Source: Pseudobdellovibrionaceae bacterium | GTDB taxonomy: Bacteria; Bdellovibrionota; Bdellovibrionia; Bdellovibrionales; Bdellovibrionaceae | Reading direction: 5' to 3' | Assembly (NCBI GenBank): GCA_044359815.1 | Contig: JBIKLL010000040.1 | Span: forward strand, 1 to 22,859 | DNA: 22,859 nt | In this document: in pieces, positions 1 through 22,859 of the stretch | Position numbering within the stretch: the stretch's first letter is position 1 | Layout: the number at the start of each line of letters is the position of its first letter | Notes under the pieces: model-generated | The model's database searches: none | Told to the model about the DNA's origin: nothing | Seen by the model: the letters and a program-made list of their open reading frames with translations, nothing else | Translations under genes and position numbers: made by a program

Positions 1-690
1 AAAGTTTCTACCCATCTGAAACAGATTGAAAACGTACTCAGGGATAAACTTTCAGAAATTGGTTTTTATCTGATGAAGCCGATGAACAGCAATTTATACA
101 ATCTGAATTGGGATGCTATATCCAGACTGGACAGCCGGTTGGAGGACCGCATTGATTTTGCGAAATCTTACAATGCGCAAATGATTATAGTTGGCGAAAT
201 CGAAATCAAAGCAAAGGACAATAAAATCTTTGAAATTCTGATGAGTCTATCAGCCTATCAAACATTGAATCGCAGATTAGTTGCTGAAGTGGTCAGAAAA
301 TTTGATACAGCTCCTGGCAGTTATGATTTTGTTGTCCCCAAAAAATTAGAGCAAGCCTATGCTCAAGTTTTTCAAGATCTTTCAAATCAGATTTTTGATA
401 CTTGGCAAAAGGGAACCCTGGGGTCATCGGTTTACAAGCTGACCTTGAAAGGCAAATTGCCCTTGCTACAACAAGAAGCTTTTAAGGAATTAGTACGAAG
501 CCGGGCCTTGGATATAAAAAACATCCGTGAACGCTTTATGACTTTGTCGTCGACTATTTATGAGTTTGATTCAACAGCTAGCCCCAAAGACATTTCAACC
601 AAACTGAATAATTTAGAATTAGCGGGATTTAAATTTGTGATTGAGTCAGCGAACGATGAAGCTATAGTTTTGAACAGCTTAAAAAGATAA
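1..690 (+). CDS. Hypothetical protein, 5'-truncated by the window edge
   Basis: The frame of ORF 73..690 is open back to base 1 (AAA GTT TCT ACC..., no stop), so the true start is upstream. No family recognised. Confidence 0.75.
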   Translation, partial: KVSTHLKQIENVLRDKLSEIGFYLMKPMNSNLYNLNWDAISRLDSRLEDRIDFAKSYNAQMIIVGEIEIKAKDNKIFEILMSLSAYQTLNRRLVAEVVRKFDTAPGSYDFVVPKKLEQAYAQVFQDLSNQIFDTWQKGTLGSSVYKLTLKGKLPLLQQEAFKELVRSRALDIKNIRERFMTLSSTIYEFDSTASPKDISTKLNNLELAGFKFVIESANDEAIVLNSLKR

Positions 691-761
691 TTGATTATAG
701 ACTGAATTTGTAACTGAGAAATTGTTTATTGAATCGAACATATGATGCGAATGAGGAATTT

Positions 762-1718
762 ATGACTAACACTCCGACCGTAGATTTTATTAAACTCAGC
801 TTTTGGCCCTGTTTTTTGGGACTCATTTTATCAGGTTGTGCCTTACTGGAACCCAAACAAGAGGTTAAAAAAACAATCAAAGATGTACCGGCCACGGCCC
901 GCAAAGAAGATGCATCTCCCAGACAGCGTCTGGTGATTTTACCTTTTTTGGATGACAATCGTGATCGTCCGCAAGGCATGAGGGATCAATCCAGGGATGA
1001 GTTTATTCATCTGCTAAATAAAACAAAAGACGTGATTGTGATCGACAGTAAGGACATCAAGCTTGATCTGAAATCCCATGTGAATTCCAACAACGAATAC
1101 AGCATGGTGGCCATTGCCAAAGAAGCTGCCAGACTGGGAGCCAGTGCTGTGCTGGAAGGTAAAGTTATTGATATTCAGATTAAAAAATCTGCTGATGAAG
1201 TCGGTGTTTTCAGAACCATGAAAACCAAATTTGAATGCAAAGTCAGGGTCAGAATTTTTGCATCCAGAACTGCCCGTGAACTGTATAATGTGACAAAAAC
1301 CGTAACCGTTGAGGAATCAAACGTGCGCGTAGCTGAAAACGTAGACACCGATAAATTTCTGAAAGCCAATCCAGTTATTATTGCTAATTTGCTGACCGAG
1401 AGCTTTATAGATTTTAATCCCGCCATATTGGATACGATGAGTAAAATGAATTGGGAAGGCCGTATTGCCGTGATTAACGGTGATAGGGTTTATTTAAATG
1501 TGGGCAGAATTTCTGGAGTTAATGTCGGAGATATTTTAAAAGTCACAGAAGACGGAGATGAAATTTATGACCCGCAAACCGGGGGTTATATTGGTAAAGT
1601 TTCTGGTAGACTGAAAGGCACATTGGAAGTAGTAAGCTACTTCGGTCAAGACGGTGCTGTTGCCATCATTCATTCGGGTGCTGGTTTTAAGGAAAACGAC
1701 AGGGTTGAGCTTTACTGA
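762..1718 (+). CDS. Lipoprotein with a CsgG/FlgT-like alpha/beta domain and an FlgT C-terminal-like domain
   Basis: GAGG RBS before ATG 762. Lipobox LILSGC. RLVILPFLD and GASAVLEGKV segments are typical of CsgG/FlgT-M folds. C-terminal GRIAVINGDRVYLNVGRISGVNVGD...IYDPQTG is typical of FlgT_C. Confidence 0.7.
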   Translation: MTNTPTVDFIKLSFWPCFLGLILSGCALLEPKQEVKKTIKDVPATARKEDASPRQRLVILPFLDDNRDRPQGMRDQSRDEFIHLLNKTKDVIVIDSKDIKLDLKSHVNSNNEYSMVAIAKEAARLGASAVLEGKVIDIQIKKSADEVGVFRTMKTKFECKVRVRIFASRTARELYNVTKTVTVEESNVRVAENVDTDKFLKANPVIIANLLTESFIDFNPAILDTMSKMNWEGRIAVINGDRVYLNVGRISGVNVGDILKVTEDGDEIYDPQTGGYIGKVSGRLKGTLEVVSYFGQDGAVAIIHSGAGFKENDRVELY

Positions 1719-1738
1719 TGCTGCTTTGGAGCTTGTAA

Positions 1739-2386
1739 ATGCTAGAAAACTTAAAAGTTCAGGAGCCCTATCATTTTCTGCCTCCTACATTGCCTGAATG
1801 GATAGGTTTAAAAAAATATACTGACGTTTACAATTTGCAGATTTCGACGGCCAATCAAATCAGAAACACAGATAAAATTGCATTTATTGGCTGTGAACAC
1901 CCAACAGTAGTTACCCTGGGAAAAAGAGGAAGCTCAGCTGATATACTGAATCCATCGGTTGAATTTGTTGAAACTGATAGGGGAGGTTTAGCAACCCTGC
2001 ATAGCCCAGGTCAGCTGGTTGTTTATCCGGTGATTGATTTAAAACAAAATAATCTTACTGTGCGCGAATACGTCAATTTATTGCTGTACACGACCCAATG
2101 TTTTTTGGATGAGCACAAGATTAAAACATTTAGAAAATGCGAAACCGGAATTTTTACTGATTTTGGTAAAATTGGTTTTGTGGGCATAAGAGTCAATGAT
2201 CATGTTGCTTATCACGGAGTCTCTATAAATGTTCAAAACGATTTGAATCTGTTTAGACTGATTAGGCCCTGCGGTATGCAGGAAGCCCACATGGATTCGA
2301 TGTCGCAGGTAACGGGTAAAAAGTTTGAGCTGCAGGATCTGTATTTGAAATGGGTTAGAACCTTTGTTATGTTAAAGCATCTTTAG
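1739..2386 (+). CDS. lipB: Octanoyltransferase (lipoyl(octanoyl) transferase) LipB
   Basis: Motifs EHPTVVTLGKRG, TDRGGLATLHSPGQLVVYPVIDL, KIGFVGIRV, HGVSINV and the catalytic PCG. Confidence 0.93.
   Translation: MLENLKVQEPYHFLPPTLPEWIGLKKYTDVYNLQISTANQIRNTDKIAFIGCEHPTVVTLGKRGSSADILNPSVEFVETDRGGLATLHSPGQLVVYPVIDLKQNNLTVREYVNLLLYTTQCFLDEHKIKTFRKCETGIFTDFGKIGFVGIRVNDHVAYHGVSINVQNDLNLFRLIRPCGMQEAHMDSMSQVTGKKFELQDLYLKWVRTFVMLKHL
2345..2373 (+). promoter_or_regulatory. Candidate sigma70-type promoter for tRNA-Val, embedded in the 3' end of lipB
   Basis: TTGAAA(2345-2350)-17 bp-TATGTT(2368-2373), ending 17 nt before the tRNA. Only 4 nt separate the lipB stop from the tRNA. Confidence 0.5.
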
Positions 2387-2390
2387 CGAT

Positions 2391-2466
2391 GATCCCTTGG
2401 CGCAGTTGGTAGCGCGTTTCCTTGACATGGAAAAGGTCAGTGGTTCAAGTCCACTAGGGATCACCA
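2391..2466 (+). tRNA. tRNA-Val (anticodon GAC)
   Basis: Full cloverleaf: acceptor GATCCCT/AGGGATC, D-stem GCGC/GCGC, anticodon stem TTTCC/GGAAA with loop TT-GAC-AT, T-arm AGTGG-TTCAAGT-CCACT, discriminator A and encoded CCA. Confidence 0.97.
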
Positions 2467-2551
2467 GTTTTTTAGTTGAATCAACCCCTGAATAAATCTA
2501 AAAGTAGAGTCTAGCAAAAGATCTTAAAAAATTTAAAGCAGAGGGGGCTTT

Positions 2552-3256
2552 ATGAAATTAATCGCAACTTTACTGTCAGTGATTTTATTGTTTTCACAAA
2601 TGGGTTTTGCAGATGATGCTTTGCGAATCAAGGCACTGAAAGATCAAATTATAACCATGGCCAAGGATTTTGAAGGGCAGGGGGATGCTGATTTTTCAAA
2701 ACAAAAAGCCTTGGATGTTTTGGTTGAAGAATTAGTTCTTTTAGCACCGCAGAAACCTGTGAAGGACAGAATCAGCGTTATCGCTGGGGTTTGGCGACAA
2801 GTGTGGGGCAAATACGACTACCGCAATGAAGACCGAGGCATAGATCCTGAATTAGGTATTGAAGAAATTTATCAAGTCGTAAATGAAAAAGGTTATTACT
2901 ACAACGTATCCTATTTGTATAAAGACGGTGACAGAAACCAAAAACGAATTGGCTTGTTGCGAGGTAAGTTTAAATTAGACAAGCAAGATTCGAATTCTTT
3001 AAAAGTAAAGTTCACCGACTACCCCGGTGCCAGTAAAAAATCAGATAATGTTCCATTGTGGGCATTAGCTGAAATGGCAGAGAATAAAACACTTCCAAAC
3101 AGAATCACTATTGTGTCTTCTTGGATTGTGCGATGGTTTTTTGGTGGCGGAACTTTGCGTGAAGCCTACACTGACAAAGATTTGCGCATCGTTTACGGAG
3201 CCAGCGGCGGAGTCAAAGAAAACGAAACCATTTATGTGATGACAAGGGTTCAATAA
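2552..3256 (+). CDS. Secreted PAP/fibrillin-like (lipocalin-like fold) protein
   Basis: RBS GAGGGGG. Sec signal peptide (…MGFA-DD). The pattern LKDQII...LVEELVLLAP...IAGVWRQVW...IYQVV...GTLREAYTDKDLRI resembles fibrillin GxW and TYLDxDLRI motifs. Confidence 0.6.
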   Translation: MKLIATLLSVILLFSQMGFADDALRIKALKDQIITMAKDFEGQGDADFSKQKALDVLVEELVLLAPQKPVKDRISVIAGVWRQVWGKYDYRNEDRGIDPELGIEEIYQVVNEKGYYYNVSYLYKDGDRNQKRIGLLRGKFKLDKQDSNSLKVKFTDYPGASKKSDNVPLWALAEMAENKTLPNRITIVSSWIVRWFFGGGTLREAYTDKDLRIVYGASGGVKENETIYVMTRVQ

Positions 3257-3293
3257 CCCTTTAGGTTGGGCCTCAAAATTAAAGGAGGCCTCA

Positions 3294-3647
3294 ATGCCTT
3301 ATGAAATTTATAATTTTATTCACATCCTGGGTTTAATTTTGGTTGTATATAGTTTCGGTATCGCATTTTTAAGATCAACGGGACAGGATAAGCGCAAATG
3401 GCCCATGATGATTAATGGCATTGGGTTGGCTTTGATTTTATTAGGTGGGTTTGGCATGGCTGCTCGATTGGGCTACACCACAGGGTTTCCGACCTGGGTT
3501 TTATTTAAAATTGGTTTTTGGGTAGTTTTAGGTTTTATCCCTGTGATTTTACGCAAATTTAGCGCTCCAGCCTATGTTTCGGCACTGGCTCAGATCGGAT
3601 TAGTGCTGGTGGCCGCAGGTTTCGGGATTTTTAAACCAATGAGCTAA
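3294..3647 (+). CDS. Small four-TM membrane protein (SirB2-like)
   Basis: Strong RBS AAGGAGG. Four hydrophobic helices, N-terminal Y..IH and PxWxxxK motifs. Confidence 0.65.
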   Translation: MPYEIYNFIHILGLILVVYSFGIAFLRSTGQDKRKWPMMINGIGLALILLGGFGMAARLGYTTGFPTWVLFKIGFWVVLGFIPVILRKFSAPAYVSALAQIGLVLVAAGFGIFKPMS

Positions 3648-3691
3648 GCTCGGGCAAAGCTGATAATAGATATTTCAGCTATTAAAAAGTC

Positions 3692-3718
3692 CATAGCGCC
3701 CCATCACAAAAACCGATA
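3692..3718 (+). promoter_or_regulatory. Candidate sigma28 (FliA)-type promoter
   Basis: CATAG-N16-CCGATA, ending 10 nt before ATG 3729. Good -10 element, weak -35. Confidence 0.35.
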
Positions 3719-3728
3719 GATCAAAGCC

Positions 3729-4772
3729 ATGGCAAATTCTGTGGTTATATTTTTGATTCAAGTCATTTTTCTTGTGGGACCTTCGCAATCTGTCGCCATC
3801 AATGCACAGGCTCAATCGCAATCTAAAAATCAAACAATCTCGGAATCAGATCAGGAGCTAGAGTCCCTGACTGTCACTGAATTGCTTAAAAAAATTCAAG
3901 GTTCTGATCTTAAAAACGTCCAACGGTTGTTAAAAATTGTCGAAAAATCCGAATATTTTAAAAAGGCCCATGTTATTCAATTGATATTTTTAGTACACGC
4001 TCAATCAGATTATCAGACAGAATTGTTATTGATAGATTTTATCGCTAAAAAAATATCTGAACTGTATTACAACACCAAGGCTGACCAAAATGAACTTTTG
4101 ATTATCAAAAATTTGGTAAAAACCCTGAATGCCAGACATCCCTACCGACAAACTCTGTTTGATATTTTGCATTCTAAAAATTTATTAACCCCACAGGACA
4201 TTGAGCTGGTGGCTTTGTTTTTACCACCACTTAAGCATAAAAGCTCTCGGCAGAAATTGGATATATTGTACCCACTATTGAGCGCAGGATTTCAGCACGC
4301 AAAACCTGAAACTCAAGAACTGATTTTACAAAAAATCTCAGCCAGTAATTTGGCTTCATTTTCCAAATCCATATTGCTGTTTAATGTCGGGGACAGAAAT
4401 ATTTATCACATTAAAAATCTGATCAGGCTTTTTGCGGATGAACATTCTAAATATTTAAAGTCACTGGATCCGAAAAGTGATTTTGTCTATAAGCCCCATC
4501 CTTCAGTGAACACTGGGGATTACGATGAGGTATTAAGCGAAATTAATAAATTATTGTTTACGCAGACAGTGGCGGGCAGCCGTTTAAGGTCTTACGTGGC
4601 ACAAATCAGAAAGCATTTTAAACATGGCTTAACCAATGGCTCTGATTCAGAAGGCATCGATGATAAATACCGGCTGGAATTTATTAACCTGTTTGATAAT
4701 GGAAATTTTAGATTGTATTCGCCCAATGTTGAAAACAAGTGCGATTATGTCTTTGCCAAAAGATTTTTTTGA
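3729..4772 (+). CDS. Secreted hypothetical protein, predicted alpha-helical
   Basis: 347-aa ORF with a hydrophobic N-terminal signal and Leu-rich helical composition. Its only Cys lies in the C-terminal KCDYVF. Confidence 0.75.
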   Translation: MANSVVIFLIQVIFLVGPSQSVAINAQAQSQSKNQTISESDQELESLTVTELLKKIQGSDLKNVQRLLKIVEKSEYFKKAHVIQLIFLVHAQSDYQTELLLIDFIAKKISELYYNTKADQNELLIIKNLVKTLNARHPYRQTLFDILHSKNLLTPQDIELVALFLPPLKHKSSRQKLDILYPLLSAGFQHAKPETQELILQKISASNLASFSKSILLFNVGDRNIYHIKNLIRLFADEHSKYLKSLDPKSDFVYKPHPSVNTGDYDEVLSEINKLLFTQTVAGSRLRSYVAQIRKHFKHGLTNGSDSEGIDDKYRLEFINLFDNGNFRLYSPNVENKCDYVFAKRFF

Positions 4773-4811
4773 TCACTCAATACCTGCGACGCCCTTAGCT
4801 TAAGAGCTTAT

Positions 4812-4952
4812 TTATTGAAAATAGCTGTAGGTTAAAGACAGATTGAGTTCTGAATGACTGCAGTCGCCAGGTAATCCGAACCCAAAGTCATCGTTGTCAC
4901 CAGTCGTAATCAGTGTCACCGTATGCGGGGCCGCTACAGATTTGCCGGCGAG
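4812..4952 (-). pseudogene. C-terminal remnant of a protein gene (no start codon)
   Basis: The minus frame reads ...LAGKSVAAPHTVTLITTGDNDDFGFGLPGDCSHSELNLSLTYSYFQ-stop (TAA at 4814-4812), a protein-like beta-strand C-terminus. There is no ATG before the next upstream in-frame stop. Not in the ORF track. Confidence 0.5.
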
Positions 4953-5438
4953 ACGATAACAGCTTGGAATCCAATCACCAGTGGCGGAGCAATCACAACG
5001 ATGGCAAATTCTGGAGCTAATTTAATTGTGGGTGGAACCTTCACTTCTTTAGGTGGAGTTCCCAGAAATTATTTAGCAATGTATGACACCAATAATCCTA
5101 TACCCACTTTGATGCCATGGAATCCAAATCCCAATGGATTTGTCAGCGACGTTCGACTTGCAAATGGAAATTTATATATTTCTGGCAATTACAGCTCCAT
5201 CGGTGGGGCTCTCAGGCCAGGCTTGGCTCATCTGGAGCTTGCCACAGGTAATGCCACTTCATGGACACCTCCTGCAGTCGTTGCCGCCAGACCGCCAGCA
5301 GTCTCTAATTTTAATGGATCAATGTTTTACCATTATGGAAAACAGCTTTATATTTATGGCAGGCATTATGTAGGCGATGATGGATTCACACGCGACCTGA
5401 TTGGCATCAATACACAAACGGGTGGATTAAGGCCTTAG
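4923..5438 (+). pseudogene. C-terminal fragment of a beta-propeller repeat surface protein
   Basis: Repeating blades (WNP...NLIVGGTFTSLGGVPRNYLA; WNPNPNG...NLYISGNYSSIGGALRPGLA; WTP) begin mid-repeat at ~4953. There is no signal peptide or RBS, and the first ~10 codons are the antisense of the neighbouring fragment. Confidence 0.65.
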
Positions 5439-5483
5439 GGAATCTGCGTTAGTTTAACTCAAATAATTTTCCTTTTTCGTGTG

Positions 5484-6446
5484 TCATTTTATTTTGTCTG
5501 TAAAATCCTTTTGATCGCTAGGTCGCCCCCTTAATCGCGGGCCGCTATCAGAAAGCCATCTTTTGACTTCAGTTTTTAAAACTCGGCGATGTCCGCCTGG
5601 GGTGATCATGGATTTCAATTCGCCACGGTCAATAGCCCTTCTGATGGTGTCTTTGTGACATTTCATTCTTAAGGCGATTTCCTCGGGACTGTAGGATTCC
5701 TCAGCATCCCAGTCGGGTGGAAAGTGGGCAGGGGACGGGGCTGGGATAGGCAGCCCCTGTTGCAGCATTTTACCCCTTTGATCCTCGGCCTTTTTCCAAG
5801 CTTTCAATATCTGTTCGCCAATCATGGCAAAGTATTTTCTCTTTTGTGAATCCTTTAATCTTTTGATGGACGGCAAGCTGTCGGTTTCGACTGCAAAATC
5901 AGGAATATAAATTTTGAGTGATTCAAACTCAGACCTTAAAACCAAAGGATATTCCTGAATACTGGTCAACCTATCCGCCGTTGATGTTTTACCAGAACGA
6001 ACTTTGCGGATCAGTTTTTTAAGGGTCTTTTGTTTTTTTAACTCAAGCCGTTCAAGCGCCTTTTTCTGATTTAACTTATTCTTTTTACTCTTATTAAACC
6101 CTTTTTTGAGAATTCTTGATTTTGTTTTAAACGATTTCTTGTCTCTGCGACTGGTTTTAAACTTTGCTTTTCTGGCAATGTGTTTTCGGTTTAAATTCTT
6201 ACGTTTTTTAAGGTTTTTCCCTACTGTTTTTGATCTTTTTTTGCTGTTTTTAAGGGAGGATTTAGTCTTTTTCCTGAAGACGACGGGTTTTTTAAATCGA
6301 CTGTTTTTACCCTTATTATTTCGGCCGCCTTTTTTTGCTGTTTTACCCTTTTTTGGCTTTCCGGCAAACTTAGGTTTTTTGGAACCACTGGCCCTCTTGT
6401 TTTTCAAACCATTTTTCCGCTTCTTCAAACCTTTTTTAGCAGCCAT
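5484..6446 (-). CDS. Excisionase/BldC-type (HTH_17, MerR-like) DNA-binding protein with a long Lys/Arg-rich N-terminal tail and C-terminal AT-hook-like motif
   Basis: GGGGG RBS before ATG 6446 (MAAKKG). The first ~153 aa are ~45% K+R. HTH: YSPEEIALRMKCHKDTIRRAIDRGELKSMITPGGHRRVLKTEVKRWL (~5553-5693), followed by PRLRGRPS. Confidence 0.85.
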   Translation of the reverse strand: MAAKKGLKKRKNGLKNKRASGSKKPKFAGKPKKGKTAKKGGRNNKGKNSRFKKPVVFRKKTKSSLKNSKKRSKTVGKNLKKRKNLNRKHIARKAKFKTSRRDKKSFKTKSRILKKGFNKSKKNKLNQKKALERLELKKQKTLKKLIRKVRSGKTSTADRLTSIQEYPLVLRSEFESLKIYIPDFAVETDSLPSIKRLKDSQKRKYFAMIGEQILKAWKKAEDQRGKMLQQGLPIPAPSPAHFPPDWDAEESYSPEEIALRMKCHKDTIRRAIDRGELKSMITPGGHRRVLKTEVKRWLSDSGPRLRGRPSDQKDFTDKIK

Positions 6447-6556
6447 TTTTACCCCCAAAATTGAAATTCAAAACCCTTTATAACCCTAAAAAACGGGTCA
6501 AATCATTGATAAAGCCATACAACAAAACCAAAGAAAAAAATCTATCAGATAAAATA

Positions 6557-6592
6557 GTCGCAAATGTCGCATTAAAAATAAAGCTTTATTTT
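6557..6592. promoter_or_regulatory. Candidate protein-binding sites in the divergent promoter region: GTCGCA direct repeat and an 18-bp perfect palindrome
   Basis: GTCGCA at 6557-6562 and 6566-6571 (9-bp period). AAAATAAAGCTTTATTTT at 6575-6592. Confidence 0.45.
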
Positions 6593-6612
6593 GTTGCCTG
6601 AGCTATTATTTA

Positions 6613-6640
6613 ATGTATTATAAGATTAGTTATCGTACAT
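6613..6640. other. dif/Xer-like tyrosine-recombinase core site (11-6-11)
   Basis: ATGTATTATAA-GATTAG-TTATCGTACAT. The arms are inverted at 9/11 positions (12/15 when extended), with the inner ATAA-N6-TTAT geometry of Xer dif sites, 106 bp upstream of the recombinase ATG. Confidence 0.7.
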
Positions 6641-6746
6641 AAAAGATTTGTGGGTTTTTACTTTTCAATTTTCAGTCTGAAAACCCAGGGATTTTGATGG
6701 TTTTTACGAATTTTTAATGAGTGTTTTTTAAAGGCAGGGGGATTAT

Positions 6747-7706
6747 ATGAGTCAAAAGCGAGGTCTAGATTCCAAATCAACCACTGAAAACAATCACCCA
6801 TTGCAAATCCAATCAAAAACCCAAGGTTTTTTAACTGATTTAACCCACCTTTCAGACAAGGAGCTTAAGCTTTTGACTTCTTGGTTGTTTTCTAGACCCA
6901 GAAACACGCAAAAGTCCTACAAAACTGAAATCGCCAAGTTTTTGCAGATGTATCCTGGCCTGCAGCTAAAAAACGTTGAAACCTTTCACGTAGTCAAATT
7001 TTTAAACGATCTTAAAAAATCAGGACTTAAAGAAGTCTCTATCAATCACGCCAGGGATGCCCTGTCGTCGATGTTTAATTACTTTGTGAAAACTCATTTT
7101 ATAGTTTCAAACCCCGTAAGCCCCATTGAGCGAAATAAAATCCCTGATCAAACAGCTCACCGAATACAAACCATGGATGAAACCTTGCTGATGATCAAAA
7201 AAGAACCTGATGAAAGAAACAGAATCATTATCAGGACTATTTTTGAAACCGGAGTCAGACGGGAAGAACTGTGCAAGCTTTGTTTTAACAATATCTATAA
7301 ATACGGAAGAAACTATTTTCTGACGGTCACAGGCAAAGGTTCAAAAACCAGGACCATTATGATTTCTAAAAGTTTATTTTTAAGCCTGGAATCGCTGATT
7401 AAAAATCCTGACGGCACATTGGCTCCTCGAAAGACCGAGGTTTTTAGATCCTACAGATTTCCCTATAAGGCTCTGACGGGGACTGATATTTACCGCATTA
7501 TCATCAAAGCCAGCCTTCGCTGTGGCAAAAAACGATCTCCGCACGAGGGGCGCCATGGACACGCCACCTTGGCCCTTGAAAAGGGTGCAGACCTTCGTGA
7601 AATCCAGTTTACCTTGGGACATGAATCTATAACAACCACGACGAAATACACTCACGTCAGACCAACACAGTCGACGACAAGATTTATAAGATTTAAAAAA
7701 ATATGA
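6747..7706 (+). CDS. Tyrosine recombinase/integrase, XerC/XerD-like
   Basis: GGGGG RBS. SAM-like N-terminal domain (NTQKSY...SINHARDALSSMFNY). Complete catalytic set: R (TGVRREE), K (GKGSKTR), HxxR (SPHEGRH), LGH and Y (TTKYTH). Confidence 0.93.
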   Translation: MSQKRGLDSKSTTENNHPLQIQSKTQGFLTDLTHLSDKELKLLTSWLFSRPRNTQKSYKTEIAKFLQMYPGLQLKNVETFHVVKFLNDLKKSGLKEVSINHARDALSSMFNYFVKTHFIVSNPVSPIERNKIPDQTAHRIQTMDETLLMIKKEPDERNRIIIRTIFETGVRREELCKLCFNNIYKYGRNYFLTVTGKGSKTRTIMISKSLFLSLESLIKNPDGTLAPRKTEVFRSYRFPYKALTGTDIYRIIIKASLRCGKKRSPHEGRHGHATLALEKGADLREIQFTLGHESITTTTKYTHVRPTQSTTRFIRFKKI

Positions 7707-7710
7707 TTGC

Positions 7711-8394
7711 TTAGGGATAGCGGGGGTGACCCGTAAGATGTGCTTGTTCTAAACTGTTGTAAATGAGTTCTGAGTAATACTTGAGTTTTAAAGATGAAAC
7801 ATACTCAACATTTGAATCGTCTTTGATCGTCACCAAAAACAAATTGTCAGACTGATGTTGTAATTCGATTATTATGCTAAATCCAGTCACCCATTGACCA
7901 ACAGATTTTGGACCTAGCCTGATTTGATAAAGTGTCTGATTTTGTGTCTGTTCTGTGTAAATCAGATTACTGTTGGAACGCACATGGTTTTTTATAAGCT
8001 GTAGTTTTGCATTAAGTTGGGCTGATTTAATTATTCCCGAATCTATAAGTCCTTGTATGCCTGTGTCTGATTGAAAATTAAAGGCCATTAAATAACTGGG
8101 CACAGAGTTGTAATAAAAATTCAGATTAAACATATTGCTAAACTGCGAATCAACACCGCAATTTAGGTCAATCACGCTGGCCCTGATAACAAAGTTTCTG
8201 TACCTGGTCATAATGTTTGCAGATTGCTTCATGTACTCGTCAATAAAATAGGTGGCGGGTATTTCTTCGGAGCTGGCTTGATCTATCTGGGAGCTTTGTT
8301 GTGCCGGTCCTCGCTCATCGCCCAATATCGAATTACACCCTAAATTAAAAATCGATAAAAGTATGATTAAAAATATAAATATCATGTTCCTCAT
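7711..8394 (-). CDS. Hypothetical lipoprotein
   Basis: The likely start is ATG 8394 (AAGG RBS), giving MRNMIFIFLIILLSIFNLGC with lipobox NLGC. The track's longer start at 8550 lacks support. Confidence 0.7.
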   Translation of the reverse strand: MRNMIFIFLIILLSIFNLGCNSILGDERGPAQQSSQIDQASSEEIPATYFIDEYMKQSANIMTRYRNFVIRASVIDLNCGVDSQFSNMFNLNFYYNSVPSYLMAFNFQSDTGIQGLIDSGIIKSAQLNAKLQLIKNHVRSNSNLIYTEQTQNQTLYQIRLGPKSVGQWVTGFSIIIELQHQSDNLFLVTIKDDSNVEYVSSLKLKYYSELIYNSLEQAHLTGHPRYP

Positions 8395-8591
8395 AAATAC
8401 CTTTCTCGATTCAATACGCCTCAATTTAAGTATTTCATTTCTGGACAGGTGGGACAATATTAACCTGGCTAGTGACTCATACTGATCCGCTTTAAAGTTT
8501 AGCTGCAAAACAAGGGTGTTAATCTTTTGGACAGACTGGCATTTTCCCAATTAAAAAAATGCCCAAATCCCTGCCAAATCACGACAGCTAC

Positions 8592-8620
8592 TTGAAATCA
8601 ATCTGCCTGGAATCTATAAG
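8592..8620 (+). promoter_or_regulatory. Candidate sigma70 promoter giving a leaderless mRNA
   Basis: TTGAAA-17 bp-TATAAG, ending 6 nt before ATG 8627. No clear SD. Confidence 0.45.
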
Positions 8621-8626
8621 TCTGAG

Positions 8627-9655
8627 ATGTTCAAATTCAGTGTTTTTACAATAATGCTTTTAATCAGTGTTGTGGTTCAGCAGTCGCAGGCCAAGGGACT
8701 TTGTGAAAACGCTTTTCGATTGGCTGGATTTGAAGATGTTCTGACCAGAGCCCAGGCCAAGCTTCCTGCAAATCTTAAAAACTTGAAAACACTTGATAAC
8801 CTGACGGATGCTCAGATTGAAAGAGCTGTTCGCTTTGAACAACCTGTTGGTATTGAAGTTTCAAAACACTTTGGATTGTACCCTTTGGCGATTAAATTGA
8901 TTCAATCCAATTTGCACGTGCTGGACACTGTCAGGCGCATAGATTTTGATAACATTATTGATACCAGAATTTATAAAATAACCAATCATCCTCTGTATCC
9001 CAGATTTAGGTTACTAATAAAATATTCCAGATTTGGGGACGTCAAAGTTTTTGAAAAGGATTTTCGAAGCAACGGTTATCTGGCCTTTTTGCATAACTCG
9101 TACAGAGATCATCAAAAACATGAAGCTCTGAGAATGTTTTTTACCTACAGCCCTGAGTTTTCTTTCTTGGCATCCAGAAAACAGGCTCGGGTTAAGGTTT
9201 ACGAACAAACTGATTTTGTTTTGTCAACCTTACCTGAAACCCTTGAGCTTTCGCGGGTAATGACAAAAACAGAAGCTGATTTGTGGCAATTGGGAAGCTC
9301 GACAGAAATAAAAACCTATTACAATAATGGTGGGACCCATTTTGCGTTGAAAGAATATCTGTTCCCAAACAGAGAACCTTCGCTGTTATATTACATTCAA
9401 ATCCCAAAAGATGTGTTTTATGATCTAAGGGCTCGCGACCTTCTGGTTGTAAACACCTATCCTTCTGTAGTTGATGATTTGGTGTGGGGGATGGTTGCGC
9501 AGAATCAGACGTCCTTTGGTTTAGAAATCGAAATCGTTGTTTTAAAATCAGAAGGCCGCAAGATCCTGGAGCCTTATATGAAAAGCATGGTGCCGGGGCC
9601 AGCTTCCCCCACCGTCGAAGACCGAAAAAGAATGCTTAACCCTGATCTTTTTTAG
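8627..9655 (+). CDS. Secreted hypothetical protein
   Basis: 342-aa ORF with a Sec signal (…SQA-K). The mature N-terminus carries LCENAF, its only Cys. Confidence 0.78.
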   Translation: MFKFSVFTIMLLISVVVQQSQAKGLCENAFRLAGFEDVLTRAQAKLPANLKNLKTLDNLTDAQIERAVRFEQPVGIEVSKHFGLYPLAIKLIQSNLHVLDTVRRIDFDNIIDTRIYKITNHPLYPRFRLLIKYSRFGDVKVFEKDFRSNGYLAFLHNSYRDHQKHEALRMFFTYSPEFSFLASRKQARVKVYEQTDFVLSTLPETLELSRVMTKTEADLWQLGSSTEIKTYYNNGGTHFALKEYLFPNREPSLLYYIQIPKDVFYDLRARDLLVVNTYPSVVDDLVWGMVAQNQTSFGLEIEIVVLKSEGRKILEPYMKSMVPGPASPTVEDRKRMLNPDLF

Positions 9656-9678
9656 TTTTTCAAAGCAAAACTAAAAAA
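9648..9678. terminator. A/T-rich hairpin overlapping the stop codon of 8627..9655 (possible terminator)
   Basis: TTTTTTAGTTTT (9648-9659) / AAAACTAAAAAA (9667-9678). Confidence 0.3.
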
Positions 9679-9682
9679 AGCT

Positions 9683-9967
9683 CCCATACTGATCTTTTAA
9701 ATATTTTAAAAGTATCTATATTCGAAAAAAGAGTTTCATTAGTACCACAAATTCCAACGTAAATTTTATTTTTTAATGACTTGTGCAGCGAGCGCGCTCT
9801 GCGTATCTAAGTGTTGCGGCATCGACAGATGAAGCAACACGGGAGACGAAGTGCGGCCGTTAGCGAAAGTCATTAAAGAGTAAAATTTATGTTGGAATTT
9901 GTGGTACTAATTCTATTTGCAGAAAGGAAAATAGTTTCTTTTAAAATATTTAAAGGATCAGTATGGG
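9683..9967 (+). repeat. Structured palindromic element, copy 1: conserved core 9784-9866 inside nested long inverted repeats
   Basis: Outer IR 9683-9712/9938-9967 (29/30). Inner IR 9739-9782/9867-9910 (41/44). All 4 mismatches are G-T/U pairs on the + strand. Core TGCAGCGAGCG...GCGGCCGTTAGCGA is shared with 14987-15094. Confidence 0.85.
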
Positions 9968-11904
9968 CATTCGTACTGAAAGCGCGCGACGGCGGCAGCA
10001 GGAGCTGAAGCAAAGGTCAGGATATTGCCCGAGACTGTGAATGCAGGCAGCGATGGTCCGCTGACCAATGTAGCAGTGACATCGGGGGACCCATTGTTGT
10101 CCTTATCCACAGGTGTGCACTGCAGTTGGATTTGCTTAACTGAGTTTTTGATCTGATGGCCGATGTCATCCAAGATTGTTGAATAATCATTGCTTTTAAT
10201 CTGTCCATCAGTGGCGCCAGTCAGTGTTTGCAACGACTGCAAAGCCCCAAGGATGCAAGGGACATTGTAACTGCAGACATTGTCAGCGGCTGGATCTTTG
10301 ATTGTATGGAAAAACATTTTTTTATTGATCCAGTTTTTGTTGATCAAACCTTGCAGGTAACTGCCCCTGCTTCTGATAGTGGTTCCGCCTTCGGCCTCAT
10401 CAGTGATTGAAATAATATGCAAACTGGCGTTGGCTCTGACAAAGGCTTTATTGTGTTGATTGATTGAATCACTCAGCAACGCCCTTTCCAGCATCCGCGC
10501 TGTGGATTTGATGGACTGCTGGGCCCAGTGACCCTTTTCACCCAACATCAGTGATTGAGCCAGGTTTGTGTTTAAATTTAAAGTGTCCATTGAATACCAG
10601 TACTTTGTGCTGTCTTGATGATTTGCCAACAGTAAGCCGTCTTGAACCTTTTGTTTAAATAATAAATCCTTGTTCGCAGGTTCAGGGCTGTTTGTGCCAT
10701 CATAGTTCATATCCGAAACACAGGTGTTGGCGTAAATATTTTGATTTTGGCCGTTACACAAACTGCCAGTCGTTGTGAATCCAATTCGGTAATCTATACC
10801 TGTAAGATGTGTGGTCAAATTGCCTATGGCTAAGCCCAGGGCCTGATGTTCGGAACTCATCGATGAAGTGTTAGCCACCACAAATAAAATTTCTGTCTGA
10901 TTCAAGGGTTGTTCTTGGATGATTTTTTTACCCTCATTGACCACTGAAAAATTAAAATGCCTTTCAGTTTGATTAGACAGTGTATCAGTCATCCGCACTT
11001 TGAAAGTGTGCGACCCCACAGACAATCCAGAATAAATTTTGGTTTCAGGATTGGCGCAGGGTTGATAGGGTGATCCATCCATTGTGCATTCAACCGATGA
11101 CAGCACCACTGAATTTCCCACGGCGTGAAAGGCAAAAACCACATCCTGCAGATTTCCCACGGCGGGTTCGGGACTGGCCGAAAACAAAACCTCTGGTCCA
11201 GATGAAATTGGCACCAAGGCATTTTGAATCCACGAAATCACCAGGGGTGGGGATTTATTACCAGCATTATCAAAAGCTTCTATCACCAAGGTTTTATTGC
11301 CATTTGTAATTGCGGTCAGATTTAATGGCGAACTGCATTCGGACCTGGCCTGTCCTGTAAAAACACATTCGTATTTTAAAATTCCTGATCCTGCATCGGC
11401 ACCTGAAAACTCCACTGTGGCCGTGCTGCCAGCGATTGTTCCGCTGGGGCCAGTTACCAGACTCAGAGTCGGCTTAATATTGTCGTGCAAATAAGTCACC
11501 GATTCACATCCAGATTCTGAATGTGAGTTTTTAAATTTTACGTAGACCGTGTTGGATTGATTCAGGTTTAAAATATTCCAGGACTTTTGAAAGCTAAAGT
11601 CTTCCCAGGCACCACCTGTTGAACAATCTGAAGTATTTGTGACATAGATTTGATTGGCGTGATTGGCAGTCAGATCCAGCAGAACGCTGGTTTTATTGGT
11701 AAACGAAGCTGCGGTCATTAAACCAGTGGGTGATTGAGATTCTGTAAAGGTTTGAACACTGGCTAAGGTCGTTGAAGTAGTGCTTGAAGAGGTTGATGCA
11801 GCCTCTAGCTGCTGGGGCTTTTCGCAATTGTTAAAGGCCAGCATCAGGATAATTCCGCATAAGGACAGAGCAAAATATCTGAAGACCCCTTTTTTCAGTG
11901 CCAT
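9958..11904 (-). CDS. Secreted/lipoprotein surface protein with Ig-like domains and a vWA-like domain
   Basis: Signal ending AFNNC, Ser/Thr-rich linker, Ig-like repeats (VYVKFKN, DNIKPTL, AFDNAGN, GLSVGSHTFKV), vWA-like ILFVVANTSSM...DYRIGFTTT...LHIISITDEAE, and a C-terminal LQCTP...YEC domain. Confidence 0.8.
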   Translation of the reverse strand: MALKKGVFRYFALSLCGIILMLAFNNCEKPQQLEAASTSSSTTSTTLASVQTFTESQSPTGLMTAASFTNKTSVLLDLTANHANQIYVTNTSDCSTGGAWEDFSFQKSWNILNLNQSNTVYVKFKNSHSESGCESVTYLHDNIKPTLSLVTGPSGTIAGSTATVEFSGADAGSGILKYECVFTGQARSECSSPLNLTAITNGNKTLVIEAFDNAGNKSPPLVISWIQNALVPISSGPEVLFSASPEPAVGNLQDVVFAFHAVGNSVVLSSVECTMDGSPYQPCANPETKIYSGLSVGSHTFKVRMTDTLSNQTERHFNFSVVNEGKKIIQEQPLNQTEILFVVANTSSMSSEHQALGLAIGNLTTHLTGIDYRIGFTTTGSLCNGQNQNIYANTCVSDMNYDGTNSPEPANKDLLFKQKVQDGLLLANHQDSTKYWYSMDTLNLNTNLAQSLMLGEKGHWAQQSIKSTARMLERALLSDSINQHNKAFVRANASLHIISITDEAEGGTTIRSRGSYLQGLINKNWINKKMFFHTIKDPAADNVCSYNVPCILGALQSLQTLTGATDGQIKSNDYSTILDDIGHQIKNSVKQIQLQCTPVDKDNNGSPDVTATLVSGPSLPAFTVSGNILTFASAPAAAVARFQYECPY

Positions 11905-11912
11905 CTTTTTAG

Positions 11913-11939
11913 AATCGTCTATAATTTCAAATAGCTAAA
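11913..11939 (-). promoter_or_regulatory. Candidate sigma28 (FliA)-type promoter
   Basis: Minus strand TTTAG-N16-ACGATT, ending 8 nt before ATG 11904. Confidence 0.4.
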
Positions 11940-11964
11940 CAGAATTTTTAAAGGACGTATCAAC

Positions 11965-13347
11965 GTGAGACTGCTGTCCCCAGAACAAATCCTAGCGATG
12001 GATCAATGGTGTTTAAAACACCATCCAGAATTAAATTTGATGAATCATGCAATCAATAAAATTTCTGATTTAATTCCTAAATTGATTCCCGATTTGATAC
12101 GGCAAAAAGCAGTCGTGGTCTGTGGTCCTGGTAACAATGGCAAAGACGGTCAAGGTGTTGGAGCAAAATTAAATTTAGAAGTCCTGAGCGTAAAACAGTT
12201 TTTACAATCCAACAAATCCTATGATTTGATCGTTGATGCTATTTACGGAGTGGGCCAGAGGCTTCCGCTAAATGCTGAAACTGAAAAGGCCATTCACAAA
12301 ATAAATGCCAGCAATGCGACCATCATCGCACTGGATGTTGCTACAGGTTGCGATCCCCTATCCGGAGTAGGGGAGTGTTTTGTCAAAGCTCATTGGACCT
12401 TGGCATTGGGATTTTTAAAGCCAGGATATTTTTTAAACAATGGACCACAGGCCTTTGGTAAAATTAAATTGCTGACATTGCCTTATCCTGAACAGCAAAT
12501 TTCAAAAATCAAACCCAGGTATTTATTGGCAACAAAAACTTGGGTTAAAAAACACTTTGTTAAACGAACTGATAATTCCAATAAAACCTATGGGGGCAGA
12601 TCCATCGTGATCGCTGGATCCAGGCAGTTTCCTGGGGCCAGTGTGCTTGCGTCAGACACAGCTCTGCGCATTGGAGCTGGGTATTTAGATCTGTTTACTG
12701 AAGTGTTGGATTCAGTAAAAAATCCAGATTTTATTTTGCATGATAAATTTAAAGTAAAACTGGAACACCTTAATGTCTCTGAAACAAAAAACCATAACAA
12801 ACTAGCCGTGCTGATAGGGCCAGGTGTAGGAATCAATTCAAACACCAGTGATTGGTTAAAGTATTTGTTTAAAAATAATTATCAAAAGGTCGTGGTGGAT
12901 GCGGATGCCATTTCGGTATTTGCCAAGGGCGGAATGAAGGCTCAACCACAATGGGTGTTCACCCCACACAGTGGAGAAATGGCAAAACTGATTGATCGCA
13001 GCAGCCAGTGGATTAACGAAAATAAATTTCAAGCGCTGAGCGAGTTTTATCAACAATACAAATGTCGGTGTTTGTTAAAGGGATTTCATTCGGTTTATTT
13101 TAATGGATCTGATTATGTGATTATACCCACAGGCAATAAAGCTCTGGCAAAATCAGGGACTGGGGATGTGCTGGCTGGAATGATCGTTGGATTAATGTCC
13201 CAGGGGCAGTCCACAGATCTGGCGACCATCAGTGCGGGATTTATCCACGGAGCCATCGCTGATGATTTTGTGACTGAAAATCATTATCTGACATTGAAAG
13301 CCTCTGATTTACCCAAAGGATTAAAAAAATTCTTAGACAGTTGGTGA
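11965..13347 (+). CDS. nnr: Bifunctional NAD(P)H-hydrate epimerase/dehydratase (YjeF/Nnr)
   Basis: GTG start with AAGGA RBS. YjeF_N motifs CGPGNNG, IVDAIYGVG, ALDVATG, KPG. Dehydratase motifs IAGS..FPGA, IGPGVG, VVDADA, TPHSGE, LLKG, LAKSGTGDVLAG. Confidence 0.92.
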   Translation: MRLLSPEQILAMDQWCLKHHPELNLMNHAINKISDLIPKLIPDLIRQKAVVVCGPGNNGKDGQGVGAKLNLEVLSVKQFLQSNKSYDLIVDAIYGVGQRLPLNAETEKAIHKINASNATIIALDVATGCDPLSGVGECFVKAHWTLALGFLKPGYFLNNGPQAFGKIKLLTLPYPEQQISKIKPRYLLATKTWVKKHFVKRTDNSNKTYGGRSIVIAGSRQFPGASVLASDTALRIGAGYLDLFTEVLDSVKNPDFILHDKFKVKLEHLNVSETKNHNKLAVLIGPGVGINSNTSDWLKYLFKNNYQKVVVDADAISVFAKGGMKAQPQWVFTPHSGEMAKLIDRSSQWINENKFQALSEFYQQYKCRCLLKGFHSVYFNGSDYVIIPTGNKALAKSGTGDVLAGMIVGLMSQGQSTDLATISAGFIHGAIADDFVTENHYLTLKASDLPKGLKKFLDSW

Positions 13348-14379
13348 TTGATTCAGCTGAATCACTTGGTGGGCCATATTAAAGCCGGCCTTAGAAAGGG
13401 CCTCGTGACCTTTATCGTAAACTCTGTCGCCAATGATGTAGTGATTGCCGTAGTTATCAATATAAAAAATCAATTTCAAAGCCTGCCATGAATCCGTCGT
13501 GTCCATGACCAAACAGATGGGCTCTGGGTATTTTTTGACGTCTTCGATTTCATTCAAACATTGGACCAGGATTTTTTTAGCCTCGATCACGTTACAACCA
13601 TAGGGCAATCTGAAAAACAAACTCTTAATGATGGGCTTTCCAAACAATGAATAATTTGAAATCTGTGATGAGGCCAATGTGCGATTAGGAACGATGATCA
13701 GTTCATCACTCCATCCAACCACTGTGGTGGCCCGCCATGAAATTTCTTTGACCTGACCGACGGTTTTACTGGAGCCGTTTACAATTTCAAGCCAGTCACC
13801 GATTTCAAATGATCTATCGATTTGTAGCGAAATCCCTGCAAATAAATTTCCCAAGGTGTCTTGCAATGCCAAACCCAGAACGACAGACACGATGGCCGAG
13901 GTTGCCAACAGCGGAGCCAACTTAACATTGAAAACCGATGATGCCATCCAAAGTGATAAAACAATCACCAACAGCAGCGAGAATATATTTACGATCAAAA
14001 CAGGCACACCGTGTTTCATGGAACCTAAAAACAAATACTGCAGCAGTATTAAAGAGCATGTTCTAACAAACACCATAAAGCCCCAAAACAAAGCGACAAG
14101 GCCCAGATAGGGAAAGGCTCTGGCAAAAATTGTGTCGGTTTCGGCCGAGAAATTGTTTTTTGCTACTAACGCACAAAAAAACAAAACCGTAAAAATCATA
14201 TAGTGTCTGAGTAACCTTGAAAAATCCCGCCTGAGGTTTCGATGTCGTTCTTCGCTAACGGCAGTTAAAAACAATCGGTAAAACACCCAAGCCACCAAAA
14301 ACAAACTCGACAGTAAAACAAAGGGCTCTAGATCTACGAATCCAAACAGGGCTTCGATATTGATGATTTGTTCTTTCAT
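13333..14379 (-). CDS. mscS: Small-conductance mechanosensitive channel family protein
   Basis: Several N-terminal TMs and the signature LGLALQDTLGNLFAGISLQIDRSFEIGDWLEI...GQVKEISWRAT...IIVPN. Confidence 0.92.
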   Translation of the reverse strand: MKEQIINIEALFGFVDLEPFVLLSSLFLVAWVFYRLFLTAVSEERHRNLRRDFSRLLRHYMIFTVLFFCALVAKNNFSAETDTIFARAFPYLGLVALFWGFMVFVRTCSLILLQYLFLGSMKHGVPVLIVNIFSLLLVIVLSLWMASSVFNVKLAPLLATSAIVSVVLGLALQDTLGNLFAGISLQIDRSFEIGDWLEIVNGSSKTVGQVKEISWRATTVVGWSDELIIVPNRTLASSQISNYSLFGKPIIKSLFFRLPYGCNVIEAKKILVQCLNEIEDVKKYPEPICLVMDTTDSWQALKLIFYIDNYGNHYIIGDRVYDKGHEALSKAGFNMAHQVIQLNQSPTV

Positions 14380-14380
14380 A

Positions 14381-14905
14381 TTACAAAAGTTCTGCGATGG
14401 CCGCGGCTATGGTGTAAATGCAAGCTTGAATGTCTTCTTCGGGCAGGGGATCGGCATCGCCTTCGCGCCAATTTTTAAAAGCCGCGATATTTCGCAGCGA
14501 CACACTGAACATCATGTTACCACTGGGATTTGTGCCGTAAGCACAGATAAATGTTTGAATGCGGTTTTCTTTGAATGTCAGCCCCACCACAGATTTACGC
14601 AGTGTCATCGCGCCCATGGCCAGATCCTCGACGATCATTTTATAAGTTTCCATTTTCATTTGGCGTAAATTGCTAAAGCTATTTTTAAAACTTCCGTCGT
14701 TATAGATGGCTAAAATTTCATTGCCTTTTGTGAGCAGTTTTTTTTCAAGCAGGCTTGGTTCGGCTTTGAGCAAGTTTGCAAGCTCTAATGTCGACTCATA
14801 GATATGAATAAAATTTTCTTTGAATTTGGGCGCTGCAGTCATACAAATATTTTGCCAACTATTCGCAAATTTTTCACCGAGACCATGGTCTGAATTCTTG
14901 GTCAT
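14381..14905 (-). CDS. Hypothetical protein, probably co-transcribed with mscS
   Basis: 174-aa ORF with RBS GGGGTG. Its stop is 1 nt before the mscS ATG. Confidence 0.75.
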   Translation of the reverse strand: MTKNSDHGLGEKFANSWQNICMTAAPKFKENFIHIYESTLELANLLKAEPSLLEKKLLTKGNEILAIYNDGSFKNSFSNLRQMKMETYKMIVEDLAMGAMTLRKSVVGLTFKENRIQTFICAYGTNPSGNMMFSVSLRNIAAFKNWREGDADPLPEEDIQACIYTIAAAIAELL

Positions 14906-15323
14906 TCACACCCCATCTGGACCGCTTAAACCCATATCTCGTGATGCATAAATGCAAAGATAATTTTTTTCACTATTTTTAGACACTCGCTAACGGCCGC
15001 GGGCTCATCTCTCGTATTGAATCATTTTATAAAAGCAATTTTTTTGCTTTTATCAAATGATTCAACACCAGATATGCCCCGCACGCTCGCTGCATGTGTC
15101 TAAAAACAGTAAAAACAAATTACCTTTGCATGCAAGCAATACGAGAGATGAGCTTGCGGCCGTTAGCAAGTATTCAAAAGGTATAAAACAAAGAAATATT
15201 TTTTAAAATTCAAATAAATTGCAGGTAAGGGAGTCATCTGGTGATTTTGTCTCAGAAGAATCCGTTTTTTGGTTTTAGATGGGTCGTTGGGGCTGTGAAA
15301 GCGCAACAATTCAGACCATGGTC
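14881..15323. repeat. Degenerate long-range inverted repeat copying the RBS/start region of gene 14381..14905
   Basis: 14881-14896 GACCATGGTCTGAATT is the exact reverse complement of 15308-15323. The match extends to 14881-14915/15288-15323 (31/36). Confidence 0.7.
14933..15169 (-). repeat. Structured palindromic element, copy 2 (core 14987-15094, minus strand), nested in a partial + strand copy
   Basis: Minus-strand core TGCAGCGAGCG...GCGGCCGTTAGCGA with a long internal hairpin. Flanking IR 14952-14986/15096-15131, whose three substitutions are G-T on the minus strand (plus one bulge). Outer + strand partial copy CATATCTCGTGATGC (14933-14947)...CAATACGAGAGATGAGCTTGCGGCCGTTAGC (15137-15167). 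Confidence 0.85.
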
Positions 15324-15361
15324 CTGGAAAGATTTGATTCAGTTTATCCGTAAAGGGATAC

Positions 15362-17449
15362 ATGGGTTTATTAAAGCTTGTCGTTAATATCTTGAGTTTG
15401 TTCGCAATGGTTTCAGAGCCTGTTATGGCAGCTCAAGCAAAAGCCAATTACAATAAAAGTTTCAACGAATTTTTAAAACTCACTGAAGTGCACAAACGTC
15501 AGGTGACACTGCGAGAATTTTATCAAAAGACTGAAAAGTATTTACCCACTGAAATCAGAAAACAAGTTTTAGCTTTAGTGAACGAACAGGGCGATCAATT
15601 GATGCCAAAGATTCAGATTTCCAAAGTTAATTACAGGGGTAAACAAACACCTGCCATTAGTTTTGTCGAAGGCAAAACCAGCGGTGTAGTGACTTTGTTG
15701 GACGGTTATCACACTGGACAAAATAATGAAGTTTTTAAATTTGGTGTAAACATTTATAACGTAAATGAATTTGACAGTTTACCGTCTCTTGCCAGGGATT
15801 TACAAAACAATGCTAACACTTCACTTAAAAAAGAGCGCATGCCAAGCTCTGTGAATGAAGTCTTCCCCGATATTTCAAAAGTATGGGAAAAGATGAGCCA
15901 GAAACAAAGAATTGAATTTATCAAATCAACAATTCAAATATTAGAGGCCTCAGAGCAATTACAAAATGAAGTCCTAAAAAGCCAAAACAGTAAAATACCT
16001 GCCAAAAAGACATCTTCAATTTATCTGAAGGCAGCTATCAAAGAATTGTGGGCCGCGGGAGCTCAAAGCCAATTAAAGCAAATCAGATCAGGGTACTCTT
16101 GCATAGCACCCGGTGGTTGGCCTGGAAAATGGGTTTCCACAAAACCAAATTCAGAATGGAAAAGTTACACTGAAGATCTGGATGAAAGCACCTTAAAATG
16201 CCAACAGCAATGGGGTAATTGGCCTGCGGGAAAAAGGGTCTGCGCAGAGAATAACATACCTTGCAATCCATATATATTTGGCGTTCAAAACGGAATCAGC
16301 ATTTGTGTTGGTGGCAGCAGTTATACAAATGATACAGTCAAAAAATGTTCTGAGGTCTATAAGCCAGAAAATCTAGCTTCGAATGCGAGAGGTAAAAATT
16401 TTTACGCATTTATTGAAAGCCTATCAGAAGCGACTAAAGAAAATTCAAGTATCTGTGCAAAATATAACTCATCAAATGCTAAATATATTGAAACTAGAGC
16501 AAATAATTTTAACAAAGATCCTCAGTTTGAAATATGCAGCACACTTCAAAAGCGGATGGACGGAATGAAATCTGAGTTTTGCAAGTTTGACAACGCGAAG
16601 GCCAGTAGTGCGTTCTGTCAACAACCTGCAATTGCACCAGCTTCTGCAGCGGCAACACCCGTTGAAGATGGATCTATAACTACACCAAATACCACTCAAC
16701 CGAGTGCTAACCCCGGGGTTACAGAAAAATCTCCTACTACAAAATACAGGGATACTTCCCCTGAAGTAAGTAATGACACTAGCAAAGCAACTGACGACAG
16801 TAGCCAATTCGGAGAAATTTCAGCAGCTGCAGAATCTCAGGATGGCAGCACTGATGCACCACCACGCGATACGGCTCCACAACCAGAAGCCTGTGATTTG
16901 CCACCCAATGATGCCTCTTGCGAAGCTTGGGAAAAAGACTGCCTTAAGCGCAACGGCTATATGGTCGGATATTTTGAAAATGATAACCGTGGATATAATA
17001 ATAAATCCAGAAAATCCATTGGCGATATTTGCAAAGCCAGTGGATGGTTAGACAGCTATCCAAAAGCAGAAGCCTTGCCACAAACCAGATGCAATCCGAT
17101 TAATAGCAAACGCGACACCAGGGCGATTCAACAGTGTCGATGTGAATCAGACAGCTATAATCTGATATTCGACAGCAGATCTGAACGTTATTCTTGCGTT
17201 AAAAATTCAAGCGAATCCAGCTCTAGGGACTATGGATCCAGACGTGAAAAATCTTGGTTTGCTGAAAACAAAAGCTGGTTGTTCCCGATGTTTGCAATAT
17301 TGCTTGCAGGCTTAGTTGGGTATCTGGCGTTTAGCAGTCAGAAAAAACAAATCCAAAAAGCCGCTGATCCGTTTTTTGTTGCTAATCCTCCAACCAGCGG
17401 ATTAATCCCACTGCCACCGCCCAGAACCGGCACCGGCATCAGAAACTAA
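15362..17449 (+). CDS. Large secreted Cys-rich protein with a Pro/Thr/Ser-rich linker and C-terminal membrane anchor
   Basis: Signal peptide. Two Cys clusters (10 and 8 Cys) separated by a low-complexity linker. TM WLFPMFAILLAGLVGYLAF followed by basic residues and a Pro-rich tail. Confidence 0.8.
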   Translation: MGLLKLVVNILSLFAMVSEPVMAAQAKANYNKSFNEFLKLTEVHKRQVTLREFYQKTEKYLPTEIRKQVLALVNEQGDQLMPKIQISKVNYRGKQTPAISFVEGKTSGVVTLLDGYHTGQNNEVFKFGVNIYNVNEFDSLPSLARDLQNNANTSLKKERMPSSVNEVFPDISKVWEKMSQKQRIEFIKSTIQILEASEQLQNEVLKSQNSKIPAKKTSSIYLKAAIKELWAAGAQSQLKQIRSGYSCIAPGGWPGKWVSTKPNSEWKSYTEDLDESTLKCQQQWGNWPAGKRVCAENNIPCNPYIFGVQNGISICVGGSSYTNDTVKKCSEVYKPENLASNARGKNFYAFIESLSEATKENSSICAKYNSSNAKYIETRANNFNKDPQFEICSTLQKRMDGMKSEFCKFDNAKASSAFCQQPAIAPASAAATPVEDGSITTPNTTQPSANPGVTEKSPTTKYRDTSPEVSNDTSKATDDSSQFGEISAAAESQDGSTDAPPRDTAPQPEACDLPPNDASCEAWEKDCLKRNGYMVGYFENDNRGYNNKSRKSIGDICKASGWLDSYPKAEALPQTRCNPINSKRDTRAIQQCRCESDSYNLIFDSRSERYSCVKNSSESSSRDYGSRREKSWFAENKSWLFPMFAILLAGLVGYLAFSSQKKQIQKAADPFFVANPPTSGLIPLPPPRTGTGIRN

Positions 17450-17539
17450 TCAATATTTAACCGGACCAACATCTGGATGTGTCTGCTTTTTAGGGGACAG
17501 GGCTTAACCATTTTTTGGTTTTTGCTTAGACTAAACACT

Positions 17540-18220
17540 ATGGAAAAAACAAAATTCAACGATAAAACTACAGATAAATTAAAATTTCAGTTAATCAACA
17601 ACCCTGATTTTGAAAAAACAATTTCAAACACTGACACGATTCATGGCGAATTATTCGAAATCGAAAAACAAATCATCGAACAAAAAATTCCTATTGATAT
17701 TGGTGTTGCCAATGATGAACACCTAAAACAACGCGAAAACGTCAGCTTTGTTGAATTCAGACGGGGATCCAGTTCACGAAAACCTGGTTACATTCTGGCT
17801 GCTTGGTCGTTTTTTAGCGCTTTATGTGACACTTTAATTAATTTCGGTATGGCTTGTTTATTTATGGTGGCCTCAAGCTTAGTCATGCAAAGTCAATCTG
17901 ATCAGGTCTTTGAGTTTTTTCAAGATTCATTCCCCATCATTTTTATTTTGTTGTTCATGGCATTTCAAAGCCTGTACATGCTGGTGACCCGTGCCTTTAT
18001 CGGCGCAAGCTTGGGTGAATGGGCCAGCGGCATCCGCCTGGGCAGTGTCAAAGACCGGCTGGACAGTTTTTACGTGGCCCGAGTGTTTGGCAGATCTTTA
18101 ATGGTGTTTTGTACAGGAATAATAACTTTACCAGTACTGTCTTTGCTGATTGGCAAAGATGCCGCTGGATTTCTATCGGGGATCTATTTGGTAAAAATAG
18201 ATTATAAAAATCATGTCTAA
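17540..18220 (+). CDS. RDD family membrane protein
   Basis: SALCDTLI helix, [18 protein letters not shown] and RVFGR, the typical RDD pattern. Start ATG 17540 is preferred because TAGACT (-10-like) lies 7 nt upstream. The track start is 17477. Confidence 0.75.
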
Positions 18221-18251
18221 ATCTGTTTTTGCATACAAGGAAGTGTTTTCA

Positions 18252-19178
18252 ATGAATTCTAAAAAATTGGTTTTTATAGCGATGATGGTTTTAGCCACGG
18301 CTTGCACAAAATCCGCAGATTCCACACCGGCGGCTGTGGATCCCAATATTTCAAAACTGGCCGACAGGCTTTTTTGGATTTCTGGCGAAAATGTTCCTGA
18401 CAGCACTATCGGAAAGCCCGAAGATTTTTATTTTCACACAGCCACAGCTGATATTTATAAAAAAGACGAAAACGACAATTGGAATTTGCTTTTAAACATC
18501 AAAGGACCTGCAGGCATTGGCCCCCAGGGACCACAGGGATTAATTGGTCCGCAAGGTCCTCAGGGTGAAATGGGTTTAACAGGAGCTACGGGACCTCAAG
18601 GTTTGACTGGTGCTACTGGCTCCTCTGGCCCGATGGGACCGCAGGGATTAATTGGACCCCAAGGCACACAAGGCCCGCAAGGATTAACGGGTCCGCAGGG
18701 GATTCAGGGCGTGGCGGGCAGTGACGGTGCCGATGGCTTAAATGCTAATTCGGTTGTGATGATTCATCAACAAACTCAAACAGCTGCCAGATACACTGCC
18801 AGTAAAAATTTAAATCTGTCAGTTCCTTTGACTGTGGATGCATTGATTGGCAGCGGCGCTCAAGGCGTTACCATCATGATTTATTCCACCGGGATTACCT
18901 GCAGCTACAGGGGAACAGCGTCGATTTCAAATCCCAGCACTGGCAGCCGGGACTACGAAATCGGAAAAGCTTATAAATTGCAAAAATGCGTTTCAAACGC
19001 AGGACTGGTTGATGATGATTTTAGAAATCAAACCGCAGCATTTACTGGCAGGCCGGCCATCGATGTCAGCGCGGGTATGGCTTTAACTGCTGGGCAATTT
19101 GTTGAATTAAAAATCCTGTCTGGCGGAGCCAGGGTTAATCCGATCAGAGCTCAATCGCATTCTGTCGTTTTGAATTAG
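18252..19178 (+). CDS. Collagen-like lipoprotein
   Basis: AAGGAAG RBS, then [18 protein letters not shown] lipobox, a WISG..P...G...DFYF.T.T..IYKK...W...NIKG module, 25 Gly-X-Y triplets and a C-terminal globular domain. Confidence 0.85.
18519..18743 (+). repeat. Collagen triple-helix coding repeat, (Gly-X-Y)25
   Basis: Uninterrupted GPQ GPQ GLI ... GAD GLN with diverged synonymous codons. Confidence 0.9.
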
Positions 19179-19241
19179 TTTTTTTTGCCTCTGTAATTTA
19201 AAAATATGCTGATTTAAATCTTCCATAATTCCTTAAAATCC

Positions 19242-19257
19242 ACTCCGGCGCCGGAGT
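19242..19257. other. Perfect 16-bp GC-rich intergenic palindrome (hairpin or operator)
   Basis: ACTCCGGCGCCGGAGT in an otherwise AT-rich spacer. Confidence 0.5.
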
Positions 19258-19342
19258 AAGTGCCATTTTATTAGAGATAAAAATCACCAAAAACCACAGC
19301 CGCTTTTTTGTTTTAAAATCATCAGGACCTTGGCTGAGCGAT

Positions 19343-19371
19343 TTGCTAAAATTCCAAAAAGCCAGTACCAT
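19343..19371 (+). promoter_or_regulatory. Candidate sigma70 promoter giving a leaderless mRNA
   Basis: TTGCTA-17 bp-TACCAT, ending 6 nt before ATG 19378. No SD. Confidence 0.45.
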
Positions 19372-19377
19372 TAAATA

Positions 19378-20091
19378 ATGAACAAACTCATCATACGCAT
19401 TCGGTACATAATATTACTTATCGGAATTATTCCGTTTCAATCTTTTGCCCAGTTTGAAACCTCACGTTGTGTGGATTTTTTGGCCCGAATCGCCCAGATT
19501 GATTATCGCAGGCAGAATTTCACAGATATGTGCTACCTCAGCACTAATCCCAATACTTATTCTACGATGAAATACCGCAGTTTTTCCTTTACCCAAGATG
19601 GCTCGATGATTGTTTTTAATTCTTTTGGCCAGGGACCATCTGAAACCATGACTGGGGCCAGACACTATTTCTTTTTCCCCAGAAACCAATACCCCAGCAT
19701 TAAACAAAACAAAGACACCGTCAGTCTGTTTACTGGAGCTAAGGGTGCAGAATTCACCTTTGATCAAAAAAAGAGCCGAATTATCGAGTTAAAAGGGGGG
19801 ATTTTTACTGAGGATCCTGAAATTGGCCCCCATAATAATGGGGGATTTGATATTACAAAAACCCCGACCTTGATGCTGGATTGCGGATATCAGACGGGAC
19901 GGGATCCTTGTGCCGATCCTAAACGCAAATCTGTTTTTAAAGATACAGATTCAGCCACTTGCGAAGTTATTAATAAGGAAGTTTTTAATTATTCCGCTTC
20001 CGGAAATCCCACGCTTAAACACAGTAACGAAGAGCTGACAAAATTTTTGGCTTCTCGTTGCCCCGGTTTAAACCAAAAATCGATTTTGTAG
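19378..20091 (+). CDS. Secreted hypothetical protein with multiple Cys
   Basis: Signal peptide (…SFA-Q), 237 aa, six Cys. Confidence 0.78.
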   Translation: MNKLIIRIRYIILLIGIIPFQSFAQFETSRCVDFLARIAQIDYRRQNFTDMCYLSTNPNTYSTMKYRSFSFTQDGSMIVFNSFGQGPSETMTGARHYFFFPRNQYPSIKQNKDTVSLFTGAKGAEFTFDQKKSRIIELKGGIFTEDPEIGPHNNGGFDITKTPTLMLDCGYQTGRDPCADPKRKSVFKDTDSATCEVINKEVFNYSASGNPTLKHSNEELTKFLASRCPGLNQKSIL

Positions 20092-20174
20092 TTGTTAGCT
20101 CGCGTAGAATAAATTTGAATCCGCAATCACAGGTAGTAAACTTTATTATTTAAATTTAACTCACAGGTATGGGA

Positions 20175-20549
20175 TTAATCAAAAGTCCATTCCCTAAAGC
20201 CCTTTTTCTTGGCGTCAGCCAGGGATGCTTTTTCGATTTCATACACATTGGCCCTGCCCGTATCGCTGCCACACACTTGAGTCCGCATCAGGTTGTCTGT
20301 GATATTCATCTGCGAATAAGTTTTGATTTCACCTAGTTGCTTTTTCATCTCATCCGGTGAAACAACCTTGCCTTGGCCGCATTGTTTGGAACCATCGTAT
20401 TTATAGACTCTAATTCTTTCAGCAGCGGTCGAGGTTGTAGGCATTTCTTTGCCGGAACCAGTACCTACCGAGTCCAGTTTTTGTGATCTGCAGTTGCCCT
20501 GAGCGCATCCAACCAATAACATAAACGTTAAGTAGATTTTGTAATTCAC
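20175..20549 (-). CDS. Small hypothetical lipoprotein
   Basis: GTG start with AAGGGAG RBS, lipobox LLVGC, and VYKYDGSKQC...QVCG motif. Confidence 0.78.
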   Translation of the reverse strand: MNYKIYLTFMLLVGCAQGNCRSQKLDSVGTGSGKEMPTTSTAAERIRVYKYDGSKQCGQGKVVSPDEMKKQLGEIKTYSQMNITDNLMRTQVCGSDTGRANVYEIEKASLADAKKKGFREWTFD

Positions 20550-20668
20550 AAATCAAACTCCCTTTTTAAATTTAAAACTGTTCAATCCTTTAAAACTCTC
20601 AATCAAATTTTTAAAAACATATTTCAAAAAAGTCTAAATTTGAAATTCAAAAATACTTAGTAACAAAA

Positions 20669-21820
20669 CTATCGGTATCCCCATTTAGCCTGGATCTTGT
20701 ACAAATTAGCTTCGTTAGAAATAAAATAAACTTCATTCTTAGCTTCATCAACAGTGGGTTTTGAAAACACTCCCCGCCCCGGGTAAAAATCAGAAATCCT
20801 TTTCCCGCTGCCTGAATCTGCAAACACCAAGGCCCCAGAGGATTCACCAAACACCACCATGCCTTTAAACAATGACGGACTGGTCGCAATGCCATCTGAC
20901 AGTTTGTAAACCCAGAGCTGTTTTCCTGTGTCTTTTTCCAGAGCAATCACTTCTTCAAAAGTACTGGCAAAAACCAATCGGTTCCCAGTGATTAAAACCG
21001 AACCGTACCCGCCCCGTTCAAATTTCCAAACAATTTCACCAGTGGCTGCCCGCAGACAGTAAACAGAGTCATCAAATCCCAGCAGATACAAAAACTCACC
21101 ATCCACCACTGGATTAGAATCAATATCCTTAAATCGTTTATTGCGATTCAGGGCTCTTTCCCATTTCACGGCTCCATTGGCAGGATTCAGGCTAACGATC
21201 GCCCCATCGCTAAAGCCCGCATATAAATTATTGCCCTTAATTAATGGCTTCGATCCGCCACGGATTGATAAATTAGAGGGATCAATGCGCGAATAAACCC
21301 ATTTTTGTTTTCCGGTTTCTGCATCCAGTGCATACAGGGTGTTGTTGCCAGTCAAAACATAAACCACACCATCAGCAACCAGTGGTTCGCTCAGGGTCTC
21401 AACCCTGACTGGATAGGTCCATAGCACGTTTCCTGTTTCAGCATCGACGCTGTAAACCTGTCCATCATTGGCACCAAAATATATTTTGTTTTTATCAACA
21501 GCTATAGGCGCTTCCACTCCATTTTGAATGTCCAGTCTCCAAACCAGTCTGGAATTACTGCGCTTTAGGGCGACCAATCCATCAACCGAATTTGCTTGAA
21601 TGACTAAATCATTAAACAATACAGGACTCATGCGATTGATTTTTCTGTATTTGGTCTGCACATCTTTGGTGGTTTGATAAACCCACAGGTTGCCTACCTG
21701 AAAAGACTTGCGAGCATTTTTTAAATCAGACAGGGTGCTGCAACCAGATAACAATCCAGTCAATCCAACTGTTGCCAAAACAAACTGCAAAACTAATTTT
21801 ATATTAATTTGTTTTAACAT
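20669..21820 (-). CDS. bamB: Outer-membrane protein assembly factor BamB-like PQQ beta-propeller lipoprotein
   Basis: Lipobox LLSGC, repeated A(L)DAETGxxxW PQQ-like blades, DIDSNPVV. Lies directly downstream of a YfgM-like gene, the known yfgM-bamB synteny. Alternative start 21826. Confidence 0.8.
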   Translation of the reverse strand: MLKQINIKLVLQFVLATVGLTGLLSGCSTLSDLKNARKSFQVGNLWVYQTTKDVQTKYRKINRMSPVLFNDLVIQANSVDGLVALKRSNSRLVWRLDIQNGVEAPIAVDKNKIYFGANDGQVYSVDAETGNVLWTYPVRVETLSEPLVADGVVYVLTGNNTLYALDAETGKQKWVYSRIDPSNLSIRGGSKPLIKGNNLYAGFSDGAIVSLNPANGAVKWERALNRNKRFKDIDSNPVVDGEFLYLLGFDDSVYCLRAATGEIVWKFERGGYGSVLITGNRLVFASTFEEVIALEKDTGKQLWVYKLSDGIATSPSLFKGMVVFGESSGALVFADSGSGKRISDFYPGRGVFSKPTVDEAKNEVYFISNEANLYKIQAKWGYR

Positions 21821-22589
21821 TAGCATCCTGTAGCAACATTAAATATTTTTCTGCCGTTTTTGCAGCCACTGATCCTGGATTTTTTTGTTTGATTTCATTC
21901 AGTGTGGCCCTGGCATTGTTCAAATCATTGATGGCCTCATAACATAGAGCCGTTTTTAATTTTACAGAACTGCTCAGATAATCCAAAGACTTTGCTTTTG
22001 AAATTTCATTCCACAACCCAATGGCTGCAGAACAATCATTTTTATCAGCATGCAGGGTCGCCAATTGATCCTTAACCAGACCCGATACTAAATTAGTGCT
22101 GGAGTCATTGACTGTTTTTAAAACTTCCATGGCCTCGTCAGTTTTTTGATATTTTTTTAATACTTCTGTCAGATTCAGGGCAGCCATTTTGGCTGAAACG
22201 CTTTTGGGGTTTTTCTGAACAAAACTTTTCAGATTAGTCACCACATCACCGTAATCTTGAGTCAAATCACCTGAGGCTTTAACAGCCTTTGTCGATTTGT
22301 CTTCAGGATTTTTAGGATCTTTGGTCGGGGGATTTTTGGCATCATTTTCAGCCTGTTCAAATTTGCCCTTTTTATCCAGATATTGTTTTTCGATTTTAAA
22401 ATATTCAGACTGTAATTTTATTTCTGTCTGTTTTTTGTTGTAATCATAAACTGCCCAACCGCCACCGGCCAATAACAAGACAGCCGTAATGCCCAATACC
22501 AGTTTTGAATGGTTTGCTGACCATTGAAAGGCCGTCTGTAATTCTTTTTGAACAATGTCTGGAGTTTTTGCGTCTGATTTTTTGCTCAC
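21804..22589 (-). CDS. YfgM-like membrane-anchored TPR protein
   Basis: GTG start. W..NH.K.V followed by a TM helix (LLLAGGGWAVY), then TPR-like helices. Adjacent to bamB. Confidence 0.75.
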   Translation of the reverse strand: MSKKSDAKTPDIVQKELQTAFQWSANHSKLVLGITAVLLLAGGGWAVYDYNKKQTEIKLQSEYFKIEKQYLDKKGKFEQAENDAKNPPTKDPKNPEDKSTKAVKASGDLTQDYGDVVTNLKSFVQKNPKSVSAKMAALNLTEVLKKYQKTDEAMEVLKTVNDSSTNLVSGLVKDQLATLHADKNDCSAAIGLWNEISKAKSLDYLSSSVKLKTALCYEAINDLNNARATLNEIKQKNPGSVAAKTAEKYLMLLQDANVKTN

Positions 22590-22594
22590 CTTAA

Positions 22595-22858
22595 TTACCT
22601 CGTCGTGATTTCTTTAAGTGTTGTGAAATTTCTAGAACTCTTTCCTTGATGTCTTTGTTTTAATTTTCCTATGGATTTGATTCGTTCTTCAGCCATGCGA
22701 TCAGCTGCCGTGTGGTTTCCGATATTATCACGCTTAGCGATTTCAAAAACCTTCAGGCAGTTATCATAAACTTTTCTGGTTTTATCAAAAGCCCTATCGT
22801 GCGAATAACCTTCCAGCTCAACAAACACATTCATCAACCCGCCGGCGTTCACCACAAA
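22595..22858 (-). CDS. Glu/Leu/Phe/Val dehydrogenase (leucine dehydrogenase-like), C-terminal part; gene runs off the window
   Basis: FVVNAGGLMNV...ELEGY...IAKRDNI....AADRMAEERI is the typical Leu dehydrogenase C-terminus. Confidence 0.85.
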   Translation of the reverse strand, partial: FVVNAGGLMNVFVELEGYSHDRAFDKTRKVYDNCLKVFEIAKRDNIGNHTAADRMAEERIKSIGKLKQRHQGKSSRNFTTLKEITTR

Positions 22859-22859
22859 A

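Follow-up and report, generated by a model that had tools for sequence, protein, structure and literature searches.

The replication terminus analysed here carries a compact cassette, in which two divergent genes, for a predicted Xer-like tyrosine recombinase and for a helper protein with an excisionase-type domain, flank an inverted-repeat core site and a pair of direct repeats (Table 1). As judged from sequence comparison, the two genes and the site form a conserved self-contained unit, which is found on plasmids and, in chromosomes, close to the canonical dif. The explanation that we tentatively favour is that the locus is a resolution cassette of the plasmid type, with plasmid or mobile-element ancestry, that has been kept in the dif zone. 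The window, i.e. the whole stretch of 22,859 nucleotides that was analysed, is the replication terminus, and its genes are syntenic with the GC-skew-switch region of the complete genome of a relative (G176).

Table 1. Features of the cassette and its context, in positions of the window
Feature	Position	Strand	Sequence	Description
Xer-like 'simple' tyrosine recombinase	6747-7706	+		319 aa; SAM-like core-binding domain and catalytic domain
Helper gene	5484-6446 (5484-6458 from TTG)	-		lysine-rich tail, N-domain and winged HTH
Helper, lysine-rich tail	5964-6446	-
Helper, small alpha/beta N-domain	about 5724-5963	-
Helper, predicted BldC/Xis-type winged HTH	about 5550-5693	-
Direct repeats	6557-6571		GTCGCA-N3-GTCGCA	period of 9 bp; 41 bp away from the core; presumably bound by the wHTH helper
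11-6-11 core site	6613-6640		ATGTATTATAA GATTAG TTATCGTACAT	arms complementary at 9/11 positions; presumed site of recombinase binding and crossover
Canonical XerCD dif of the chromosome	19401-19428	-	AATTCCGATAAGTAATATTATGTACCGA	context, outside the cassette

The recombinase and the helper protein

The recombinase is predicted to be an Xer-like enzyme that is neither XerC nor XerD. It matches the Pfam families PF00589 (81.4 bits), PF13495 and PF02899, and falls far below the equivalog cut-offs of both XerC (TIGR02224, 133.6 vs 335.15 bits) and XerD (TIGR02225, 131 vs 329.6 bits), as well as those of the XerS model (67.3 bits vs 267) and of the integron integrase (TIGR02249, 80.2 bits vs 265). 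The earlier note was right in describing its catalytic residues as complete, as R171, K200, H266, R269, H292 and Y301 are all present and invariant in 18 of the 18 aligned homologues. Pfam detects only the SAM-like core-binding and catalytic domains and no arm-binding N-terminal domain, as in enzymes of the simple resolvase or Xer type. The recombinase is 30% identical to the canonical Xer of its own genome, encoded on contig C96. A predicted complex of the recombinase with the helper scored 0.00, below the mark, and carries no weight either way.

The open reading frame of the helper, 324 aa long when read from a TTG, more likely starts at the ATG at 6446, because a GGGGG Shine-Dalgarno-like run lies 4 nt upstream of it. 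The C-terminal domain is predicted, from a structure model of the protein (pLDDT 85), to be a winged helix of the BldC/Xis type. It matches HTH_17 of Pfam (8.1e-10, residues 256-303), and the helper exceeds the cut-off of the TIGR01764 'excise' model (43.6 vs 28.8 bits), in agreement with the earlier claim that the neighbour of the recombinase is of the excisionase type. The fold of this domain resembles BldC (Z 8.2), the Xis of Pukovnik (Z 7.6), RdfS (6.4) and the Xis of Tn916 (4.7), and the Xis of GIsul2 is also among the matches; these similarities are domain-level ones, based on ranked matches and on VIA-align, while a Foldseek search of the PDB with the whole model gave no match at E<=0.001. 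BldC and RDFs are described in the cited reports as binding direct repeats as multimers (PMC5859096, PMC7498355). The N-domain has no Pfam match at E<=0.1 and shows weak fold similarity to LptE (Z 7.0), TTHA0281 (Z 5.9) and HicB (Z 4.7-4.9).

The remaining part of the helper, residues 1-165, consists of 33% K and 10% R and has a net charge of +67. It had been regarded as a histone-H1-like tail and as a part of the system, a view that our comparisons do not support. The linker-histone (H1/H5) family of Pfam gives no match at E<=0.1, so that the likeness to H1 is one of composition only, and among the relatives seen, lysine-rich tails occur exclusively in this lineage (about 160 aa in P0004, about 120 aa in P0005 and about 45 aa in P0021), the other helper relatives being about 140-190 aa long and devoid of a tail. 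The reading frame of the tail is retained in the strain variant P0004, and P0005 and P0021 have different tails. The tail is an add-on of one lineage rather than a general trait of the family.

The spacer and its core site

The divergent genes 5484-6458(-) and 6747-7706(+) are separated by 288 bp (6459-6746), and this shared spacer does contain, as originally described, an 11-6-11 site, direct repeats and palindromes. The direct repeats and palindromes at 6647-6661/6693-6707, 6575-6592 and 6651-6658/6680-6687 lie outside the conserved blocks, and the conserved repeat is a different one, at 6557-6571.

In a MAFFT alignment the core falls on a 28-bp palindrome conserved in 19 relatives, with a mean majority-base frequency of 0.87, compared to 0.62 and 0.56 in the flanking parts of the spacer; the recombinase gene starts 107 bp downstream of it. 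The pattern ATAA-N6-TTAT occurs 106 times in the 2.95-Mb genome and five times with 9/11 symmetry, a post hoc count that is suggestive by itself and to which the comparative evidence adds stronger support. The direct repeats align with TCTGCCAAATCTTCCA-type repeats in the 19 relatives (conservation 0.88), and repeats of the same 9-bp period are also found in G176, G137, G074, G100a and the plasmid pBdHM1. It is the distance of the repeats to the core that is conserved, and not their distance to the start codon. Cores of the 11-6-11 type, differing in sequence, are present in other types of the cassette and in pBdHM1, and the core sequence shifts in step with the recombinase clade.

The palindrome and the repeats lie in a divergent promoter and could be mere operators, which counts against the resolution cassette that we favour. 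If no recombination took place at this locus, these elements would serve the helper, the recombinase or both in the control of the divergent promoters, and the recombinase would act elsewhere, possibly at the canonical dif, as a partner or a substitute for an Xer that is missing from the assembly. Indeed, the left arm of the core shares positions with a -10-like hexamer (a weak match to the consensus, 10 such hexamers being found vs 5.9 expected), in G150 and G153 the recombinase gene is placed directly beside dif, comparable to xerS beside difSL, and only two tyrosine recombinases, the cassette enzyme and the canonical Xer on C96, were found in the genome, the second Xer of G176 having no orthologue there. 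However, this assembly is 91% complete and the genes neighbouring the missing Xer are located at the ends of contigs, and the complete genome of G176 encodes two canonical, better-scoring Xers in addition to a homologue of the cassette recombinase. Together with the exact geometry of a recombinase site, the covariation of the core with the recombinase clade, and a dif that is invariant regardless of the presence of the cassette, this makes the operator scenario improbable.

Distribution of the cassette

The helper gene was found in 64 of the 384 genomes of the order, and a homologous recombinase gene is adjacent and divergent to it in 27 of 30 loci. Conservation of the divergent pair with its site, which the earlier note had raised as a question, is thus evident from these loci and from the core aligned in 19 relatives. 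The cassette is dispensable: in genus g3 it is missing from 19 of 52 genomes, among them the complete G135, and in genus g9 from 42 of 44. Identity is about 30% for the recombinase, compared to 34-46% for the flanking housekeeping neighbours. Among genome contigs, profile searches with the helper returned a Bdellovibrionales MAG as the one relative, besides one HTH-only match, and from metagenome contigs only three weak loci, HTH-only as well.

The mobile origin of the cassette is clear. The recombinase, the helper, the core and the repeats are all present on the Bdellovibrio plasmid pBdHM1 (AP029175.1), and in G074 the cassette is located 1.2 kb from a gene for a ParA ATPase, on a second contig of 209 kb. 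Homologues of the recombinase, at about 30-37% identity, occur in 62 plasmid records, mostly cyanobacterial. G100 has four copies of the cassette, beside genes for a RecD2-like helicase and toxin-antitoxin systems, and in G015 an IS91-family transposase gene adjoins a homologue.

Linkage to dif

The canonical dif of the window, which the earlier note had missed, is identical to the published dif of B. bacteriovorus HD100 at 21 of 28 positions. It is found at a local turn of the GC skew and corresponds by synteny to the dif located at the skew switch of G176. The 17-nt dif motif is single-copy in 133 of the 134 motif-bearing genomes of the family, and the sequence of dif is the same in genomes with and without the cassette. 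The core of the cassette, 17/28 identical to this dif in direct orientation, was considered as the dif of the chromosome and rejected in favour of 19401-19428.

The cassette lies 12.8 kb from dif in the window. Both are present on one contig in 26 genomes, and their separation is 0.05-17 kb in all 26, on either side of dif, in a sample where kin are not independent and many cases rest on contigs so short that only small distances could be recorded. The 3' end of the recombinase gene is directed toward dif in 23 of these 26 genomes, so that the polarity is mirrored; in the close relatives G150 and G153, the two genomes whose junctions were read, this end lies 16-44 bp from dif. The linkage spans three genera, and the dif-linked recombinases belong to at least two clades, one of which is nested among mobile copies. 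The dif-linked cassettes occupy at least four different positions in the backbone gene order, which, together with their occurrence on both sides of dif, weakens an explanation by simple conserved synteny. The gene content of the interval between the cassette and dif varies among genomes, and in the window and in G103 the interval is made up of backbone genes rather than cargo. The 12.8-kb interval was also considered as an IMEX, and this was rejected in view of backbone genes such as those for MscS and the NAD(P)HX repair enzyme.

The mirrored polarity looks like targeted insertion as much as selection. Accordingly, the cassette might be a passenger or a remnant of mobile DNA inserting at dif or next to it (a plasmid, an IMEX-like element or a dif-targeting insertion); it would then serve the element, e.g. 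by resolving or excising its circular form, and the link to dif would reflect insertion specificity, not a benefit for the host. Such a scenario would agree with the patchy distribution, the plasmid copies, the company of the G100 and G015 copies, the immediate vicinity of dif in G150 and G153 on either side and in mirrored orientation, the variable genes in the interval, the interleaving of dif-linked clades with mobile ones, and the existence of insertion sequences and IMEXs described as targeting dif. On the other hand, no further dif-like or core-like sequence flanks the cassette at its distal end: in G150 and G153 the distal junctions contain no dif-like sequence, the cassette overlaps the neighbouring genes there by 4-14 bp, and there is one dif motif per genome. 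The core is intact between the two genes, hence the insertion did not proceed through the core. Moreover, both genes and both DNA elements are intact, their divergence is similar to that of the flanking housekeeping genes, and the window and G103 have backbone genes instead of cargo up to dif. On balance we regard a passenger as a doubtful explanation, albeit the main rival of the one that we favour.

Surroundings of the cassette in the window

The absence of element genes from the window, reported in the earlier note, is confirmed: among the 20 other ORFs, Pfam detects no families of phage, conjugation, replication or transposase proteins. The same applies to att duplications, as the 28-mer of the core has no second copy at <=6 mismatches in the 91%-complete genome, and its inner 18-mer has 3 matches at <=3 mismatches, vs 1-19 in shuffled sequences. 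The sole Rfam match in the whole window is a tRNA-Val (2391-2466), 4.2 kb away, and the GC skew is locally reversed from about 3.5 to 8.5 kb. No recombination joints over 3000-10500 were found in the contigs of four lake-water metagenome runs, and recombination products of whatever kind were absent from all data, these contigs included. One contig of run X5 is clipped after 6640, with an overhang that resembles diverged homologous sequence, and one contig of run X3 has 255 unlike bases before 6524.

These data also bear on the possibility that the genes are the Int/Xis pair of a still active integrative element, with the intergenic site as att and with the borders elsewhere in the window or beyond it. 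The similarity of the helper to the excisionase family and to Xis folds, the tRNA gene and the local skew reversal would be in line with such an element. We nevertheless consider it very improbable, as the core and its inner 18 nt are unrepeated, no arm-binding domain is detected by Pfam in the recombinase, an intact site lies between the genes, which are not placed at the ends of an element, the flanks are syntenic terminus backbone devoid of phage and conjugation genes, and the metagenome contigs contain no joints. Of the proposed role of the helper as a directionality factor, the excisionase-type match stands, as a label for the domain, but the assembly lacks the second att site that this role implies.

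Proposed mechanism and significance

For the resolution cassette of plasmid descent, which we prefer, we infer the following mode of action. Both 11-bp arms of the single core would be occupied by monomers of the recombinase, with strand exchange taking place over the 6-bp spacer. The helper would line up head-to-tail on the pair of repeats of 9-bp spacing, 41 bp away from the core, and bend the DNA. It may thereby act as an architectural accessory factor that confines recombination to pairs of full sites in direct orientation, i.e. to resolution, and may also autoregulate the divergent promoters; the lysine-rich tail probably contributes non-specific DNA affinity. The likeliest product would be the resolution of dimers or multimers, auxiliary to XerCD/dif, because the site is single-copy and two copies come together only in a chromosome dimer or a plasmid multimer. 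Such an auxiliary function, if beneficial to the host, would account for the retention of the cassette within the dif zone. It must be noted that XerC-like and XerD-like genes and dif are present in relatives, and this argues against the resolution function. Among the possibilities listed in the earlier note, a resolvase or a chromosome-maintenance unit of mobile origin fits the data better than an active minimal mobile element.

It is tempting to go further and to view the cassette as a second, XerCD-independent system of chromosome resolution, recruited from plasmids at least two times into the dif zone of Bdellovibrio-like predators, in which one enzyme acts on one site with its own BldC/Xis-type helper as a topological filter, and to which this lineage has added a DNA-binding polylysine tail of 160 aa on the helper. 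We present this more specific idea as speculative and rather unlikely. If true, two dimer-resolution systems would be seen for the first time in parallel at a single terminus, and the experiments with Cre/loxP placed at dif would have a counterpart in nature.

The resolution of chromosome dimers is generally attributed to a single Xer/dif system in each replicon, and DNA of foreign origin at dif is generally regarded as using the Xer proteins of the host. Here, a complete extra cassette, which encodes an enzyme and an accessory protein and contains a site of its own, is linked to dif in three genera and is also borne by a plasmid. Full-text literature searches found no published account of this cassette, consistent with its earlier designation as apparently undescribed. 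If it resolves dimers, it exemplifies how plasmid stability functions turn into chromosome-maintenance functions, and would matter for predators in which numerous chromosome copies are segregated from a single filament. As a dif-seeking element, by contrast, it would represent a new mode of terminus targeting. The trio of recombinase, site and helper is compact and directly testable in E. coli, and helper proteins with and without the polylysine tail provide a natural series for comparison.

Comparison with known systems

Cre/loxP of P1 and ResD/rfsF of F are plasmid multimer-resolution systems, in which a tyrosine recombinase is encoded beside its site. XerCD at cer and psi is likewise described as resolving multimers with the help of accessory proteins. 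The cassette resembles such systems in the combination of a recombinase with a short inverted-repeat core and presumed accessory sites on one side of the core, an arrangement that would impose selectivity for resolution in the same manner, and also in its occurrence on plasmids and near a gene of a ParA partition ATPase. Unlike cer and psi, which use the PepA, ArgR or ArcA of the host, the cassette encodes its own accessory factor, of the predicted BldC/Xis type and with an extra N-domain, and unlike the plasmid systems in general, it is linked to dif where it occurs in chromosomes.

The wHTH fold of the helper and the direct repeats beside the recombinase core are shared with Int/Xis pairs (those with the Xis of Pukovnik, RdfS or the Xis of Tn916), and direct repeats are reported as the binding sites of RDFs (PMC7498355). 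The cassette differs from these pairs in that no arm-binding domain was detected, no attL/attR pair and no element genes are found, and the site is intact between the genes. With IMEXs and dif-targeting insertion sequences, described as a source of foreign DNA at or beside dif (the CTX and TLC phages, GGI, LME-1 and the IS1202 family), it shares the location at or beside dif. However, IMEXs rely on the host Xer and on two flanking dif-like sites, whereas the cassette has its own recombinase and core, in genomes with one dif motif each.

In XerS/difSL of streptococci and lactococci and in XerH/difH of Campylobacter and Helicobacter, a single recombinase is described as linked to its own site at the terminus (PMC2731167, PMC5357621). 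In this respect they are similar to the cassette, whose recombinase is linked to a dif-like inverted-repeat site of its own at the replication terminus. On the other hand, XerS/difSL and XerH/difH are the sole Xer/dif system of the cell, whereas the cassette coexists with the canonical dif and, in relatives, with two canonical Xers. In addition, it comprises a dedicated wHTH helper with helper-type repeats, it is dispensable, and it is also carried by plasmids.

Replication terminus and position of the cassette

Judged from its sequence, the window is the chromosome's replication terminus, a context missing from the earlier note. It contains a homologue of the dif site of B. bacteriovorus HD100, published by Carnoy and Roten (PMC2731167), at the turn of the local GC skew. 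The window's genes, among them those for BamB, a TPR protein, MscS and LipB, share synteny with the 1.769-1.813 Mb region of G176, a relative with a complete genome of 3.39 Mb. In G176, dnaA is found at base 37 and the skew switch at 1.75-1.78 Mb, and the dif motif recurs at 1,773,604. The 17-nt dif motif was found in 134 of 182 family genomes, in single copy in all but one; the reversed motif, used as a control, gave 3 matches in total. The true start of the ORF that overlaps dif is probably downstream, since dif lies within the 5' end of its longest reading; the segment with this ORF and dif appears locally inverted versus relatives.

Coordinates of the cassette and neighbouring features in the window
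Feature	Coordinates	Strand	Description
Helper ORF	5484-6458	-	324 aa, three parts
Shared spacer of divergent ORFs			288 bp
Direct repeat	6557-6571		GTCGCA-N3-GTCGCA
11-6-11 site (core)	6613-6640		ATGTATTATAA GATTAG TTATCGTACAT; arms 9/11
Recombinase ORF	6747-7706	+	319 aa, tyrosine recombinase
MITE-like element	~9735-9915		long, palindromic; between ORFs 8627-9655 and 9958-11904
ORF directly beside dif	18213-19178		collagen triple-helix repeats (PF01391, 1.2e-13)
dif homologue	19401-19428		21/28 match to HD100 dif
ORF overlapping dif	19378-20091		dif inside 5' end of longest reading

A profile search detected the helper in 64 of the 384 genomes of the order: in 50 of the 181 other family genomes and, by genus, in 8/9 (g7), 33/52 (g3) and only 2/44 (g9). 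The complete genome G135, with the gene order cl28-cl13-[dif]-cl2, has no cassette. The divergent pair singled out in the earlier note proved to be conserved, as a recombinase homologue adjoins the helper gene divergently in 27 of 30 loci (our own counted), and two of the three remaining loci are contig ends. One cassette type has a small MarR/HVO_A0114-like wHTH gene between core and recombinase gene (G176:C1:1785313-1785621; also loci L061-L063 and genomes G136 and G178). Toxin-antitoxin or other genes intervene between helper and recombinase in genomes G100 and G013 and plasmid pBdHM1.

Of the 51 helper-bearing family genomes, 26 have the cassette and dif on one contig, always 0.05-17 kb apart; none of these 26 has the cassette far from dif. 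On large contigs or in closed genomes the distance is 12.1 kb (G176), 16.6 (G136), 12.0 (G154), 16.3 (G103), 5.5 (G171), 7.4 (G178) and 0.7 kb (G137). The two lie on separate contigs in 22/51 genomes, mostly fragmented assemblies, G074 being the clear exception, and the exact dif motif was not found in 3/51. In 23 of these 26 genomes the recombinase is the gene nearer to dif and is transcribed toward it. In 16 the cassette adjoins dif from the side of the XerC arm, in 10 from that of the XerD arm.

Simple synteny is an unlikely cause of this linkage, as the cassette occupies at least four places relative to the conserved backbone TPR-BamB-cl2-[dif]-cl10-cl6-...-MscS: past the MscS block (window, G103), between cl28 and dif (G171), next to MsrA (G176, G136, G178) and, in G137 and G150, to that side of dif where BamB lies. 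In G150 only 16 bp separate the recombinase stop codon from dif, and in G153 the cassette is mirrored on the opposite side, 44 bp from a dif of unchanged orientation.

Spacer and helper protein

Also present in the spacer are the repeats and hairpins described in the earlier note, which are less regular. In a MAFFT alignment of the window with the spacers of 19 relatives, the mean majority-base frequency is 0.88 in an island of 9-bp-period repeats and 0.87 in a 28-bp palindrome, compared with 0.62 between the islands and 0.56 beyond them, and the window's repeats and 11-6-11 site fall exactly on these two islands. Other cassette types have cores of different sequence and equal build (GGTTAACATAA GTATAG TTTTGTTAACC and AGGTTACATAA GTGTAG TTGTGTAACCT), with repeats of the same kind beside them. 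Because of these conserved islands and equally built cores, we regard the 11-6-11 site as real and as part of the cassette.

The helper likely starts at the ATG at 6446, preceded by GGGGG. Lys makes up 33% and Arg 10% of residues 1-165, whose net charge is +67; residues ~166-245 form a small alpha/beta domain and residues 256-303 an HTH_17/'excisionase' winged helix. Structural matches to the model of residues 161-324 (pLDDT 85) include BldC, at Z 8.2 with an rmsd of 1.4 over 52 residues, mycobacteriophage Pukovnik Xis, at Z 7.6, and also RdfS, GIsul2 Xis, Tn916 Xis and MerR-type DNA-binding domains; matches of the N-domain are only middling (LptE Z 7.0, TTHA0281 Z 5.9, HicB Z 4.7-4.9). BldC and RDFs form head-to-tail multimers on direct repeats (PMC5859096, PMC7498355), a mode of binding that would suit the helper, whose cassette has conserved repeats at 32-41 bp from its core.

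The helper family is small, with 113 representatives, mostly of 140-190 aa, at E<=1e-10 in a library of 1.84 billion representatives. The histone-H1-like tail proposed earlier does exist in the window as a K/R-rich region, but it is confined to its own lineage. Its reading frame is kept despite substitutions in the 99%-identical strain variant P0004; the more distant P0005 and P0021 carry unrelated K/R-rich tails of ~120 and ~45 aa, and all other relatives are tail-less. Comparable lysine richness occurs in only 8 of 2,944 long ORFs of the own genome. In P0034 (283 aa) the whole helper (N-domain and wHTH) is tandemly duplicated in one polypeptide.

Recombinase

The recombinase combines two domains, one SAM-like for core binding and one catalytic (PF00589, 81 bits). 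Among NCBIfam models it scores highest against XerC (133.6 bits, cut-off 335), XerD (131, cut-off 330) and archaeal XerA (124.8, cut-off 220), in each case falling far short of the cut-off. R171, K200, H266, R269, H292 and Y301 are unchanged in 18 of 18 homologues. In a maximum likelihood tree of 41 recombinases, a long branch sets the cassette enzymes apart from canonical Xers, and the dif-linked ones form at least two clades, one of which (G136, G178, G151, G147) groups with copies from G100, G015 and G074 in a 10-row open group of weak support; the enzyme of the window diverges deeply, on a long branch of unsafe position.

The own genome (91% complete) encodes two tyrosine recombinases, the cassette enzyme and a canonical Xer (contig C96:31232-32134), and G176 three, of which two are canonical. 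The orthologue of one G176 Xer was not found in our 91%-complete assembly, where the neighbours of that gene map to contig ends. Both genomes encode an Ala/Lys/Pro-rich histone-H1-like protein ~3 kb from a canonical Xer gene (143 aa, C96:28081, L001; 177 aa in G176, C1:2584650-2585183).

Mobile relatives and possible function

On plasmid pBdHM1 of Bdellovibrio sp. HM001, the genes for recombinase and helper occur together with a 10/11 core and repeats of the form TTGGAAC-N2-TTGGAAC. In G074, whose dif is on the main contig, a second contig of 209 kb bears the cassette, with a gene for a ParA ATPase 1.2 kb away. G100 contains the cassette four times, close to genes for RecD2-like helicase and AbiE-type toxin-antitoxin proteins, and in G015 the gene after the recombinase encodes an IS91-family transposase. 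Recombinases of 30-37% identity are encoded in 62 plasmid records, mostly cyanobacterial.

The single conserved core, the simple recombinase without a detectable arm-binding domain, the one-sided placement of the helper sites relative to the core, the plasmid- and par-linked copies and the strict residence in the dif zone lead us to propose, tentatively, a resolution-type cassette. It would act when its full site is doubled, two copies arising in a chromosome dimer or plasmid multimer. The mirrored placement base pairs from dif, a patchy distribution and the interleaving of cassette copies with mobile ones agree almost as well with a somewhat less likely reading, in which the cassette is a passenger on dif-targeting DNA. 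It seems improbable that the spacer sites are operators only, or that the recombinase acts at the canonical dif. An active Int/Xis element is very improbable, as neither att repeats nor element genes were found and the recombinase has no detectable arm-binding domain.

No recombination joints were seen in the metagenome contigs aligned to the locus. At the MITE-like element the summed contig depth rises up to ~5x that of the flanks in four lake-water metagenome runs and many contigs end there, which suggests a multi-copy repeat. A contig of one run, X3, matches the window rightwards of 6524 and has at least 255 unlike bases leftwards, with a dip in depth at 6524; it may come from a strain in which other DNA adjoins the core on the left, or be chimeric through misassembly.

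Full-text literature searches yielded no description of the helper family, nor of a third Xer-like recombinase linked to dif and accompanied by an RDF-type helper. We regard the cassette, itself apparently undescribed, as a variant of known site-specific recombination modules.

Follow-up and report, generated by a model that had tools for sequence, protein, structure and literature searches.

The gene at positions 5484-6446, on the reverse strand of the window (the whole 22,859-nt stretch of DNA analysed here), encodes a protein that we judge, with somewhat better than even confidence, to be a BldC/Xis-type sequence-specific DNA-binding protein that acts as a recombinase-linked regulator or architectural factor and has gained a non-specific polyanion-binding extension. 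In the core of the protein, a HicB-like N-domain is joined by a proline-rich linker to an HTH_17 winged helix, after which comes a short, basic arm at the C-terminus. The extension is a polybasic N-terminal tail of 158 residues. The HicB-like domain and the conserved pairing of the gene with a tyrosine recombinase point to a local role in recombination or regulation, rather than to a global nucleoid protein.

Gene and domain architecture

The gene comprises 320 codons and a TGA stop (5484-5486), with its ATG at 6446. A putative Shine-Dalgarno sequence, GGGGG (6452-6456, reverse strand), lies 5 nt 5' of this ATG. The 320-residue product has a predicted pI of 11.0 and a net charge of about +73 at pH 7. 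A recount of residues 1-153 yields 54 K, 15 R, 1 D and 2 E, in agreement with the 69 basic and 3 acidic residues given by an earlier, sequence-only reading of this DNA. The motifs listed in that reading are also reproduced, namely LKKRKN at residues 7 and 79, TPGGHRR at residue 282 and RGRP at residues 306-309.

The tail has two parts (coordinates of protein segments are all on the reverse strand). Residues 1-111 (6114-6446) form a polybasic segment that is predicted to be disordered, with pLDDT of about 50. Residues 112-150 (5997-6113) form a long basic helix in the full-length model, with pLDDT of 89-94 over residues 121-140 and amphipathic final turns (muH 0.55-0.60). This helix carries an (L/F/Y)(I/L)RK motif that is common to the tails of two relatives, P0003 and P0008.

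The rest of the protein was modelled separately with AF2 (residues 155-320, 71 family sequences as input), and the resulting core model has a mean pLDDT of 88.8. The sequence-only reading had placed a proline-rich linker straight after the tail. Instead, a conserved α/β domain intervenes at residues 160-230 (5757-5969). Specifically, the domain is modelled as short strands followed by a 30-residue helix, a β-β-β-long helix arrangement that resembles the HicB/UPF0150 fold. Seven HicB/UPF0150 entries match the domain with Z of 4.6-6.1, yet LptE scores 6.7. The seven entries are TTHA0281 (2dsy, Z 6.1), HicB3 (6u0i, 5.4; 4p78, 4.6), Burkholderia pseudomallei HicB (6g1c, 5.2; 6g1n, 4.8), a Streptococcus pneumoniae protein (5yrz, 4.8) and 3kwr (4.6). 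A Foldseek match to HicB chain 6hpb_B extends over 124 columns (prob 0.82). In Pfam, zero matches were obtained for this domain, the HicB family included. The sequence-only reading had overlooked both this domain and the divergent tyrosine recombinase at 6747-7706.

The proline-rich linker LPIPAPSPAHFPPDWDAEE (residues 231-251, 5694-5756), which is modelled with lower confidence, leads into an HTH_17/excisionase-type winged helix (residues 252-299, 5550-5693). Over these residues, Pfam HTH_17 (PF12728) scores 39.1 bits against a cut-off of 27 (E 8.8e-10), and TIGR01764 'excise' scores 43.6 bits against a cut-off of 28.8 (E 2.9e-11). In the core model, the winged helix has pLDDT above 90 throughout and adopts a MerR-like winged-helix fold. 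BldC is the top match of the fold search, with Z of 8.7 and rmsd of 1.3 over 52 residues (Foldseek E 3e-4, 35-38% identity). The matches to Pukovnik Xis and RdfS cover core-model residues 95-150, as does that to BldC, and RacA, a wHTH chromosome anchor, is also among the fold matches. The family profile reaches BldC at E 1.4e-12, and phrog_66, 'excisionase and transcriptional regulator', matches the protein. Among the defence-system models of PADLOC, only the HTH was matched (mad1). Profile and model both identify the HTH as a true winged helix of the Xis/BldC type, as had been proposed.

The C-terminal arm (residues 300-320, 5487-5549) is modelled with low confidence and contains PRLRGRPS, with the RGRP core (5520-5531) located 6 residues past the last HTH helix. 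The consensus AT-hook has an RGRP core with basic residues on both sides. The proposal that this arm is AT-hook-like holds for the core, and (R/K)GRP recurs after the HTH in the nearest relatives, P0002, P0003, P0006 and P0007. The flanks of the core are PRL-R upstream and S-D-Q, not basic residues, downstream. The Pfam AT_hook model (PF02178) has no match in the whole protein at E<=1 or in the 21-residue C-terminus at E<=10, models of such short motifs being insensitive. Of 60 family representatives that could be scored, 3 have (R/K)GRP; P0002 and P0003 have it too. The candidate binding site of this gene, described below, has AT-rich flanks.

A polybasic tail probably retained for its charge

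The frame of the tail is open over the 159 codons before the core, while dinucleotide-preserving shuffles contain a mean of 7.75 stops and are open in 1 of 20,000 cases. The two other sense frames contain 7 and 22 stops over the same stretch. Judged from these counts, the frame has almost certainly been kept open by selection. The only in-frame alternative starts are TTG codons at positions 7, 14, 160 and 168. A comparable polybasic window occurs in 4 of the 6045 stop-to-stop ORFs of at least 80 residues in the genome. One of the four, C96:32823-33485, was dropped as merely another reading frame within a gene of EEKK repeats, leaving three genuine ORFs.

A homologue of the same length, P0002, is 94% identical to the protein encoded in the window (P0001) and differs from it by no indel, frameshift or stop. 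Sixteen differences fall in residues 1-158 and two in residues 159-320 (Fisher p = 0.0005); by BLASTP, the tails are 90% identical and the cores 99%. The tail has evolved about 8-fold faster than the core, and its net charge is +65 in P0001 versus +64 in P0002. Taken together, the open frame, the start site and this comparison make translation of the tail very probable, and likewise its retention for charge rather than for sequence.

The tail contains 34% K, 9% R, 8% S, 8% L, 8% N and 7% G, with 6 Phe and 16% hydrophobic residues, and its amphipathic stretches reach muH of 0.54-0.60. No tandem repeat family was found in it beyond weak 26-nt similarities. Chlamydial Hc1 and mycobacterial HupB carry Lys-rich H1-like tails, and tails of the H1/Hc1/HupB kind are dominated by Lys, Ala and Pro with short repeats. 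The earlier comparison of the tail with such proteins is not borne out by its composition, which is not of the Lys-Ala-Pro type: A and P together make up 8% and K/(K+R) is 0.78, versus 36% and 1.00 in the genome's own H1-like protein. The latter is a separate protein of the classical Lys-Ala-Pro kind, encoded at 3082-3513 of another locus (L008). The composition of the tail would suit other polyanions equally well.

The distribution of the tail was surveyed in 153 proteins, comprising the queries and the best 150 representatives. The sequence-only reading had staked its proposal on homologues sharing the tail; most of the family lacks it, and a polybasic tract is carried by P0001, P0002, P0003 and P0008 only. 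With so few carriers (4/153), the function of the core is independent of the tail. In a core tree of 20 rows, the tail-bearing proteins form one clade (support 95/84), and tail length is nested along it, from about 45 residues in P0008 to about 116 in P0003 and 158 in P0001 and P0002. The sister proteins P0007 and P0004 are without a tail. A recent, expanding, charge-selected addition is the best-supported reading of this pattern.

Searches for the origin of the tail returned little. Specifically, a word-based search with residues 1-155 retrieved P0002 only, and a feature search of the Atlas gave no usable match. Scans of genome and metagenome contigs for the DNA of P0002, P0003 and P0008 found only the locus L006. 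Over 5300-6900, contigs of X4, X5, X6 and X9 are essentially identical to the window in the coding region. Their sole variants lie between the genes, at 6585-6609 in one X5 contig; a 20-nt piece of the loose end of that contig has no meaningful match in the window.

Family distribution and the neighbouring recombinase

The core, of about 165 residues, defines an unnamed family that is found mainly in Bdellovibrionota-like genomes. Its profile, searched against 1.84 billion representatives, retrieved 6506 of them at E<=1e-3; 182 of these reach E<=1e-10 and 16 reach E<=1e-30, and the matches to the full core are mostly 130-200 residues long. The only named members are a protein of a Bdellovibrionales MAG (L006) and one encoded on plasmid pBdHM1 of Bdellovibrio sp. 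HM001, from which the DNA analysed here would itself be of Bdellovibrionota origin. In a search with P0001, the gene was found in 4 of 40 other genomes. The source genome itself has one HTH_17 gene and two PF00589 genes.

One of the PF00589 matches is the product of the gene at 6747-7706 on the forward strand, divergent from the HTH gene. This protein is an Xer-like accessory tyrosine recombinase of 319 residues. Its catalytic residues (R171, K200, H266 and R269 of HxxR, H292 and Y301) show no variation across 7 relatives. It scores far below the cut-offs of the XerC, XerD and XerA models. Of 25 other family genomes, only 7 contain a close relative of the recombinase (E<=1e-29), so the recombinase is accessory.

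At 6 of 9 loci (the window, L002, L004, L005, L009 and L010), the family gene has a divergent tyrosine recombinase gene no more than 1.5 kb away. Of the other three, L006 is cut by a contig end, L003 has the recombinase on another contig, and L013 is on the plasmid. No PF00589 gene was found among the 4 neighbours scanned at the pBdHM1 locus (L013), which indicates that the link with the recombinase is not obligatory. A complex prediction for the recombinase and the core scored 0.00, which speaks neither for nor against binding.

Phage and viral collections contain no relatives. Within 2300-10000, neither a flanking repeat nor an att-like direct repeat of the tRNA-Val end was found. The tRNA-Val gene lies 4.3 kb away, and Rfam gave no other match. 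Synteny at the neighbouring lipB and nnr genes is not preserved in relatives. The distance between lipB and the module is 3 kb in G006, in a stretch without tRNA, and 24 kb in G002, from which nothing firm follows.

A direct repeat upstream of the family genes

The HTH gene and the recombinase gene are separated by a divergent intergenic region of 300 bp (6447-6746), which is AT-rich. It contains a candidate operator, TGCGACATTTGCGAC (6557-6571, reverse strand), located 111-125 nt 5' of the ATG at 6446. This element is a direct repeat of a hexamer with 9-bp spacing and AT-rich flanks. Also in this region are a 12-nt palindrome, ATAAAGCTTTAT, and a 10-nt inverted pair, AAAATTGAAA/TTTCAATTTT, of which one copy lies close to the start of either gene.

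The repeat recurs in relatives. A TGCGAC pair at 9-bp spacing is present 5' of the gene in L002 and L006 as well, with a 5/6 version in L005. Between subclades the hexamer varies while the spacing is kept: it is TGAGCG at both L009 and L010, and the plasmid copy has TGGAAC. In a uniform test of the 200 nt upstream of each gene at the 9 loci, an exact 6-mer is repeated at offset 9 in 6 loci, compared with 0-1 loci for each of the remaining offsets between 6 and 15. A result above 3 of 9 loci was seen in none of 2000 shuffles. An exact offset-9 repeat is absent from three loci, L005 with its 5/6 version among them. For the copy in the window, 0.01 would be expected by chance, and the exact TGCGACATTTGCGAC-type pattern has 2 occurrences in the 2.95-Mb genome.

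Streptomyces BldC binds to direct repeats as head-to-tail multimers (PMC5859096). By analogy with BldC, the repeat is likely the binding site of the family protein. Its position just 5' of the long ORF, which has its counterpart in the tail-less relatives, argues for a start of transcription upstream of that ORF.

Proposed mechanism and alternative explanations

In the mechanism that we favour, the core would bind head-to-tail on the 9-bp-spaced hexamer repeat 5' of its own gene. From there it would exert autoregulation on the divergent promoters, serve the recombinase as an architectural or directionality factor, or both, and the RGRP arm may contact the AT-rich flanks of the repeat. In a small freshwater clade, a fast-evolving polybasic N-terminal extension was acquired and then lengthened. 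Judging by its charge, the tail most likely adds strong non-specific electrostatic DNA binding beside the specific site, where it would stabilise, bend or locally coat the DNA. The domain anatomy, the family, the gene neighbourhood, the conserved repeat, the open frame and the confinement of the tail to one clade are observed, and from them we infer the binder of the repeat, any contact with the recombinase and the ligand of the tail.

The tail could do more than this. A rather unlikely extension of the mechanism would have it convert the local, recombinase-accessory regulator into a factor that coats or condenses DNA from a nucleating site: with a wHTH array docked on the TGCGAC repeat, the +65 tail would spread over, or bridge, the AT-rich flanks, silencing or packaging the recombinase locus or a larger domain, in a lineage of predatory bacteria that is known for extreme nucleoid compaction. 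The nested tail lengths would then reflect ongoing selection for more coating capacity. The sequence-only reading had proposed a site-targeted nucleoid-compacting or silencing protein. In a global form of that proposal, the HTH and RGRP would target AT-rich sites while the tail condenses DNA genome-wide, in the manner of H1, Hc1 or HupB. We regard such global compaction as unlikely, and as less supported than a local, recombinase-linked role. The net charge of about +65 over 158 residues, the status of the gene as the sole HTH_17 gene of the genome, the mere three genuine ORFs with comparable tracts and a bacterial precedent for an H1-like domain fused to a regulatory domain (DdbA, PMC3643593) all speak for it. 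However, the tail is confined to four of the 153 proteins, the gene is patchy (4/40 other genomes) and tied to a recombinase, a separate H1-like protein is encoded in the genome, the tail is not of H1 type in composition, and nucleation sites would be few, the 2.95-Mb genome having just two copies of the exact repeat. It is distinctly unlikely that the ligand of the tail is instead some polyanion that is not DNA, such as polyphosphate, RNA or the anionic lipids of a membrane, through which the bound DNA site or the protein would be tethered to a membrane or granule. Basic residues do alternate with Phe and Leu (RFKKPVVFRKK, KKSFKTKSRILKKGFNK), reminiscent of the MARCKS-type basic/aromatic clusters that bind acidic lipids, and the Phe content, hydrophobic fraction and amphipathic stretches given above suit this role. 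RacA, found in the fold search, anchors the chromosome, and the H1-like protein AlgP is reported to associate with polyP granules (PMC9239181). Nevertheless, residues 1-110 contain no confidently predicted amphipathic N-terminal helix, and the tail of P0008 is without Phe.

Two further explanations were weighed. A very unlikely one leaves the tail untranslated, with the start at TTG codon 160 (or 168), giving a protein of about 160 residues behind an A-rich leader. TTG is indeed present at both codons, and tail-less homologues start at the equivalent position (P0004 begins MSSKLFNRLRSIQEYP). Against this, the 159 codons remain open in A-rich DNA, as in only 1 of 20,000 shuffles; the tail of P0002 is intact, with no frameshift, indel or stop, despite 16 substitutions; and polybasic extensions occur in P0003 and P0008 too. 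In addition, TTG-160 is without a spaced Shine-Dalgarno sequence, whereas ATG 6446 has GGGGG 5 nt upstream, and the repeat would lie about 590 nt 5' of TTG-160, compared with 18-167 nt from the starts in relatives. The protein might also be the HicB-type antitoxin of a toxin-antitoxin pair, with its DNA-binding domain swapped for HTH_17. The N-domain does resemble HicB N-domains (2dsy, 6u0i, 6g1c and 5yrz among the best), and HicB proteins have this same overall layout, with the DNA-binding domain coming second (6hpb_B). But these Z scores are middling, with LptE scoring as high, and Pfam HicB has no match; no adjoining small co-oriented ORF was seen; and the HicA_toxin profile (PF07927), which matched 7 of 14 reference genomes in a control, has no match in this 91%-complete genome. 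We consider an antitoxin role extremely improbable because no HicA was found in the part of the genome assembled.

In the literature searched, no HTH_17/excisionase protein is described as having either a HicB-like domain or a polybasic tail. If the recombinase-linked reading holds, the family is an unstudied group of Bdellovibrionota regulators that combine a HicB-like domain with a BldC/Xis-type winged helix, with a readily testable 9-bp-spaced operator and a paired accessory Xer-like recombinase. Its members, from tail-less proteins to tails of about 45, 116 and 158 residues, would in addition form a natural series that could show how a disordered polybasic extension affects a site-specific DNA-binding protein. 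Bacterial DNA-binding proteins with Lys-rich extensions have been described before, and the finding by itself opens no long-standing question.

Comparison with known systems

BldC (PDB 6ama, 6amk) is the best structural match to residues 252-299, with 31-38% identity. BldC binds direct repeats head-to-tail, and the conserved 9-bp-spaced direct repeat upstream of the family genes (6 of 9 loci) may be a site of this kind. However, BldC is a single domain of 68 residues, whereas the protein described here has in addition a HicB-like domain, a 158-residue polybasic tail and an RGRP arm. Its score against NF033787 HTH_BldC, 28.4 bits versus a cut-off of 77, leaves it outside the BldC subfamily. Its genomic context is a recombinase and not developmental genes.

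The likeness to MerR-type wHTH excisionases and other recombination directionality factors (RDFs) is seen in the TIGR01764 score above cut-off, in the phrog_66 match and in the fold matches to Pukovnik Xis (4j2n, Z 7.8), RdfS (8dgl, 7.1), GIsul2 Xis (8c3t, 6.3) and Tn916 Xis (1y6u, 5.0). The tyrosine recombinase that adjoins the gene in 6 of 9 loci extends this likeness to the neighbourhood. In contrast, known RDFs have about 55-90 residues and lie within recognisable phages or islands. The protein described here is 2-5 times longer, no att sites or element borders were found around it (2300-10000), and the recombinase is Xer-like.

The HicB/UPF0150 proteins probably share with this protein a similar N-domain fold, and the same order of that domain followed by a DNA-binding domain. 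The usual DNA-binding domain of HicB is RHH or Xre, whereas here it is HTH_17; no HicA was found in the 91%-complete genome, and there is no match at the sequence level. The C-terminal arm is similar to the AT-hook of HMGA and to the GRPR minor-groove arms of Hin-type recombinases in having an RGRP core beyond the HTH and AT-rich flanks at the candidate site. It differs from them in having no Pfam AT_hook match and SDQ downstream of the core, with the motif in only 3 of 60 scorable representatives.

The tail is comparable to the H1-like extensions of DdbA, Hc2, HupB and Hc1, in that it is a long, basic, low-complexity extension on a folded nucleic-acid-related domain. Streptomyces DdbA is a DNA-binding protein with a Lys-rich H1-like extension (PMC3643593). 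Chlamydial Hc2 varies in length through repeat number (PMC2848022), and tail length likewise varies between close relatives here. The known extensions consist of Lys-Ala-Pro repeats, whereas the present tail is composed of K, R, S, N, L and G, with 8% A and P, and is attached to a recombinase-linked, site-specific wHTH.

Sequence variation upstream of the gene and copies of the direct repeat

One contig of sequencing run X5 agrees with the window across the tail-coding region of the gene for the polybasic HTH_17 protein (5484-6446, minus strand), carries four substitutions and two indels at 6585-6609, and diverges from the window past 6640. The differences at 6585-6640 therefore indicate that the divergent promoter region is strain-variable, while the coding region is not.

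Besides the candidate operator in the window (6557-6571), the exact direct repeat TGCGAC-N3-TGCGAC occurs only once in the 2.95-Mb genome, at 2902-2916 of L012, a stretch of contig C121 of the same assembly (G000). The two sites have 16 identical bases in common, AGTCGCAAATGTCGCA (+ strand). Because the second copy falls within coding sequence, namely a purL-like ORF (1711-3927) in which it codes for VANVAI, it may be a chance occurrence or a secondary site.

Recombinase genes and flanking regions

Only two PF00589 tyrosine recombinases are found in the 91%-complete assembly: that of the window (6747-7706, plus strand) and a second, Xer-like gene on contig C96 (6232-7134 of the stretch L008). 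Thus, at most one canonical Xer gene is seen. In relatives, additional ORFs lie between or alongside the recombinase gene and the family gene paired with it (the partner), at 911-1249 of locus L010, 2121-3306 and 4074-4940 of L009, and 3-974 of L003; one of them, of 112 aa, is HicB-type antitoxin-like as judged by eye. Specifically, two ORFs separate partner and recombinase in L009, and an ORF of ~290 aa adjoins the partner in the genomes G013 and G014, with N-terminal regions that are alike.

The window contains a tRNA-Val(GAC) gene (2391-2466) followed by four ORFs up to 5438, among which only ORF 4923-5438 has family matches, namely a DUF5122 beta-propeller match below cut-off and phrog_5490 (E 1.5e-17). 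A search of 2300-10000 for an att-like repeat of the tRNA-Val end found none. Long inverted repeats, one pair nested in another, span 9683-9967 and are flanked by convergent ORFs (8627-9655, plus strand; 9958-11904, minus strand). The inner arms (45 nt; 9738-9782 and 9867-9911) are 93% complementary and the outer arms (41 nt; 9683-9723 and 9927-9967) 90% complementary; the repeats could form a large bidirectional hairpin or a recombination/inversion site. The 648-aa product of ORF 9958-11904 weakly matches a model for Bdellovibrio MIDAS-family adhesins and also an OmpL47-type domain, and the 321-aa product of ORF 18213-19178 contains collagen triple-helix repeats.

An H1-like protein elsewhere in the genome

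Contig C96 also encodes a 143-aa H1-like protein (3082-3513 of L008; G000:C96:28081-28512), which is a likelier candidate for a general nucleoid role here than the polybasic HTH_17 protein. Its C-terminal half is strongly acidic, and its N-terminal half is of the classical Lys-Ala-Pro H1-like type, with AKKAAKPAKK repeats (44% K, 28% A).

Follow-up and report, generated by a model that had tools for sequence, protein, structure and literature searches.

The window, a 22,859-nt stretch of DNA from a Bdellovibrio-like uncultured bacterium with a 2.95-Mb genome, contains two copies of a dispersed, non-coding, hairpin-forming DNA repeat, which we refer to as family A. The features at the two copies are as follows.

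9683..9782, + strand: 5' arm of copy 1, containing inverted repeats I2 (45 nt, 93%) and I3 (41 nt, 90%)
9783..9783, + strand: single unpaired purine (G) between 5' arm and core in predicted folds
9784..9866, + strand: core of copy 1, type 1, 83 nt, from folds, alignment and pair counts, and covariance model R1 (96.3 bits)
9867..9967, + strand: 3' arm of copy 1, ending in a 10-nt overlap with the last codons and stop of ORF 9958..11904 (- strand)
14931..14945, + strand: remnant of the outer-unit 5' collar, CCCATATCTCGTGAT, recognized by comparison with complete composites
14946..14986, - strand: 3' arm of the copy 2 inner unit, also the apical stem of the outer unit (inverted repeat I10)
14987..15094, - strand: core of copy 2, type 2, inner unit, 108 nt (R1, 84.1 bits over 14977-15105)
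15096..15136, - strand: 5' arm of the copy 2 inner unit (I10), with an unpaired A at 15095
15137..15169, + strand: 3' collar half of the outer unit, CAATACGAGAGATGAGCTTGCGGCCGTTAGCAA (inverted repeat I1), on the opposite strand to copy 2
15170..15236, + strand: 3' arm of the outer unit, with an arm sequence common to about 50 copies

As the earlier note had described, copy 1 (+, 9784-9866) and copy 2 (-, 15094-14987) both start with TGCAGCGAGCG and finish with GCGGCCGTTAGCGA. The internal stems listed there were also found: CGCTCT/AGTGCG in copy 1 versus TGCGGG/CCCGCG in copy 2, CGT/ACG versus CAT/ATG, the A.G mismatch, and GTGTTG/CAACAC versus GTGTTG/CAATAC. The apical hairpins of the two copies are indeed unrelated, and the flanking stem has the same register in both, with inverted repeats that abut the core after one unpaired purine (G at 9783; A at 15095), a position occupied by A or G in other copies. 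The core of copy 1 consists, in order, of the 5' collar, a helical stretch whose bulges and G.A and A.G mismatches are conserved, a hairpin capped at the apex by a GACA loop, and finally the 3' collar. Its arms give a gapped alignment of 100 nt at offset 0 from the core. In a BLAST search of the copy 1 region against the genome, only 9764-9885 was repeated elsewhere; the proximal ~20 nt of the 5' arm are common to approximately eight other type-1 copies, and the remainder of that arm is locus-specific.

Copy 2 is not free-standing: it lies as the inner unit in a nested composite that is truncated, and its core carries a long AT-rich apical hairpin. Apart from the collar remnant, the outer unit lacks its 5' half and the arm of that half, near the start of ORF 14381..14905 (- strand). 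The outer-unit 3' arm ends in a ...CCTGC..TTAATTTGAA-type motif and has no partner arm at this locus. Simple promoter and terminator scans reported no site at copy 1 or copy 2; an intrinsic terminator is a GC-rich stem-loop with a T run behind it, and the terminator scan counts only loops of 3 to 8 nt.

Collected genome-wide, as the earlier note had proposed, the copies constitute a family of approximately 140 members. The 3' motif GCGGCCGTTAGC has 139 exact matches in the 2.95-Mb genome, compared to 0 for the reversed control, and 0 to 2 exact matches per genome in 40 relatives. Allowing up to one mismatch, we detected 146 matches in the whole genome (6 for the reversed control), and the partner 5' collar and closing stem are present for 98 of these. 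A family A unit begins with (R)T(G/C)CAGCGAGCG and comprises an asymmetric conserved core of ~80 nt, a variable apex, and long inverted-repeat arms. The GC-rich core folds as an imperfect hairpin on a single strand, keeping its bulges, A.G and C.A mismatches, and G.U/T wobbles across copies. The arms are AT-rich, 47 to 140 nt long, and start exactly at the core (zero offset on both sides in 95 of the 98 units). The apex may contain a second unit on the opposite strand, and 33 of the 98 units span 237 to 419 nt, in line with nesting. We examined 19 loci, and the second unit on the other strand is visible at most of them; three, cut by a contig start, display one end only.

Folded as RNA, the sense strands were far more stable than shuffles (z = -8.6 and -13.1); DNA folding of the sense strand gave z = -7.7. 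In 19 sequences from two genomes, 86.9% of core pair cells were paired, compared to 72.5% in shuffles and 35 to 47% with slid partners, and changes on both sides were detected at 21 core pairs. In 11 further genomes, the corresponding values were 83.6% in the core and 64.8% in shuffles. The fold is asymmetric between strands: core wobbles are more often G.U than A.C (65 versus 16 and 30 versus 19), and the sense-strand core is 19 to 20 kcal/mol more stable than the antisense. Apical loops in the copies are of the GNRA type (GACA, GCAA, GAAA).

These data bear on the proposal, also in the earlier note, that selection acts on a single-stranded rod-like fold. For the core, with its covarying pairs and its excess of G.U over A.C, the proposal stands, but it does not extend to the copy-specific arms, which have no wobble bias. 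In distal, copy-specific arms, we counted 92 G.T and 96 A.C mismatches overall, and the arms of outermost units had 70 and 55, respectively (p = 0.21). Likewise, the claim that all seven substitutions in the flanking repeats are G-T/U wobbles is accurate for the segments nearest the core, but other mismatches occur farther out. The mismatches in the arms of copy 1 are G.T at arm positions 12, 14, 24, and 88, and T.T, T.T, A.A, A.G, and A.A at 54-70; those in the arms of copy 2 are G.T at 12, 16, and 28, then C.T, T.T, and A.C farther out. Five of the seven wobbles (12 and 14 in copy 1; 12, 16, and 28 in copy 2) are common to many other copies, therefore they were inherited rather than arising as independent events.

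The arms evolve in concert and in place. They are near-perfect within one copy and different between orthologous copies, and their sequences are shared only inside a recent subfamily and are otherwise divergent. Some arms include inverted copies of host coding ends. In genome G041, arms of 134 nt (132 identical) take in the final 26 nt of an ABC permease ORF, and the Pfam match of that ORF reaches the end of the profile. In genome G120, the left arm contains the last codons of dapB, a stretch conserved throughout the genus (13 of 13 genomes). Given this near-perfection within copies, the difference between orthologs, and the inverted host coding ends, the apparent covariation of the arms most likely results from DNA-level copying of one arm from the other. 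Selection probably does not act on individual arm pairs. Quasipalindrome correction, a switch of the replication template inside the palindrome that excerpts of PMC7202029 describe as an established mutational mechanism in E. coli, could both keep the arms near-perfect and lengthen them, and the stable core hairpin may nucleate the switching. Only five of the genome's 152 long inverted repeats have a spacer of <40 nt, which indicates that such repeats hardly ever lack a core-sized spacer. A practical lesson is that covariation in a palindromic repeat is no evidence for RNA, because these arms covary perfectly, yet they have no strand bias and copy host coding sequence.

An alternative origin for the arms is a nick-and-fold-back process, in which a nuclease nicks the core boundary and the 3' end primes on itself and copies the flank, in the style of a rolling hairpin. 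The exact register of arm and core in 95 of 98 units, the highly conserved boundary motif, and the inverted host coding ends in the arms would all be expected from such a process. However, in G041 and in window copy 1 the native gene end is on the 3'-collar side, and in G120 it is on the opposite, 5'-collar side; copying from both sides is not what one nick of fixed polarity would produce. Together with the lack of any nuclease linked to family A, this makes nick-and-fold-back copying improbable, and we continue to favor template switching.

Family A copies sit just after stop codons. Of the 55 outermost units, 37 lie in gaps between convergent genes, a strong preference over the baseline of 238 of 1,243 gaps (19%, p ~1e-14), and three lie in divergent gaps. 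Three further families in this genome have the same architecture and location, and together with family A they occupy 94 of the 238 convergent gaps of at least 40 nt (~40%). One of these sisters, family D, has the classic arrangement of a REP pair on either side of a RAYT-like gene (C8:9501-10136). The genes that neighbor the copies, in the host and in 11 other genomes, are unrelated housekeeping genes. With co-directional neighbors, family A has no orientation preference (nine same, six opposite). Copies may survive mainly at gene 3' ends because they are harmless there, and they may also serve as 3'-end hairpins at these positions.

Of 151 genomes sampled from the order, 15 contain the core according to covariance model R1, built from the copies as the earlier note had suggested, at 1 to at least 31 copies per genome; the family is missing from the other 136. 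Across the order, the conserved core blocks are GCGTATC, GA(A/G)GACG, and GCGGCCG. A pattern scan of public genomes yielded three loci, one of which is real and located in a Bdellovibrionales MAG; the two Firmicutes loci were judged chance matches. By eye, 23 copies on the complete chromosome of a relative, whose origin was not located, gave no clear two-replichore pattern of orientation.

The strongest conservation was detected at an orthologous locus downstream of dapB in two species. There, the core is identical at 77 of 77 bases, the flanks are 73.7 to 75.1% identical, and the arms, which are self-identical at 62 of 63 and 64 of 67 positions, are barely alignable between the species. The element is recorded as single copy in each, which may be an undercount, as both are metagenome-assembled genomes of ~370 contigs. 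A single-copy core with 100% conservation in two species seems less typical of a selfish repeat than of something useful to the host, for instance an RNA gene or a protein site. We also looked for empty sites. In the remaining 11 genomes of the genus, dapB is followed by a different gene, leaving no clean empty site, the genes flanking the copies in the window have no close counterpart in G041, and four other lake metagenomes contain no empty-site polymorphism. Contigs from these metagenomes end inside repeats and confirm the locus and its high depth only.

Because the core stays an imperfect hairpin inside a homogenized palindrome and is identical between diverged species, something must read it. 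We infer that the core is a functional module that is read as a single strand. One candidate is a structured RNA, either a small RNA or an element of the 3'-UTR or terminator type, that acts on the transcripts of converging genes, for example in 3'-end stabilization, processing, or protein binding, with the DNA copies as secondary spread. The strand-specific fold with conserved G.U and non-canonical pairs, the greater stability of the sense RNA, and apical loops of the GNRA type, which are typical of RNA, are consistent with this reading, as are the position of copies just 3' of stop codons, where transcription is expected, and the identical 77-nt core at a single-copy orthologous locus with flanks of only 74% identity. 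However, G.T wobbles and GNA/GNRA-like loops are stable in single-stranded DNA too. The absence of an orientation preference relative to co-directional neighbors, the nesting of units on opposite strands, and the lack of an Rfam match also argue against RNA, and absence from 136 of the 151 order genomes implies no core function. On balance, we regard a structured RNA as possible but rather unlikely, and less likely than a DNA hairpin. The core would most likely be a DNA hairpin that is exposed during replication and bound by a trans-acting protein, which would spread or maintain family A.

Comparison with Rfam is in line with the earlier note's failure to name a described family. At gathering thresholds, only a tRNA located elsewhere in the window reached threshold, with nothing at either copy. 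Under loose settings (E up to 10; E up to 1 for relatives), the only hits were plant and animal miRNA-hairpin models far below threshold. A self-cleaving ribozyme or retrozyme-like element is extremely unlikely: although the compact conserved fold with internal loops is the one point in its favor, no ribozyme family was matched at these E values, the plain rod has none of the junctions or pseudoknots of known small ribozymes, and nested units on opposite strands fit it poorly.

The earlier note had also raised the possibility that family A is a substrate for an HUH transposase or a tyrosine recombinase, but the search for a co-occurring mobilizing gene tied no HUH transposase or integron integrase to the family. 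None of the 10 Y1/HUH genes in the genome has a family A unit beside it, nor are units adjacent to Y1-type genes in G041. Y1_Tnp was detected in 11 of 14 other element-positive genomes and in 117 of 151 genomes overall, so it is as common without the element as with it, and genome G042 has 31 family A copies and no Y1_Tnp match. The genome has no IS110 match. A gene-carrying version was sought among inverted repeats with spacers of 450 to 3,500 nt; of these 11 pairs, none is a transposase- or nuclease-bearing family A element, one encloses an ordinary 237-aa ORF, and another encloses a Y1 paralog. A logo of the flanks of 67 arm ends continued only weakly, as A(A/G)CTGG; direct repeats were not obvious and no target-site duplication was evident, although the variability of the arms makes their ends difficult to place.

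A folded single-strand recombination site of the attC or CTX-attP type, in which bulges set the strand and the apex is free, would account for the imperfect hairpin, the extrahelical bases on one strand, the conserved ends, the variable apex, and strand-specific folding. The genome also encodes two Xer-like tyrosine recombinases, one of them 2 kb from copy 1. Nevertheless, the core has no RYYYAAC/GTTRRRY pair, as its 3' end is GTTAGCG and its 5' collar offers no AAC partner, copies are single and dispersed between housekeeping genes rather than in cassette arrays, and no integron integrase exceeds the cut-off (best TIGR02249 score 62.8 bits versus 265). We consider such a site very improbable.

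Overall, we think it probable that family A is a palindromic, REP/MITE-like repeat, undescribed so far and unusual in its conserved center, in which the core is read as a single strand and the arms are kept by template switching. A bolder version seems doubtful: here the core would act throughout the order as a single-stranded functional module, of either RNA or DNA, under near-absolute purifying selection, its stable hairpin would make the DNA around it a self-correcting, self-lengthening palindrome, and in some lineages the module would have become a genome-filling replicator that needs no dedicated transposase to spread. Small palindromic repeats as such are common; new here is the inverted logic of a conserved asymmetric center between fast-evolving yet symmetric arms. 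Identifying the reader of the core, whether a protein or an RNA partner, would reveal a new route for the spread of mobile DNA or a new 3'-end element in predatory bacteria.

Several known systems resemble family A in part. In integron attC sites, one strand folds as an imperfect hairpin with extrahelical bases that mark the strand and a variable apex, bounded by R'' and R' boxes (RYYYAAC and GTTRRRY). On paper, family A shares the one-strand hairpin, extrahelical bases, conserved ends, and variable apex; it differs in having no R box pair, cassette arrays, or integron integrase. Bacterial MITEs and palindromic intergenic repeats such as the Correia/NEMIS, ERIC/IRU, and EFAR elements are small, non-coding, bounded by inverted repeats, hairpin-forming, and often near stop codons, with nested insertions known. 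Family A is likewise small, non-coding, inverted-repeat-bounded, nested, and near stop codons. Unlike in MITEs, whose terminal inverted repeats are conserved among copies and match a parent IS, its arm sequences are not conserved family-wide, and no parent IS with family A ends was found; its conserved part is central and is conserved across families of an order.

The earlier appeal to REPIN- or attC-like logic agrees with copies dispersed genome-wide, which fit it better than a single RNA gene. The excerpts of PMC2817692 define a REP unit by a GT(A/G)G head and, after it, a short palindrome, and in those of PMC3116915 and PMC2817692, REPINs have two inverted REPs as conserved ends around a variable middle. 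As far as these excerpts describe REPs and REPINs, family A resembles them in being high-copy, extragenic, and lineage-specific with higher-order arrangements, and in forming a long one-strand hairpin in which compensatory changes are common (PMC3116915, PMC2817692). Measured against the same excerpts, it differs in having a conserved asymmetric middle with variable arms and units that do not begin with a GT(A/G)G head. Nor is either collar half, 5' or 3', an inverted copy of the other. The genome of family A also has a genuine REP-RAYT pair in family D, which flanks the sole RAYT-like gene; family A flanks none.

Ripley and Lovett have reportedly worked on quasipalindrome template-switch mutagenesis. 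This process, as presented in excerpts of PMC7202029, accounts for imperfect repeats becoming perfect and for both arms changing together, and it is known as a point-mutation hotspot process in short repeats. In family A, by contrast, it would have to keep and lengthen arms of 50 to 140 nt around a protected imperfect core.

Copy 1 and copy 2, the two repeat units that the earlier note described from the window, both begin with TGCAGCGAGCG and finish with GCGGCCGTTAGCGA, as claimed there, and belong to family A, a hairpin-forming palindromic repeat consisting of a core of approximately 80 nt with a variable apex and AT-rich inverted-repeat arms. The internal pairings that had been listed were found in both copies and the apices are unrelated; the flanking stem closes in the same register in each, with one unpaired purine followed by the inverted repeat directly outside the core. 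The predicted RNA fold of the sense strand, which carries the core motifs, was -59.3 kcal/mol for copy 1 compared to -40.3 kcal/mol for the antisense strand (z = -8.6 against shuffles), and -79.2 compared to -59.0 kcal/mol for copy 2 (z = -13.1). The corresponding DNA folds of copy 1 were -31.8 and -24.6. In both copies, the sense strand is more stable by far than shuffles and than its own antisense. Copy 2 is the inner unit of a nested composite.

Features of the two repeat loci in the window
9784-9866, + strand: copy 1
15094-14987, - strand: copy 2, inner unit
15137-15169: 3' half of the outer unit at copy 2
15170-15236: outer arm at copy 2
Adjoining the start of ORF 14381..14905: 15-nt remnant of the 5' half of the outer unit
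14881-14914 / 15290-15323: 34-nt inverted repeat (85% complementary) bracketing the entire copy 2 locus

The 34-nt inverted repeat takes in the first codons of ORF 14381..14905, and the self-palindrome GACCATGGTC is part of it.

The window makes up contig C26 of a genome (G000) of 2.95 Mb, 125 contigs, and 41% G+C, in which GCGGCCGTTAGC has 146 matches at ≤1 mismatch, compared to 6 for a reversed control. Exact matches number 139 in this genome; 40 relatives, none of them of the same genus, have 0 to 2 each. The partner 5' collar, the conserved core end on that side, and the closing stem are present at 98 of the 146 matches; the remaining 48 are cut by a contig end, lack the other half, or are chance matches. 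The arm offset is zero on both sides in 95 of the 98 paired units. Solo units of type 1, to which copy 1 belongs, have cores of 78 to 94 nt, and approximately 20 nt of arm is common to about nine of them; type 2 units have cores of 108 to 109 or 130 to 131 nt. Of the 98 units, 33 span 237 to 419 nt. At the loci read, such long units are outer ones, and the apical stem contains an entire inner unit encoded on the other strand. Some units carry a 5'-collar variant with an extra mini-hairpin (ACGGTTAATTTACCG-like) in the first helix, which turns the rod into a three-way junction.

Mini-hairpin 5'-collar variants
G000:C110:629-734
C52:42826-43000
C34:14890-15077
C49:127585-127750

With crude gene calls (ORFs of ≥110 aa), the 66 outermost units divide into 11 at contig edges and 55 that are flanked by called genes on either side. 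Most of the 55 lie between convergent genes (37), with 15 in co-directional gaps (9 same sense, 6 opposite) and 3 in divergent gaps. Given a baseline of 238 convergent gaps among 1,243 gaps of ≥40 nt, this is a strong enrichment (p about 1e-14). The neighbors are unrelated housekeeping genes, and the ORFs flanking the units usually extend a few codons into the arms on both sides.

We aligned 19 units, drawn from G000 and from G041, a Bdellovibrionales MAG that has six copies and is the only other public genome identified by a pattern scan. In this alignment, 86.9% of cells are paired, compared to 72.5% in shuffles and 35 to 47% with slid partners, and 21 of 41 pairs have changed on both sides, which supports the structured, covarying core proposed in the earlier note. 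When a sample of 151 genomes of the order was searched with a covariance model built from the alignment, 15 gave matches, with 1 to at least 31 copies each. By genome family, G000 is the only positive in its own (none of 31 besides it), and three other families have 6 of 26, 6 of 31, and 2 of 3 positive. Thirteen matches in 11 of the positive genomes are 83.6% paired compared to 64.8% in shuffles, in an alignment that is fitted to the model and is therefore biased in its favor. Order-wide conservation is seen for GCGTATC (5' strand), GA(A/G)GACG (3' strand), and GCGGCCG, and the core also has A.G and C.A oppositions that are fixed. In G041, copies L008 and L012 lie, outside their arms, within a further shared GC-rich inverted sequence (..CGAGTGAATAGACAG..), which suggests another repeat layer in that genome.

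Within the core, G.U pairs outnumber A.C oppositions by 65 to 16 in the two aligned genomes and by 30 to 19 in the other genomes, where one conserved C.A position accounts for 10 of the 19. The earlier note had read all seven arm substitutions at copies 1 and 2 as wobbles on the core strand. This holds for the core-proximal segments, but not for the distal arms, where T.T, A.A, and A.G mismatches occur in copy 1 as well, and C.T, T.T, and A.C further out in copy 2. Five of the seven wobbles occupy the same arm positions in many other family A copies and are therefore inherited. Counting only mismatches in a genomically unique context, we found 92 G.T and 96 A.C in copy-specific arms, plus 213 other mismatches, so that the wobble bias does not extend to these arms; the arms of outermost units gave 70 G.T and 55 A.C (p = 0.21). 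Given a bias in the core and none in the arms, one strand of the core matters, and the arms behave like plain double-stranded palindromes.

The arms are near-perfect within a copy and are common between copies in recent subfamilies only. Two species of one genus each have a single copy downstream of dapB, with orthologous flanks (73.7% and 75.1% identity). The two cores have a 77-nt identical block in common, while the arms are self-identical at 62 of 63 and 64 of 67 positions and barely alignable between species; the element is absent at this site in the other 11 genomes of the genus. The orthologous comparison shows arms that have changed in place. A core that is imperfect within its palindrome and yet identical between diverged species argues that its exact sequence is under selection. 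An RNA function of the core is a serious rival to a reading as a DNA repeat, and its main support is this single-copy, fully conserved orthologous locus.

Three cases of captured coding ends bear on how the arms arise. In G041, arms of 134 nt (132 identical) take in the final 26 nt of an ABC permease ORF, the Pfam match of which extends to the end of the profile. In G120, another genome of the order, the left arm takes in the final codons of dapB, a stretch conserved in 13 of 13 genomes of the genus. At copy 1, ORF 9958..11904 ends within the right arm, which spans its final codons and stop, and the left arm repeats these in inverted form. The native gene end is found on the side of the 3' collar twice and on that of the 5' collar once, therefore copying has no fixed polarity. 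Empty long palindromes are rare in the genome, with a spacer of <40 nt in only 5 of 152 long inverted repeats. The arms are most likely copied, without pair-by-pair selection. We infer that template switching during replication, inside the palindrome, would keep the arms alike and at times lengthen them; this is the known mechanism of quasipalindrome mutations (PMC7202029). A segmented inverted duplication of ~330 nt (G000:C54:1248-1579 / 2682-3012) surrounds an ordinary 237-aa ORF with a signal-peptide-like start, therefore large inverted duplications also arise away from the repeat families.

A co-occurring mobilizing gene, which the earlier note had proposed looking for, did not emerge among Y1-type, IS110-type, and integron integrase genes. 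No family A unit lies beside any of the ten Y1-type (Y1/HUH transposase) genes in the genome. Eight of the ten are paralogs of 206 to 211 aa, about 80 to 92% identical (86 to 92% as proteins), each surrounded by different microsatellite-like tandem repeats (G000:C48:48177-48794 and copies on C49, C23, C47, C100, C56, C8, and C125). A 143-nt inverted repeat encloses the C48 copy and takes in the 3' end of this gene, and homologs of the eight are multi-copy in many genomes of the order. Y1_Tnp is matched in 117 of the 151 genomes. Of the 14 genomes besides G000 that have the element, 11 have such a match; G042, also of this order, has 31 family A copies and no Y1_Tnp match. The genome has no IS110-type gene, no integron integrase, and no gene-carrying version of family A. 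One of its two Xer-type recombinases is encoded 2 kb upstream of copy 1 (ORF 6747-7706, + strand); the integron-integrase model matches it weakly, at about 42 bits compared to a cutoff of 265, which makes it an ordinary tyrosine recombinase of the Xer type. In four other lake metagenomes, contigs confirmed the copy 1 locus without differences, with repeat depth 40 to 100 times that of the flanks, and contained no insertion polymorphism.

Three further families in the same genome, B, C, and D, have the architecture and location of family A, and the four together occupy 94 of the 238 convergent gaps.

Sister repeat families and the RAYT-like gene
Family B: G000:C101:4328-4517, G000:C13:51828-52009, and about 50 more loci, outside the window
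Family C: G000:C116:2976-3255, G000:C2:3191-3492, and about 16 more loci
RAYT-like Y1 gene with family D pair: G000:C8:9474-10291, 211 aa, Pfam Y1_Tnp 33.5 bits

Family B (47 to 54 loci, depending on the pattern) has a GC-rich core of 54 to 61 nt, CTCTGCGGAGCC...GGCGGGGGC...CCCGAGCAGAG..., and copy-specific, AT-rich inverted arms of 32 to 81 nt; 31 of 49 placed loci lie between convergent genes, and no Rfam family matches it. Family C (18 loci) has the core GAGTTCGGACG...GCGCGCAGC...CGCTGTTTGA with flanking arms of up to about 137 nt, and is sometimes nested within a family D pair. Family D (9 loci in the repeat census, 54 copies of the arm motif) begins with GTAG, and a perfect 26-nt inverted pair of it flanks the RAYT-like (REP-associated transposase) gene. 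It fits the published REP-RAYT unit definition (PMC2817692), and together with its gene has the appearance of a classical REP-RAYT system, here in a Bdellovibrio-like genome.

At gathering thresholds, the only Rfam match in the window is a tRNA gene elsewhere (2391-2463, + strand, 69.2 bits); relaxing the thresholds brings up only eukaryotic miRNA-hairpin models, which score far under their cutoffs. The comparison with Rfam that the earlier note had called for thus matched no family, and an identity with any Rfam family is rejected, as is an attC site. The literature searched contained no paper on REPs or MITEs of Bdellovibrio. The reading best supported for family A is that of a palindromic, REP/MITE-like repeat whose plan is unusual: the core, conserved and asymmetric, would be read as a single strand, the apex could host another copy, the arms would be maintained by DNA-level copying, and copies would be retained at the 3' ends of genes. 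A REPIN identity is rejected on the defining features examined. REPINs resemble family A in forming a hairpin with compensatory changes, but unlike family A they have conserved ends and a variable middle (PMC3116915).
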